A DNA stretch of 64,000 nt from NCBI GenBank assembly GCA_963797095.1, contig CAWCNY010000003.1, positions 224,001-288,000 on the forward strand, in the 5' to 3' direction. Origin of the DNA: an uncultured Chloroflexia bacterium. GTDB taxonomy: Bacteria > Chloroflexota > Chloroflexia > QHBQ01 > JADMIH01. Both the position numbers and the translations under genes were made by a program. Below the pieces are notes generated by a model. It saw nothing but the letters and a program-made list of their open reading frames with translations, was not told the origin of the DNA and did no database searches. Each line of letters begins with the position of its first letter. Position 1 is the first letter of the stretch. Shown here in pieces: positions 1 to 64,000 of this stretch.

Positions 1-1
1 C

Positions 2-82
2 TGGCCTTTCAACCTGGACGAAGCAACGTGGATAGAGCACAACTTACGGCTCCTCATCGAGAGATTAGAGTCACCGCGCTAA
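2..82 (+). CDS. 3' end of a gene entering from the left (partial)
   Basis: Open frame WPFNLDEATWIEHNLRLLIERLESPR* ending TAA at 80-82; product not identifiable. Confidence 0.35.
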   Translation, partial: WPFNLDEATWIEHNLRLLIERLESPR

Positions 83-161
83 GAGCCGAGCCGGTTGTGC
101 TATTATAGACAGTGAAGCACAAGTATTGATAAGTTGCTACAACGATAGCGAGGCGAGAAAT

Positions 162-622
162 ATGGTAACACAAGAGATAATTCGGCCTGATATTCTGATC
201 CAAGTCGTAATGATCGGCCAATCGCGCTTGTAGAGATTAAGAACCTCAAGAATCTTTCAGCTGAGACAGCGCTACAAGTGCTTCAGAATTTGAGAGTCAT
301 AGATGTGCTGGGAAGCATTCCTTTCGCATTCGTTCTGTCCCAGGAGAAGGGCTTTCTCTGGAAGGATCTATCTCAGAAGAGTTTTCCCACCCAACCCGTA
401 ACTCCGTTTTCAATGAAGGAAGTTGTGCATCGATATTTGCCTGACCTGGAGGAGAACACCAGAGCTTTTGAGTCGACACTTGAGTTATTGGTACTCGGTT
501 GGCTGATCGGTCTCACAGCCGTAGATGCTGATATCCAGGGCGAGCCTGAAACCACCCTGAAACAAGCAGGATTCATTGACGCCATAGAAGATGCGCTGGC
601 TAACGTCCAACCAAGTATATGA
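162..622 (+). pseudogene. PD-(D/E)XK nuclease-like protein, frameshifted
   Basis: ATG162 reads MVTQEIIRPDILIQ; a frame change near 203 continues RNDRPIALVEIKN into ORF 278..622, restoring a PD...ExK motif. Confidence 0.55.
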
Positions 623-1069
623 TCGTCTATGGCACGTATAGGTCAATCACTACAAAGCCAAATCCAACCACAACTCGAAAGATACCGATCTCAACACCAG
701 ACCGTGAAGACGATTAGCGAACTGATCACTGGGCTGACGGCCATTAGCCAGGACTATAGCACCCGCCTTCAATCTACAGTCCAACTATTGACATAGGTTG
801 CACGAACTATTCCTCAGTCTGCTGACATAATGGTGGAAGCCCTACAGTTCAGCCCCCTCTATGGTCTTTCCGTCCAAGACGCGATAATATACGCCAGTAT
901 AGTGGGCGATTTGAGAGCACAAGACGTTAATGAGGAGAAATGCTTCGTCAGCGCAAATTCTAAGGACTTCAATACACCTGATATAAAGACCGAGCTAGAT
1001 ACTTACAATTGCAGGTACATCAGCAAGTTTGATCAAACGCTAAGCTATGTTCAAAGTCGCACAACTTGA
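619..1069 (+). pseudogene. PIN-domain protein, disrupted
   Basis: ATGA-coupled start MIVY at 619; main frame from 629 has in-frame TAG 794-796; C-terminus has QDAIIYAS and FVSANSKDF PIN-type motifs. Confidence 0.6.
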
Positions 1070-1866
1070 TGCAAGACATCACCGTCACATCCTGGAACGA
1101 ACTCAACGAGCGCCTCTATGAAGGCTCGTGGAACGAGAGGTTGGGGCGCTTCAGGTCGCCCCTCGCCTACCGGGGCATGCAAGACGCTGCGTTCGACCTG
1201 ACCACCAGCCTGGCCCGCCTCGGCGGCGAGTACCTCAAGCACGAAGACGACCTGATCCGCAACCTCCGCAAGTACGCCTTCCCTCAGATAAGCAACATGG
1301 GCGACTCGGTGTGGCACTGGCTTGCCCTTGGCCAGCACCACGGCCTCCCCACCCGTATGCTCGACTGGACCTACTCCCCCTTCGTCGCCCTCCACTTCGC
1401 CACCGCCGATATAGAGCTATACAACCGCGACGGCGTCGTATGGTGCGTCAACTACCTCGAAAGCAACCGCCTCTTGCCCAACAGCCTCAAAGGTGTGCTC
1501 GACAAATACGACACCAACATCTTCACCGCCGAGATGCTCACCGAAGCCGCCGCCTCCTTACCTGAGTTCGAGCAGCTTTCCGAGGACGAATTCGTGGTCT
1601 TCCTCGAACCCCCATCCCTCGACCAACGGATCGTCAACCAGTACGCGCTCTTCTCCCTTATGTCAAGCCCAGGGGCCGACCTCGATGAATGGCTGTGCCA
1701 GCACCCCCAACTCTACCGCAGGATAATCATCCCGGCCAACCTCAAATGGGAGATCCGCGACAAGTTGGATCAAGCCAACATCACAGAGCGCGTGCTATTC
1801 CCCGGCCTCGACGGCCTGAGCGCCTGGCTCAAGCGCTACTACAGCCCCCGGATCCCTCCACCATGA
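1066..1866 (+). CDS. FRG domain protein
   Basis: YRG motif and QHHGLPTRMLDWTYSPFVALHFA, RIVNQ, LFPGLDG signatures. Confidence 0.9.
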   Translation: MMQDITVTSWNELNERLYEGSWNERLGRFRSPLAYRGMQDAAFDLTTSLARLGGEYLKHEDDLIRNLRKYAFPQISNMGDSVWHWLALGQHHGLPTRMLDWTYSPFVALHFATADIELYNRDGVVWCVNYLESNRLLPNSLKGVLDKYDTNIFTAEMLTEAAASLPEFEQLSEDEFVVFLEPPSLDQRIVNQYALFSLMSSPGADLDEWLCQHPQLYRRIIIPANLKWEIRDKLDQANITERVLFPGLDGLSAWLKRYYSPRIPPP

Positions 1867-3005
1867 GGTTCCTCTCCTGGCCCGAAGTCTGCAAGCGCCG
1901 TCTCTCCCGCCAGCATTTGCTGAAACCTGCCCCTCTCACCGACATAGCGCAGGTCGTCGGCGACCTTTGTGGAGTACAGGCCCAGATAATCACCGCCGCC
2001 GAGCTTGCCACATGTGCGCGGGTAGAAGGCTCAACACAGGACGACATCCGCAAGGCACTCTGGCATGACCGCACCCTGGTCAAGACCTACGGCCCCCGCA
2101 ACACCCTCCACCTCTTTCCCTCCGATGAGTTGCCCTTCTGGATGGCTGCCATGCGCGCCCGCGCCCTCATACACCAACCCCAATGGCACGAAGCAGCTGG
2201 GCTGAACCCCACTCAAGCCGAATCGCTTCTCTCCGCAATAGGCCAGGCTCTCGACGGCAAATGCCTCACGCGAGAAGAGCTTGCCGCCCAGGTCTCCGAA
2301 CGCCTGGGACCCTGGGCCAAAGAAAGGCTCTCCTCCACCTGGGGCGAACTCCTCACCCCCGCAGCCTACGCAGGACTTCTCTGCTTCGGGCCAAGCCAGG
2401 GCAGCAAAGTGACCTTTGTGCGCGCCGACCAATGGATCAACCACTGGAAGGAAATCGACCCTACCCGCGCCCTCAAGGAAGCCACCCGCCGCTACCTGGC
2501 AGCCTACGGCCCCGCCACCCATAGGGATGTCGGCCATTGGTTCTGGCTCAAGCCCGACCCCGCCCGCCATCTGCTCGAATCGCTAGGCGACGAGATAGAA
2601 CAGGTCGAATTCGAAGGACGACAGGCATGGGTCCTGACCAACGACGCCGAAGCAGAACAAACCCCCGGCCATAAAGCCCCTGCGGTACGCCTCCTCCCTC
2701 AATACGACACCTGCGTGCTGGGCAACGGCCCGCGAGACCGCATAGTGCCCGAAACCGCCCGCAAGCGTATCTTCTCCTACGGGCGCGGACGCTTCGAGGG
2801 CGCGGTCGGCCTACCAGTCCTCCTGATCGACGGCGTAGTTGCGGGCATTTGGGATCGCAAAACTCGAGCCAAGTCCGTCGAAATCAGAGTAGAATCCTTC
2901 ACTCAACTAACACCCCACCAGCAAACTCAGTTGGAATTGGAAGCCCACCGCATCGGCCATGTCCTCGATCTTCAACCCACCCTCACCACCGCCAACCTCG
3001 ACTAG
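1863..3005 (+). CDS. AlkZ/YcaQ-family (HTH_42) winged-helix DNA glycosylase
   Basis: ATG1863 overlaps FRG stop; GVQAQ (QxQ), RNTLHL, YGPAT, LLPQYD, DGVVAGIW motifs. Confidence 0.85.
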   Translation: MRFLSWPEVCKRRLSRQHLLKPAPLTDIAQVVGDLCGVQAQIITAAELATCARVEGSTQDDIRKALWHDRTLVKTYGPRNTLHLFPSDELPFWMAAMRARALIHQPQWHEAAGLNPTQAESLLSAIGQALDGKCLTREELAAQVSERLGPWAKERLSSTWGELLTPAAYAGLLCFGPSQGSKVTFVRADQWINHWKEIDPTRALKEATRRYLAAYGPATHRDVGHWFWLKPDPARHLLESLGDEIEQVEFEGRQAWVLTNDAEAEQTPGHKAPAVRLLPQYDTCVLGNGPRDRIVPETARKRIFSYGRGRFEGAVGLPVLLIDGVVAGIWDRKTRAKSVEIRVESFTQLTPHQQTQLELEAHRIGHVLDLQPTLTTANLD

Positions 3006-3045
3006 GAAAATAGGCCCGATACATGCTATTCTATAACTCACAAAC

Positions 3046-3078
3046 CAATCCGCAATCCAAAATCTAAAATCCAAAATC
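3046..3078. repeat. Heptameric short tandem repeat (AATCYRM-like)
   Basis: aatccgc aatccaa aatctaa aatccaa aatc upstream of nth. Confidence 0.6.
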
Positions 3079-3082
3079 AAAG

Positions 3083-3869
3083 ATGCCTCACCTTGACACC
3101 AAACAACGCGAAAAATGGCCCGCCCCCAGCTCCGGCCCCTCTCACGAACAGACCGAGCGCGAAGTAGCCACCGCGCTCGACGAAGTTTCCGAACACCCTC
3201 TCAAAGCCAAAGCGCGCGCCGTTCTCGCCCTCCTGCGCGAAGAGTACGGCGAGCCGAACTGGCCCATCCTCGACCCCCTCGGCACCCTCATTGAGACTAT
3301 GCTCTCCCACCGCACCGCCGACCCCCAGACCTGGGCTGCCTACCAGGAGCTTCGCCGCCGCTTCCCCGACTGGCAGCAGGTGATCGACGCCCCCACCGCC
3401 GAAGTAGACGACGCAATCAGTCGTACCACCTTCCACGAACAAAAGGCCCCTCGCATCCAGAAGGTCCTCCAGCGCGTCAAAGAAGAACATGGCAGCTTCG
3501 ACCTCGACTTCCTCAACGACATGCTCCTCGACGAGGCCAACGCCTGGCTGCAAAGCCTCGGCGGGGTCGGCCCCAAAACCGCCGCCTGCGTCCTCCTCTT
3601 CGCCTGCAAGCGCCCCGTTCTCCCCGTAGACACCCACGTCCACCGAGTCGAGCATCCGCCTCGGTCTCATCGGCCCCAAAGTCAGCGCCGACGACGCCCA
3701 CGATCAGCTCCTCGCCCTCCTCCCCGACCCCGACAACGCCCAGGACGTGCTGGCCTTCCACCGCGATATGCTCCTCCACGGCCAGCGCATCTGCGTCTGG
3801 GACCGCCCCAAATGCGAGAAGTGCGTCCTCCGCGAGTGGTGCGACTACTATGCCACCCTCCGACAGTGA
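3083..3869 (+). pseudogene. nth: Endonuclease III (HhH-GPD glycosylase) with +1 frameshift
   Basis: GVGPKTA HhH and PVDTHVHR motifs; removing G3650 restores SIRLGLI...HGQRICVWDRPKCEKCVLREWC (C-x6-C-x2-C-x5-C Fe-S motif) ending TGA 3867-3869; may be a sequencing error. Confidence 0.85.
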
Positions 3870-3920
3870 TTGGGGAGCCTTTGGAGAACCTCACGATTTA
3901 CATGGTATGATTGTTGTCAA

Positions 3921-4211
3921 ATGGAAATCATCCTTACAGACGACATCGAGAAAGCTTTGATCATGGAAGCTAAAGAGCGCGGGACCACTCCTGAAGCGCT
4001 GGCCCTGGAGAGCTTGCGCCGTGAATTCGTGCATCCACCAGCCCAGGATGGTTCGCCACCAATCGAAGGCACGCTTGCCGACTATCTCTCCGAATATGTA
4101 GGGATCCTGCATAGCGGTGAGCATGTCCCCGGTGGAGCGGGGCTCTCTTAAGCGATAGATGATGAGTTTGTAAAGTTGCTTGTTGCAAAGCGGCGGCAAG
4201 GCCACCTGTAA
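3921..4211 (+). pseudogene. Putative antitoxin with premature stop
   Basis: MEIILTDDIEKAL..RGTTPE; TAA 4149-4151 followed in frame by AIDDEFVKLLVAKRRQGHL* ending 4 nt before the PIN gene. Confidence 0.6.
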
Positions 4212-4215
4212 GCTT

Positions 4216-4584
4216 GTGATATTGACCGATACAGGGCCGATTGTCGCACTGCTAGACGCGGACGACCCTAACCATGCCCGTTGCCTGGCCCTTGCAAAGC
4301 AGCTACCTGCTGGACCGATGCTCACTACATGGCCTTGCTTCACGGAAGCCATGTACTTGCTTGGCTCGGTGGGAGGCTTTCCATATCAGGCAACGCTCTG
4401 GCGGCTCTTGGCTGGTGGGCGGCTCGCATTGCGTGACCTAACTTCTCCAGAGATTGAGCGCATGGCGTCATTGATGGAGAAATACCGGGACACGCCGATG
4501 GATCTTGCCGATGCCTCTCTCCTAGTTGTTGCCGAGAGTCTTTCCCTAAGACAGATATTTTTGGTCTTACCCCAGTCCAGTTGA
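4216..4584 (+). CDS. VapC-like PIN toxin, probably C-terminally damaged
   Basis: ILTDTGPIVAL, FTEAMYL, MDLADASL motifs; the usual terminal TxDxDF is absent (ends RQIFLVLPQSS). Confidence 0.75.
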   Translation: MILTDTGPIVALLDADDPNHARCLALAKQLPAGPMLTTWPCFTEAMYLLGSVGGFPYQATLWRLLAGGRLALRDLTSPEIERMASLMEKYRDTPMDLADASLLVVAESLSLRQIFLVLPQSS

Positions 4585-4800
4585 CACGACGAGAACTCCG
4601 AAAAAATACCATCCTAAACGGCCTACATTGGATTACCTACACCCCACTCAGCCCTAAGTCCTACCCAAAATCGTGCTAAAATACACCCATAGTACGTTAC
4701 TCTCCGCGTGCCAAACTGCTATATTTTAGAGAGCACAAGTACGGTCTTTCTATGCCGCGCAAGTGCATAATATTGCAGTTTTTGAGAGCAAATTTGAGTT

Positions 4801-6144
4801 ATGAGCGAGGAGAGTGAGAGCATGGAAGCCACCATCAGACGACAGAGACCGCGCTTGGGAATAACAAACAAGATCGCTAGCTGGGCGCGCAACACCCCCA
4901 TCGCCCGCTACCCCGACCTGGGCCTCATTTGCCTGGGCATCTTCATCATGCTCGTCGGCGTCGGCGCTATCGTACCCGTCCGCGCCATCTACGCGCGCGA
5001 CCACGGTGCCACCCTCGAAGAGATCGGCTTCATGGCCTCCGCCTTCCTGCTCGGCCAGTTCCTCTTCCAGCTTCCCGGCGGTTGGGCCTCCGACAGGTGG
5101 GGCCGCAAGCCCATCCTCGTCGTAGGCGTCGCCGTAGGAGCCATCGTCTCCTTCCTCTTCCTGCTGAACGACAACGCGTGGTACTTCGTGGCCCTCCGCT
5201 TCATCGAGGGCATCGCCAGCGGCATAGTCGTGCCCGCCGCCAACGCATACGTGATCGACACCGTACCCGCCAAAGAGCGCGGTGCTGCCTTCGGTTGGCT
5301 CGGCTCGGCCTTCAGCGCTGGCTTCATGATGGGCCCCGCCATCGGCGGCCCAATGAGCGACTGGCTCGGCTACCCCGCCCCCTTCATCTTCGGCGGTATC
5401 ACCGGCCTCATCACCACCTCCTTCCTCTTCTGGAAGATGACCAACATCAAGCCCGGCGAGCGCACAGCACCCGCAGACGATGCCCTCGCCACAGGCGAAA
5501 ACGAGGACAAGGCCACCCGCCGCATACCCCAATGGCTCTTCGCACCTGCGGTGGTCGCCGCCATGGCCTTCATCATAGCCCAGGGCTTTGGCGATGGCCT
5601 CTTCATCTCCATCTGGACGATCTGGCTCGACGACCTCAACGCCAGCACCTCCTACATCGGGCTTACCTTCATCACCTTCTCCCTACCCCTCATGCTCTTC
5701 ATGCCAACTACCGGCAAGTTCGCCGACAGATACAGGCTGTCCCTCCTGATCGCCATCCCCAACGCCCTCCTGACCATCGTCTACTTCTCCTACACCGTCA
5801 CTACCAACCTGGTCCTGATCGCCTCGGTGGGCATCCTCGAAGGTGCGCTCCTCTCGATCAGCATCCCTGCCCTCAGCTCCTTCATAGCCAACCTCTCGCC
5901 CGACAACTCACGCGGCAAGCTACAGGGTATCTTCAGCACTACCCGCACCATAGCGGGCTTCGTAAGCTCCATAGCCACCGCCTTCCTCTACAAGTTCAGC
6001 ATGACCACCCCCTTCCTCGTGCTAGCGATCTCCCAGGTCACCATAAGCGCGGCCGCCGGCCTCCTCGCCTTCTACGTCGAGCAAAGGGCCAGGCGCTCCG
6101 CTCCCGCGACCGCTCCCATAGAGGCAGAAATAGCAGCCGCCTAG
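4801..6144 (+). CDS. MFS transporter (DHA1-like)
   Basis: About 12 hydrophobic segments; GWASDRWGRK motif A; GPAIGG motif C. Confidence 0.9.
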   Translation: MSEESESMEATIRRQRPRLGITNKIASWARNTPIARYPDLGLICLGIFIMLVGVGAIVPVRAIYARDHGATLEEIGFMASAFLLGQFLFQLPGGWASDRWGRKPILVVGVAVGAIVSFLFLLNDNAWYFVALRFIEGIASGIVVPAANAYVIDTVPAKERGAAFGWLGSAFSAGFMMGPAIGGPMSDWLGYPAPFIFGGITGLITTSFLFWKMTNIKPGERTAPADDALATGENEDKATRRIPQWLFAPAVVAAMAFIIAQGFGDGLFISIWTIWLDDLNASTSYIGLTFITFSLPLMLFMPTTGKFADRYRLSLLIAIPNALLTIVYFSYTVTTNLVLIASVGILEGALLSISIPALSSFIANLSPDNSRGKLQGIFSTTRTIAGFVSSIATAFLYKFSMTTPFLVLAISQVTISAAAGLLAFYVEQRARRSAPATAPIEAEIAAA

Positions 6145-6243
6145 CTCAAACCCAAGTCGCGCAGGGTGGAACCTCTCCCCTCGTTCGGGTGTACTCCTTC
6201 AAACTACATCACAAGGATCTCTTACAACAACCCATGAGGAACC

Positions 6244-6270
6244 GTATGGGGCGGCTTCAAACCCGCCCCT
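6244..6270. repeat. REP-like palindrome (GTAG/GGGGCG..CGCCCC type)
   Basis: gtatggggcggcttcaaacccgcccct; similar to 63449-63473. Confidence 0.45.
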
Positions 6271-6306
6271 GCGTGCAGGGCTTGCAAGGTCCCAAGGAGC
6301 GCCCGA

Positions 6307-8151
6307 ATGAAGCGACTATTCGCATCGGTCGTTGGATTACTTCTGCTCTGCGCGCCAATCCTCCCGGCGAGCGGACCTCCCCTTACGTGGCCCGTCACAG
6401 CGGCCAACCTCTCAGCCCCTCCCGTTGTGGGTCGCGAAGACCTCCCCAATGGCGTCACCTCCGAGATCGTCCTGGCCGATATGCACCAGCCTGTCGCCAT
6501 GGCCTTCGACCCGCAAGGCCGCCTCTTCTACACCGAAAAGGACACCGGCAATGTGCGCCTCTTCGCCAACAACACCCTCCAGTCCGACCCCGTAATCACC
6601 TTCAACGTCGAAAGCACCAACGAGCGCGGCCTCCTCGGCATAGCCATCGACCCCAGCTTCACGTCCAACCACTACATCTACGTCTTCTACACCTGCGCGC
6701 CCGGCCCCGGCTGCCCCACCCTCGAAAACCGCGTGGCCCGCTTCGTCGAAAACAACGGCGTCGGCTCCGACCCCACCACCATCTTCACCATTCCCCAGAC
6801 CGCCGACCATCACAACGGAGGCAACATCCACTTCGGCCCTGATGGCAAGCTCTACATCTCCGTGGGCGACAACGCCGAGCCTGCCAACGGCCAGGATGTC
6901 ACCGTCCCCAACGGCAAAATGCACCGCATCAATCCCGACGGCACCATCCCCACCGACAACCCCGTCTTCACCCGGACAGGTGCCCTACCCTCCCTCTACG
7001 CCATCGGCCTCCGCAACAGCTTCGACTTCACCTTTGATCCCGTCGTGCCCGGCAGAATATTCGCCACCGAGAACGGCCCCAACTGCGACGACGAGATGAA
7101 CCGTATCGAGGCGGGCTTCAACTACGGCTGGCGCGCCGACTACCCCTGCGACGACCCCAACCCCGATGGACCCGATCGCACCTACAACACTATCGCTCCT
7201 CTCTGGAGCTTGATCGGCCCTTGCTGCCCCGCCCCCACCGGCATCACGGTCTACACCGGCGACCAGATCCCCCAGTGGCACAACGACCTCTTCATGTCCG
7301 TCTTTCAGACGCCCCGCAGGCTCTACCACTTCTACCTCAACGCCGACCGCACTGAATTGACCGCCGCCAACCTCGTCCCCGACATCTTCGCCAACATGGA
7401 CCTCGAAACCGGACCCGACGGCGCGCTCTGGTACATCAACGGCGGCGGCTTCGGCCCCGGCACCCTCAACCGCATAGCAGCAGGCGCTCCCACCACCCCC
7501 GAAACCAACCCCACTTCCCCCACACTACCCGGCCCTACAGCGGGCCCCACTTCCACTCCTTCCGCGCCGCTACCCACCATCCCCGGCACCAACAGTCAGA
7601 CCTTCCCCGAAACAGGGCACACCATTCAGGGCATCTTCCTCGACTACTGGAACAACCACGGCGCCCTCCCCCAGCAAGGCTACCCCATCTCCGACCTGAT
7701 AGCCGAGGTATCCGACCTGGATGGCAAGCCCTACACCGTCCAGTACTTCGAGCGCGCCGTCTTTGAGTACCACCCAGAACAAACCGACCCCCAATACCAG
7801 ATACTCCTATCTCAGCTAGGCACCTTCCGCTACCAACAGACATACCCCGAAGGAGCGCCCATCCAGACCCCCAACACCTCCGAAGGCTCCATCCTCTTCC
7901 CCCAAACAGGCAAGCGCCTCGGAGGCACATTCCTCCAGTACTGGCAAACCCATGGCGGTCTCGCTCAGCAGGGCTATCCCATCTCCGACGAGTTCACCGA
8001 AACATCCGATTTTGACGGCCAACCCTACACAGTCCAATACTTCGAGCGTGCCGTCTTCGAACTCCACCCCGAGAACACAGGTACTCCCTACGAAGTCCTT
8101 CTATCTCAACTAGGCACCTTCCAATACCAGAACAAATACAATAACCCCTGA
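6307..8151 (+). CDS. Secreted PQQ-dependent sugar dehydrogenase (GSDH family) with C-terminal Chloroflexota surface repeats
   Basis: Signal peptide; ERGLLGIA, HNGGNIHFGPDGKLY, GLRN, NYGW motifs; Pro/Thr linker; 2x FPxTG..GYPIS..QYFERAVFE. Confidence 0.9.
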   Translation: MKRLFASVVGLLLLCAPILPASGPPLTWPVTAANLSAPPVVGREDLPNGVTSEIVLADMHQPVAMAFDPQGRLFYTEKDTGNVRLFANNTLQSDPVITFNVESTNERGLLGIAIDPSFTSNHYIYVFYTCAPGPGCPTLENRVARFVENNGVGSDPTTIFTIPQTADHHNGGNIHFGPDGKLYISVGDNAEPANGQDVTVPNGKMHRINPDGTIPTDNPVFTRTGALPSLYAIGLRNSFDFTFDPVVPGRIFATENGPNCDDEMNRIEAGFNYGWRADYPCDDPNPDGPDRTYNTIAPLWSLIGPCCPAPTGITVYTGDQIPQWHNDLFMSVFQTPRRLYHFYLNADRTELTAANLVPDIFANMDLETGPDGALWYINGGGFGPGTLNRIAAGAPTTPETNPTSPTLPGPTAGPTSTPSAPLPTIPGTNSQTFPETGHTIQGIFLDYWNNHGALPQQGYPISDLIAEVSDLDGKPYTVQYFERAVFEYHPEQTDPQYQILLSQLGTFRYQQTYPEGAPIQTPNTSEGSILFPQTGKRLGGTFLQYWQTHGGLAQQGYPISDEFTETSDFDGQPYTVQYFERAVFELHPENTGTPYEVLLSQLGTFQYQNKYNNP

Positions 8152-8175
8152 CAAACCCTACGCCAGCACTTGCTC

Positions 8176-8288
8176 AGGGGGTTGCAGGGGACTCCCGTAC
8201 TATGGTTCGAGGAGTCCCCAACTCTTCCTTTACTTACCCACCTGAAAGGGGGTGCAGGGGGTTTGGGGGTGTCCCCCAACTCTCATCT
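8176..8288. repeat. G-rich REP-like intergenic element
   Basis: GGGGGTGCAGGGGG..GGGGGTGTCCCCCAACTCTCATC shared with 38666-38724. Confidence 0.55.
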
Positions 8289-8611
8289 TCTTTCTACTCT
8301 CCACTCTCCCCATGAAGAACCTGAGTACATGACCGTTTTATGAGGGAGAAGAAACAAACGGCTCAGCCGGTGCTTCCACTCCTGGCCCTCGGCAGGACCG
8401 TGTAAACAACGACGAGCACAACGCCTCCGGGCTAACCCTCGCCTCGACTTGGCCCGTGCTCAATGCCGTCTGTTAGCACATGTCGTGCGTCGGAGGTGAG
8501 GTAGGCTTGTTTTGCTGCATGACGCCACTACTACAGGTGTAAAAGGACACATGGGAAGAGAGTAAGTACCAGGTAGGATATGTTGGCTAACAGGCAGGCA
8601 GAACGATCGGG

Positions 8612-9556
8612 CTACCAACCAAAATAGTCCCCAAGCGAGGCCAGCACTTCGGTAAAATCAAGGAACCTGTAAAACTCATCGTCAACGTTCCCATCGCTAT
8701 CCTCAACCGTCCACCAGGCCGACAGCACAGCCTGCGCCATCGCCCACCCGTAAATGCGCCGGCGATCGAACCCCAGTTCATCCGCCAACTGATCCATGCG
8801 CCGCTTCAGGATACGGCCAGGCTCCGGCTCAAACAATATCTGGGGCACCGGATTGCGAATCAGCGCCCCGATCTCATACTCAGCCTCGCCAACCACACCA
8901 TGCGGGTCAATCGCGAGCCAGGGTTGGCGCTCCGCCGACAGGATATTGTAGTGGTGCAAATCTCCGTGTAACACCACACGCACGCCCTGCGACGGCAAAA
9001 GCTCGGCGTAAAGCCGCTCCGCCTTGTCCACCACATAAGCCGGGAATGGACCCGTGCCGCCGTTGTACCGGGCGCGCAACTCAACCAGACCTTGCGCCCA
9101 CTCCTCCACGCTCGGAAAGCGATGGCCCTCCGGTGCTGGGTGCCGTATCTGGCGCATCACAGATGCCGCGATCGAAGTGGCTTGCGCATCGTCCTCCAGC
9201 GTCGATAGCATCACCCCAGGCTCGATCCTCTCAAGCAGCATCACACCCAACTCAGGATCGTACTCAAGCATAGCCACCGCGCCCACTCCCCCATAAATGC
9301 GGAGCGCATCGGCCTCCGCCGAGAACTCGCGGCTGGGGAAGCACTTGATCACAAGCCGCGTGCCATCCGCGCGCACAGCGGGCGCGACGTAGTTGTACGA
9401 CAACCCGTCGAACGGCGGGCCAATCGCGATAGACCACCGCCTCTCACAATCCTCAAGGATCGCGGGCAGTTCCCGGAGCCACTCGACACCACGAACGCCG
9501 CGTTCGCTGGTGTTCTTATAGATAAATACAGGCGGCAGAAAGAACGGTGCAGGCAT
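8612..9556 (-). CDS. Aminoglycoside/hydroxyurea phosphotransferase (APH(6)-like kinase)
   Basis: LLERIEPG, LHGDLHHYNIL, WLAIDPHG motifs. Confidence 0.85.
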   Translation of the reverse strand: MPAPFFLPPVFIYKNTSERGVRGVEWLRELPAILEDCERRWSIAIGPPFDGLSYNYVAPAVRADGTRLVIKCFPSREFSAEADALRIYGGVGAVAMLEYDPELGVMLLERIEPGVMLSTLEDDAQATSIAASVMRQIRHPAPEGHRFPSVEEWAQGLVELRARYNGGTGPFPAYVVDKAERLYAELLPSQGVRVVLHGDLHHYNILSAERQPWLAIDPHGVVGEAEYEIGALIRNPVPQILFEPEPGRILKRRMDQLADELGFDRRRIYGWAMAQAVLSAWWTVEDSDGNVDDEFYRFLDFTEVLASLGDYFGW

Positions 9557-9738
9557 ATTGTCTGAACTTCAGTACGGGCGTAGATCTACGAGAGTATGGA
9601 TCGCTATGCGGAACCTATGAAGGAAATCATCATCCTTCGCTCAGGATGACACATCTCTAGTTGACACTTCAAGCCTGGAATTCCTGCTCCCCGATCTGGT
9701 CTGATACGCACGGACAGACAAGTAAGTTCATCCTCTGA

Positions 9739-10686
9739 CTACACCGATCGCAGACAGCCCTGCGAATCACCCCTCAGCCGCGCAAAATACCCGTTTAGCT
9801 GCTCCCCCGTAATCAAATGCCCCGAATCCGCCATCTGAGTGCAAGTATAACGTGCCGCGATCTGCCCGCGCAATATCGCATCCTCCAACCCATACCCATC
9901 CAGACAATACGACGCCAGAAACCCCACCGCCAGCCCATCCCCTGCCCCGTTCGTATCCACCACAGGCTCCTCCAACACCACCGTCTCAAAATACCGCACC
10001 CCGCCATCCCGCGTCCCCACTGCACACCCTCGACTCCCCATCCCCACAACAATAACCTCAGCCCGACCCACCTCGAAGAACCGCGCAATCAAGCCCGAAG
10101 GATCGGGAAAGTTGGCGCACGAAAAGAATAGAATATCGCTCTGCGCCACGTAATCCGCCCTGTAATCGTCCTTCACAGACACCACGTCCTGCAAATCGCA
10201 CGCCACCATCAGCCCAAGCTCCCGCGCTGGCCCCAGCAGATGCCGCGCCCAATTCTCGATGCTGAAATGCACAAGCCGGGCGCGCCCTAACACCCCCCTG
10301 CAAACCTCCAGGTCAGGCATCAGATTCATCGACCCTCGCCCGTCATAGAAGTTCTTGCGCCCCCCGTCCCCGTACATGATATTCACGCTGCGCCGCGTTC
10401 CCGACGGGTCAACAAACAGCGTAGTCTCGATACGATCCCCGCCCAGTTCGTCGGCGATCATCCGCCCGTTGTGGTCCTCCCCCACATACCCGATGTACGC
10501 AGCACGCTTGCCCAGCCTCGCGTATCCCCGGCTCGAATAGCCGCCCGCGCCACCCACATAATCTATATTGCGCGCAAAGTTGGCCTCCACGCTGAAATCG
10601 ACCGCCCCTCCCGCCGGAAATACGTTCGTATCCACCCCTGCCGCGCCCACCACCACCACATCAAGAGCCGCACCATCGCATCCAAT
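9739..10686 (-). CDS. PfkB-family carbohydrate kinase (start uncertain)
   Basis: GGAG N-terminal motif and VVDTNGAGD PfkB signature; AGGAGG at about 10687-10692 but no canonical in-frame start until GTG 10659. Confidence 0.85.
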   Translation of the reverse strand: MGCDGAALDVVVVGAAGVDTNVFPAGGAVDFSVEANFARNIDYVGGAGGYSSRGYARLGKRAAYIGYVGEDHNGRMIADELGGDRIETTLFVDPSGTRRSVNIMYGDGGRKNFYDGRGSMNLMPDLEVCRGVLGRARLVHFSIENWARHLLGPARELGLMVACDLQDVVSVKDDYRADYVAQSDILFFSCANFPDPSGLIARFFEVGRAEVIVVGMGSRGCAVGTRDGGVRYFETVVLEEPVVDTNGAGDGLAVGFLASYCLDGYGLEDAILRGQIAARYTCTQMADSGHLITGEQLNGYFARLRGDSQGCLRSV

Positions 10687-10699
10687 CCTCCTGAGGCCC

Positions 10700-12571
10700 C
10701 TACACCGGACCCGAAACCGCCGCTTCCTGTGTAGCCAACTCCTCCAGGTCATCCGACGCCGGCGGCTCCTCAAGCGGCAGACCCACCGAATGGCGCGTAT
10801 ACAGGCGGTGATACAGCCCCTCGGCGGCCAGCAATTCGTCGTGCGTGCCCAACTCCGCCACCTCTCCGTTCTCGATCACCGCGATGCGGTCGGCCTTCTC
10901 GACGGTCGATAACCTGTGCGCAATTATCACCACGGTGCGCCCCCTCATCAACCTCTCCAAGGCCTGCTTGACCAGCGCCTCGCTCTCGTTGTCCAACGAC
11001 GAAGTGGCCTCGTCAAGTATCAAAATGCGCGGATCGCGCAGCAATGCGCGCGCGATCGCGATCCGTTGCCGCTGACCCCCCGACAGTTTCACCCCGCGCT
11101 CCCCGATCACGCTGTCGTAACCGTCCTGCAATTCAGTGATAAAAGTATGGGCGTTGGCAGCCCGCGCCGCCGCGCGCACGTCATCTTCCGTGGCGCCAAG
11201 CCTCCCATATACGATATTCTCGTAGATGGTGCCGCCGAACAGTTGTGGGTCCTGCGGCACGATGGCAATCGCCGCCCGCAGGCTAGCCACCTTCAGCTTC
11301 TTCACGTCGTACCCGTCAACCACCACACTCCCGCCCTGCACATCATAAAAGCGAGGGATCAAGCTTGCCAGCGTGGTCTTACCCGCTCCGCTCGGCCCCA
11401 CCAGCGCCAGCACCTCCCCCGATCTCACGTGCAATGTCAGGTCATGCAGCACCTCCGGCCCGCCCGTGTAGTGGAACGTAACCTCGCGCATCTCTATCTC
11501 CCCGCGCACAGGCTGAGGCAGCGACAGGGCGTCGGGTGCATCATAGATCTCCGGCGACGTATCGAGAATGCCAAACAACCGCAATGCGGCCCCGCTCAAC
11601 TCCTGGAAGCTCGCGTACACCCCTGTCAGCGCCCCAATCGGCCCTACAGCGACAATGACATAGATCGGCAGTGTCAGAAGCTGGCCCGGACTGAGGTGGC
11701 CGTTGAGCACCTCCATCCCGCCGAACCACATCACGCCCGCCAGCGCCGAGAAGGTAACAAAACTGATGATAGCGATAAAGATCGAGCGGCTGAGGGTGCG
11801 GCGCATTCCCAGTTGGAACGATGTCTCGACCGCCCCTCCATACCGCCCCACCTCGTACAACTCGCGCCCGAACGCCTTCACGATGCGCGGCGCGGCCAGC
11901 GTCTCTTCAAGCACAGTGGTGGCCTCACCCAGCGCCGACTGCGCTTGCTCCGACACCTTCTGAAGCCTCCCACCGAACACCCGTCCCGCGATTGCTACAG
12001 GCGGCACCACTATCAACACCAGCGCGATCAAATGCCAGTCGATAAGCACGATAATGGTCAGCCCACCGATCAGCGTTAGCACCTGCCCAAGCGGGCCGAT
12101 CAGGTTGTTCGTCAGCCCCGCCTGCACCGCCGTCACATCATTACTGAGTCTCGATGTCAGCTCACCCACCCGCTGGTTGTCGTAGAAGTTCAACGAAAGC
12201 GATTGCAGGTGCGAATAAACCTGCTTGCGCAAATCGGCCACCAATCGCTCGCCCGTAAAAGACAGCAGATAAGATTGCCCGAAGTTGAACACCGATTGCA
12301 CCACAAAGATGCCGACCAGCAGCAGCGCGATACCCGTCATGGCCCCGCCGTCGTGCGTGATCACGGCCCTATCCACGATCTGCTGAATCAGCAGCGGAAA
12401 AGCCAACGTCAGCAGCGATGAAATCACCAGGCACACAGCAGCAAATACCAGTTGTCGCCAGTAAGGCGCGGCCAGCCGCAAAAGGCGGCGCAAAGCCACC
12501 CGGTCGGGCGGCTTCTTGCGATCAGGATTGTCGCCGCGCGCCAACCCGCGAGATCGAGGTCGATTGTACAT
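10700..12571 (-). CDS. ABC exporter, fused permease/ATPase (MsbA-like)
   Basis: Six TM segments; GPSGAGKT, LSGGQRQR, ILILDEAT, IAHRL. Confidence 0.95.
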   Translation of the reverse strand: MYNRPRSRGLARGDNPDRKKPPDRVALRRLLRLAAPYWRQLVFAAVCLVISSLLTLAFPLLIQQIVDRAVITHDGGAMTGIALLLVGIFVVQSVFNFGQSYLLSFTGERLVADLRKQVYSHLQSLSLNFYDNQRVGELTSRLSNDVTAVQAGLTNNLIGPLGQVLTLIGGLTIIVLIDWHLIALVLIVVPPVAIAGRVFGGRLQKVSEQAQSALGEATTVLEETLAAPRIVKAFGRELYEVGRYGGAVETSFQLGMRRTLSRSIFIAIISFVTFSALAGVMWFGGMEVLNGHLSPGQLLTLPIYVIVAVGPIGALTGVYASFQELSGAALRLFGILDTSPEIYDAPDALSLPQPVRGEIEMREVTFHYTGGPEVLHDLTLHVRSGEVLALVGPSGAGKTTLASLIPRFYDVQGGSVVVDGYDVKKLKVASLRAAIAIVPQDPQLFGGTIYENIVYGRLGATEDDVRAAARAANAHTFITELQDGYDSVIGERGVKLSGGQRQRIAIARALLRDPRILILDEATSSLDNESEALVKQALERLMRGRTVVIIAHRLSTVEKADRIAVIENGEVAELGTHDELLAAEGLYHRLYTRHSVGLPLEEPPASDDLEELATQEAAVSGPV

Positions 12572-12600
12572 AGGTCACAACCCGGGAGAAATTTCCAAAT

Positions 12601-12631
12601 TACTCGCAACTCGTCACTTGTCACTCGTCAC
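12601..12631. repeat. Heptameric tandem repeat (CTCGTCA-like)
   Basis: tactcgcaactcgtcacttgtcactcgtcac. Confidence 0.5.
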
Positions 12632-12754
12632 GTTCGGGGAATTACAATCATTATACGGCAGCATCCCGCACCGAGTTTCGCAGACACAATTACGCAAGCA
12701 AACAAAATAACCACCCTAAGCGCCACAACACAACACATCACATCCCCTCTAAAT

Positions 12755-13008
12755 ATGAAACTCCTCGAATTTCAGATGCAAGTTCGCAGGCGCACAGTCT
12801 GGTTCTAAACATGAAGCATCCTGTATTTTCGATGAGTGCTCGCAAACATTCAATCTGGTTCTAAACATGAGACAGCCCGAATTTCTGATTCACCTTCCCA
12901 GGTGTGCACTCTGCTTCTAAAAAGAGCTAAATTGGCGGCTTCGCCGCCAATTTAGCTCTTTTTAGAAAGCCCCTCCCCAAAATTTCGGGGAGGGGTTGGG
13001 GTGGGGTC
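12755..13008 (+). repeat. Composite repeat copy A: three 56-bp units, perfect 25-bp hairpin, CCCCTCCCC/G4 motif
   Basis: Units start at 12755, 12811, 12867; arms 12915-12939 and 12943-12967; GGGG-A-GGGG-TT-GGGG-T-GGGG at 12987-13006. Confidence 0.85.
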
Positions 13009-13106
13009 TCGGAGCACCCACATGCCCCCTTACGCACAACTTCAAGATTTGGGATGCCCCATGTGCTGCCCCCAGGCAAACTCAACTTCTCCAAAGGGAG
13101 TGCGCT

Positions 13107-13496
13107 CTATGGTGAATGGGGCCGACCAGTCAAAGGAAGCACCGCATCTACAGGCGTAGGTGAAGGCAGCGGTGTCGAGGTGGGCAGCAAAGGCGTGTCG
13201 GTAGGTACAGCCGTGGGCGGCTCCGGCATATTCGTAATAATCGCCGGCACAGGCGTGCTTGTACTTACCGCAATCGCCGTGTTGGTCGCCGTAGGAACAG
13301 GCGAAGATATCGCCGTAACGGTAGCCGTGGCCTCCGTCTCAGGTATCACAGCAGGCGGCGATGGCGCAAGCGGCCACTTAGTAATAACCGCCGCCAATGC
13401 CGCGATCAACCCACCCGCCAGAAAGATCGCAGCCAGCAACATAGGCAGCCTGCTTTCGCGCTGTCTGGTCTGGCCCATTGCCTGGCGGTTCGTCAT
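13107..13496 (-). CDS. Hypothetical membrane-anchored Pro/Thr-rich protein (possibly a fragment)
   Basis: One N-terminal hydrophobic helix followed by a PT-rich linker with no globular domain. Confidence 0.45.
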   Translation of the reverse strand: MTNRQAMGQTRQRESRLPMLLAAIFLAGGLIAALAAVITKWPLAPSPPAVIPETEATATVTAISSPVPTATNTAIAVSTSTPVPAIITNMPEPPTAVPTDTPLLPTSTPLPSPTPVDAVLPLTGRPHSP

Positions 13497-13695
13497 CGCA
13501 CCCTCACATTTCGGTTACCTCCATTGTACGTCCGAATACGCAACTTCGAAAAACCCATTATGAGTATTTTCGTGTTAGGCGAGGAGTAGCAAGTAGCAAA
13601 CCGACGCAAGTGTGCTATTATTAAGCCTAAAGCAACAAACACCACCATAAGAAAAGACACCAACACCACAATGACGTTGTCAGGGGGGTAGAGAG

Positions 13696-14781
13696 ATGGC
13701 GAAAACATCAAGCAAAGCAAGGCGTGTAGAAGCAAACGGCAAGCACAACGGGGCAGCCGCCCTCGCCGAACATGATATCTCCGTTTCCACAAACGGCAAG
13801 TCCCGCACCACCGAACGCACCTCCCACACGACCTGGGAGCGCAACCCCGGCACCCCCCTCGACCTCGACTGGATCTACTCCACGCGCATCAACCGCAGCG
13901 CCGTCGAGCGCCGCGCCTCCACCCTTACCACCCGCCGCACCGTCAAGAAAGAGTGGCAGGCCGCCTGGCTCCTGCGCGCCATCACCTGCCTCGATCTCAC
14001 CACCCTCTCCGGCGACGACACCCCCGGCAACGTGGTTCGCCTCTGCGCCAAGGCCCGCCGCCCCGTCCGCCAGGACCTCGTCGAAGCCCTCGGCGTGGCC
14101 GACCTGGGTATCACAGTTGGCGCGGTCTGCGTCTACCACAACCTCGTGCCCATAGCCGTCGAATCCCTCCAGGGCACAAAGATCCCGGTCGCCGCCGTCT
14201 CCACAGGCTTCCCCGCCGCCCAGATCAGCTTCGAAGACAAGCTCTCCGAGATAGAGAAGTCGGTGGCGGCAGGCGCTCGCGAGATCGACATCGTGATCTC
14301 GCGAGCCCACGTCCTCACGGGCAACTGGCAAGCCCTCTACGATGAAGTCAAAGCCTTCCGCGCAGCCTGCGGTCCCGCCCACATGAAGTCGATCCTGGCC
14401 ACCGGCGAGCTAGCCACCCTCCGCAACGTCTACCAGGCCAGCATCGTCTGCATGATGGCAGGCTCCCACTTCATCAAGACCAGCACCGGCAAAGAAACCG
14501 TCAACGCCACACTCCCCGTCAGCCTCGTCATGGTGCGCGCCATCCGCGAATACTTCGAGCGCACAGGCCACCGCGTAGGCTTCAAGCCTGCGGGCGGCAT
14601 CCGCACCGCCAAACAATCCCTCGACTGGCTTATTCTCATGAAAGAAGAGCTAGGCACCGACTGGACCATGCCCGACCTCTTCCGCATAGGCGCAAGCTCC
14701 CTCCTCACCGACATAGAGCGCCAATTGGAATACTTCGTCACCGGACGCTACTCAGCCGCCCATCGCCACCCCATGCCCTAA
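13696..14781 (+). CDS. deoC: Deoxyribose-phosphate aldolase
   Basis: DLTTL, GAVCV, TGFP, EIDIV, FIKTSTGK, GFKPAGGI, RIGASSLL. Confidence 0.95.
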   Translation: MAKTSSKARRVEANGKHNGAAALAEHDISVSTNGKSRTTERTSHTTWERNPGTPLDLDWIYSTRINRSAVERRASTLTTRRTVKKEWQAAWLLRAITCLDLTTLSGDDTPGNVVRLCAKARRPVRQDLVEALGVADLGITVGAVCVYHNLVPIAVESLQGTKIPVAAVSTGFPAAQISFEDKLSEIEKSVAAGAREIDIVISRAHVLTGNWQALYDEVKAFRAACGPAHMKSILATGELATLRNVYQASIVCMMAGSHFIKTSTGKETVNATLPVSLVMVRAIREYFERTGHRVGFKPAGGIRTAKQSLDWLILMKEELGTDWTMPDLFRIGASSLLTDIERQLEYFVTGRYSAAHRHPMP

Positions 14782-14799
14782 GTGCAGTGTGGAGCAAGA

Positions 14800-15243
14800 A
14801 TGAATCGTGCCGATTTCAAGAAACGGGCCCAAATAAGGGTTAGAGATGCCGGGGTTTTACTGAGAGCCGGAAACTATGCAGGAGCATATTATCTGGCAGG
14901 CTACGCGATTGAGTGCGCACTATAAGCGTGTATAGCCCGCCAGACAAAGCAATTTGATTTTCCTCCCGACCGGTCGGAGATCAAGAACATTTACATTCAT
15001 GACCTTCCAAAACTGCTTAAGCCAGCTAACCTCATTACTGAGCATGATAATGAACGAAGACAAAATCCGCAATTTGACAAGTATTGGTCAATAGTTAGAG
15101 ACTGGTTTGAGCAGAGTCGCTACTCCCACGTACGGACAAAATCTGAGGCTCAAGACTTATTCTCTGCTGTGACTGATCCCACGAATGGAGTATTACAATG
15201 GCTAAAGAGATACTGGTGGGCCAATACCTTACCGACAGCATGA
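14800..15243 (+). pseudogene. HEPN-domain protein with internal stop
   Basis: AYYLAGYAIECAL*ACI (TAA 14923-14925 where Lys is expected), YIHDL, W..RY motifs. Confidence 0.8.
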
Positions 15244-15647
15244 TTGATGCAGGTGCCAATCTAGTTGAACAGGTCAGGAAGAGCGACCTGCGGGTTGTTG
15301 CTGCCTTCTGGCTTTACTTTGAAGAAGCAGAAGAATGGCGTTTGGTCCTGGTTTCCAAGAGATTGCATAAAGATGGCCCTCTGGCGCTCTATGAAGAACT
15401 TAGCAACCTTCTTTATGATGAGGCAAGACGAGAGAGATATGGAATCAGCCTGATTAATACAACCTTCATGGATGCTGGTGACAATCTAGTCCGCTCACTA
15501 GCAAGCGTGCCACATGGTGGGCAGTTACTCGAAAATAGGAGGCTCACGGGCTTCGCTTTCAAAGGCACCTATGTACCCGATATTTACGTATAATTCATTG
15601 GAGATGACATTCAACCATTACCAGGCGCACGAGTAATGAGCAAATGA
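15198..15647 (+). pseudogene. HEPN-partner (putative antitoxin) with probable premature stop
   Basis: AAFWLYFEEAEEWRLVLVS; after TAA 15591-15593 the frame stays open to TGA 15645-15647, which overlaps the next ATG (ATGA). Confidence 0.55.
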
Positions 15648-16138
15648 CCCTACCCGAAGGCCACATGAACGAAGCCGCCCTGAAAGGTAAAATCCTGGCG
15701 GAAAAACGTATCCGCGTCATAGTCCTGGGTGTCTTCCGTCGCGGCCACGAGATCTTCGTTGTGGAAGGCTACGATCCCAACAAAAACGAAACCTTCTACC
15801 GCCCCCTCGGCGGCGGTATCGAGTTCGGCGAGCGTGCTGTCGATGCCCTTGCCAGGGAGATGCTCGAAGAAACAGGCTTGCTGATAACGAACACTCGCTA
15901 TCTCGGCACCTGTGAAAACATCTTCACCTACCTCGGAGAAATGGGCCACGAAATCGTGCAGATCTACACAGCAGACTTCGTGGACCCCACCGTCTACGAC
16001 ACCGACTCCATCGAATGCCAGGAAGATGACGAAACACCTTTCATCGCCGTCTGGAAGCACCTCGACACCTTCGGCAAAGACAAAGACGGCCCTTTATATC
16101 CTGACGAGCTAAAAAGGTTGTTAGAAGCAAATGAATAG
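15644..16138 (+). CDS. NUDIX hydrolase
   Basis: GGGIEFGERAVDALAREMLEETGL Nudix box. Confidence 0.9.
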   Translation: MTLPEGHMNEAALKGKILAEKRIRVIVLGVFRRGHEIFVVEGYDPNKNETFYRPLGGGIEFGERAVDALAREMLEETGLLITNTRYLGTCENIFTYLGEMGHEIVQIYTADFVDPTVYDTDSIECQEDDETPFIAVWKHLDTFGKDKDGPLYPDELKRLLEANE

Positions 16139-17303
16139 CGGCATCTATCTAATAAAAGATGGTGGCTCACTGGTCGAAATGACCGAGCAGCCATATGCTT
16201 CTGAGGACTTATTGCAGAAGCTTCTGGCGGATCATCCAAGCTTACTTGCTGGAAATCAGATGAATCCTAGAGCCCCAAGAAAATGGTTACTTGTTTCGCG
16301 AGAGACACCCTTGTCCTCAACACAGGGCGGAGCCGGTAGATGGTCCGTGGACCACCTCTTCCTGGATCAGGATGCAGTACCAACAATCGTTGAAGTCAAG
16401 AGAAGCAGTGACACACGTATCAGGCGAGAAGTCGTGGGCCAACTTCTCGAGTATGCCGCCAATGCAGTCGTCTACTGGCCAGTAGAAAGCTTAATCAGCC
16501 AATTCGAGTCAACTCAAACGGCCCAAGGGCAGGATCCATCGGAAATCCTTGCTGAGTTCCTAGGTGAGAACGAAGATGCCAACACATTTTGGGGAAGGGT
16601 CAAGACAAACCTGCAAGCAGGTAAAATCAGGTTGGTGTTTGTTGCGGATTACATACCACCAGAGCTACAGCGAATAGTCGAGTTCTTGAACGGTCAAATG
16701 AGTTCTGCTGAGGTGCTGGCTGTGCAAATCAAGCAGTATGTAGGTGAGGGTTTCAAGACCTTGATTCCGAGGGTCATAGGCCAAACTGCACAAGCACAAC
16801 AAGCTAAAACCGTCGGTCCAAAATCGACTATAGAGTGGGACGAGGACTCTTTCTTCCAGCTAGTAGAAAAGAGAGTTGGTGCCCAGGATGTCGTTACTGC
16901 TAAACAAATATTAGAATGGGCAAAAGCAGCCAATCTCATTATAACTTGGGGTAAGGGTGCAACGGATCCGGGCTTCAGGATAAAAGTGGATCATGATGAT
17001 CTAGAACATGCAATTGCGGGCATATGGTCTTATGGAGCAGGTCAAGTTACGAACCTGGAAATACTCTACGATCAGCTTAATGCCAATCAACACGACACAA
17101 ATACAAAACGCCTGGAGTTCTTAAGACAGTTAGGTGCGATCCCGGGGGTTGGCAGTTATCTTGGCGGGACGAAAATTCGTCCAAATATCCCTTTATCCCT
17201 TTTCCACAGACAGGGATCCCTTGACCAACTGCTCAAAGCACTGAATTGGGCCGTTCAAACAATGAAATCCGCAGTAGATCAACCCACATCTACAGAGAAT
17301 TGA
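16131..17303 (+). CDS. PD-(D/E)XK (NucS-like) endonuclease-domain protein
   Basis: EDLLQ, VDHLFLD, IVEVKR, VVGQLLEYA motifs; AT-richer than neighbours. Confidence 0.7.
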   Translation: MNSGIYLIKDGGSLVEMTEQPYASEDLLQKLLADHPSLLAGNQMNPRAPRKWLLVSRETPLSSTQGGAGRWSVDHLFLDQDAVPTIVEVKRSSDTRIRREVVGQLLEYAANAVVYWPVESLISQFESTQTAQGQDPSEILAEFLGENEDANTFWGRVKTNLQAGKIRLVFVADYIPPELQRIVEFLNGQMSSAEVLAVQIKQYVGEGFKTLIPRVIGQTAQAQQAKTVGPKSTIEWDEDSFFQLVEKRVGAQDVVTAKQILEWAKAANLIITWGKGATDPGFRIKVDHDDLEHAIAGIWSYGAGQVTNLEILYDQLNANQHDTNTKRLEFLRQLGAIPGVGSYLGGTKIRPNIPLSLFHRQGSLDQLLKALNWAVQTMKSAVDQPTSTEN

Positions 17304-17329
17304 CCGGGTAGCAAATAGGAGACAAACCG

Positions 17330-19756
17330 ATGGCATCAGTAGCAGAGATCTTCCAAACAATGGAATACGGCCCGGCCCCCGAAGCCGCCAAACCCGGCCT
17401 CGACTGGATCGCGGCCCACCAGCCCTTCGGCCTCTTCATCGACGGCGAATGGCGCAAGCCCACCGGCGACCAATACTTCGACAGCAACAACCCATCCTCG
17501 GGCAAGCCCCTCGCCAAAATCGCCAAAGGCACCGCCGCCGACGTAGACACCGCCGTCAAAGCCGCCCGCAAAGCCTTCCAGACCTGGGGCAAAACCCCCG
17601 GCCACGTCCGCGCCCGCTACATCTATGCCATCGCCCGCCACATCCAGAAGCACTCCCGCCTCTTCGCCGTCATCGAATCCCTGGACAACGGCAAAACCAT
17701 CCGCGAGACGCGCGACATCGACATCCCCCTCGTAGCCCGCCACTTCTACTACCACTCGGGCTGGGCGCAACTCATGGAGACCGAGCTTCCCGGCAGGGTC
17801 CCCGTCGGCGTGGTCGGCCAGATCATCCCCTGGAACTTCCCCCTCCTCATGATGGCCTGGAAGATCGCCCCCGCCCTCGCCATGGGCAACACCGTCGTCC
17901 TCAAACCCGCCTCCTACACCCCCCTCACCGCCCTCCTCTTCGCAGACATCTGCCGCGAGGTCGGCCTCCCGCCCGGCGTGGTCAACATCGTCACAGGCGA
18001 TGCCCGCGACGCAGGCGAAGCCATCCTCTCCCACCCCGACATCAACAAGATCGCCTTCACAGGCTCCACCGACATTGGCCGCCACATCCGCAAAGTCACC
18101 GCCGGCAGCGGCAAGCGCCTCTCCCTCGAATTGGGCGGCAAATCCCCCTTCATCGTCTTCGACAACTCCGACCTCGACAGTGTCGTCGAAGGCGTGGTCG
18201 ACGCCATCTGGTTCAACCAGGGCCAGGTATGCTGCGCAGGCTCGCGCCTCCTCGCCCAGGAAGATATCGCCCCTCGCCTCGAACAGAAACTCCGCGCCCG
18301 CATGGAGCACCTGCAACTCGGCGACCCCCTCGACAAAGCCATGGACATCGGCGCTATAGTCGGCCCTACCCAGCTTCAGGAGATCACTCGCCTCGTCCAG
18401 ATCGGCCAGGACGAAGGTGCCACCATCTGGCAGCCCTCCTGGTCTTGCCCCACCGAAGGCTCCTTCTACCCGCCCACCCTCCTCACCAACGTCTCCCCAG
18501 CCTCCACCCTCGCCCAGACCGAGATCTTCGGCCCAGTCCTCGTCTCCATGACCTTCCGCACCCCCGCCGAAGCCGTCGCCCTCGCCAACAACACCCGCTA
18601 CGGCCTCGCCGCCTCCGTCTGGTCCGAAAACATCAACCTCGCCCTCGACGTAGCCGCCAAAATCAAAGCGGGCACCGTCTGGATCAACTGCACCAACTTC
18701 TTCGACGCCGCCTCAGGCTTCGGCGGCTACCGGGAAAGCGGCTACGGTCGCGAAGGCGGCAAAGAGGGTCTATGGGAATACGTCCGCCCCGCCTGGGAGC
18801 TATCCACTACCGAGCACCCAGTAACAAGCGACCCTCACCCGGTCAAGAAAAACGGCCACAAACCGCAGGAAAACGTACTCGGCACTCGGCACTCGGCGCT
18901 CGGCACTCCTTCCATCGACCGCACCCCCAAGCTCTTCATCGGCGGCAAGCAGGCCCGCCCAAACTCCGGCTACAGCCTCCCCGTCTACGGCCCCAATGGC
19001 GACCAAATAGGCGAGGTGGGCGAAGGCAACCGCAAAGACATCCGCAACGCCGTCGAGGCCGCCCACGCCGCCTCAGGCTGGGCCTCCGCCACAGGCCACA
19101 ACAAAGGCCAGATCCTCTACTACATCGCCGAAAACCTCTCCACCCGCGCCGAAGAATTCGCCCACCGCCTGGTCCTCCAGACCGGATGCTCCCAAAAAGA
19201 AGCCGACGCCGAAGTCGAAGCCTCCATAGAACGTCTCTTCACCTACGCGGCCTACGCCGACAAGTACGACGGCCTCGTCCACCGCACGCCCCTCCGCAAC
19301 ATCACCATCGCCATGCCCGAACCAATCGGCGTCATGGGTATCGTCTGCCCCGAACAATCCCCCCTCCTCGGCTTCGTCTCCCTCGTCGCCCCCGCCATCG
19401 CCATGGGCAACACCGTCGTCGTCATCCCCTCCCAATCCCACCCCCTCAGCGCCACCGACTTCTACCAGATCCTCGAAACCTCCGATGTACCCTCAGGCGT
19501 GGTCAACATAGTCACAGGCCCCAAAGACACCATCGTCAAAGTCCTCGCCGAGCACGACGACGTGGACTCCGTCTGGTACTTCGGCACACCCGAAGGCAGC
19601 AAGATGGTCGAGCTAGCCTCAGCAGGCAACATGAAGCGCACATGGGTCAACTACGGCCACCCCCGCGACTGGACCTCCCCCGAGCAAGGCGAAGGCCAGG
19701 AGTACCTCCGCGAAGCCACCCAGGTCAAAAACATCTGGACCCCTTACGGTGAATAA
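17330..19756 (+). CDS. Double-domain aldehyde dehydrogenase (deoC-associated)
   Basis: IPWNFP, FTGST, LELGGK, GQVCCA, EIFGP, FGGYRESG; second degenerate ALDH domain. Confidence 0.92.
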   Translation: MASVAEIFQTMEYGPAPEAAKPGLDWIAAHQPFGLFIDGEWRKPTGDQYFDSNNPSSGKPLAKIAKGTAADVDTAVKAARKAFQTWGKTPGHVRARYIYAIARHIQKHSRLFAVIESLDNGKTIRETRDIDIPLVARHFYYHSGWAQLMETELPGRVPVGVVGQIIPWNFPLLMMAWKIAPALAMGNTVVLKPASYTPLTALLFADICREVGLPPGVVNIVTGDARDAGEAILSHPDINKIAFTGSTDIGRHIRKVTAGSGKRLSLELGGKSPFIVFDNSDLDSVVEGVVDAIWFNQGQVCCAGSRLLAQEDIAPRLEQKLRARMEHLQLGDPLDKAMDIGAIVGPTQLQEITRLVQIGQDEGATIWQPSWSCPTEGSFYPPTLLTNVSPASTLAQTEIFGPVLVSMTFRTPAEAVALANNTRYGLAASVWSENINLALDVAAKIKAGTVWINCTNFFDAASGFGGYRESGYGREGGKEGLWEYVRPAWELSTTEHPVTSDPHPVKKNGHKPQENVLGTRHSALGTPSIDRTPKLFIGGKQARPNSGYSLPVYGPNGDQIGEVGEGNRKDIRNAVEAAHAASGWASATGHNKGQILYYIAENLSTRAEEFAHRLVLQTGCSQKEADAEVEASIERLFTYAAYADKYDGLVHRTPLRNITIAMPEPIGVMGIVCPEQSPLLGFVSLVAPAIAMGNTVVVIPSQSHPLSATDFYQILETSDVPSGVVNIVTGPKDTIVKVLAEHDDVDSVWYFGTPEGSKMVELASAGNMKRTWVNYGHPRDWTSPEQGEGQEYLREATQVKNIWTPYGE

Positions 19757-19790
19757 TGCCAGTTGGAGCAAGATAAGCGTGCGCACGAAT

Positions 19791-19838
19791 TAGCCCCGGA
19801 GGGGCAAAAGAGAGTAGCCCCATGCGTAAGCGTGGGGT
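19791..19838. repeat. REP-like doublet
   Basis: AGCCCCGGAGGGGC and AGCCCCATGCGTAAGCGTGGGG; similar to 48102-48160. Confidence 0.55.
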
Positions 19839-19857
19839 TCCCGTCAAGGCCCAACAT

Positions 19858-20842
19858 GGGGATCGAGCATCATCGGAGCAGAGAACAACGCTAAGGTGTT
19901 CAGTTTAGTGGACAATTTGGCTGGCAAACTGTATGATCTGGGCCATGAAGAGCCATGAGAGTCCACAAGCGTTCCGCCAACGGGTTCTGAGGCAACAGCG
20001 GATACTTACTCGGCTTCGCCTGGCCGCAACCCACCTTGCCGATGCCCAGTTGGAGCGCACCTGGGCTATCGTTTCGGCTCATCAGCAGGGGCTATCCGTC
20101 CGCCAAATAGCCGCTGCTACTGGCCTCAGTGCTGCTCGCGTCCATCAACTACTCAGTAGCGCAGATGCTCAGCAAATCCCTCGCTGGCTCTCTCGCTTGC
20201 GCGAGGAACAAGGAGAGGAGGGAGCGGCCCAACCTGAGCAGACCAGCCAGCTATCCTTGACTGATGAACAGTCCCCATCGCCACAGCCACAGCCACAGCC
20301 AACTCAAATTCCAGCATCATCCCAATCACTCCGACCGCTCCAATCGTCGGAGTTGGAAGCAGAATTGGAAGCAGAAGTAGCAGTGCTACGCCGGTGTATC
20401 GGTTGGCTCGAGCAACTGGAGCGAGGGGAGATGGTGGTAGTGAATATGCACCTGGAAACCGATGCTGAGACCGAGTATGTGCGCTTCGACGGGGAGAGGG
20501 TGCGTCGGATACTGGAGAGGATAGCAGCAGATGTGGAGAAGTTAGCCCATCAAGGGCGAGAAGGAAGCACACAAGCACCGACCAACGTCTCAGCTCTCCC
20601 ACAAGGGGAACAGACCCAACCACACGCACAGCCACAACGGCAAGAAGAGGACGCACTCGCAAGGCATCGCCACCGACTGGCGGAACCACCTCCCAAGGAA
20701 CGGAACCTCAGTCCCAAAGAAGAACGGGCAGCTCTACGAGCCAAACTAGGTTTACCTCCAAAATAAGATACAGCGCGCTCAGTGTTGTTCACTAAACTGA
20801 ACACCTTAGCGTTGTTCTCTGCTCCGATGATGCTCGATCCCC
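19858..20842. mobile_element. Non-autonomous Tn3-family element (985 bp)
   Basis: Perfect 38-bp terminal IR GGGGATCGAGCATCATCGGAGCAGAGAACAACGCTAAG at 19858-19895 and 20805-20842, extending to 58 bp with one mismatch; no transposase inside; flanks AACAT/ATCTG are not a TSD. Confidence 0.9.
19933..20766 (+). CDS. Hypothetical HTH protein inside the Tn3-type element
   Basis: GLSVRQIAAATGLSAARVHQLL helix-turn-helix; Q/P-rich linkers. Confidence 0.7.
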   Translation: MIWAMKSHESPQAFRQRVLRQQRILTRLRLAATHLADAQLERTWAIVSAHQQGLSVRQIAAATGLSAARVHQLLSSADAQQIPRWLSRLREEQGEEGAAQPEQTSQLSLTDEQSPSPQPQPQPTQIPASSQSLRPLQSSELEAELEAEVAVLRRCIGWLEQLERGEMVVVNMHLETDAETEYVRFDGERVRRILERIAADVEKLAHQGREGSTQAPTNVSALPQGEQTQPHAQPQRQEEDALARHRHRLAEPPPKERNLSPKEERAALRAKLGLPPK

Positions 20843-21069
20843 ATCTGGGTGCTTTCCCTGCACACGAATTTGTGGCGCTCGCCTTTGCCCAACACTACGC
20901 TCATACGGGCGGCAAGCCGCAGCGAGATGCAATATATCACCTGTACCGATTCTACGGCCCCAGGACGGGCCGCGACATCATGAGCTACATACGCATCATC
21001 ACAGTGGGCAACCTGGCGGGCAATAGCGTCGATGCTCTATTGGACAAGATCATGAGGCGGTTCAGATAG
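20843..21069 (+). pseudogene. 3' remnant of an AhpD/carboxymuconolactone decarboxylase-like gene
   Basis: EFVALAFAQHYA..YIRIITVGNLAGNSVD begins exactly at the IR boundary; family assignment from recalled similarity. Confidence 0.5.
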
Positions 21070-21209
21070 GCCATGGTCCTGGTATGTTGTTTACCCGTAT
21101 ATACTCGAATTTACACTTTTAGCCTTCATACTGCTCTATATCATTCACAATTTTATAGATCGCCGTACCGCTACACTCTGTGATGGCGCGAACCCGAACT
21201 CATACACGA

Positions 21210-21254
21210 TCTGCACTTGGTCTCCATCAAGTCTCCATATCTGCCCGCTAAACT
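21210..21254 (+). promoter_or_regulatory. Putative OmpR-family binding array and -10
   Basis: TCTGCAC/TCTCCAT/TCTCCAT at 21210, 21221, 21232 (11-bp period), then TAAACT 21249-21254. Confidence 0.5.
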
Positions 21255-21320
21255 GTAACCAGAAGGCCGGAAACACAGACCGGTTTCAATAAAGAAGGTA
21301 GATAAGAAAGGGGACAGAAA

Positions 21321-21983
21321 ATGAAAACCAGAATCGTTGCAATAATAGCGGGATTGGCAGCCTTGCTCCTGATGGCCGTTGCAGTAGCACCCGGCGTGCT
21401 TGCTCAGGCACCAACACCCACGACACCCACGACACCCACGACCGCCCAGAATGGCAACGGCAACGGGAATGGCTACGGGGCGGGAAACGGCGGCGGGATG
21501 ATGGCCGGCACACGGAATGGAACAGGAATGGGCATGGGCGCGATGATGGGAGGAACGGGCTTGTCGCTAATTGACGTGGCTGCCGACAAGCTGGGGATGA
21601 CCCGCGCCGACCTGGTGGCCACCCTCGGCGGTACCAGGAGCATTGCCCAGGTGGCTGGTGAGCGTAACGTAGCAGTCAGCACCATTGTTGATGCCTTCCT
21701 CGCCCCCAGGGCCGAGCGGATGGACGCAATGGTAACGGCAGGTAGGCTCACACGCGAGCAGGCCGACCTGATGCTTGCCACGATGCGCACGCAGGTCACC
21801 GAGCAGATAAACGAGATCTGGGCTCCGCAGGGAGCTGGTACCGGCACCGGCACTGGCACGGGCACCGGATACGTTGACAGCGACGGCGATGGTGTATGCG
21901 ACAACATGCCTTCCAATGGCAATAGCAACGGCAACGGCAATGGCCGCGGGATGCACGGACCGGGCATGGGGCCGAACCGGTAA
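21321..21983 (+). CDS. Secreted Gly/Met-rich protein associated with a two-component system
   Basis: Signal peptide; AADKLGMT..SIAQVA helical core; NGNG/GTGT repeats; DSDGDGVCDN loop. Confidence 0.75.
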   Translation: MKTRIVAIIAGLAALLLMAVAVAPGVLAQAPTPTTPTTPTTAQNGNGNGNGYGAGNGGGMMAGTRNGTGMGMGAMMGGTGLSLIDVAADKLGMTRADLVATLGGTRSIAQVAGERNVAVSTIVDAFLAPRAERMDAMVTAGRLTREQADLMLATMRTQVTEQINEIWAPQGAGTGTGTGTGTGYVDSDGDGVCDNMPSNGNSNGNGNGRGMHGPGMGPNR

Positions 21984-22016
21984 TGATGAAAGCACCGGAT
22001 GGGAAGCTGTAGATAA

Positions 22017-22067
22017 AACCTCCATGGCAGACGTTGGATGTCCGATCCAACGTCTGCCATGGAGGTT
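22017..22067. terminator. Perfect 23-bp inverted repeat (terminator or transcript-stabilising hairpin)
   Basis: AACCTCCATGGCAGACGTTGGAT-GTCCG-ATCCAACGTCTGCCATGGAGGTT; no long U-tract. Confidence 0.6.
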
Positions 22068-22102
22068 CAACAGGCATTCAAGAAGTACCTAACAGGCATA
22101 AC

Positions 22103-22831
22103 ATGACACAACGTATACTTATCGTAGATGATGACAGGCAGATCGTGCGGCTCGTCGGCTCTTATCTTGAGCAGGCGGGCTTCCAGGTATCGACGGCTTA
22201 CGACGGTGAAAGTGCCCTGCGTGAGGTGCGAAGCGCCAGGCCCGATCTCGTGGTGCTAGACCTCATGCTGCCCGACCGCGACGGTTGGGAGGTAACGCGC
22301 TCCATTCGCTCAGATGCAGCTGTTGAAGCCACCCCCATCATCATGCTCACGGCACGTATTGAGGATACCGATAAGATCATCGGGCTGGAAGTTGGCGCTG
22401 ACGACTATATCACAAAGCCTTTCAACCCGCGTGAGGTCGTGGCCAGGGTACGCGCGGTGCTGCGCCGCACATCAGGAGGCCCGGTTCTACCCAGTGTGCT
22501 CACCGCCGGCGATATTGTCATGGACCTCGACCGGCACGTTGTGAATATCGGTGAGACCCACGTCGAGCTTACCCCAGCGGAGTTCGGCCTGCTCAAAACT
22601 TTCATGGAGAACCCGGAGCACGCTTTCACACGCTCACAGCTCATAGATAAGGGGCTTGGCTACAGCTACGAAGGTATGGAGCGAACGGTCGACAGCCATA
22701 TCAAGAATCTACGCAAGAAGATCGAATCCGATCCCGCGAGGCCCGCCTATATACAATCGGTGTTCGGGGTGGGTTACCGGTTACACCTGCGGGAGGAGAA
22801 ACCGGCACCAGAAAAGAGCACACACAGATGA
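22103..22831 (+). CDS. OmpR-family response regulator
   Basis: ILIVDDD, LDLMLP, GADDYITKPF, RTVDSHIKNLRKK, VFGVGYR. Confidence 0.95.
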   Translation: MTQRILIVDDDRQIVRLVGSYLEQAGFQVSTAYDGESALREVRSARPDLVVLDLMLPDRDGWEVTRSIRSDAAVEATPIIMLTARIEDTDKIIGLEVGADDYITKPFNPREVVARVRAVLRRTSGGPVLPSVLTAGDIVMDLDRHVVNIGETHVELTPAEFGLLKTFMENPEHAFTRSQLIDKGLGYSYEGMERTVDSHIKNLRKKIESDPARPAYIQSVFGVGYRLHLREEKPAPEKSTHR

Positions 22832-24381
22832 ATACTCTGTGGGTAAGGCTGACTGTTGCGTTCACAAGCGCCACGCTTGTCAGCATAGTGACAGTTGCCC
22901 TGGTGACCAACAGCCAGGTAAGCGCCGATTTTCGCCGCTTCTATATGCACAGTCAGGTCCAGCAATCCGGGCTTGTGGAGCGGCTGGGAGAATATTACGG
23001 CAATACCGGCAGTTGGAATGGGGTAGAAGCCGTGCTCGCCGGAACCGGTCAGGGTACTGGTACCGGTCAGGGTGCAGGCCGCGGGGCAGGACAGGGTATG
23101 GGACAGGGGCAGGGGCAGGGGCAGGGGCAGGGCATGGGTATGATGTACGGTGCCCCGGGCTACACGCTGCTCGACGCGGGCAGAAGCGTGGTGTACAGCA
23201 CCACGGGAACGGGCACAGGGAACGCCGCTCACATAAGCCAGGCCGACCTTGACGACGCGCTGCCAATCGCATGGCAGGGGCAAACCGTTGGATACCTGGC
23301 CCTCGATTCACCGGGGCGCGACGATATGGGTATGAGCGCACCCGCCCAGCTTTTCCTGACGCAAGTCAACACCTCGCTGTGGCAGGCCGCACTGTTCGCG
23401 GTGGCATTGGCCCTGGTGCTTGGTCTCTTGATGGCGCGGGGCCTTTCTGCCCCGCTGGATCGCCTGTCGACGGCTGCCAGGCGGATAGCACGCGGCGATT
23501 TAGACCAGCGCGTCTCGGCTGCCGGACCCATAGGCGGTACGCGAGAGGTAGCAGGTCTCGCTTTGGCGTTCAACGATATGGCACAAAACCTGCGCCAGGC
23601 CGAGCAGTTGCGTAGAAATATGGTGGCGGACATCGCCCACGAGCTGCGCACACCTCTTACCGTGCTCCAGGGCAATCTCCAGGCAATCCTCGACGGCGTG
23701 TACCCGCTCGACAAGAACGAAATTGCGGCCATTCACGAGGAGACACTCATACTAAGCAGGCTTGTGGGCGACCTGCATGAACTCTCGCAGGCGGAAGCCG
23801 GACAACTCAAATTGGACATGCAGCCGACCGATATTGCCCCTCTTGTTGAGAGCGTGGTCGCGATGTTCAGGGAAGCCGCGGCAGACAAGCAGATCGCCCT
23901 GGAAATTGATGTTCCCGGTCATAACGAGCGCATGGAGTCCAGACTCTTCGCAGTGGCCGACGCAGACCGTACGCGGCAGATCGTCCACAATCTCCTGGCA
24001 AACGCTCTTCAGCACACCCCGCCGGGAGGCAGAATCGTCGTGCGCGTAGCTCGAGGGGATGTGTCGCGCGTGGATGTGCCGCAGAAAGTTGGCCCCAGCC
24101 TGGATACCCTCGACTCGGCAGACGCCATTAAGGTATCGGTGCTGGACACAGGTGTGGGCATGTCGGCCGAAGAGCTACCTCATGTATTCGACCGCTTCTG
24201 GCGGGCCGACAGGTCGCGATCCAGAGAGCGTGGCGGATCGGGCCTGGGGCTTGCCATCGCCCGTTACCTGGTGGAAGGCCAGGGAGGGCAGATAGGTGCG
24301 GAGAGTGAGATAGGCAAGGGCAGTTGCTTCTGGTTTAGCCTGCCCTCTGTAAAGAGCGTCACTTTGGTCACAGGCTCATAG
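22828..24381 (+). CDS. HAMP sensor histidine kinase (BaeS-like)
   Basis: Two TMs, HAMP, AHELRTPL H-box, NLLANA, DTGVG, GSGLGL; GQ-repeat in the extracellular loop. Confidence 0.95.
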   Translation: MNTLWVRLTVAFTSATLVSIVTVALVTNSQVSADFRRFYMHSQVQQSGLVERLGEYYGNTGSWNGVEAVLAGTGQGTGTGQGAGRGAGQGMGQGQGQGQGQGMGMMYGAPGYTLLDAGRSVVYSTTGTGTGNAAHISQADLDDALPIAWQGQTVGYLALDSPGRDDMGMSAPAQLFLTQVNTSLWQAALFAVALALVLGLLMARGLSAPLDRLSTAARRIARGDLDQRVSAAGPIGGTREVAGLALAFNDMAQNLRQAEQLRRNMVADIAHELRTPLTVLQGNLQAILDGVYPLDKNEIAAIHEETLILSRLVGDLHELSQAEAGQLKLDMQPTDIAPLVESVVAMFREAAADKQIALEIDVPGHNERMESRLFAVADADRTRQIVHNLLANALQHTPPGGRIVVRVARGDVSRVDVPQKVGPSLDTLDSADAIKVSVLDTGVGMSAEELPHVFDRFWRADRSRSRERGGSGLGLAIARYLVEGQGGQIGAESEIGKGSCFWFSLPSVKSVTLVTGS

Positions 24382-24495
24382 CGTGTTGTCCTTTTAACCT
24401 GTCTGCTTTATTGTTGTGCCATGCACACATGTACAGCAGTTGCAGTCTCTCCGTGACATTCCGAGAAGTTCGGACTGAAAGGCAAAATCAATAGA

Positions 24496-26262
24496 ATGAA
24501 AACAGTGATTGTTGGCGGGGTAGCCGCGGGCATGTCCGCTGCGGCACGCTTGCGGCGTCTCGATGAGAGTGCAGAAATTGTCGTGCTTGAGCGGGACCAT
24601 TACGTCTCCTATGCCAATTGCGGCCTGCCATACCATATTGGAGGCGAGATTGAGGACCGCGAGAAGTTGCTCATCGTAACGCCCGACCATCTGCGCACTA
24701 CGCTCGCGATCGATGTGCGCACCGGGCACGAGGTCACAGCGATTGACCGCGCTGCCAGGAGAGTGGCCGTGCGCGAAAAGGCGGACGGCAGGGACGGTAC
24801 GGAGGGTATGAAAGGCAAGGTGTACACCGAATCGTACGATACACTCGTGCTCGCGCTGGGCGGCGAGCCGGTTCGCCCGCTGGTGCCCGGTATCGACCAC
24901 CCGCGCATCTTTACACTGCGCACCATCCCGGACATGGACCTCATCAAAGCACAGGTTGATAACGGTGCCCGGCGCGCTGTGGTGATCGGTGCAAGCTATA
25001 TCGGGATCGAGATGGTGGAGGCGCTGCACCGGCGCGGCCTCTCGGTCGACCTGGTCGAGTTGCAGGATCAGGTAATGCCCTTGCTCGACGAGGAGATGGC
25101 TGCTGACCTCAGCTACCACATGGAGTACCGCGGCGTCACACTCCACCTTGGCACTGCCGCACAGTCATTTGCTGATATGGCAGGGCGCGTCGAAGTATCG
25201 CTCGCTAACGGTGTGACGCTGCTTGCAGATATGGTGGTCATGGCTGTAGGTGTGCGCCCGGCAACCAATCTTGCAAAGGAGGCCGGGTTGGAGCTTGGGC
25301 CTCGCGGTGGGCTCAAGGTCGATGCGCATATGCGCACCTCCGACCCCAACATTTACGCTGTAGGCGATATGGTTGAGGTGATCGATACAGTAACTGGTGA
25401 GCCTGCGATCATCGCGCTGGCAGGGCCTGCGAACAGGCAGGGCCGTATCGTGGCCGAGAACATAGCAGGGAGGGAGAGCCGTTACACCACCACGCAGGGT
25501 ACGGCCATCGTCAGGGTCCTCGATATGGTTTGTGCGGTCACCGGCGCGTCAGAGAAGGCGCTGCAGCAAGTCGGGCGTCCCTACCGTAAGATCTATCTGC
25601 ACCCATCCAGCCATGCCGGCTATTATCCGGGCGCGTCATCAATGCACCTGAAATTGCTGTTCGCACCGGACGACGGCAGATTGCTCGGCGCGCAGATAGT
25701 GGGCTTCGACGGTGTGGACAAGCGTATCGACGTGCTGGCAACTGCCATCCGAGCCGAAATGACGGTTTATGACCTGGAGCAACTTGAGTTGGCCTATGCT
25801 CCACCCTACGGCTCGGCTAAAGACCCGATCAATATGGCCGGATTTGTTGCCTCCAACCTGCTTCGGGGAGACGTAACTTTCTGGTACGCCGAGGACTATC
25901 CAGAAGCTATTGTGGACGCAATGATCGTGGACGTGCGCGGTCAGCAGGAATATGACGAGTGGCACATAGATGGAGCGTTCCATTTTCCACTTACGGATTT
26001 GCGCGGCCGTTTGGAAGAGTTACGCGCGCAGGCGGGCGGACGGCGTGTGCTGCTCTATTGCACGGTCGGCTTCCGCAGCTACCTGGCGTATCGCATCCTC
26101 GTGCAGAGCGGCTTCAAAAGCGTTGCCACGCTGGCGGGCGGCGGGCAGACCTTTGCTGGCTATCATCCCTCTCCACTGGCGACCGGGCGCCCACCAGAAC
26201 CGTTTGTCTCTCATGCCGAAGAGGACATTCATGCGCAATATGAACTGGTGGGAGACATGTAG
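24496..26262 (+). CDS. CoA-disulfide reductase-rhodanese fusion (CoADR-RHD / persulfide reductase-like)
   Basis: GGVAAG, SYANCGLPY, ELAYAPPY; C-terminal rhodanese YCTVGFRS. Confidence 0.92.
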   Translation: MKTVIVGGVAAGMSAAARLRRLDESAEIVVLERDHYVSYANCGLPYHIGGEIEDREKLLIVTPDHLRTTLAIDVRTGHEVTAIDRAARRVAVREKADGRDGTEGMKGKVYTESYDTLVLALGGEPVRPLVPGIDHPRIFTLRTIPDMDLIKAQVDNGARRAVVIGASYIGIEMVEALHRRGLSVDLVELQDQVMPLLDEEMAADLSYHMEYRGVTLHLGTAAQSFADMAGRVEVSLANGVTLLADMVVMAVGVRPATNLAKEAGLELGPRGGLKVDAHMRTSDPNIYAVGDMVEVIDTVTGEPAIIALAGPANRQGRIVAENIAGRESRYTTTQGTAIVRVLDMVCAVTGASEKALQQVGRPYRKIYLHPSSHAGYYPGASSMHLKLLFAPDDGRLLGAQIVGFDGVDKRIDVLATAIRAEMTVYDLEQLELAYAPPYGSAKDPINMAGFVASNLLRGDVTFWYAEDYPEAIVDAMIVDVRGQQEYDEWHIDGAFHFPLTDLRGRLEELRAQAGGRRVLLYCTVGFRSYLAYRILVQSGFKSVATLAGGGQTFAGYHPSPLATGRPPEPFVSHAEEDIHAQYELVGDM

Positions 26263-26268
26263 AAAGGG

Positions 26269-26298
26269 TGTAACCTTTTCGCGACTCTCTGCATCTAA
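26269..26298 (+). promoter_or_regulatory. Possible ECF-sigma promoter
   Basis: TGTAACC followed 16 nt later by CATCTA, upstream of the FmdB-ECF-anti-sigma genes. Confidence 0.35.
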
Positions 26299-26385
26299 CT
26301 GATTAGAGGGAAGTTGATGCGCCCACAACAACCAGCAATTGGTGGGTACGATACGTACGACACAGGCGCGATAAGGGACAGATAT

Positions 26386-26619
26386 ATGCCGATTTACGAG
26401 TACAGGTGCGAAGGATGCGGGCATAGGTTCGAAGCGTGGCTGCGCTCTTCGCAAAGCCACGAACCGGCCGAATGCCCGAGCTGCAACGAGAGAGCGATCA
26501 AGCGGATGCCTTCGCTCTTCGGCACGACCAGCACTACCAGGCCGGCAAGCACGTTGGGAGCTATGGGAGCTCTGTCCGGCACGGTCCATAGCTCTTGTGG
26601 ACCTGCGGCGAGCGGCTGA
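26386..26619 (+). CDS. FmdB-family zinc-ribbon protein
   Basis: MPIYEYRCEGCGHRFE..CPSC. Confidence 0.9.
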   Translation: MPIYEYRCEGCGHRFEAWLRSSQSHEPAECPSCNERAIKRMPSLFGTTSTTRPASTLGAMGALSGTVHSSCGPAASG

Positions 26620-26701
26620 GCACCTCGCAGGCGGTCGTGAACCGCCCTGAGAGAGTGTGTATGATTAGGAAGCTAGAGACTTATACTCAGAGTTCTCATG
26701 A

Positions 26702-27400
26702 TTGGGGAGGAACCGGCAACTGGACAAGCCCTGGGAAATAGACATCAGTATATACGACGATGAGGCTCAGTTACTGGAGGGATTGCGCCGGCGCGACCGC
26801 TTCGCCTGCACCTGCCTGCTCAAGCGCTTCATGCCGCGCCTCTACCGGCTCGCCTTGCAGGTTACCGGGAACGATGCCGACGCGCAGGACGCTTTGCAGG
26901 AGGGCTTCATCAAAGCATGTGGGCAGATGGAGAATTTCGACGGACGCAGCGAGTTAGGTACATGGCTTTACCGAATTGTGCTCAATGCCTCGCTCATGCA
27001 GCTTCGCAAGCGCAGGTCTGACGCAGTAGCCGCAGTAGCGCTGCCCGATTACGGCGATGAAGAGCAGGTCAGCCCAATTGAGCAGATCCCTGATAGTGGG
27101 CACGATCCGGGCGAACACTTGGTGGCCGGAGAACTACGAGGAAAGGTGGACCAGGCCATATTACTCCTTCCTGACACCCTGCGGGCGGCCTTCGTACTCC
27201 GTGACCTTGAAGAGCTGAGCACAAAGGAAGCCGCAGAAGCACTTGGAATTGGCGAAGCGGCGCTAAAAGTCCGACTGCATCGTGCTCGGCTCGCCCTGCG
27301 GGAAGCACTCGCACCGTACCTATCGGAACATGGCGTATCCATGGGAAGTCCTGCCCTTCGAACAGGCGGAACAGATGGAAAGCAAAGGAGTGAAAGATGA
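26702..27400 (+). CDS. ECF sigma-70 factor
   Basis: DAQDALQE, TWLYRI region 2; LSTKEAAEALG..KVRLHRAR region 4. Confidence 0.9.
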   Translation: MGRNRQLDKPWEIDISIYDDEAQLLEGLRRRDRFACTCLLKRFMPRLYRLALQVTGNDADAQDALQEGFIKACGQMENFDGRSELGTWLYRIVLNASLMQLRKRRSDAVAAVALPDYGDEEQVSPIEQIPDSGHDPGEHLVAGELRGKVDQAILLLPDTLRAAFVLRDLEELSTKEAAEALGIGEAALKVRLHRARLALREALAPYLSEHGVSMGSPALRTGGTDGKQRSER

Positions 27401-28173
27401 ATCCCCGGAACGCCGATAGTGCCGGTGCCTATGCAGCAGGAATAGGTGCGCCTTGCGAGCGGGCATACGAATTGCTCGGCAGGCTGAACAGATCAGGCGC
27501 TGATCCTGCCAATCCCGCCGATGACGACGCTGCATTGATGGAAGAGATCGCCGACCACTTCGAACGCTGCGCTCGCTGCCATAAGGACGAAGAAGCCGTG
27601 GAAGAACTGGTGGCTCTTTACAGGTCGTCCACGTCGTCGTACGGCCCTCCATTCCCTCCACTGCCCTCAAGCCTGGAGCAGCGCCTGCTTGATGCAGTAT
27701 GCGGCCAGTATGGTAATAGTATCGAAAGGGAAGGAACAAAGGATATGTCTACAGTAAGACAATTGGAAAAATCGTCAGTGTACGGCTTCGGCACGAGCCT
27801 TAAAGTGTCCATAGACGAGGCAATAGAGCGAGTTACCGCGGCACTCAAAGAGGAGGGCTTCGGGGTGCTCACTACTATCGACGTGAAGCAGACGATGAAG
27901 CAAAAGCTGGATATCGACTTCGAGCCTTACTTCATATTGGGCGCCTGCAACCCTCGCCTTGCACATCGCGCTCTCGAAGCAGTTCACGATGTCGGCTTGC
28001 TGCTGCCCTGCAACGTGATCGTGCACGCACATGGCGGCCAGACGAGAGTGGAGATCGCCGATCCCATAGCTATGCTGGGCATCGTGCAGGCAAGCGAGCT
28101 TGAGGGCATAGCACAGGAAGCGCGCTCCCGCCTGCAAAGGGTTATCCAAAGGCTGGAGGCCGCACCAGCGTAG
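27397..28173 (+). CDS. Zinc-binding anti-sigma (H-x3-C-x2-C) in frame with a DUF302 domain
   Basis: DHFERCARC; second domain GFGVLTTID..ILGACNP..LLLPCN with its own purine-rich leader and ATG at 27745. Confidence 0.8.
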   Translation: MNPRNADSAGAYAAGIGAPCERAYELLGRLNRSGADPANPADDDAALMEEIADHFERCARCHKDEEAVEELVALYRSSTSSYGPPFPPLPSSLEQRLLDAVCGQYGNSIEREGTKDMSTVRQLEKSSVYGFGTSLKVSIDEAIERVTAALKEEGFGVLTTIDVKQTMKQKLDIDFEPYFILGACNPRLAHRALEAVHDVGLLLPCNVIVHAHGGQTRVEIADPIAMLGIVQASELEGIAQEARSRLQRVIQRLEAAPA

Positions 28174-28292
28174 GGTGCAGGCTGCTGCGTCCGCTGGCGG
28201 GAAACATGCTCTGTATCATATTTACCAAAACAGAATCCGAATTAAGAGAGCAACCTAAAGAGACAACTATACAAGGAAAGGATGTACAGAAT

Positions 28293-28712
28293 ATGAACTC
28301 AACCAACACACAAGTCACAACACAAATCGCATCTGCTGCTGGAGCGAATGGCAAGATCAACGTCGTAACAGATAAGGATTTCGTTGGAGCCGTACTGGAG
28401 GCGGAAACACCCGTACTGGTGGACTTCTGGGCGCCGTGGTGCGGCCCGTGCAAGTACATGGGACCCGTGTTCGCGGAAGTAGCTCCGGAGTACGAAGGCA
28501 AAGTGAAGTTTGCCAAGCTGGACGTAGATGAGAACCCTGACGTTGCAGGCGCACTGGGGATCCAAAGCATCCCAACGCTCATGCTCATCAAGGGCAGGAC
28601 CGTATACGCCGAGCAAGCGGGGGCAATGCGCCCTAACGATCTGCGCTCTTGGATTGACCAAGGGCTGGATCATATGGCATCGGTACAGGCAAACAACGGT
28701 GACAAGGCCTAG
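28293..28712 (+). CDS. trxA: Thioredoxin
   Basis: VLVDFWAPWCGPCK, SIPTL. Confidence 0.92.
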   Translation: MNSTNTQVTTQIASAAGANGKINVVTDKDFVGAVLEAETPVLVDFWAPWCGPCKYMGPVFAEVAPEYEGKVKFAKLDVDENPDVAGALGIQSIPTLMLIKGRTVYAEQAGAMRPNDLRSWIDQGLDHMASVQANNGDKA

Positions 28713-29158
28713 GTGCGATCAGCCAACGCTTGTGATCATCTGCGGCGAGGTTACGACGTTAGATGTACCCACGTGGTCCCGCCATTGCCTCGCCACAGAT
28801 AGGCAGGCGCTTGCGGGAAAGTAGCGAAACTAGCAAAGATACAAGGGAACAGTTGGGGTCAGGATACGCAACCCTGAACCATTACAGCTTATCAGAAGAC
28901 TTCGCGCCCAACGAGACGTGCTGGGTTGGGTTGGGGACCTGCCAACCCAACCCAACCTTTGCCGATTGTTAGCCAGGATGTGGAACCTGGTGTGCAAGCT
29001 GCTGTCCGTGCTGTCTCCGTACAGCCCCATGAGCGGGAGAATGAGACGCAACTTGATGTGAATGTCCTCTGGTATTCCGGGCACGATCGAGCTATCCAGA
29101 CACCAGGGTCGGGATGGTGCCTGGTACCTTGATAAGTTAAGAGGACGAAGGGTTGGAA

Positions 29159-29608
29159 ATGGGAAAGCGGGGAGAGGGCTGGGTAATATTGCAGGCACTG
29201 CTCCTGCTCGTCATACTGTTAGTCCCAAGGATCATCAGCCTGGGATTCCCATGGTGGGTACGGGTGTTGGGTGGTGCGATGATAATCACTGCGCTGGTTA
29301 TTCTGTTAGCTGGCGCTTTGGCTCTCGGGCGAAACCTTACCCCATTCCCAAGGCCGGTCCCTGACGGACACCTTATTACGGGCGGCATCTACGGTATCGT
29401 GCGTCACCCGCTTTACGCGGCGCTGATTGTGGGCGCCATCGGCTGGGGCGTGCTAAGCGACAATCTACTTGCCATAGCCCTGGGAGCCGTCCTTTTCCTG
29501 TTTTTCGATTTGAAATCCAGGCGCGAAGAGAAGTGGCTGGCGCAGGCATACCCGGACTACGCGAGTTATCGACGTCGGGTCAAGAAACTCATACCATGGG
29601 TATACTAA
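29159..29608 (+). CDS. Isoprenylcysteine carboxylmethyltransferase/PEMT-family membrane protein
   Basis: LITGGIYGIVRHPLY, REEKWL..YPDYASY. Confidence 0.88.
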   Translation: MGKRGEGWVILQALLLLVILLVPRIISLGFPWWVRVLGGAMIITALVILLAGALALGRNLTPFPRPVPDGHLITGGIYGIVRHPLYAALIVGAIGWGVLSDNLLAIALGAVLFLFFDLKSRREEKWLAQAYPDYASYRRRVKKLIPWVY

Positions 29609-29801
29609 CAAGTAAAGATTTCCTGGTGACCAGACCTAACGCCACGCTAACAATGCTAGCAGGGATGGCAGACCAAAGGCGATACAAGGCCTGTGAGTTA
29701 TGAAGACGCGCGGTCACGTCTATCCGCGCGAAGCGGCCCATCTCTTTCAATCTATACACCAACGCCACGACCACACGGCCACGGCCATGGCAATTTTACC
29801 C

Positions 29802-31982
29802 TCAATCGCCCTCAATCGTCTCACTCATATCAAGCAGATAACGCTCAAAACGCAAGGCGTATTGGTGATGCCTTTCTGCTTCCTTCAGGTTCCCACCAGC
29901 CGCAGCTTGCTCAGCCAACAAAAGCTCCATCTTTCGCCGCTCTCGCAGCCGAGGAGCACGCTCTGGAGATGTAATGAAGCGCGAGCAATAGAGGTAAAGG
30001 TCGCACTCACACGGGCCCTCTTCCGGAAGCCGCAGGCATTCCCCCAACTCAAGCTCTGTCTTGATGAACCGAGCCTTCAACCACTCCACATCTGAAGCGG
30101 ACACTCTGGACGTACGAAGGATCTCGGCGAAAGGGCCCGCTACAGGCATACCAGGCCGCAATTCAGTGCGCAGGGCGGCGCTGTAGTCATCGAGCATATC
30201 CTGGTCGTTGATATGCAAGTAGACCATGGTGTGGTTGGCACTTTCGTGGCCGAGCACCCTCATGATCGTGTTCAGCTTGGCTCCCTTCCTCGCCAGTTGT
30301 GTAGCAACGGTATGGCGGAACCGGTGGGCTGTGACCTTGGCCTTGCCGTCTGGCGTGACGAGACCTGCTCTCTTGCAAGCCATCTTCAGTGACACTTCGA
30401 ACAAGTATGCTGACGAGTAGCGCTTGCCATGATGAGTGAACAGGTAATGTGTCTCCAGTCCCGTGTGATGATCTCTCAGCCCTCGACCTACTCTGGGTCG
30501 AATAGACAAGAGGTACCGGATTGCCTCGGCAGCTTCTTCATGCAAAGGCACCATCCGCTCCCTATTAGTCTTGCCTGGAGGGATACGAAGACGAGGAGTG
30601 CCGTCAGGGTAACTATCCAGGCAATCTACTTCAAGCCGACAGATCTCGTCCCTCCGGGCACCGCTCCATCGAGCGATGAGCAGAGCAGCGCGCTGATAGG
30701 GACATTCCATACTTCGGATAACCTGCATTAGCCGTTCAAGCTCATCGTCGGGGATGTACCTGGGCAAATACATCGCTCGTTTGGGCAGGTCTCCTCTACT
30801 CAGCAGTGGCCGGTTCGGTACATCCATCTCCCCGTTTCTACCCCTACCGCCCTCCCTCGGCTCCATCCAATTAGACCACTCAGAGATCCGCCTGAAGAAG
30901 ACGTTCAGTGCCGACAACACGCCAATCTTGGCGCTCAACGAGTAGGGTCTCTTGCTAGTCACGCCCACCATGCCGTTGAGGTACTCAGCGAACTCCAGCA
31001 GGTCTTCCCGCGTGACGCTAGCCAAACTTTCGAGCTCCGGGTGAGCACTTATCAGCCACCGGACAAAGAGGGTGAGGGCCAGTCCTATGCTCAGTATAGT
31101 TGCCGGCCGATCTACAAGCTGTCGCTCCCTTATGTACCGGTCAATCACAGCCCCGATACGGGGTGTATGCGCCCAGGCCCGCGGGGCTATGCCTTTAGGC
31201 TGGGATCTGTGTGGCTCCCGAGACACCTGGCCTCTGTGATACAGGACCACGTTCAGTACGTGAAGGCCATAGGAGTATTCCACGAGTGCTCGATGATATC
31301 GCGTTTCAGATCCGAAGTAGAGGGCAATATCTGGGCGCTCTCCCAACTTACGGGCGGCCTGCAGGTATTCGTCAAGGTGATCATCGGTGATGTCCTCAGA
31401 GCGAGTGATGCCCGTGTGCAGAAAGATGCGGCCCATGACGGAGCGAAGTTCCTGAACTGCAGCATGCCGGTTATAGCCCAACCTTACCGCCTCTTCAACC
31501 AGCGCTGGCACGCCAAGGTCTATGTCAAAGTATTCCAGTAGCTTCAATACGCGCAGCACCGGCATTGCGAGTATCCATTCCAGGTCGAAACGAGCGTAGC
31601 CACGTGTCGCCAGATACATAAGGTACGGTCGCGCCCTGAATGACACCACGTTAGTGGGTGGATTCTTGTTGCTTTCATTGCGCCCTTGGCCGTAAAGACG
31701 ACCAATTCGCTCTGGTAAGGGCGCGGCGAACCACTTATTCAGATCCGGATATTTCCAGGTGAACCGGGAATACGAGAGATGCAGCTTGTTGAAGTTAGCC
31801 TCTGTCTTCGTATATTCATGGAGGAAAGCAGAGTACTCTGCCAGACTGGCGTGCTTGTATTGGAATTGTGCTTGAGGGGGTTGAGGCTGGGACAGCGAGC
31901 GAAGTATCCCGGTTGAAGAAAGAGCGTCCACAGAGTCGCTTACAGCGGACTTGGTGGGCCTGGGCGATCTGTATGATCTCAC
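29802..31982 (-). CDS. Large tyrosine recombinase (TnpB-like)
   Basis: SGARRDE, PGKT, HRFRHT, LGH, TMVY catalytic set; C-terminal Cys cluster GECLR..GPCECD..C. Confidence 0.92.
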   Translation of the reverse strand: MRSYRSPRPTKSAVSDSVDALSSTGILRSLSQPQPPQAQFQYKHASLAEYSAFLHEYTKTEANFNKLHLSYSRFTWKYPDLNKWFAAPLPERIGRLYGQGRNESNKNPPTNVVSFRARPYLMYLATRGYARFDLEWILAMPVLRVLKLLEYFDIDLGVPALVEEAVRLGYNRHAAVQELRSVMGRIFLHTGITRSEDITDDHLDEYLQAARKLGERPDIALYFGSETRYHRALVEYSYGLHVLNVVLYHRGQVSREPHRSQPKGIAPRAWAHTPRIGAVIDRYIRERQLVDRPATILSIGLALTLFVRWLISAHPELESLASVTREDLLEFAEYLNGMVGVTSKRPYSLSAKIGVLSALNVFFRRISEWSNWMEPREGGRGRNGEMDVPNRPLLSRGDLPKRAMYLPRYIPDDELERLMQVIRSMECPYQRAALLIARWSGARRDEICRLEVDCLDSYPDGTPRLRIPPGKTNRERMVPLHEEAAEAIRYLLSIRPRVGRGLRDHHTGLETHYLFTHHGKRYSSAYLFEVSLKMACKRAGLVTPDGKAKVTAHRFRHTVATQLARKGAKLNTIMRVLGHESANHTMVYLHINDQDMLDDYSAALRTELRPGMPVAGPFAEILRTSRVSASDVEWLKARFIKTELELGECLRLPEEGPCECDLYLYCSRFITSPERAPRLRERRKMELLLAEQAAAGGNLKEAERHHQYALRFERYLLDMSETIEGD

Positions 31983-33481
31983 TGCTGGTTCCTCCTCTCT
32001 CTTCTCACCCTTCTCTCACCTACTACTTTTCCCGTCGAACTTGTTACTTCATCCCCAACCCCGCTCGTTTCCTTAATACCGTCCAATCCATGCTGGCGCT
32101 CCTGCCCCTGCTCTTGATGAATAAAGACTTGCGAGATTTCCATTAGTGGAGCCACTTCTTGAGATGGCAGGTTCCCAAGGCCGAGAGCGTGTCGATATTC
32201 GGCAACCACCGTCTTGTCGGAAACTCGGGTGTAGCGGCGGGTAGAGTCGAGAGAAGCATGTCCCAACCGCTTTTGAAGGGTAAGCTCACGCATGCCTTGC
32301 TCCCACATCTTTGTAGCGTGGGTGTGACGTAGGGCGTGCGGGGTCGTCCAGTACTCGCGTATATTCAGCCGCTCACAATGACGCTGAAACATCTTGACGA
32401 GTGCGGCATACCCAAGCGGTTCTCCTCGCCGCCTGCCTTTGCCTCCCACCAAGAACACGTATGGGCTTTGGAAATCGAGAGGCCGCTCCTGCATAACGTA
32501 AGTAGCAACAGCGTGCAGCGCTTCCGGCTCGTGCAGGTCCACCACGCGCTCACGCCGAGACTTGGTACGCACGCCCTTCGGATGGTCAGTGTGGTACCGG
32601 ACGATCACCCGACGGTGACCGTACTCTATGTCATCGAGATGGAGGCTGAGGACCTCGCCCGGGCGTAATCCCCCCTGCAACATGAGCAGCAACATTGCCT
32701 TGTCTCGCCATCGTGAGAAGGAGAGGAGGAGTTGCTCTACTTGCCCATCAGACATGGGGCGCGGCAGATATTGAGCTGTCTTGACCGTCAGAGTGCGCCT
32801 GATAGGCTTTCGCCAACCCCAGGAATCGTGACCTGCTTGGTCATGCACCCCACTCACGTCCCGCAGCTGCCATGACGATTGGCGGGCGGGTCGCGTTCCT
32901 TGGTATTGTGGGTATTGCGGATATGGTGGAGAACCGGAAATATCGTCCGCCACACGAGCGAGTGCTGGATCATACTGTTTCGCTATGGGATTCTGCCTGG
33001 TCTGTAGCCATGCTGAGACTATCAGGTAATCATAGAAGGATGAAACAGCTGCGATAGCACGATTGATCGTGGCCGGCGCTAGGCGAGTGCTCGAGCTCCG
33101 ACCACTTCCTCTAGTTGCGGCAACTCCGGCAGTTTCGGCATTTCCACCGGTACACAGCACAAGACTGTATCTGTGAGTGGATCTAGCATTGGAGACCGAG
33201 CGCAGGTACTCCAGGAACAGGATTGACTCTGCGGGACCAAAGCTTCCGAAGTCTAGACCACGCCCAACGAAGAACTGGGCGAAATGGAGCAGATCGTAAG
33301 CATAAGCAGCTAGGGTATTGGGGGAACAACCGCGAGCACTCAGAAAGTGCATAAACCAGGAAACCTCAGGTAGAGGCTGGCCACTATCATCGAGTAGCTC
33401 GAAAGACACTTGGCCTTGCCCTTGGCCTTGGCTTGGGCTCAGTACTTGGCCTTCTGAGCTTGACACACGCCGGACTTTCAT
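31979..33481 (-). CDS. Tyrosine recombinase (TnpA-like)
   Basis: SPNTLAAYAYDL, GLRPGE, HALRHT, LGHAS, TRRY. Confidence 0.92.
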   Translation of the reverse strand: MKVRRVSSSEGQVLSPSQGQGQGQVSFELLDDSGQPLPEVSWFMHFLSARGCSPNTLAAYAYDLLHFAQFFVGRGLDFGSFGPAESILFLEYLRSVSNARSTHRYSLVLCTGGNAETAGVAATRGSGRSSSTRLAPATINRAIAAVSSFYDYLIVSAWLQTRQNPIAKQYDPALARVADDISGSPPYPQYPQYQGTRPARQSSWQLRDVSGVHDQAGHDSWGWRKPIRRTLTVKTAQYLPRPMSDGQVEQLLLSFSRWRDKAMLLLMLQGGLRPGEVLSLHLDDIEYGHRRVIVRYHTDHPKGVRTKSRRERVVDLHEPEALHAVATYVMQERPLDFQSPYVFLVGGKGRRRGEPLGYAALVKMFQRHCERLNIREYWTTPHALRHTHATKMWEQGMRELTLQKRLGHASLDSTRRYTRVSDKTVVAEYRHALGLGNLPSQEVAPLMEISQVFIHQEQGQERQHGLDGIKETSGVGDEVTSSTGKVVGERRVRRERRNQQ

Positions 33482-33620
33482 AATATGACCTCCTAAGGTG
33501 TGATTTGACGCATAGTGTCAGGGGATTGACACAGCCAAAGGCGCTGTCATGATCCTGACACACGATTCGCTTCGTCACAACCGTGAGGCTATACTATTTC
33601 CGCGAAGTGTCTACATAATT

Positions 33621-33752
33621 CTCTATCTTCTCAACTTAGTGCCCGAACTGCCTGAGCCACTCACCAGTAGCCTGCCTACAATTGAGGACTTCGAGGGACT
33701 GGATGCCGAAATCGGAAACGAGGAAGAAGGTGAAGAAGAGGGCGAAGAGTAG
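33621..33752 (+). pseudogene. C-terminal remnant resembling a YhcG/DUF1016 nuclease
   Basis: YLLNLVPELPEPLTSSLPTIEDFE starts right at the element end; family assignment from recalled similarity. Confidence 0.4.
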
Positions 33753-34069
33753 TACCAAAACTCTGCGGTCAGTCGCATATTTGGCACTCTGAATCTGAAA
33801 CGGGACTTTGGGACCCATGCCAATGGGCTTCCAAGCGCCACTCGCATCCGCAGGCGAGCGGATCAGTTCGATCGTCCAAATCGGACGTCTTTGGCATCTC
33901 CAATGACTGACTGTATGTAAGCCAAAGTCTGCACGATGATTATGGCTATGGCATTTACCTTGCCCCTACCCGCTTTCGCCTGACTGCAGCCCGATTTCTC
34001 TGATTGCCTACAGGGCTGGGGCGATGCTTGAAGTTTGGGTAGGTGAATATAGAGGTATATAATCGGTCC

Positions 34070-36570
34070 ATGGTTACCCCAATCCTAGCGACCAAGCTCT
34101 ATATCCCGCCACCTCCTGCTAAGGTTGTAGTCCGTCCCCGCCTAGTCGAGAGGCTGAACGAGGAACTGCACCGCAAGCTAACCCTCATCTCTGCCCCCGC
34201 TGGCTTTGGAAAGACCACTCTGGTTAGCGAGTGGGTCGCCAGCCGCAAGCAACGCGAACCTTGGATTCGGGTAGCGTGGCTGTCATTGGACGAAGGAGAT
34301 AACGACCCAACACGCTCTTTGACTTACCTGGTCACTGCGTTACAGGGTATTGGCCCGGATAGCGACACAGGTTTGTTATCTGTGCTGCAATCTTCCAATA
34401 CCCCGCACCCGCCAACCGAAGCGGTTCTAACGACCCTGCTCAATGAAATCATCGCTATCTCAGAACATTTCGTCCTCGTCCTGGATGACTATCACTTAAC
34501 TGATGCCAAACCGATCGATGACACCCTCACCTTTTTACTCGAGCACCTTCCACCACAGATGCACCTGGTCCTCACCACCCGTGAGGACCCACAAATACCC
34601 CTGGCCCGCCTCCGCGCCCGCGGTCAATTATGCGAACTGCGCGCAAGTGACTTGCGTTTTACACCTTCTGAAGCCGCTGAATTTCTGAACCAGGTAATGA
34701 GTTTAAACCTCACGGCTGAAGATGTCGCTCTTCTGGAAACCCATACCGAAGGCTGGATTGCCGGCCTGCAACTAGCCGCCCTTTCCATGCAGGGACATGA
34801 GGATGTTACTGGATTCATCAAATCCTTCGCCGGAGACAACCGGTACATAGTGGACTATCTGGTCGAAGAAGTCCTTGAGCGCCAGCCCGAAAGTGTCCGC
34901 AGCTTCTTGCTCCAGACCTCGATTCTCGAGCAGTTGAGTGGCCCCCTAAGCGATGCTGTCACTGGGCAGCAGGAAGGCAGTGGCCAGGCGCGGTTGGAGG
35001 CCCTTGAGCGAGGCAACTTCTTTGTCGTTCCGCTGGATGACAAGCGCCAATGGTATCGCTATCACCACCTCTTTGCTGAAGTTCTCCACGCGCATTTACT
35101 GGCGGAGACCGCTGGTCAACCCGACCAGGTATCAGCTCTGCACCGGCTCGCCAGCAAGTGGTACGAGCGTAACCATTCGGCGCCCGATGCGATTCCCCAG
35201 GCGATCCGTCATGCTCTGGCTGCCCATGATTTCGAGAGAGCCGCAGACCTTGTGGAGCGGGCAGTGCCAGCAGCACGCAGGAGCAGACAGGAAGCCTTAT
35301 TGCTTGGCTGGCTCAAGGCGCTACCGGATGAAGTTGTCGATCACAGGCCCGCTCTCAGCGTCTGGTATGCGCACTTCCTATTCGCCAGTGGCGAGCTAGA
35401 GAGCGTCGAGGACCGCCTCCGGAGGGCCGAAAAGGGGATCGAGACGCTGGATAGTCTCCATACTCTGACTAGCGGGGATACGGCGAACGCCCCGGATAAC
35501 CGGGATGGTCAAGCAGCGGCGGGTGAGCAACCCGGACAAGGAGTCCTGGCTGCTCCAGCGACTGGGGATGCAGCCAGTATAATCGTAGTAGACCAGGAGG
35601 CGGCGCGCAGTCTCCCAGGTGCGATCGCCCTTGCCCGTGCTGGAATGGCTATGGCCGTGGGCGATGTGACCGGCACCGTTAACTATGCTCGGCAAGTGCT
35701 CGACCTCGCACCCGAAGACGACCATATGTCGCGTGGAGGTGCAGAGGCGTACCTGGGACTCGCATCATGGCTAAGCGGAGATCTCGAGGCAGCGTACAAC
35801 TCTTTTTCAAACGGTATGGCTCATTTGCAGTTGGCCGGATTTGTCGCCGACGCCGTCAACGGCGCGATCACACTGGCTGATATACGTGTTGCGCAAGGTC
35901 GGCTTCACGATGCAATACGTGTTTATGAGGGCGGATTGCATCTCGCCCGGGAGCGGGGAGACCCTGGAATGCGGGGAACGGCAGATATACTTGTTGGCAT
36001 GAGTGAGCTCCTTCTTGAGCGTAACGATCTGGCTGGGGCAACGCAGCACCTGCTGAAAAGCAAGGAGCAGGGCGAGCACACCGGCTTCCCGCAGAACCGG
36101 TATCGCTGGTATGTCGCAATGGCTCGAATACGGGAGGCGCATGGGGATCTGGAGGTCGCGTTAGACATGCTTGAGGAGGCGGAGCGCGTGTACATGAGCG
36201 GCCTTCTCCAAGACGTGCGACCTATGGCCGCACTGCGGGCACGCGTGTGGGTGGCACAGGGTACGCCGGAGAGGCTAGACAAAGCGCTGGCCTGGGCACA
36301 GGAGCGAGGCCTATCTGCCGAGGATAGCCTAGACAGGCTGAGCTACCTGCGTGAGTTCGAGCACATCACGCTCGCCAGAGCGCTGATGGCCAGGTATATG
36401 CGCGAGAAGCACGACGGGGCCGACCATTTGGCGAGCGGCACCATTGATGAAGCAGTGGGGTCATTAGAGCGCCTCTTGCAAGCAGCAGACGAAGGCGGCA
36501 GGACAGGCAGCGTCATCGAAATCCTGGTGCTGCTCTCCCTCGCCCATCATGCGCATGGTGACACCCCAAC
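34070..36570 (+). pseudogene. MalT/LuxR-family ATP-dependent regulator, truncated before the LuxR HTH
   Basis: LATKLYIP, APAGFGKTT, LDDYH, TEGW, YRYHHLF; after AHGDTP the frame runs into A/C-rich non-coding-like DNA to a stop at 36793 and no HTH is present. Confidence 0.85.
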
Positions 36571-36825
36571 GCAACAAACCCAACGTTTTCCACAACCAAC
36601 CATCCTGCTAAATCAAGCGCGCAAACAATCCACAAACGCAGGCATCACACACACGAACGAAATCCAACCCCAAAAACCATCTCCGTCCTCTGCGCCTCTG
36701 CGGTGCAACAATCCACTCCGCACAAAAATTCACCCAAATGGCTACTTGCATAAGCAGAACACCTGTGCTAAGATCAGATCAAACAACACCTAGCCACCAA
36801 CCACAGCCCGAAGGATCAACCTACA

Positions 36826-38583
36826 ATGCATGCCACACTAGCCAATAAGCCAACTATCTGGCACATCACACCCAAAACAAAGCTTCTGGCGGCCGTCATG
36901 ACCCTCTTCCTACCCGCGTCCCTCGCAGCCGCCCCCCTCCACCAGACCGGCCCCTCTCCCTCCGCCCCCGCCATCCTCGCGGGCGATGGCACCGTCAACC
37001 GTCTGGCCCCCAGCGTGGCAGGCAACACCCTCGTCTACAGCGATTGCTCCTCCGGCAACTGCAACATCTCCACGCTCAACCTCCTCACCCATCAGGCCTC
37101 CCCCATCACCCACGCCAACTACGACCAGCTAAACCCCGTCACCGACGGCACCTGGGTGGTCTGGCAAGATGGCCGCAACGCCTCCACCGACGACGCCACC
37201 AGCATCACCAACAACTACGACCTCTACGCCGCCAACCTCTCCGATAAAAAAGAATTCCTCGTATCCGACGCTTCCAACCTCCAGGGCAAGCCCTCCATCT
37301 CCGGCAACCTCATAGTCTGGGCCGACTACCGCGACGCCAAAGACTCCGGCGACCCCGACGCGGGCGACATCTACATGTTCGACCTCACCACCCGCCAGGA
37401 AACCCGCGTCACCGACTCGCCCGCCGCCCAGTCCCGCCCCGTCACCAACGGCCAAACCATAGTCTGGATCGACTTCCGCAACGAACCCAACCCCGAGGGC
37501 TTCAACGGCGACATCTACGCCTACGACCTCTCCTCTCGCCAGGAATACCCCATCACCAAAGCGCCCGACCTCCAGACCGACCCCGCCATCTACGGCAACA
37601 TTGTCGTCTGGCAAGACTACCGCAACGCCACAAGCGACACCGACTACAACGCCGACATCTACGCCTACAATCTCTCCACCAAACAGGAGTTCCCAATCAC
37701 AACCTCAGCAGGCAGGCAGGCCCGCCCCACCATCGCGGGCAACCTCGTCGCCTGGGAAGATTACCGCGACGACCCAAACCCGGCCAACACAGCCAACCCC
37801 ACCGACGGCAACATCTACGGCTACGACCTCTCCACCAAGCGCGAGTTCCCCGTTTCCCTTGAACCGGGCGAGCAGGAAGCCCCCACCGCAGGCGGCACTA
37901 CAGTAGCCTACCAGACCAACCCCAACGTCAACGACCCCACTTCCCGTTGGAGCATAAGCGCAGTCACAATAAATGGCGTGCAGGGCGGCACCATCCAACC
38001 CCTGCCCCCTCCCTCCCCTCTCCCCGGCGACGACACCCGCATCTTCCCCGAAACAGGCAAAACGGTCACGGGCATCTTCCTCGACTACTGGAACGATCAT
38101 GGCGGCCTCACCCAGCAAGGCTACCCCATCTCCGAAGTAATAGGCGAAGCCAGCGACCTCAACGGCCAACCCTACACAGTCCAGTATTTCGAGCGCGCCG
38201 TCTTCGAGCTACACCCCGAAAACGACGCCCCCTACAACGTGCTCCTATCTCAGCTAGGCACCTACCAGTACAAACGCAAATACCCCACCGGAGCGCCAGG
38301 CCAGACCCCCAACCAACAAGACGCCCATTACTTCCCCGAAACAGACCACTGGATAGGCGGCAAATTCCTCCAATACTGGCAAACCCACGGCGGCCTCGCC
38401 CAGCAAGGCTACCCCATCTCCGAAGAATTCACCGAAGTATCCGACCTCAACGGCCAACCCTACACAGTCCAGTATTTCGAGCGCGCCGTCTTCGAGCTAC
38501 ACCCCGAAAACACCCCACCTAACGACGTACTACTATCCCAACTAGGCACCTTCCAACACAGGTCCAAATACGGCAACAACTAA
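36826..38583 (+). CDS. Secreted beta-propeller repeat protein with C-terminal Chloroflexota surface repeats
   Basis: Repeated P.I.GN.VVWxDYR..DIY.YDL.T..E..IT blades; 2x FPETx..GYPIS..QYFERAVFELHPE. Confidence 0.85.
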   Translation: MHATLANKPTIWHITPKTKLLAAVMTLFLPASLAAAPLHQTGPSPSAPAILAGDGTVNRLAPSVAGNTLVYSDCSSGNCNISTLNLLTHQASPITHANYDQLNPVTDGTWVVWQDGRNASTDDATSITNNYDLYAANLSDKKEFLVSDASNLQGKPSISGNLIVWADYRDAKDSGDPDAGDIYMFDLTTRQETRVTDSPAAQSRPVTNGQTIVWIDFRNEPNPEGFNGDIYAYDLSSRQEYPITKAPDLQTDPAIYGNIVVWQDYRNATSDTDYNADIYAYNLSTKQEFPITTSAGRQARPTIAGNLVAWEDYRDDPNPANTANPTDGNIYGYDLSTKREFPVSLEPGEQEAPTAGGTTVAYQTNPNVNDPTSRWSISAVTINGVQGGTIQPLPPPSPLPGDDTRIFPETGKTVTGIFLDYWNDHGGLTQQGYPISEVIGEASDLNGQPYTVQYFERAVFELHPENDAPYNVLLSQLGTYQYKRKYPTGAPGQTPNQQDAHYFPETDHWIGGKFLQYWQTHGGLAQQGYPISEEFTEVSDLNGQPYTVQYFERAVFELHPENTPPNDVLLSQLGTFQHRSKYGNN

Positions 38584-38665
38584 CACCCCTTACAAGAAGG
38601 CGCAAGCAGAACTGCCCGCCCAGGGCCCTCAAAGTGTCTCTATCTCTCACTGCCCGAGCGCAAAA

Positions 38666-38780
38666 GGGAGTGCAGGCGGAACTGCCTGCCGGGGGGTTCG
38701 GGGGGTATACCCCCAACTCTCATCTCTATAGAAAGCCCCCTCTTCCCTGGCAGGGAAGAGAGGGTTGGGGGTGATGGGTC
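38666..38780. repeat. G-rich REP-like intergenic elements
   Basis: GGGGGTATACCCCCAACTCTCATC (as at 8266-8288) and CCCCCTCTTCCCTGGCAGGGAAGAGAGGG hairpin. Confidence 0.55.
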
Positions 38781-38888
38781 GTACCCCCAAAAGGGGAAAA
38801 CACGGAACACCCCGTTGGACAACACACCCCCCGCATGGTAGACTCTCATGTGCCCCACGGCTAGGGGAAACTAACCAAGGAGGAAATT

Positions 38889-39443
38889 TTGAAAAGGTTC
38901 TTCGTGAGCATAGCCTTGCTCGCACTCGGAGCGGTCACCCTCGTCGGTTGCGGCGAGCCCGCGACACCCACAACACCGCCACCACCACCCACCCCCATCA
39001 ACGGCGACCCATCAGCAGGGAGCAGCACAGTGAACACAGCAGGCCAACCGGACCACGTAACCGTCCAGCACATACTGATAGGATTCAAAGACGCAATCGG
39101 CTTCCAGGGCAATCCCCCTCCCGGTGCCACTAACCGCACCGAGGAGCAGGCCAAGACCCTCGCCTATGACATCTTCAACAGAGCCAAGAACGGCGAAGAC
39201 TTCGACCAGCTAGTCAGCCAGTACACCGACAACTCGCCTCCCGGCATCTACAGCATGTCCAACATCGGCATACAGCCCACCTCCGCCGACGAATACCCCC
39301 GCGAAGGCATGGTAGCAGCGTTCGGCAATATAGGCTTCGCCTTGCAGGTGGGAGAGATCGGCATTGCCGACTACGACCCCGGCGACCTCAACACCGTCGG
39401 CACCAGCCCCTTCGGCTGGCACATCATCAAGCGCATCAAGTAG
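38889..39443 (+). CDS. Parvulin-type peptidyl-prolyl isomerase lipoprotein
   Basis: Lipobox LVGC; VQHILI, GEDFDQL, MVAAF, SPFGWHIIKR. Confidence 0.9.
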   Translation: MKRFFVSIALLALGAVTLVGCGEPATPTTPPPPPTPINGDPSAGSSTVNTAGQPDHVTVQHILIGFKDAIGFQGNPPPGATNRTEEQAKTLAYDIFNRAKNGEDFDQLVSQYTDNSPPGIYSMSNIGIQPTSADEYPREGMVAAFGNIGFALQVGEIGIADYDPGDLNTVGTSPFGWHIIKRIK

Positions 39444-39449
39444 CCAGGG

Positions 39450-40097
39450 TTAGGCTACGTGCCCCCGGCGCACCGCTATGCGCTGGAGGTAAGCCAGCCC
39501 AACCTCCGCCATCAGCGCCAGGATCGCCACCGGGATCGCCCCCACCAACAGTATATAGTTGCGGCCAAGCGTCAGCCCAGCTGTAATGAAATCTCCCAGC
39601 CCTCCCCCGCCAATAAGGGAGGCAAGCGTCGCGCTTGAGATCACCTCAATGGTGGCGATCCGCACCCCCGCCAGGATCACAGGCAGAGCCAGCGGCAGTT
39701 GCACCCTCATAATGAGGTCCAGCGGCGTCATCCCCATGCCCCGCCCCGCCTCAAGCACCGCCTTGTTCACCCCCCTCATCCCCGCCTCCGTATTAATAAG
39801 AAGCGGCGGCACCGCCAGCACACTGAGCGCCGCCAGCGAGGGCGCGAACCCCGTATGCAGCACCGGGATCAGGAGAAACAGCAGCGCCAGGCTAGGCACC
39901 ACGCGCACAATCCCCGCCACATTCACCATCACCCTCGAAAGCGCTTCGTAGCGACTCACAAGCACGCCCAGTGGCAGCCCCACCAGCGCTCCCACAAGCA
40001 GCGCCAGCAAGCTCAACTGCAAATGCGCTCCCAGTGCTCCCAGAAAGTTCTTAGAAGGATCGAGCGCGTATTCAATTGCCTGCCCTAACGTATCCAT
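39450..40097 (-). CDS. Osmoprotectant (glycine betaine/choline) ABC permease
   Basis: VPSLAL, EAGRGMGM, QLPLALPVI, GGGGLG. Confidence 0.92.
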   Translation of the reverse strand: MDTLGQAIEYALDPSKNFLGALGAHLQLSLLALLVGALVGLPLGVLVSRYEALSRVMVNVAGIVRVVPSLALLFLLIPVLHTGFAPSLAALSVLAVPPLLINTEAGMRGVNKAVLEAGRGMGMTPLDLIMRVQLPLALPVILAGVRIATIEVISSATLASLIGGGGLGDFITAGLTLGRNYILLVGAIPVAILALMAEVGLAYLQRIAVRRGHVA

Positions 40098-40106
40098 AGC
40101 TCCGCC

Positions 40107-40715
40107 TCAAGGCACGCGCACCAGCCGCCCCACCAACCGGAAGCCGATATCGGTCACAATAGCGATAGCCGCCACGCATATCAGCCCAGCATAGAGCTTC
40201 GATTCGTTGTTGATCCCATCCTTCAGCAGTTGCCCCAGGCCCAACCCACCAACCCACGCCGCGATAGTAGCAAGCCCGATTGTAGAAAGAGCAGCAATCC
40301 GCAATCCCGCCACGATCACAGGCAGCGCAAGGGGCAACTCAATTCTCCACAACACCTGCCCGCCGTCCATCCCCATACCGACTGCGGCCTCTTTCACCCC
40401 CCTATCTACCCCGTTGAACGCCACCATCGTGTTGCGCACCAGCACCACCAGCGCGTAAGCGGTCAGCGCGATTATGGCCGGCTGCGACCCTATCCCAGTG
40501 AAAGGCACTAGAAAGGCAAACATGGCAAAGCTGGGTATCGTATACACGATCCCAAGCACCGTCAGCACAGGTGTCGCCAGACCTGCCCGGCGGCTCAGCA
40601 GCAACCCTAGCGGTAGCGCGATCAGCGCCGCGATCCCCAACGACAGACCACTAAGATACAGATGCTCGACAAACCGGGGCCACACTCGGTCAAAGTTGTT
40701 GATCAGGTAATCCAT
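40107..40715 (-). CDS. Osmoprotectant ABC permease
   Basis: YTIPSFA, EAAVGMGM, ELPLALPVI. Confidence 0.92.
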   Translation of the reverse strand: MDYLINNFDRVWPRFVEHLYLSGLSLGIAALIALPLGLLLSRRAGLATPVLTVLGIVYTIPSFAMFAFLVPFTGIGSQPAIIALTAYALVVLVRNTMVAFNGVDRGVKEAAVGMGMDGGQVLWRIELPLALPVIVAGLRIAALSTIGLATIAAWVGGLGLGQLLKDGINNESKLYAGLICVAAIAIVTDIGFRLVGRLVRVP

Positions 40716-40735
40716 CGATGCGCTACAAAGACAGC

Positions 40736-41791
40736 CTAGACCTCCTGCCCGACATCCATCTCGCGATGGGTAGCTCGCTTGATAGCTTGCAGATTGAGCG
40801 TGCCCACAGGCCTCCCTGCCTCATCGACAACGGTCAAACTGTTGGTGTCAGCCCCCAGCAAGATACCAAGCCCCTCGCGCAGACTGGCGCTAATCGGAAG
40901 CGTGGGAGCGGCCGGACTAAGAGCGGTCTCGGACAGAGGCAGCATCACCGTTTGCACGCCCAGCAGCGACAACCTCCGCAATACATCCTCCGACCCCACC
41001 AGGTCGGCCACGAAGGCATCCGCCGGGTCGGACAATATCTGCAAAGGCGTGTCGTACTGCACCAGTTTGCCCTGGCGCATGACGGCGATCTTATCCGCCA
41101 GCCTGATCGCCTCCTCTATGTCGTGCGTGACAAACAGGATCGTCTTGCGAACCACGCTCTGTATCCGTAGCAATTCGTCCTGCAAACGCCTGCGCGTGAT
41201 ATTATCTATGGCCGCGAACGGCTCGTCCATGAGCATGATCGACGGGTCGGCGGCCATCGCGCGGGCCAATCCCACCCTCTGCTGCTGCCCGCCCGAAAGC
41301 TGAGCCGGGTAGCGGCCACGGTACTCGCCGGGCGGCATGCCAATCAACTCAAGCAGATCGTCTATGCGATGATCGGTGCGGTCCTTATCCCACCCCAGCA
41401 AGCGTGGCACAGTCGCTATGTTCTCGGCCACCGTCATATGAGGAAAGAGGCCCGTGCTCTGGATCACATACCCAATGCGGCGGCGCAGGTCCGTCTCCTT
41501 GAAGCTGCGTGCCTCGCGTCCCTCCACCAGCACACGCCCCGAATCGTGCTCGTACAGGCGATTCACCATCTTCATCAGGGTGGTCTTTCCGCACCCCGAC
41601 GGCCCGAACAGCACGACAAAGCTCCCGGGCGCTACCTCCAGATAGACATCGTCTATAGCCGGAAATGTGGCTCCCGGGAAGCGTTTGCTTACGTGCTCGA
41701 AAACGATAGCAGGAGCGGTCGAATTCGGAGTGCGAAGTTCGGAGTTCGGAACATCCTTATCAACTGCTTGATCTTGGTCGATACTGGCCAT
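40736..41791 (-). CDS. Osmoprotectant ABC ATP-binding subunit with CBS domain
   Basis: GPSGCGKT, LSGGQQQR, MDEPF, VTHD. Confidence 0.93.
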   Translation of the reverse strand: MASIDQDQAVDKDVPNSELRTPNSTAPAIVFEHVSKRFPGATFPAIDDVYLEVAPGSFVVLFGPSGCGKTTLMKMVNRLYEHDSGRVLVEGREARSFKETDLRRRIGYVIQSTGLFPHMTVAENIATVPRLLGWDKDRTDHRIDDLLELIGMPPGEYRGRYPAQLSGGQQQRVGLARAMAADPSIMLMDEPFAAIDNITRRRLQDELLRIQSVVRKTILFVTHDIEEAIRLADKIAVMRQGKLVQYDTPLQILSDPADAFVADLVGSEDVLRRLSLLGVQTVMLPLSETALSPAAPTLPISASLREGLGILLGADTNSLTVVDEAGRPVGTLNLQAIKRATHREMDVGQEV

Positions 41792-41837
41792 TACAAACTA
41801 CTTGGGAACCTACTAACGCCGCACTCCGAATTCCGCC

Positions 41838-42740
41838 CTACTTGATCAATCCTTGCTGCTGCATCCATTCCTTTGCCACGTCCGCGTATTCTCGCTTCTT
41901 GCCGTCAACCTCCCAGTTGAGGGCCGAGATCACGTCGTTGGTCAGCTTGGGTGCGAGCGCGTTCAGCGCATCAGCGATTTGCGGGTACAAAGCAAGCACA
42001 TCGTCGCGCACAACCGGAGCCACATTGTACGGAAGGCCGTAGTTCTTGGGATCGCTCAGCAGCACTAACCCGTTGCCTGCTATCGGTCCATCCGTGCTGA
42101 AAGCCTGCGTCACTTCCACGTCGCCATTCATGAGCGTCGTGTAGAAGAGACTGGGATCAATAGACTTGATCTCTTTGAAATCGCACGCACCGTAAACCTC
42201 GGTCAGGCGTGGGTACGCATCGGGCCGGTCCTTGAACTCTGCGGTGGCCGACAGCCGTATGTCACCTGCCTTCGCGCACATAGCCGCCAGGCTTGTAATT
42301 CCCAGCAAATCGGCGTTCGCCTTGGTGGTCACAAACGCCTGGGTGTCGTTCATAGGAGAAGCATCCAGCCAGGTCATCTTGTACTGGTCCTCGTACCCCT
42401 GCTTGACCGCATCGTACACCGCCGGCGGATCGAATATGGGGTCCTGCTTCAGGATAACCGTAAGGCCGGTGCTGGTGTACTCAGGATACAGGTCGATCCC
42501 ATCATTGGCACCGCCCTTCTCCATAGCAGCCTGAGCTATATCCGACGCACCTATGTTCAGTTTGCGCTCGACAGGCACACCAGCGTTTTCAAGAGCCAAT
42601 GCATACATCTCGCCAAGCAAAAACTCCTCGGTAAAATTCTTTGAGCTAACAACCACGCTCCGTTTGTCATCGCCGCCACAGGCCGACAGCAGTAGGCTAA
42701 TGACAGTAAGCAGAGATAAGGCCAACATCCTCTTCTTCAC
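41838..42740 (-). CDS. Osmoprotectant ABC substrate-binding lipoprotein
   Basis: Lipobox LSAC; SKNFTE, YPEYT, STDG, PY. Confidence 0.9.
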   Translation of the reverse strand: MKKRMLALSLLTVISLLLSACGGDDKRSVVVSSKNFTEEFLLGEMYALALENAGVPVERKLNIGASDIAQAAMEKGGANDGIDLYPEYTSTGLTVILKQDPIFDPPAVYDAVKQGYEDQYKMTWLDASPMNDTQAFVTTKANADLLGITSLAAMCAKAGDIRLSATAEFKDRPDAYPRLTEVYGACDFKEIKSIDPSLFYTTLMNGDVEVTQAFSTDGPIAGNGLVLLSDPKNYGLPYNVAPVVRDDVLALYPQIADALNALAPKLTNDVISALNWEVDGKKREYADVAKEWMQQQGLIK

Positions 42741-43026
42741 GGGTTCCCTCCTTGGGATGGGGGTATACGGGATATTACCGGTGCTACTCTCCGTCGAGCG
42801 GGCGGGAATACATCAGTATGGGCGCAATAGGGTATACGCTCGAAATGCAACCTGGGATTTACAGGAGAATGCGTCGCAGCACTGCGCCGGTGCCCCTGTA
42901 TCCCGGCTTTGCAGCCAATGGCCGGGATGGGATTGAGCAGCTAATGTGCAATCCCGGTCACAAAGTGATTATAAATAGCACGGCATGAATGGTCAAGAAC
43001 ACTTGTTGCAAAGTACTTAACAAACC

Positions 43027-43058
43027 GGAAGGCCATCACCCCATGATGATGGCCTTCC
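43027..43058 (-). terminator. Probable terminator after the ECF sigma gene
   Basis: GGAAGGCCATCA-ccccatga-TGATGGCCTTCC stem. Confidence 0.55.
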
Positions 43059-43086
43059 AACCGAAAGGGGAGAAGAAGGAAGGAGA

Positions 43087-43728
43087 CTATATCAGTTCAG
43101 CGCCCACCTTGAGCGCCTTTTGTATGGCCCGGTGCTGAATGACCTTGGCGTTGGCCTCTGTAATCCGCAGGGCGGCGGCGGTCTCTTTCAGGCTGCAACC
43201 TTGCAGAAAGCGAAGCTCCAGCACCCGGCGATAGTTTTCGGGCAAAAGTGCAAGCACCGCATGCACCCTCTCGACAGCCAGGTCAATATCTGCATCTTGA
43301 AGAGTACCCAGAACAATCGGCCCGGCGGCCAGGTGTAGCGGAGCATTCTCTTCCAGTTCTTCAAGGCTGGCGCTGACGCCCCGGTAGTATCCACGCCAGT
43401 GGTCCGTGATAGTGGTGCGGGTCACCTGGTAGAGCCACGCAAGCCGGGTTTGCTCCGTCTGGTCAACGTCTATCGAGTTAGCGGCCTTCATAAAGACCTG
43501 GGATGCAATATCCTCCGCGTCTTCGCGGTTGCCCACTTTGAAGAAGATGAACCTGTAAATCTGCTCGACATGAGCATCATAAATAGCCTCAAGAGCAGCT
43601 TTGCGAGAGTTGGCAGAGTCAGCGGCGCGACCGTGAGCCGTAACGCCTTTTGTTTTACCGGCGTCCTCGGTCCCTGATATATTGCTTGGAACCCTATCTT
43701 GTGTAATGGAGATGCCGAGAGCGTTCAT
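43087..43728 (-). CDS. ECF sigma-70 factor
   Basis: DAEDIASQVF, AWLYQV; LPENYRRVLELRF..SLKETAAAL; no adjacent anti-sigma. Confidence 0.88.
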   Translation of the reverse strand: MNALGISITQDRVPSNISGTEDAGKTKGVTAHGRAADSANSRKAALEAIYDAHVEQIYRFIFFKVGNREDAEDIASQVFMKAANSIDVDQTEQTRLAWLYQVTRTTITDHWRGYYRGVSASLEELEENAPLHLAAGPIVLGTLQDADIDLAVERVHAVLALLPENYRRVLELRFLQGCSLKETAAALRITEANAKVIQHRAIQKALKVGAELI

Positions 43729-43804
43729 TAGCCTGCCTTCCAGGGTCTGGTCTCCTATGCCCGGTCGCGGCCCGCACCGCTTCTTCTGCCTTTGTTCTGG
43801 CGCA

Positions 43805-43870
43805 ATGATAAGCGCACGCGCCTGAGAATCCCCTGAAAGGCATCAAGAGCCTCCTTAAGATGGCCTTAAA
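43805..43870 (-). promoter_or_regulatory. Direct-repeat array (OmpR-family box-like) and -10 upstream of the ECF gene
   Basis: Minus strand TTTAAG, CTTAAG, TTTCAG, TCTCAG at + 43865, 43854, 43833, 43822, then TATCAT (43810-43805). Confidence 0.5.
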
Positions 43871-43890
43871 GTGGTGGAGTGATCAGAAAC

Positions 43891-43969
43891 ATGAAACATC
43901 GCGAGTTCTGGGTGCGAGTTCGCAGATGTACAACTTGTTTCTAAAATTCGGGGAAGGGGCTGGGGTGAG
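43891..43969 (+). repeat. Composite repeat copy B (one 56-bp unit plus partial G-tract)
   Basis: ATGAAACAT..GTTCGCAG..TTCTAAAA then TTCGGGGAAGGGGCTGGGGTGAG. Confidence 0.7.
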
Positions 43970-44124
43970 ACCTCCGCTGGCATCCCTCATCCGTTTTGCA
44001 CACGAATCCCGAAAGCTCGCGATGATCCAAGTCGAGACGCCAGCACAAATATGTCCTTAAGTACTTTTGACCTGTGTTACCCTACAGAGTATTATTAACC
44101 AAGCTCAATCGAAGATAGGAACCA

Positions 44125-44841
44125 ATGCAGGTCAAACAAAGCATCCTGGTAGTAGATGATGATCCCCGCCTTCTGAGGCTGGTGCGCGTGAACCTGGAGA
44201 AAGCCGGGTTCGTGGTGAACACGGCTGCCGGCGGCACAGCAGCCCTTGAGCAATTCGATCTGGAACTGCCCGATGCCATGGTGGTAGACGTTACCATGCC
44301 CGGCATGGACGGATTCACCCTCACACAGCGAATACGCGAAGTATCCAACGTTCCGATCATCATATTGACGGCTATGGGAGAGCAGTCGCAGAAAGTGCGC
44401 GGCCTTGAGCTGGGAGCCGACGACTACATAACCAAACCGTTCGACCCGGAAGAGCTTGTGGCGCGTGTGCGCGCTCTCCTCCGCAGGAGCCAGTCAGCAA
44501 GCAGCGACAGTCAGGCCGGTCACGTAATTCAAGCAGGCGGTCTCACAATAGATTTCCTGAAGCGCAAAGTGGAATACGACGGCAAGCCCGTCAAGCTGAC
44601 GCCGACCGAATACAAATTGCTCCAGCAGTTGGCCCAACAAGCCGGCAAGGTGATTCCCCATACCGATCTGCTATCCAAAGTGTGGGGGCCCGAGTATCGA
44701 GACGAAACAGGCTACCTGTGGGTCTACATCCGCTCCCTACGACAAAAGTTGGAGCCTGACCCCTCCAACCCCCAATTCATCATGTCCGAACCGGGCTTCG
44801 GATATCGGTTCCAGATTCCGAGGCCTACAGGTGAGGACTAA
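44125..44841 (+). CDS. OmpR-family response regulator (KdpE-like)
   Basis: LVVDDD, GADDYITKPF, YLWVYIRSLRQKLE, EPGFGYR. Confidence 0.95.
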   Translation: MQVKQSILVVDDDPRLLRLVRVNLEKAGFVVNTAAGGTAALEQFDLELPDAMVVDVTMPGMDGFTLTQRIREVSNVPIIILTAMGEQSQKVRGLELGADDYITKPFDPEELVARVRALLRRSQSASSDSQAGHVIQAGGLTIDFLKRKVEYDGKPVKLTPTEYKLLQQLAQQAGKVIPHTDLLSKVWGPEYRDETGYLWVYIRSLRQKLEPDPSNPQFIMSEPGFGYRFQIPRPTGED

Positions 44842-44874
44842 CCGCTACCACCGGTCTCGCTTCACGAGAGTTGG

Positions 44875-46854
44875 ATGGCAATGAAGCACATCACTCTGCT
44901 ATCGCAATTCTCGATCATTAGCCTCGTCCTTATGGTAGGCATTGGCCTGATGCTCGGTTTCAGCCTGACCCACTATTTTGAGCAGACGGCGATAGCCCAG
45001 CAGCGAGACGCAGTGCGCGACCTCGTGCCCCCACTCATCGGAGACCACATCACCGACGATGTACTCCAACACGGCGCGCAGGGCGATAGCTACATAGACA
45101 TAGAGCGCATGCTGGCGAATCTGGGCGGGTCGGGGCTGGTGCGCGTCAAGATATGGAACCGCCAGGGCGACATTGTCTATTCGGACGACAAGAACCTCCT
45201 AGGCCAGCAGTACGATATAGATGAGTCTCTAGCCCAGGCGCTGGATGGCCTGACGGTCGCCGATATATCCGAGCTATCAAAGGCCGAAAACGTAGAGGAA
45301 AGTGGGTTCGGCGAATTGCTCGAAGTCTATACGCCTCTCAGGCAAGGCGGCAAGAGCGAAATCGTAGGCGCGTTCGAGGGATATTACGACATCACAGATC
45401 TCAGGGACAGAATGAACGCCACCAACCAATTCCTCTGGATCAGCATCGCCTTCGGCTTTTCGTTCCTCTATGTGTCCCTCTTTACCCTGGTGAGGTCGGC
45501 CTCTCAGAGGATCACAAGGCAGGCGCGCGAAAACGAGGTTCTCCTCGAAGACACAGAGCGAAAGGCAGCCCGTCTCGCGGTCGTGAACGAACTGGCCCGC
45601 TCGATAAACCAGTCGGCCCTCGATCTTGAGGAGGTATTCCAGACCGCCCTGCGCGGTATCGACCGCATCGTGCCGAACAATGGAGCAAACATCAGCCTGC
45701 TCGATGAGCAAAACGGCGACCTACTCGATACCGTATATACGAACAACGCGGAGGGCAGCGCCCAAAGACTCAAGCGCGAAGAACTCGACATAGAGTGCGC
45801 GCGCCGGTTATTGAACGGCGGCGATACCTTTGTCAGCAGCGACATCACCGGGATCGAGGACCCGTCGATGCAGTTGCTGGCCGAGAGCGGCACACGATCC
45901 CTGCTCCTCGTCTCTATAAGCCTGGGGCCGCGCAGGTTGGGCCTGATCACCCTCACCGCCGCAGACAAGTATGCCTTTGGGCACGATGATGCCCAGATCC
46001 TCAAGAGCGTAGCCGATCAGCTGGCGGTGGCTATCGAGAATTCGTGGCTGATAGCAGAAACAGCCGAGACCACCGCCCTGCGCGAAGCCAACAAACTCAA
46101 GGACGACTTTATGTCGATGGTATCCCACGAGCTACGAACGCCGCTTGCGTCCATCAAAGGTTATTCGCGCACGCTCCTTGCCGACGACGGCCACTGGGAC
46201 GACGAAACGCGCTCCGAGTTCCTGAACATCATCTCCGACGAAAGCGATAAGCTGGCTGAACTGGTGGAGAACCTGCTGGAGATGACCCGCATAGACGGCG
46301 ACAGGCTGAGGATCATGCCTGAGCCGGTGCTCCTGGGGCGATATTGCCGGGATGTGGTGGCGCGGGTCAGCAACCAGTACCGAGATATCAAGTTCGAGTG
46401 CGAGGTGAGCGACAAACTTCCTCTTGTAGAGGCCGACCCGCGCCGGTTGGAACAGGTGCTTGTGAACCTCCTTCAGAACGCCGCCAAATACTCGCATGCG
46501 GAAGTGATCAAGGTGAAGGCCGACTACGATGGCGATTGGAGCGTGGTCATCTGCGTAGAAGATGATGGCATCGGGATCGCGCCTGAGCACCTCCCGCACC
46601 TCTTCGACAAGTTCTACAGGGTAGAGGCCAAAGGCGAGAGCGGCGTAGGCATAAGCGCTGGCACGGGCCTCGGCCTGACCATCTCAAAGGCGCTGGTAGA
46701 AGCCCAGCGTGGGCGCATTTGGGTAACAAGCACCCCCGGCAAGGGGACGACCTTCTATTTCACGGTGCCAACACTACGTATGCACGACTATGGTGAGCAC
46801 AACGACAAGGCGGAGCCGGGAGTGACTCAAACAACATCCATATCCGCCCGCTAG
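44875..46854 (+). CDS. Membrane sensor histidine kinase with GAF domain
   Basis: Two TMs; GAF ending VADQLAVAIEN; SHELRTPL, NLLQNA, DDGIG, GTGLGL. Confidence 0.93.
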   Translation: MAMKHITLLSQFSIISLVLMVGIGLMLGFSLTHYFEQTAIAQQRDAVRDLVPPLIGDHITDDVLQHGAQGDSYIDIERMLANLGGSGLVRVKIWNRQGDIVYSDDKNLLGQQYDIDESLAQALDGLTVADISELSKAENVEESGFGELLEVYTPLRQGGKSEIVGAFEGYYDITDLRDRMNATNQFLWISIAFGFSFLYVSLFTLVRSASQRITRQARENEVLLEDTERKAARLAVVNELARSINQSALDLEEVFQTALRGIDRIVPNNGANISLLDEQNGDLLDTVYTNNAEGSAQRLKREELDIECARRLLNGGDTFVSSDITGIEDPSMQLLAESGTRSLLLVSISLGPRRLGLITLTAADKYAFGHDDAQILKSVADQLAVAIENSWLIAETAETTALREANKLKDDFMSMVSHELRTPLASIKGYSRTLLADDGHWDDETRSEFLNIISDESDKLAELVENLLEMTRIDGDRLRIMPEPVLLGRYCRDVVARVSNQYRDIKFECEVSDKLPLVEADPRRLEQVLVNLLQNAAKYSHAEVIKVKADYDGDWSVVICVEDDGIGIAPEHLPHLFDKFYRVEAKGESGVGISAGTGLGLTISKALVEAQRGRIWVTSTPGKGTTFYFTVPTLRMHDYGEHNDKAEPGVTQTTSISAR

Positions 46855-46870
46855 CCGGGACGCACTAGCC

Positions 46871-47833
46871 CTACCCGCCCAGCACCCGAATATAAACATC
46901 CACATCCACGTTGCCACCGCTCACCACGCAGCATACGCGCTTCCCCCCGAACAAATCAGGCTCGGTTAGCAAAGCTCCTGTTGTGAGCGCGCCCGTCGGC
47001 TCAACCTTGAGGTTGGCTGCCGAATAGAGAGTTCGCAACCCCTCGGCGATCTTGTCTTCCGGCACCTCCACTATCCGCCGGAGGCCACCGCTTATTATCT
47101 CCCAGTTCAACTTGCCCACGCTTGGAGTGCGCGTACCATCGGCTATGGTCGCAGGTTCAGAATCCAACGTCACCAGTTCGCCCGACCGCAACGAGCGGGC
47201 GGCATCATTCCCCAGGAGCGGTTCCGCGCCGATCACTTCCACATCGGGAGCAAGGAGATCGCGGGCCACAATAATCCCTGAAATGAGGCCGCCGCCACCC
47301 ACGGGGCATACCACGCAATCAAGCCCTCCCGGCCCGAATCGCTCGAAAATCTCCCTTCCCAGTGTGGAGTTGCCCGCCACCACCCGATAGTGGTCGAACG
47401 GCGGCGCGTAGAAAGCGTCCGGGTGCACGCTCATCATCTCCGTCGTGTACAATTGCCTGCTCTTGGTGGTGGTATCGATCAGGCGCACCTCGCCCCCGTA
47501 GGCCCTGATGTTGGCCTGCTTCGTCCTGGACGAATTGGCGGGCATAAGCACCGTGCAGTGCTTACCGAGCAACATGCAGGCATAGGCCACCGCCTGCCCG
47601 AAGTTGCCCGACGAAGTGGTAATAACCTCTTTGCTCTCGACCTCGCGCAAGAGGTTAAAAGCAGCGCGGAACTTGAAGCTGCCCGTTATCTGCAATGTCT
47701 CACTGGCGAGGGCAACATCGGCTCCCAGGGCATCGCTCAAGAGCTTCGTGCTGTGAAATGTGGTTGGCCGGACATGAGGGGCCAGCTCGGACCACACACG
47801 GCGTATATATTCCTCTGTCAATTGTTCGCGCAT
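46871..47833 (-). CDS. PLP-dependent threonine/serine dehydratase family (no ACT domain)
   Basis: TGSFKFR, SSGNFGQA, PVGGGGL, TIADG, SGGNVD. Confidence 0.9.
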   Translation of the reverse strand: MREQLTEEYIRRVWSELAPHVRPTTFHSTKLLSDALGADVALASETLQITGSFKFRAAFNLLREVESKEVITTSSGNFGQAVAYACMLLGKHCTVLMPANSSRTKQANIRAYGGEVRLIDTTTKSRQLYTTEMMSVHPDAFYAPPFDHYRVVAGNSTLGREIFERFGPGGLDCVVCPVGGGGLISGIIVARDLLAPDVEVIGAEPLLGNDAARSLRSGELVTLDSEPATIADGTRTPSVGKLNWEIISGGLRRIVEVPEDKIAEGLRTLYSAANLKVEPTGALTTGALLTEPDLFGGKRVCCVVSGGNVDVDVYIRVLGG

Positions 47834-47959
47834 CGTCACTCCCGTAATAAATAGCTCAGGCCATGCTCATCGCTCCCCAGGGACCCTCTCCAGTATAAAA
47901 CAACACCGTAATCACGCCCACCAGTCGCACCCACGAGGCATTCCCTCCTCAGCAACAAC

Positions 47960-48165
47960 CCCATTGTCCCAGGAGGGCACACCCTCAATCTCGACATTCC
48001 ACCCGGGCAAAGTCCCGGAGGGATCGTAGACAATAGCCCACGACACAACTCCTGTGGTCAGAACACCCCCAGGCCAACTCCCGAAGGGACGCGCAAGAAC
48101 ATAGCCCAGGGCGTAAGCCCTGTGGTAAGCCAAGGAAGATGCCATAGCCCCGTAGGGGCGTAATA
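47960..48165. repeat. Cluster of REP-like palindromes
   Basis: GTCCCAGGAGGGCAC, GTCCCGGAGGGA, TCCCGAAGGGA, AGCCCAGGGCGTAAGCCCTG, AGCCCCGTAGGGGCG. Confidence 0.6.
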
Positions 48166-48478
48166 GCTCTGCGATCCGCTGTGATGCAATACCCCTAAAC
48201 CTCCCTTCACGAACACCCCACCAAAAACCACCCGAAAGTACACCCCAAAACCTGCCCCGTTTTGCCCCACCAATGCCATTAAGTTAGCGAGGGAAGATCC
48301 AACCACCAACTCAAGAACCTGACAGATCCCGGATCGCCGGCTATACCAAAGTACACATTCTCACCACCATCGCCCACGTGTGGCGTCCACTCAAGTTGGC
48401 AAACATCCAAGTAAATCGTACAATGTGATGTTACGGCAAAGAAGTTACCATCCATTCGTTACGCAAGGGTACAACACT

Positions 48479-49348
48479 ATGAGCTACAAACTTAGAATCG
48501 ACATCAAGGCAGCACAACATGATAGAGGTTGGGACAGCATATTGGCATACGCCCGGGACACCGATGCTCTTGAGACATTCGGCGGGTTCTGGCTCTTCGA
48601 CCACTTTGTTCCCATAAACGGGCACGTCGAAGGGCCATGCATGGATGGCTGGACCCTGCTTGGGGCGCTCGCATCAGCCACAAAACGCGTGCGACTGGGG
48701 TTGATGGTCGGCTGCAACGGCTACCGCTACCCGGCTGTGCTCGCCAAGATCGCCACGACCGTAGACCGAGTGAGCGGCGGCAGGCTCGATATGGGGCTTG
48801 GTGCCGGGTGGTTCGAGCTTGAGTACAACATGTACGGCATACCGTTCCCCCCACCCGCCCAACGCATACACGAACTGGACGAAGCATGCGAGGTGCTAAA
48901 AAGGCTCTGGACCCAGGAGCTGGCCGACTTCGAAGGCAAATACTATAACCTGAAGGCGGCGCGCCACGAACCCAAGCCCGTGCAGAAGCCTTACCCACCT
49001 ATCGTGCTCGGCGGGGGCGGCGAAAAGCTGACCCTGCGGGTGGTGGCAAAGCACGCCGACATGTGGAACTTCGGAGGTGGATCACCCGAAGAAGGTGTTC
49101 GCAAGTTCCGTATACTTGACGAGCATTGCGAGGCCGTCGGGCGCGATCCATCAGCCATCAGGCGCTCGGCCCAGTTCTACATGCGAAGCGCAGACGAGAT
49201 AGATGGAGTGCGGGCGCGAGTAGAACAGTATGCAGAGGTTGGTTTCGACCACGTGTGCGTGGGGCTACCAACAGCGTATGTACCCGGCCTAGTAGAAGAG
49301 ATCGGCAAGCGGATCGAGCCGCTGCTGGGCCAGCTCGTTGCAATGTAG
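48479..49348 (+). CDS. LLM-class (probably F420-dependent) oxidoreductase
   Basis: WLFDHF, LAKIATTVD..SGGRL..GLGAGW, PKPVQKPYPPI..GGGGEK. Confidence 0.9.
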   Translation: MSYKLRIDIKAAQHDRGWDSILAYARDTDALETFGGFWLFDHFVPINGHVEGPCMDGWTLLGALASATKRVRLGLMVGCNGYRYPAVLAKIATTVDRVSGGRLDMGLGAGWFELEYNMYGIPFPPPAQRIHELDEACEVLKRLWTQELADFEGKYYNLKAARHEPKPVQKPYPPIVLGGGGEKLTLRVVAKHADMWNFGGGSPEEGVRKFRILDEHCEAVGRDPSAIRRSAQFYMRSADEIDGVRARVEQYAEVGFDHVCVGLPTAYVPGLVEEIGKRIEPLLGQLVAM

Positions 49349-49364
49349 GAGGAACTCGCAGAAG

Positions 49365-50090
49365 GTGAAAGGCTTCAAATACTTTGATGTAGTAATGGTC
49401 GCGTTCGTGGCAGTGCTCCTGATCAGCAACATCGCCTCCAACAAGTTCGTGGACCTCGGCATATTCCAATTCGACGGGGGCACCATCCTGTTCCCTCTCA
49501 GCTACATCTTCGGAGATGTGCTTACCGAGGTCTACGGCTACAAGCGCTCGCGACGCGTGATCTGGATGGGGTTCGGAGCAGCGGCGCTGATGGCGCTCGT
49601 AATCTGGATCGTGACCATCCTCCCCATCCCCTCCAACCAGGGGCCGCAGCCCCAATCTGAAGCGTTCAACATGGCCCTCGCCGGAACTCCCTACATAGTG
49701 CTCGGCAGCCTCGTTGCCTACTTCGCTGGCGAGTTCTCCAACTCCTTCATCCTCGCCAAGATGAAAATAGTTACCAAAGGTAGGTGGCTCTGGTCCCGCA
49801 CTATCGGTTCAACCATAGTAGGTGAGGGGGTCGATACTCTCCTGTTCGCGTCCATTGCCTTTGCGCTCGGAGGCGCGCTTCTGGGCACGCCCTGGGAAAC
49901 AGGCGCTCTCTGGACCCTCATTGTCTCCAACTATGTATTCAAAGTGGGCGTCGAAGCCATATTTACACCGGTCACCTATGCGGTAGTAAGTTTCCTCAAG
50001 CGCACCGAGCACGAGGACTATTACGACGTAGGAACAGATTTCAACCCCTTCACCCTATCCTCAGCCGAACCCCAGGGCGCGACACAATAG
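49365..50090 (+). CDS. Queuosine precursor transporter (YhhQ/VUT family)
   Basis: LISNI, FPLSYIFGDVLTEVYGY, RTIGSTIVGE..DT. Confidence 0.88.
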   Translation: MKGFKYFDVVMVAFVAVLLISNIASNKFVDLGIFQFDGGTILFPLSYIFGDVLTEVYGYKRSRRVIWMGFGAAALMALVIWIVTILPIPSNQGPQPQSEAFNMALAGTPYIVLGSLVAYFAGEFSNSFILAKMKIVTKGRWLWSRTIGSTIVGEGVDTLLFASIAFALGGALLGTPWETGALWTLIVSNYVFKVGVEAIFTPVTYAVVSFLKRTEHEDYYDVGTDFNPFTLSSAEPQGATQ

Positions 50091-50116
50091 GCACAGGCAC
50101 GCGTTCGCGTATCTGC

Positions 50117-52489
50117 CTACGTGTCAGGGGTCACCCGCAACACCGACCGGGGCTTAGGCACGCGATCCTTTACGCCCGGTGGCTGGTTGAACATATAGAA
50201 GTCGATCCCGGCTTCGCCGGGCCCACAATTGGCCTGCTCGGCAACCGTCTCCTTATGCTCTGGGACCGCTTTGCCCGACTCGACAAATTGCCTCAGATCA
50301 AGGTCGTGGTTATCGGGGTCCGGGAATTGCCCTCGGCTGTATGCTTCCCACGCGTCGAGTAGCCTGATCAGCGAATCTGCAAAGTGGTAAGCTTTATGCC
50401 TGCGATCGTCGTTCGCATAGTACTTGTATGGAAAATCCTCCACCGAGGTCGCAGGCTGGCCGGGGTCCTCCACCAGCAAGCTTGCGTAGTCGCGCTTCTT
50501 GAAGGCATATTTGAATTTCTGAAGCTGAATCTCAAGCTGAGACATAAGCGTGAGGAAGCGTGTCCAGCGGTGGTGGTCAAAATCGAATTCCCCGAAAGTC
50601 TCACCTGCCCACTCCCCCTTCAATTGCATGGCGCGTATGATGTTTGGGTCCATATCGAGGTTCATGCCGCCTTCCTCCGGCGTTAGGCGCACCGTCACGA
50701 TACGCTCCCGGTAGCCGGGTAAGGCAGCTTGCAGGTTGTCATGGTTCTCTCGTGCCGTATCCACCACCCGCATCAGGAAGGCAAAAGGGCTGCCGTCTAC
50801 ATCTCGCCAATCGGTGGCAGGCAGAGCTTTGGGATCCCCAATCGTCACCTCTCCGGCTGTGCTTTCGCTTGCGGGGGGCGGATTAGAGGCCAGGTCATCT
50901 ACATCCTCGCCACCTTCCGAGCCTGCGATAAGACTCACCGCATTGGCGAACACCTTCTGGTCGCCCACCGAGCTAGGCTCATCCTGCATGTATGAAAGAT
51001 CGATCCCGAAGGTTGGGCGCGTGGGCAGCCACTTATCGAAGCTGTGGATCGGGAAGTTGCTGGTCGTGCCGCCGTCGCTGAAGAAATGCTTTTGCAGATC
51101 GTCGGTGTCTATGAGCGGTTCGTGCTGGCTTGCCTTCCTGAAGGACGATGGCTTGATGGTATAGAAAGGCACGGCGCTGAAGAAGACCGGGATGGCAAGG
51201 CTCATCCGCATAGCCACCACCACCGGGAAGTCCTCGGGGTCGGGCAGAAAGTAATAGCCGGGCGGCAGGGTGCACCATCTCTTGGGCCTGGCTGCGTCGG
51301 CGAGAGGTTCGGCAAGTTCGTCTACAAAGGTGTCCGACTTATATCTGTGTGCCACCATGTGAGCAACCACCGGCGCTGGGAAGAGGCGTTCCATATCCTC
51401 CTTCCTGAAAAGGAATATGCGCGACTTGAACGGAAGCCTGTAGGGGATGCCCTGGCTGACGTTGGTGGTGATCATTTGCAGGGTGATGCTCTTTGATACA
51501 GGCTTACCACTTTTGTCCGGCACGGTGCGCCCGCAAAGTTGCCCGAATGTGAGCGGCGCAGGCTCCCATTTCATTCCCGCCACATCGTTCAACTTCTCGT
51601 AGAGATAATCGGTGAGAAGCACCGGCTGCCCGCGCTTATAGTCGGGGTCGTGGCCGTTAACGATGCCCATATCGTTGCGCGGGACTTCCTCGGTGAACAC
51701 TCTAAGCCCCAGGTCGGCCACGCCACCCAATACTCCACCGAGCGTGCCCAACAGGATGGTAAAGAACGCGGCCAGCAGCAAAGCCCAGTTACCTGGGCCG
51801 AGCCAGGCGTCGAGCGCCCACCCAATCCCCAGGAGCAACAAACCACCCGCCACCCCCACGAACGCGTTGAGCAGGCGGCCCAGGAGGTTCTTCAACAGGT
51901 ACCCGGCCACAAAACCGAGCACCACCGGAATAGCTGCCAGCACCCAGCCTCCCCAACCGGAGTTCAAACTGGAAACCCAATCGGTTGGCAATATTGAAGC
52001 CAGCCATCCCCACACACCCGCTACCGCATAGGAGAGTGACGCGCCAAGAATGATCCCGATCAGCGCGCCCATTCCGAACCCAAAAGTGTCGAATCGAGCC
52101 AGAGAGCGGATCGTATTCGTCACTTTGCCTGAGGCGGTACGTCGCTTATTGCGTCCCCCGAATGCACCCGTGGCATGGAGTAATTCGAGGATTGGACGGG
52201 TGCCTTTGGGCGCTCCAAACCGCGTGAACAGTTGGGCGCTGAAGTCGTCGGCCAGGGCGCGCATGCGCTCAAAGCCGTCGCTGCCCTCCTCGTCAATGCT
52301 CAGGCGGCCATATTCGGCTGCCGCCACCACGGCGGCCGCAACCGCCCCGGCCGATGTGCCACCTATGGAGGCAAATGTGTAACTATCCTTCAGCTTGGTA
52401 ATCGCATATGGGTAGACGATGCCGCTTGTCACGCCACCCTTCATTACCAGGTCACATTCGTTTGCGGGCAACTTACTATCTGTGGGCAT
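50117..52489 (-). CDS. Patatin-like phospholipase with inserted transmembrane region
   Basis: GGVTSG, GTSAG nucleophile, FSDGG catalytic Asp; about four hydrophobic helices. Confidence 0.85.
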   Translation of the reverse strand: MPTDSKLPANECDLVMKGGVTSGIVYPYAITKLKDSYTFASIGGTSAGAVAAAVVAAAEYGRLSIDEEGSDGFERMRALADDFSAQLFTRFGAPKGTRPILELLHATGAFGGRNKRRTASGKVTNTIRSLARFDTFGFGMGALIGIILGASLSYAVAGVWGWLASILPTDWVSSLNSGWGGWVLAAIPVVLGFVAGYLLKNLLGRLLNAFVGVAGGLLLLGIGWALDAWLGPGNWALLLAAFFTILLGTLGGVLGGVADLGLRVFTEEVPRNDMGIVNGHDPDYKRGQPVLLTDYLYEKLNDVAGMKWEPAPLTFGQLCGRTVPDKSGKPVSKSITLQMITTNVSQGIPYRLPFKSRIFLFRKEDMERLFPAPVVAHMVAHRYKSDTFVDELAEPLADAARPKRWCTLPPGYYFLPDPEDFPVVVAMRMSLAIPVFFSAVPFYTIKPSSFRKASQHEPLIDTDDLQKHFFSDGGTTSNFPIHSFDKWLPTRPTFGIDLSYMQDEPSSVGDQKVFANAVSLIAGSEGGEDVDDLASNPPPASESTAGEVTIGDPKALPATDWRDVDGSPFAFLMRVVDTARENHDNLQAALPGYRERIVTVRLTPEEGGMNLDMDPNIIRAMQLKGEWAGETFGEFDFDHHRWTRFLTLMSQLEIQLQKFKYAFKKRDYASLLVEDPGQPATSVEDFPYKYYANDDRRHKAYHFADSLIRLLDAWEAYSRGQFPDPDNHDLDLRQFVESGKAVPEHKETVAEQANCGPGEAGIDFYMFNQPPGVKDRVPKPRSVLRVTPDT

Positions 52490-52689
52490 TGCTGTTCGTC
52501 TCCTCGTTCTGTGGCGACACTCCCTGGAAACAAATCGTTCCAAGGCTCAATCCTGAAAGCGGGCGACAGTGAAAACCCGCTTCCAGACTTACAAGCCCAT
52601 CTTAGCACTCTCAAACGGGAGACACATCAGACATTAAGATTAATCTGGAGGAAAGTACTTCGTGTGCGGACCTGCAATCGGGTGATAAC

Positions 52690-52785
52690 ATGAGACACCC
52701 CCCGATTATTGGTGCAGCTTCGCAGGCGTGCAATCTGGTTCTAAAAAGCCCCTCCCCAAGATTTGGGGAGGGTTGGGGTGGGGTC
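52690..52785 (+). repeat. Composite repeat copy C (57-bp unit plus CCCCTCCCC/G-tract, no inner hairpin)
   Basis: ATGAGACA..TTCGCAGGCGTGCAATCTGGTTCTAAAAAG-CCCCTCCCC..GGGGAGGGTTGGGGTGGGGTC. Confidence 0.8.
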
Positions 52786-52854
52786 TTTGGGCGTTCCCAA
52801 TCCATATTGCTCATGAATCTGATGTTCGGATGTCTCACATTGGCACTTTCTTCT

Positions 52855-55717
<2,863 letters not shown>

Positions 55718-55725
<8 letters not shown>

Positions 55726-56881
55726 GGGCTACCTCTGTGGAAAGGGCTGCCGCCCTGTTTGGGTCCGCCCTATTGGAGGCAACCTGGGCAAGGAAGCGGT
55801 CAAATAGCCCATACGAATCTGTGGGGCCGGGGCTGGCCTCAGGGTGCCACTGTACGCCCCACACCGGCAGCGACATATGTGCCAACCCTTCCACGGTATC
55901 ATCGTTCAAGTTGACATGGGTAACGCGGTGGTCGGCAGGCAATGAGGACGCGTCCACCACATATCCGTGGTTCTGGGTGGTGAGGTAGAGGCGGCCCGTG
56001 TCGCGCTCAAGCACAGGTTGGTTGGCTCCCCTGTGCCCAAAGCGCATCTTGTGGGTGCTCCCTCCCGCGGCCAGCGCCAGCAGTTGGTGTCCCAGGCAGA
56101 TACCGAAGATCGGCACCCCGCTGCCCTCGACAAGGTCCTTCACGGTGTCGATAGCGTAATCCAACCTGGCGGGGTCGCCCGGCCCGTTCGCGAGAAATAT
56201 CCCATCGGGCTGAAGCCCCGATATCTCATCCGCGCTCATATGCGCCGGCACCACCCACACGCCCGCGCCGCGCTCCAGCAGGCGGTCCAACATACTCTGT
56301 TTCGCCCCGTAATCCAGCAATGCGATGCGTGGTCCTTCCGGCGTAGCGGGTGGGTGCCAGGCAAGCTCGGTAGCGGAGCATTCAGACACGAAATCGATCG
56401 AGTCGTAGTCCAGGCTGCGGGCCATCGAAAGGAGCAATTCCTCCGAAGGCAGTTCTGCCTCCAGGCAAACGGCCAGGGCCACCGGAAGCACCCCATGCGT
56501 GCGCACCTTCCGCACAAGAGAGCGCGTGTCTACCCCCGACATAGCAGGTATACCCTGCGAGCGCAATAGCGTATCCAGGTCATCGTTGCTGTCGCGGTGC
56601 CCACCGCTTGGCATTAGATCGCGCACGATCGCCGCCTGTACGTGAATGCGCGCGCTTTGGTCGGCGGTTGGCCCGGCGCCGTAATTGCCCACCAGCGGAT
56701 ATGTGAAAATCAGAATTTGCCCTGCGTAAGAGGGGTCGGTCAACGCCTCCTGGTAGCCGGTCATGCCGGTTTGGAAGACCAGCTCGCCTGTTACCAGCCC
56801 TGGCGCTCCCGCTCCCCGGCCACGTACCACGGTGCCATCGGCGGCCACCAGCAGAGCCTCCAGCCTTTCACCCGGCATCAT
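55718..56881 (-). CDS. carA: Carbamoyl-phosphate synthase small subunit
   Basis: TGYQEALTDPSY, NGPGDP, GICLGHQ, QWHPEASPGP. Confidence 0.96.
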
Positions 56882-57072
56882 GGCACCTCCATCCAGCCTG
56901 GGGCAACTCATCCGCGGGCCATCTGATCCCTTTGTATATGTACATCAGCTTGTTATCTCTATATGAATCGGACACTGTAGCATCGGCGGCTGCAATGTCC
57001 CTAAACGGTTATAGTATGCAACAGATGAAGATTGCGAATCGCTAAATCCACCAAAATGATTAAGACAAATAG

Positions 57073-57963
57073 TCATTCCCTTCCACTTACGACCAGGGTA
57101 CCCACCCTGCCCGTCGATTCTCCTTGTAAGCTCTCAATAAGCAGTGGCCTCTCCACCGTGCCATCTATCAACTGGACCGAGCGCACACCGGCCTCCAGGG
57201 CCTCTATGCAGTTGCGAACTTTCGGGAGCATCCCCCCCGATATTGCCCCCGACTGCACCAGCGCTTCCAGGTCTGCGGCGGTGCACACCGGCAAACGCGT
57301 CGCAGGATCGGCGGGGTCGCGCAGGATACCCGGCACGTTGGTCAGCATCATCAGCCTGCCCACGCCCAGGGCACAAGCCAAAGTTTGAGCTACCGTATCG
57401 GCATTGACATTGTACACGTTTCCCTCGGTATCGGCAGCCAGAGAGGCAACTGCCGGCGTATACCCCTTCTCAAGCAGTAGAGCTAGCAGGGATATGTCTG
57501 CCGAAATTACGTCGCCAACATGACCAAAATCGACCCATTCCTCCTCCATAAACACGGGCGGGCGGCGGGTAACTCTTACCAGACCGCCATCCACGCCCGA
57601 CAAACCAACCCCGCGAGCGCCATGCTTCCGCAGAGCAGCCAGCAGGTCCACGTTGATCGAGCCTCCGTACACCATCTTGGCTACCTCAAGCGCATCATCG
57701 TCGGTCACCCGCCTCCCCGCCACCTTCCTGACGGTATGCTTCAGCTTCGCAGCCAGAGCATCCGCCTGAGGCCCGCCCCCGTGCACCAGCACCACACCCA
57801 CTCCATTCGCAGACAAAATAGCGATCTGCGACGCAAGCGAGTCGAGCGTGCGGGGGTTCAGCACCACCTCACCACCCACCTTAACCAGCAAGCGCTCCCC
57901 CCTCCAGGCGTTCAGCACGTCCCGGGGCAGGCTTGCAGGATCAGCGTTGGCGGAAAGGGTCAT
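57073..57963 (-). CDS. argB: Acetylglutamate kinase
   Basis: VKVGG, HGGGPQ, GRRVTD, NVNAD, GGMLPK. Confidence 0.92.
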   Translation of the reverse strand: MTLSANADPASLPRDVLNAWRGERLLVKVGGEVVLNPRTLDSLASQIAILSANGVGVVLVHGGGPQADALAAKLKHTVRKVAGRRVTDDDALEVAKMVYGGSINVDLLAALRKHGARGVGLSGVDGGLVRVTRRPPVFMEEEWVDFGHVGDVISADISLLALLLEKGYTPAVASLAADTEGNVYNVNADTVAQTLACALGVGRLMMLTNVPGILRDPADPATRLPVCTAADLEALVQSGAISGGMLPKVRNCIEALEAGVRSVQLIDGTVERPLLIESLQGESTGRVGTLVVSGRE

Positions 57964-59165
57964 ACCTGCGCAGGCTCCTTGATACTCGTAAGCACACCTT
58001 CAAGCACCGAAACCAGGTGCTCGATATCCTCAGTAGTCACTACCATAGGCGGCATGAGCCGCAACACATTCGGGTCCGCCGAAGTGCCCAATATGATCCC
58101 CCGCTCAAGCATAGCCATCTGCACGGCCTTGGCCGGCACATCCAGGTTGAGTCCCAGCAGCAGGCCCATCCCCCGCACCTCCCGTACATGGGGCAGTTTC
58201 GCCACCCCAGATTTGATCATGCCGCCCATAGCTGCCGCATGAGAGCATAAGTCCTCTTCCAGGATAATCTCAAGCGTGGCAAGCGCAGCAGCACACACCA
58301 GCGGCCCGCCCCCGAAAGTCGAGCCATGCTCGTCCTGCTTCACGGTCTCGGCCACGCGAGTGGAGATCAGGGTCGCACCCATAGGCACGCCGCTTGCGAT
58401 CCCTTTGGCGAGAGTGATGATGTCGGGCACCACGTCCCACTGCTCGCCACACCACAGCTTCCCCGTGCGCCCAAGCCCCGTCTGGATCTCGTCAAAAATC
58501 AGCAGCGCTCCCCGCTTGTCGCACAACTCGCGTAGCCCTCGGTAATACGCAGCCTCCGCCACGCGCACCCCCGCGATACTCTGCACCGGCTCCAGGATCA
58601 CCGCAGCCACATCGTCACCCAATGTCGCCTCGATTGCCCCCAGGTCGCCAAACGCAACGAACTCTACATCCGGCACCAGTGGCTCAAATCCCTGCCTGTA
58701 CTTGGGATAATCGGTCATCGAGAGCGCGCCCATCGTCCGCCCATGAAACGCCCCCTGCAAGGCCAGTATGCGCGGCCGCCCGGTGAACTTACGCGCCAAT
58801 TTTAGGGCCGTCTCGTTGGCCTCCGCCCCCGAATTGCAGAAGAACACCTGCCCATAACCCTCCGGCGCAGCCGAGACAAGCGCCAGGGCATAAGTGGCGC
58901 GCACGTCGTTGTATACGATATTGGAATAAAAGATCAGGCGTGAGGCCTGCTCTTGTATGGCCCGCACCACGCGTGGGTGGCAATGGCCCAGCATCGTCAC
59001 CGCGTGCCCGCAATAAAAGTCGTAGTAAGCGCGACCATCGGCGTCGTAAAGCATTATCCCTTCACCGCGCACCGCCACAATCGGAAGCTTGGCGTACGTG
59101 CCAAGCTGTGATCCCGTTTCCTCTTCGATTACAGATGCGCGCTCTATATCTGTCGTAACTGTCAT
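57960..59165 (-). CDS. argD: Acetylornithine aminotransferase (class III PLP)
   Basis: NSGAEANE, FHGRT, FDEIQTGLGRTG, LAKGI, HGSTFGG; operon context. Confidence 0.88.
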   Translation of the reverse strand: MTVTTDIERASVIEEETGSQLGTYAKLPIVAVRGEGIMLYDADGRAYYDFYCGHAVTMLGHCHPRVVRAIQEQASRLIFYSNIVYNDVRATYALALVSAAPEGYGQVFFCNSGAEANETALKLARKFTGRPRILALQGAFHGRTMGALSMTDYPKYRQGFEPLVPDVEFVAFGDLGAIEATLGDDVAAVILEPVQSIAGVRVAEAAYYRGLRELCDKRGALLIFDEIQTGLGRTGKLWCGEQWDVVPDIITLAKGIASGVPMGATLISTRVAETVKQDEHGSTFGGGPLVCAAALATLEIILEEDLCSHAAAMGGMIKSGVAKLPHVREVRGMGLLLGLNLDVPAKAVQMAMLERGIILGTSADPNVLRLMPPMVVTTEDIEHLVSVLEGVLTSIKEPAQV

Positions 59166-59226
59166 GCTAACTCCTTGCAAGCAGTTGACGCTTGCAGCTT
59201 TCATGCTAACTATCTTTCCCTTTAAT

Positions 59227-60333
59227 CTAAGGTAACGTGCCCGGAAACTCCAACCCCAGGTGCTCAGGCCAGCCAAACGCTACATTGAGGTTCTGCACGG
59301 CCTGGCCCGCGCCCCCCTTCACCAGGTTATCTATGGCACTCGTGACAATAATCGCACCTTCGCCATCGGTAGCGGCATTCAGGTCGCAGAAGTTGGAGTG
59401 CGACACCACCGCCACTCGCGGCGTATCGACCAATCTCACGAAATACTCCTGCCCGTACGCTTCCTCGTAGATACTCTGCAATTCTGCGTTGCTCACCTGC
59501 CTCCTCGGAAAAGCGTAAGCGGTGGTAAAGATCCCCCTAACCATCGGCGCGGAATGAGGCGTGAACACCACTCGCAAATGATCATTCTCTGTTGATAGCC
59601 ACTTGTTCAACTCCTGCGCTATCTCAGGGCGGTGTCTGTGCTTGAACAGGCCATAAGCGCGAAAGTCGGCGGCGCGGGTGGGGTGGTGCGTCCCCTCCCC
59701 CGGTTCCTTCCCCGATCCCGACGACCCCGTCTTAGAGTCTATCACAACAGACCCGTCGAGCAAACCCGCCCGCGCCAGCGGCGTCAGCGCCAGCAGCGCC
59801 CCCGTCGGGAAGCACCCCGGACAGGCCACCAGCCGCGCCTCCTTAACAGCGTCCCGGTTCCACTCCGTAAGCCCGTAAGCCGCACGAGCGGCCCATTCAG
59901 GCGCGGTGTGCTCCAGGCGATAATACTCCTGAAACGTCCCAGGGTCCATGATCCGAAAATCGCCGCTCATATCGAACACCACCGGCCCCTCCCCACGAGG
60001 GCCGCTCTTACCCCCTACCGCCAGTATTCCCGGCACGCGCTTGATAGCCTGCCCGTGCGGCAGCGCCAGGAACACGGCGGCGTACTCGCTAGCTTCCTCG
60101 TCCGAGATCGAAGCCACAAACTCCAGGTCCGTGAGCCTCGCGAGATGCGGGTGCACTGAACTCACCTTCCGCCCTGCATTGGACCCCGACGTGACGGCAG
60201 CCACCTGCACACTTGGGTGCCCCAGCAAGAGCCGCAACGCCTCGCCCCCGATGTACCCCGATGCGCCCAGGATCGCCACCCGAACAGGTGCCGGCCGGGA
60301 ACTCTGAGGCATAGGGGTATCAGCCACGCTCAC
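59227..60333 (-). CDS. argC: N-acetyl-gamma-glutamyl-phosphate reductase
   Basis: GASGYIG, LALPHG, PGCFPT, HRHRPEI, DNLVKGGAGQAVQN; GTG overlaps the upstream stop. Confidence 0.95.
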   Translation of the reverse strand: MSVADTPMPQSSRPAPVRVAILGASGYIGGEALRLLLGHPSVQVAAVTSGSNAGRKVSSVHPHLARLTDLEFVASISDEEASEYAAVFLALPHGQAIKRVPGILAVGGKSGPRGEGPVVFDMSGDFRIMDPGTFQEYYRLEHTAPEWAARAAYGLTEWNRDAVKEARLVACPGCFPTGALLALTPLARAGLLDGSVVIDSKTGSSGSGKEPGEGTHHPTRAADFRAYGLFKHRHRPEIAQELNKWLSTENDHLRVVFTPHSAPMVRGIFTTAYAFPRRQVSNAELQSIYEEAYGQEYFVRLVDTPRVAVVSHSNFCDLNAATDGEGAIIVTSAIDNLVKGGAGQAVQNLNVAFGWPEHLGLEFPGTLP

Positions 60334-61397
60334 GACGCCACGACCTCCCTCGGCGCGACCTCCGGCAACAGCTGCCTGCCGCAAATCTTGTGCTCAACGA
60401 TATCCGCCAGCGCATCAGGGTGCCAGCGCCCGTTGACCGCCGCCCTGCCAAAACGCTGCTGAATATAGTCTACTCCTGCGCTGTTGTCGGTGGCTGGCCC
60501 CGAAATGCAATCCACCTGCAAACCGAACTGCCCCAGGAAAAGCAGACCACCCCAGGCCGCCACCAGGTCGTTAGCGCACAGCACGTGCGCCTTCACGTGC
60601 CCCATCAACTCGCCATCCTGAAGCAGCAGATCAACCCCGTAGTGCCCCATGATCCCATCCCCAAACTCCACAATAATGGCGTCAGGGTTGCTTTCGTTGA
60701 GGGCCGCAATTATGCCCTTCGCCGCTGGCACCAGGCAATCGTCGGTGTGTGTAGTCGAAGGCAGACCCGCATCGCTGAACGATAACGCATGTACCGCTCC
60801 TCTCGCCCGCATATTGAGCAGGTCGCGCTGAGTTGCTACCCCGGCCAGCTTGGCCGCCGCCACTCGGTAGCCCTTATCCCCTAAGATCCTGATGATCTCG
60901 CAGGCCGCAGTGGTCTTGCCTGCGTTCATACAGGTGCCGGAAACGAGGATAATAGGCGCGGAGCGAGAAAGGTGGCTCCGCCAGGGGAGCGCATAGTGGG
61001 CGATATTTGCGGGCTTGCCATCGACCACCGCCGCGCCAAGCACTCGCACAGGCAAAGGCAAACCGAAATCGGTGTTTATCGAGGAGCAAAGCCCTACCAC
61101 CCCACCCATATTGAGGATATGTAACACGTCGCCCTCGGAGACGCGGTCAGGGATCGCGCCGACGTATCCTTTCAGTGCCTGACGCTCCCCCAGTACCCCC
61201 GCGATTCGGTCGCCCTTGACAATCGGGGCCATTACCCCGCCAACCGTCTCAAGCTCTCCGTAGACATCTTTCTCTTCCAGGGCTTCGACTATCACTACCA
61301 TGCCCCGTTCGGCAGGAATCGTGCGGGTGATCTCAACCTCGCGAGGTAGCCCTACCCTCGTGGCGACCGAGGCGATCTTATCCAGCGTAATGCGCAT
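60330..61397 (-). CDS. DUF1611/DgcN-like P-loop protein, first gene of the arg operon
   Basis: Strong RBS (AAGGAGG); GTCMNAGKTT Walker A, AAAKLAG..RD, FSDAGLPST, IVEFGDG; translationally coupled to argC. Confidence 0.75.
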   Translation of the reverse strand: MRITLDKIASVATRVGLPREVEITRTIPAERGMVVIVEALEEKDVYGELETVGGVMAPIVKGDRIAGVLGERQALKGYVGAIPDRVSEGDVLHILNMGGVVGLCSSINTDFGLPLPVRVLGAAVVDGKPANIAHYALPWRSHLSRSAPIILVSGTCMNAGKTTAACEIIRILGDKGYRVAAAKLAGVATQRDLLNMRARGAVHALSFSDAGLPSTTHTDDCLVPAAKGIIAALNESNPDAIIVEFGDGIMGHYGVDLLLQDGELMGHVKAHVLCANDLVAAWGGLLFLGQFGLQVDCISGPATDNSAGVDYIQQRFGRAAVNGRWHPDALADIVEHKICGRQLLPEVAPREVVAS

Positions 61398-61579
61398 ATC
61401 TCCTCCTTCTCCCGCAACTCACATCGGCAAAAACCGGAGTGCGGTAGACGGCTCTGATGCCTATTGCGCGCAACGCTGGACGCAGGAAGGACGACGCTGT
61501 CATCGAGTGCCGGATTGAACCGGCGGTTTTCCCAGGGCTGGGGAACCTTGCTTACTTTCTCATACCAGGGTAAGGCATA

Positions 61580-61842
61580 CAAAAGCTCCCGCCCCCTGCA
61601 AGGGACGAGAGCCACATTACTCCCGCGGTGCCACCCTCATTGTCACATCAATCTTCTGTGACCGCTCATCGGTTGTTTGCTACGTGGTAACCATCCACCC
61701 CTCCTACTTGCACGCACCGGGGCGCGTACTTTCTTCGGCGGGCCGCTCTGTGGCGGGTTCCTTGCCGCAGGTACTTCGGGCTTCCACTCCCCCCGATTCG
61801 CTGAGCGTCCTTACAGCAATTACTATTCCACATCATCGCGGG
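61580..61842 (-). ncRNA. T-box riboswitch leader, Arg (CGC) specifier
   Basis: Minus strand: GA motif GCGATGA, AGTA, AGCGA and GTGGAAG distal motifs, specifier loop GAACC-CGC (61755-61753), T-box AGGGTGGCACCGCG (61637-61624), then terminator. Confidence 0.88.
61581..61612 (-). terminator. T-box intrinsic terminator
   Basis: GCTCTCGTCCCT-TGCA-GGGGGCGGGAGC-TTTT; CGTCCCT can alternatively pair with the T-box. Confidence 0.85.
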
Positions 61843-61880
61843 CGTGCGGCCAAAATGCCGCTATTCGCTTGTTGGGGAGT

Positions 61881-61909
61881 AGTTTACCACACGCCCCCAC
61901 ACGTGTCAA
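61881..61909 (-). promoter_or_regulatory. Sigma-70 promoter of the arg operon
   Basis: TTGACA-17 nt-TAAACT with TG extension. Confidence 0.8.
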
Positions 61910-61949
61910 GCACCGATTCGGCATTCAGCGTGATTGTTTACACGACGAA

Positions 61950-62089
61950 CTGGGGTATCCCGCGTTCTAGATTCAAGTTCGCTAACATACAACCTTTCTC
62001 TAAATAGCCAAAAATGGCGGCGACGCCGCCATTTTTGGCTATTTAGAAGTGCCCCTCCCCAAAATTTCGGGAGGGGTTGGGGTGGGGTC
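61950..62089 (+). repeat. Composite repeat copy D (degenerate unit, perfect 23-bp hairpin, CCCCTCCCC/G-tract)
   Basis: Arms 61999-62021 and 62025-62047; CCCCTCCCCAAAATTTCGGGAGGGGTTGGGGTGGGGTC. Confidence 0.85.
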
Positions 62090-62129
62090 TTCGCGCTCTC
62101 AATCTCTGACAGGATTATTAGCCATCCGC

Positions 62130-62158
62130 TTGCCACTTTCCCCCTGATAGGATATAAT
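62130..62158 (+). promoter_or_regulatory. Sigma-70 promoter of the cys operon
   Basis: TTGCCA-17 nt-TATAAT. Confidence 0.75.
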
Positions 62159-62206
62159 GGTAAGACTTGCACCGATCCCTCTAATTCAACAAGCAAGTCA
62201 AGCAAA

Positions 62207-62386
62207 ATGCAAAATCCGGACCGAAGAATTGTAGAGTTGCTAGCGGCGAGCACCAGCAAAGATTGTGGCTGTTGCTGCCGCTTCACCATGGCACGCGCAC
62301 CTCGGGGCGCTGCCCACTCCGACCGGTCCGATCCCTCGTTGTCTTGTCATAATCCGGTGGCGATGAAGCTACCTGATGGTGCGTAG
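62207..62386 (+). CDS. Putative Cys-cluster leader peptide (59 aa)
   Basis: MQNPDRR..KDCGCCCRF..; TGT GGC TGT TGC TGC at 62264-62278; lies between the promoter and a terminator; no clear SD. Confidence 0.45.
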   Translation: MQNPDRRIVELLAASTSKDCGCCCRFTMARAPRGAAHSDRSDPSLSCHNPVAMKLPDGA

Positions 62387-62410
62387 AGGCACAGCAATAC
62401 CTGAACCAGG

Positions 62411-62441
62411 AAAGGGCCGACCGGCATGGTTGGTCTTTTTT
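62411..62441 (+). terminator. Intrinsic terminator in the cysteine synthase leader
   Basis: GGGCCGACC-GGCAT-GGTTGGTCT stem followed by a T-run, 25 nt before the start codon. Confidence 0.75.
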
Positions 62442-62466
62442 GTTTCCCTCTCAGGAGGCAGGTTTG

Positions 62467-63498
62467 ATGCATCAGGCACACGCCACAATACCAGGCATCC
62501 CCTCACTCTATCGCGAGCGTAGGGCCGATGTAACAGAATACATAGGCAACACCCCTCTCCTCAGGCTGGCCCACATCGAGCAACAGTACGGCCTACCCGC
62601 AGGCGTAGAACTCCATGCCAAGGCAGAGTTCTTCAACCCCGGCGGCTCCGTAAAAGACCGCGCGGCCCTCTACATGATCCGCGACGGCGAGCAGCGCGGC
62701 CTCCTCTCCCCAGGCAAAACCATTCTCGACGCCAGTTCGGGCAACACAGGCATAGCCTACGCCATGATCGGCGCTTCCCTCGGCTACAAAGTCGAGATCT
62801 GCCTCCCCGAATTTGCCAGCCCTGAGCGTAAGCGCCTGCTCAAGCTCTACGGAGCCAACATCATCTACACCCCCGCTGCCGACGGCACCGACGGCGCGAT
62901 CCTCGAAGCCCGACGCCGCCACAACGAACATCCCGATCTCTACTTCTATCCCGACCAGTACAACAACCCCGCCAACTGGTGGGCCCACTACTACGGTACC
63001 GGACCCGAGGTATGGCAGCAAACCCAGGGCAAGATCACCCACTTCGTAGCTGTGGTCGGCACCTCTGGCACCTTCACAGGCACCTCCCGCCGCCTCAAAT
63101 CCTACAACTCGCAAATCGAAATAGCCGAAGTCCAACCCGAATCCGCCTTCCACGGCCTCGAAGGCGTGAAGCACATGCCAACCGCCATAGTGCCCGGCAT
63201 CTACGACCCCAACCTCGCCGACCGCCACCTCACCGTCAGCACCGAGCAAGCCCAGCAAATGACCCGCGCCCTCGCGCGTCACGAAGGCATCCTGGCAGGT
63301 CCATCGGGCGGCGCGGGCGTGCTGGCCGCCGTCCAGGTGGCCCGTTCCCTCACCAAGGGTGTTGTAGTAACCGTCCTCCCCGACGGAGGCAGCCGCTACC
63401 TCGGCGACGCCTTCTGGGAGGAAGATGAGCGCACTGGAACCAGCAGGTGTAGGGGCGAGGCATGCCTCGCCCCCATTGGGGGCGAATACTCTCCATAA
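62467..63498 (+). CDS. cysM: PLP-dependent cysteine synthase (CysM-like)
   Basis: IGNTPL, NPGGSVKDR, SSGNTG, GTSGT, PDGGSRYL; adjacent to a JAB gene. Confidence 0.88.
   Translation: MHQAHATIPGIPSLYRERRADVTEYIGNTPLLRLAHIEQQYGLPAGVELHAKAEFFNPGGSVKDRAALYMIRDGEQRGLLSPGKTILDASSGNTGIAYAMIGASLGYKVEICLPEFASPERKRLLKLYGANIIYTPAADGTDGAILEARRRHNEHPDLYFYPDQYNNPANWWAHYYGTGPEVWQQTQGKITHFVAVVGTSGTFTGTSRRLKSYNSQIEIAEVQPESAFHGLEGVKHMPTAIVPGIYDPNLADRHLTVSTEQAQQMTRALARHEGILAGPSGGAGVLAAVQVARSLTKGVVVTVLPDGGSRYLGDAFWEEDERTGTSRCRGEACLAPIGGEYSP
63449..63473 (+). repeat. REP palindrome within the 3' end of the cysteine synthase ORF
   Basis: GTAGGGGCGAGGCATGCCTCGCCCC. Confidence 0.7.
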
Positions 63499-63550
63499 TC
63501 AACAACAAACTTCTCTTGGGCATGACATGAGGAATCAGGAGGACCAACGA

Positions 63551-63988
63551 ATGAATGTACACATGGAGGAATGTGCCCGCGATTCGATCACGCGGCACGC
63601 CGAATCGGGGTATCCGAACGAGATCTGCGGGATCCTGCTCGGCAAAGAGGTTGACGGCAGGCGTGTGATAATGAACTCCATGCCAATCGAAAACTCCTTC
63701 GAGACCGATGAGCAATACCACCGCTTCCGCATTACCCCCCAGGCTATGCTGGCCGCCGAAAGACTCGCCGGCCGCGACCGCATGGATGTGCTCGGCGTCT
63801 ACCACTCCCACCCCAATTCCCCCGCCCGCCCCTCCGAATACGACCGCGATCACGCCGCCTGGACCGCCTGGACCTACGTTATCATATCCGTCATAGACGG
63901 CAACCCCGCCGACTTGCGCGCCTGGAAGCTCGAAGACGACCGCAGCGCCTTCAGCGAGATAGAACTGGCGGTAGAAGTCGCAAGCTAA
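63551..63988 (+). CDS. JAB/MPN (M67, Mec-like) metallopeptidase
   Basis: YPNEICGILLG and YHSHPNSPARPSEYD (HxH-x7-S-x2-D); start uncertain. Confidence 0.92.
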   Translation: MNVHMEECARDSITRHAESGYPNEICGILLGKEVDGRRVIMNSMPIENSFETDEQYHRFRITPQAMLAAERLAGRDRMDVLGVYHSHPNSPARPSEYDRDHAAWTAWTYVIISVIDGNPADLRAWKLEDDRSAFSEIELAVEVAS

Positions 63989-64000
63989 ATCACCTCCGTA

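Follow-up and report, generated by a model that had tools for sequence, protein, structure and literature searches.

Introduction

The classical trp, his, leu, thr, ilv and phe attenuators combine a run of cognate codons in a leader peptide with mutually exclusive 1:2, 2:3 and 3:4 helices, a U-tract terminator, and a stop codon placed shortly before that terminator. Leader-peptide attenuators in Rfam cover His, Leu, Thr and Trp according to the available part of PMC3766115, and cysteine is absent from the classical terminator-type attenuators there. For cysteine, the polycysteine leaderless sORFs of mycobacteria, e.g. Ms5788A, are tested attenuators, and the one that was dissected hides a downstream Shine-Dalgarno sequence, as stated in the available part of Canestrari et al. 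(10.1101/834739). Actinobacterial cys leaders were reported to be without conserved terminator hairpins (PMC1262725, available part). In Rhodobacterales, uORFC-8-2 is a predicted Cys uORF followed by an intrinsic terminator before cysS, where stalling is presumed to cause readthrough (Brewer et al. 2021, PMC8632094, available part). The tested Cys leader, Ms5788A, is translational, and the terminator-type case that we found is a prediction.

A cysteine pathway composed of CysO, CysM, Mec+ and MoeZ has been described (PMC3227635, available part). No Cys attenuator of Chloroflexota appears in the available parts of PMC13236596, PMC2965389, PMC4833913 and PMC3766115, and no report of one was found in the open-licence literature, subscription papers such as Lopatovskaya et al. 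2010 lying outside this search.

In this study, we analyzed a stretch of 64,000 nucleotides from an uncultured Chloroflexia bacterium, referred to as the window, in which an original prediction had placed a cysteine-sensing attenuator upstream of a cysM-JAB gene pair. The poly-Cys leaders of mycobacteria to which it referred are the tested sORFs mentioned above. Sequence features and folding models indicate that the cysM leader is probably a Cys-tRNA-sensing, ribosome-mediated transcription attenuator. It possesses both the codon run and the terminator before the first gene that define such attenuators at the sequence level, and is therefore a candidate member of this class.

Results

Genetic organization of the cysM leader

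The leader is located on the plus strand between a sigma-70-type promoter and the cysM-like gene, with the following features.

62130-62158, plus strand: sigma-70-type promoter, TTGCCA-17-TATAAT, 11/12 match to the consensus
62207 (ATG) to 62386 (TAG), plus strand: 59-codon leader ORF with an A-rich, weakly folded 5' region and without a Shine-Dalgarno sequence
62264-62278, plus strand: Cys-Gly-Cys-Cys-Cys at codons 20-24, putative sensor, with Cys at codons 20, 22, 23 and 24
62453-62458, plus strand: Shine-Dalgarno sequence AGGAGG of the cysM-like gene
62467 (ATG) to 63498, plus strand: cysteine synthase family protein (CysM-like), 343 aa, TIGR01138, PALP
63551-63988, plus strand: JAB/JAMM protease (Mec+-like) encoded by the operon's second gene, Prok-JAB, E 1e-24

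The promoter and the 59-codon ORF with its CGCCC stretch were both found where the original prediction had seen them. Promoter spacing would place the transcription start site at about 62165, and 48 nt separate the -10 box from the leader ATG. The CysM-like protein matches the PALP domain and scores 348 bits against TIGR01138, below the equivalog cut-off of 394; its named closest relatives are proteins of Chloroflexia/Chloroflexota annotated as cysteine synthase, with identity up to ~80%. The window ends 12 nt past the JAB gene. Sulfur-carrier and MoeZ genes are not seen within it, and the cysM-JAB operon may continue beyond its end. The second PALP gene in the window encodes a threonine-dehydratase-family protein and has no comparable leader.

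The nearest gene upstream of the cysM leader is divergent, belonging to a T-box and arg operon on the minus strand, so that the plus-strand terminator at 62409-62445 can act on the cysM leader only. The T-box leader (61598-61845, minus strand; 75.8 bits against a gathering score of 93) precedes the divergent arg/car operon and stands back to back with the cysM promoter. The first gene after it (60330-61397, minus strand; 355 aa) heads argC-argD-argB-carA-carB and belongs to no NCBIfam family, having a weak CbiA P-loop match only. Between the divergent promoters lie a perfect inverted repeat of 24 bp around a 1-nt loop (61999-62047) and a G/C-rich palindrome (62052-62087), which we take to be REP-like. 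Another REP-like palindrome, at 63449-63498, is read through by the CysM-like protein, which is ~20 aa longer than most of its close relatives (343 against ~321).

Elsewhere in the window, two adjacent tyrosine recombinase genes of 500 and 726 aa (29802-33481, minus strand) possibly mark a mobile element. A match to Rfam Acido-Lenti-1 (19792-19837, minus strand) scores 39.4, just above the gathering score of 37, and a kinase of the APH_6_hur family (aminoglycoside/hydroxyurea resistance kinase family) is encoded at 8612-9556 on the minus strand.

The Cys run and the leader ORF

Dinucleotide shuffling of the leader produced four Cys within five codons in 40 of 20,000 cases in any frame and in 11 of 20,000 within an ATG ORF, a criterion fixed after the run had been seen. 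Read in the two remaining frames, these bases encode AVAAA and LWLLL, which makes the Cys run a triplet-like repeat. Over the six frames of 462 kb (the window and 22 further loci described below), 16 such four-of-five runs were found. Four of them are in the window itself, where just the leader run was noted between a promoter and a terminator. A fifth Cys of the leader ORF is at codon 47.

The original prediction had assigned a weak Shine-Dalgarno sequence to the leader ORF. None is present before the ATG at 62207, where the pairing energy is +0.8 kcal/mol, compared with -10.0 for both cysM and JAB. The available part of one survey gives 61% of Chloroflexia genes with a Shine-Dalgarno sequence (PMC10783764). 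In the available part of another, initiation independent of this sequence is favoured by weak structure in many phyla, an effect not significant in the two Chloroflexi tested (PMC5397173). Translation of the leader ORF is, in view of these surveys and the missing Shine-Dalgarno sequence, an assumption. The putative transcription start is in frame with the leader ORF, with 14 open codons between them (62165-62206), the first triplet being ACT and not a start codon.

No relatives or family of the leader peptide were found by word search, phmmer, Atlas or NCBIfam; the sole phmmer match (614 aa) was unrelated and was dropped. The leader DNA had no match among plasmids and phages.

Predicted structures of the leader RNA

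Folding gives a predicted trp-like layout of 1:2, 2:3 and 3:4 helices, composed of the following elements.

62217-62223, plus strand: segment 1 at codons 4-6, the anti-antiterminator, complementary to 62324-62330 over 7 bp without a mismatch
62242-62282, plus strand: hairpin A, whose 3' arm is the Cys run; -21.9 kcal/mol, z -2.05, 9/200 shuffles
62290-62314, plus strand: hairpin B, z -1.9
62319-62334, plus strand: segment 2, antiterminator 5' strand, pairing with 62409-62424 or in the CCGGTC register
62340-62391, plus strand: hairpin C, enclosed by the antiterminator and holding CCGGTGGC and the stop codon; -20.1 kcal/mol, z -2.0
62409-62445, plus strand: intrinsic terminator (segments 3:4) with U tract, 14-bp stem including an A/G-U extension

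The terminator just before the cysteine synthase gene's ribosome-binding site, already recognized in the original prediction, has its stem at 62409-62441, its loop at 62423-62427 and its U tract from 62436. Its stability is -17.6 kcal/mol (z -3.1), equalled by 2 of 200 shuffles. The stop codon of the leader ORF is 25 nt before it, and 133 nt separate its stem from the last Cys codon of the run. Hairpins A, B and C are all inside the leader ORF.

The helix between segments 1 and 2 (62217-62223 with 62324-62330) has -14.9 kcal/mol and is predicted with P 0.98 once transcribed without a ribosome. The antiterminator between 62319-62334 and 62409-62424 consists of 12 pairs out of 16 with two 2x2 loops (-18.4 kcal/mol), and pairing in the CCGGTC register is a near-equal alternative in the folding. 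Helices that may exclude one another are thus present in the folding, and the original prediction had missed both the 1:2 helix and hairpin A with the Cys codons. It had proposed CCGGTC (62323) and CCGGTGGC (62354) as complements of the terminator 5' arm. Both can pair with it (-9.8 and -12.1 kcal/mol), and CCGGTGGC is the weaker candidate, being disfavoured as the main antiterminator since it is locked within hairpin C.

Rfam searches of the leader strand at E up to 10 revealed no riboswitch, T-box or SAM-I, which bears out the original reading; the T-box match is on the other strand. Hairpin C contains words that we take to be SAM-I-like and kink-turn-like, which were rejected as they have no Rfam support. 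An exact 10-nt direct repeat occurs in the leader at 62172-62181 and 62328-62337, and in the fold with an initiating ribosome, bases at the first copy can form pairs with the 3' arm of the terminator.

Folding models of the proposed switch

In a first model, folding is restricted to RNA 3' of the ribosome, and the transcript ends at 62435. The terminator then has P 0.92 without a ribosome, 0.005-0.047 with the ribosome on the four Cys codons, and 0.88-0.98 with the ribosome at codons 36-60, up to the stop. The terminator is likewise disfavoured with the ribosome at most positions between codons 7 and 35. With three more U's, at 62438, the terminator recovers to P 0.35-0.70 and is dominant or near even. 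When the leader was shuffled with the terminator kept, this joint pattern appeared under the same model in 0 of 200 shuffles, and in 3 of 200 at loose thresholds, the thresholds having been set after the observed values were seen. The antiterminator of the window alone was equalled by 20-25 of 200 shuffles, and is not beyond chance.

A different result was obtained when pairing across the ribosome was allowed. A lone ribosome at Cys22 then leaves the 1:2 helix at 0.94 and the terminator at 0.89, whereas a ribosome on the start codon leads to antitermination, even with a second ribosome at the stop. Masking of codons 1-11 alone switches the fold to antitermination, and masking of only the Cys codons produces no switch. 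Cys specificity thus rests on a steric or kinetic assumption, namely that segments 1 and 2 are held apart or that ribosomes queue. Equilibrium folding tests neither steric separation of the two segments nor queuing, and the energy model of the folding program makes little or no charge for closing a helix around a ribosome.

Cys-codon leaders in other Chloroflexota

The original prediction had proposed a comparison of cysM leaders from related Chloroflexota. A genome scan provided 22 loci encoding CysM relatives with 51-58% identity, with no close Chloroflexia relative among them. Three of the 22 are titled as Chloroflexota: L020 and L022 from Caldilineaceae, which were counted as one lineage because they form one family, and L021 from Anaerolineae. 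Scanning up to 4.5 kb upstream, we found a leader with a Cys ORF and a terminator in all three of them and in none of the other 19. Pairs of a Cys ORF and a hairpin in L001, L002, L006 and L019 were dropped, as three were inside long ORFs and one was beyond a divergent gene. A consensus terminator scanner listed the terminators of L020 and L022 and not the long-stemmed one of L021, which was found by the scan for pairs of a Cys ORF and a hairpin. The leaders are positioned as follows.

L020, 7833-8085: leader of the C-x-C-L-stop type
L022, 7811-8054: leader of the C-x-C-L-stop type
L021, 7999-8385: leader of the C-x-C-L-stop type

Each is arranged as a promoter, a 14-15-codon ORF ending in Cys-x-Cys-Leu-TAG, a long spacer, a predicted antiterminator, and a hairpin with a U tract. 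The genes behind them encode ThiS/MoaD, ThiF-rhodanese and CysM-like proteins, and the operon of L021 goes on with genes for another PALP cysteine synthase and for a hexapeptide (CysE-like) transferase. The ThiS/MoaD-like carriers (L020 8133-8432, L021 8395-8685, L022 8095-8382) have 6-10 residues after Gly-Gly, which implies trimming by a protease.

A strict test, requiring an ATG ORF whose last five codons include CC or CxC, is passed by each of the three Chloroflexota ORFs and by 95, 63 and 74 of 5,000 shuffles. The window ORF fails this test, with its Cys run in the middle of the ORF and not beside the stop, and a looser form of the test discriminates weakly (674 of 5,000). Between L020 and L022, codons 2-11 are identical at 17 of 30 nt, while the stop codon and the residues Cys12, Cys14 and Leu15 are all retained, the codons for Cys12 and Leu15 differing synonymously. 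Identity amounts to 22/25 in the antiterminator strand and 42/49 in the terminator strand, compared with 13/34 in the spacer; no compensatory change was detected between these two sequences. In both, the ATG is 6 nt after the -10 box, a spacing that suggests leaderless translation.

A strong switch is predicted for L021, where the antiterminator strand is paired by the Cys codons themselves (-24.6 kcal/mol). Masking the Cys codons frees an antiterminator of -41.7, which 0-1 of 60 shuffles match. A ribosome at the stop codon antiterminates in the folding too, and the decision there would hence be ribosome release. The antiterminator of L020 is borderline against shuffles (3-12/100) and that of L022 is no better than shuffles (23-62/100). 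Rfam has nothing on the leaders of L020 and L021.

The original prediction had listed as a caveat the gap of about 130 nt between Cys run and terminator. The gap is real, at 133 nt, and is no problem, since the equivalent distances from the last Cys are 137, 146 and 211 nt in the three Chloroflexota loci. It had also expected Cys runs in related cysM leaders, and Cys ORFs do occur in the three loci. However, nhmmer detected no homology of the window leader to the leaders of L020, L021 and L022, with poor alignments, nor did it link L021 to L020 and L022, though short antiterminator and terminator motifs are common to them. Without detectable homology, these loci display a design used in the phylum and not conservation of the Cys run of the window.

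Among closer relatives, back-translation of the N-terminal extension of P0029 (CysM 76% identical) matches the window terminator at 22 of 24 nt, with mismatches in the loop only. The other 106 of 107 CysM N-termini reach at most 19 of 24. The extension of P0029, which is probably mis-called, points indirectly to conservation of the terminator among closer relatives and has no bearing on the Cys run. The extension of P0070 had looked terminator-like by eye and was dropped at 18 of 24 on a different stretch. In a search of 190 candidates for CysM relatives with a long N-terminal read-through, just the window's own protein was found.

Discussion

Proposed mechanism

From parts and complementarities present in the sequence and from computed folds, we infer translation, stalling, timing and dependence on cysteine as follows. 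The regulated unit would be a CysM/JAB operon for cysteine synthesis of the sulfur-carrier type. With no ribosome on the leader, segment 1 would capture segment 2 and the terminator would form. When cysteine is plentiful, the first ribosome would pass segment 2 (codons 36-49) to the stop codon, and the terminator would form as well. When Cys-tRNA is scarce, the ribosome would wait at codons 20-24, melt hairpin A, and hold segment 1 off segment 2. The two segments might be kept apart by the ribosome between them, or by a second ribosome backed onto codons 1-11. Segment 2, once freed, would take the terminator 5' arm, and RNA polymerase would read into cysM-JAB.

The step from stalling to readthrough was already part of the original prediction. 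The shuffle tests, the absence of an upstream gene for the terminator to stop, and the three of three Chloroflexota loci argue for it. It is weakened by the antiterminator, for which, taken alone, 20-25 of 200 shuffles do as well, and by the lone ribosome, which leaves the terminator in place when pairing across it is allowed.

Alternative explanations

A ligand or an RNA-binding protein might switch the attenuator through an undescribed riboswitch or antiterminator site, with the Cys codons an unread by-product of hairpin A. We consider this unlikely. The Cys run does double as the 3' arm of hairpin A (-21.9 kcal/mol), its bases give Ala or Leu runs when read in another frame, the leader ORF has no Shine-Dalgarno sequence, and a multi-hairpin leader with a 1:2/2:3 switch could in principle work independently of ribosomes. 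Moreover, SAM riboswitches and T-boxes are used by Chloroflexi according to the available part of PMC3766115, and a T-box is present in the window. Against this, Rfam has no matching family at E up to 10, a Cys run ahead of a gene for Cys synthesis is rare in shuffles, and three other Chloroflexota leaders contain Cys ORFs under codon-level constraint. Pairing of Cys codons in a first stem does not speak for the ligand or protein either, as it also occurs in the predicted cysS attenuator uORFC-8-2, in the available part of its description.

Termination could also be gated by ribosome occupancy of the translated ORF near its start, that is, by general translation or coupling with little contribution from the Cys codons. 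The masking of codons 1-11, which antiterminates where that of the Cys codons alone does not, points in this direction. This explanation is nevertheless quite improbable, because it leaves unexplained both the clustering of four Cys codons and the Cys codons kept in three other leaders, and because closing a helix around a ribosome costs little, if anything, in the folding program.

Least probable is the absence of any regulation, i.e. a constitutive leaky terminator or the end of a gene for a small Cys-rich protein or sRNA with a Cys run that arose by chance or serves as a metal-binding motif: by itself the antiterminator lacks significance and the six frames of the window hold four four-of-five Cys runs, but the leader peptide has no relatives, only the leader run was noted between promoter and terminator, the joint switch was seen in 0 of 200 shuffles, and the architecture recurs ahead of cys operons in the phylum.

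Comparison with known systems

The attenuator reading of the cysM leader is preferred here, and its place among described systems can be drawn on several sides. The available text on the mycobacterial sORFs shows the same placement of Cys codons, in a short ORF ahead of operons related to cysteine, with a ribosome that blocks a duplex, and two adjacent Cys can suffice; L020 and L022 resemble them in being leaderless by spacing. The window leader is not of this polycysteine leaderless class. It differs in the 48-nt gap from the -10 box to the ATG, in Cys codons located mid-ORF, and in its intrinsic terminator, and in the fold of 62165-62470 its Cys codons pair locally in hairpin A and not with the cysM Shine-Dalgarno region.

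The available description of uORFC-8-2 shares with the window leader an AUG uORF, tandem Cys codons in the first stem, and an intrinsic terminator after them. uORFC-8-2 itself is found in Alphaproteobacteria, targets a cysteinyl-tRNA synthetase, and has two Cys at codons 14-15 and two stems, whereas the window leader comes from Chloroflexota, precedes a biosynthetic operon, and has four Cys at codons 20-24 of 59 with a long-range 1:2/2:3 layout. As the gene behind it encodes a cysteine synthase family protein with Chloroflexia relatives, the window leader falls outside uORFC-8-2, a separation made by description.

From the genes alone, the CysO-CysM-Mec+-MoeZ pathway, in its available description, is resembled by CysM-like and JAB in the window, and by ThiS/MoaD, ThiF-rhodanese and CysM-like in L020-L022. 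The window departs from it in a CysM score under the equivalog cut-off and in the carrier and MoeZ, which are not seen before its end.

We tentatively propose, with somewhat less than even confidence, that Chloroflexota control sulfur-carrier-dependent cysteine synthesis by Cys-codon attenuators that have arisen at least twice. One type would have a long ORF without a Shine-Dalgarno sequence, as in the window. The other would have a short C-x-C-L-stop ORF, leaderless in Caldilineaceae. Both would span 130-210 nt, with the dwell time of the ribosome deciding on a long-range antiterminator.

If these leaders are real attenuators, Cys-codon sensing with an intrinsic terminator would reach a biosynthetic operon and the Chloroflexota, in a genome that has a T-box-like leader on its arg operon. 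They would also support the CysM/JAB/MoaD/MoeZ cluster as a pathway that makes cysteine in this phylum. Under the tentative proposal of at least two origins, cysteine attenuation via intrinsic terminators on a biosynthetic operon would be a phylum-level phenomenon, of which we found no description. The concept of attenuation itself is not new, and the gain is in breadth and mechanism. The value of follow-up work is largely in the three additional Chloroflexota leaders, among which L021, for which a strong switch is predicted, is a compact test case.

Compared with the classical attenuators, the window leader would sense cysteine, has a longer ORF and no Shine-Dalgarno sequence, and places segment 1 upstream of the putative control codons without overlapping them, with 133 nt from these codons to the terminator. 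It resembles them in the run of cognate codons, the predicted 1:2, 2:3 and 3:4 helices, the U tract, and the stop codon near the terminator.
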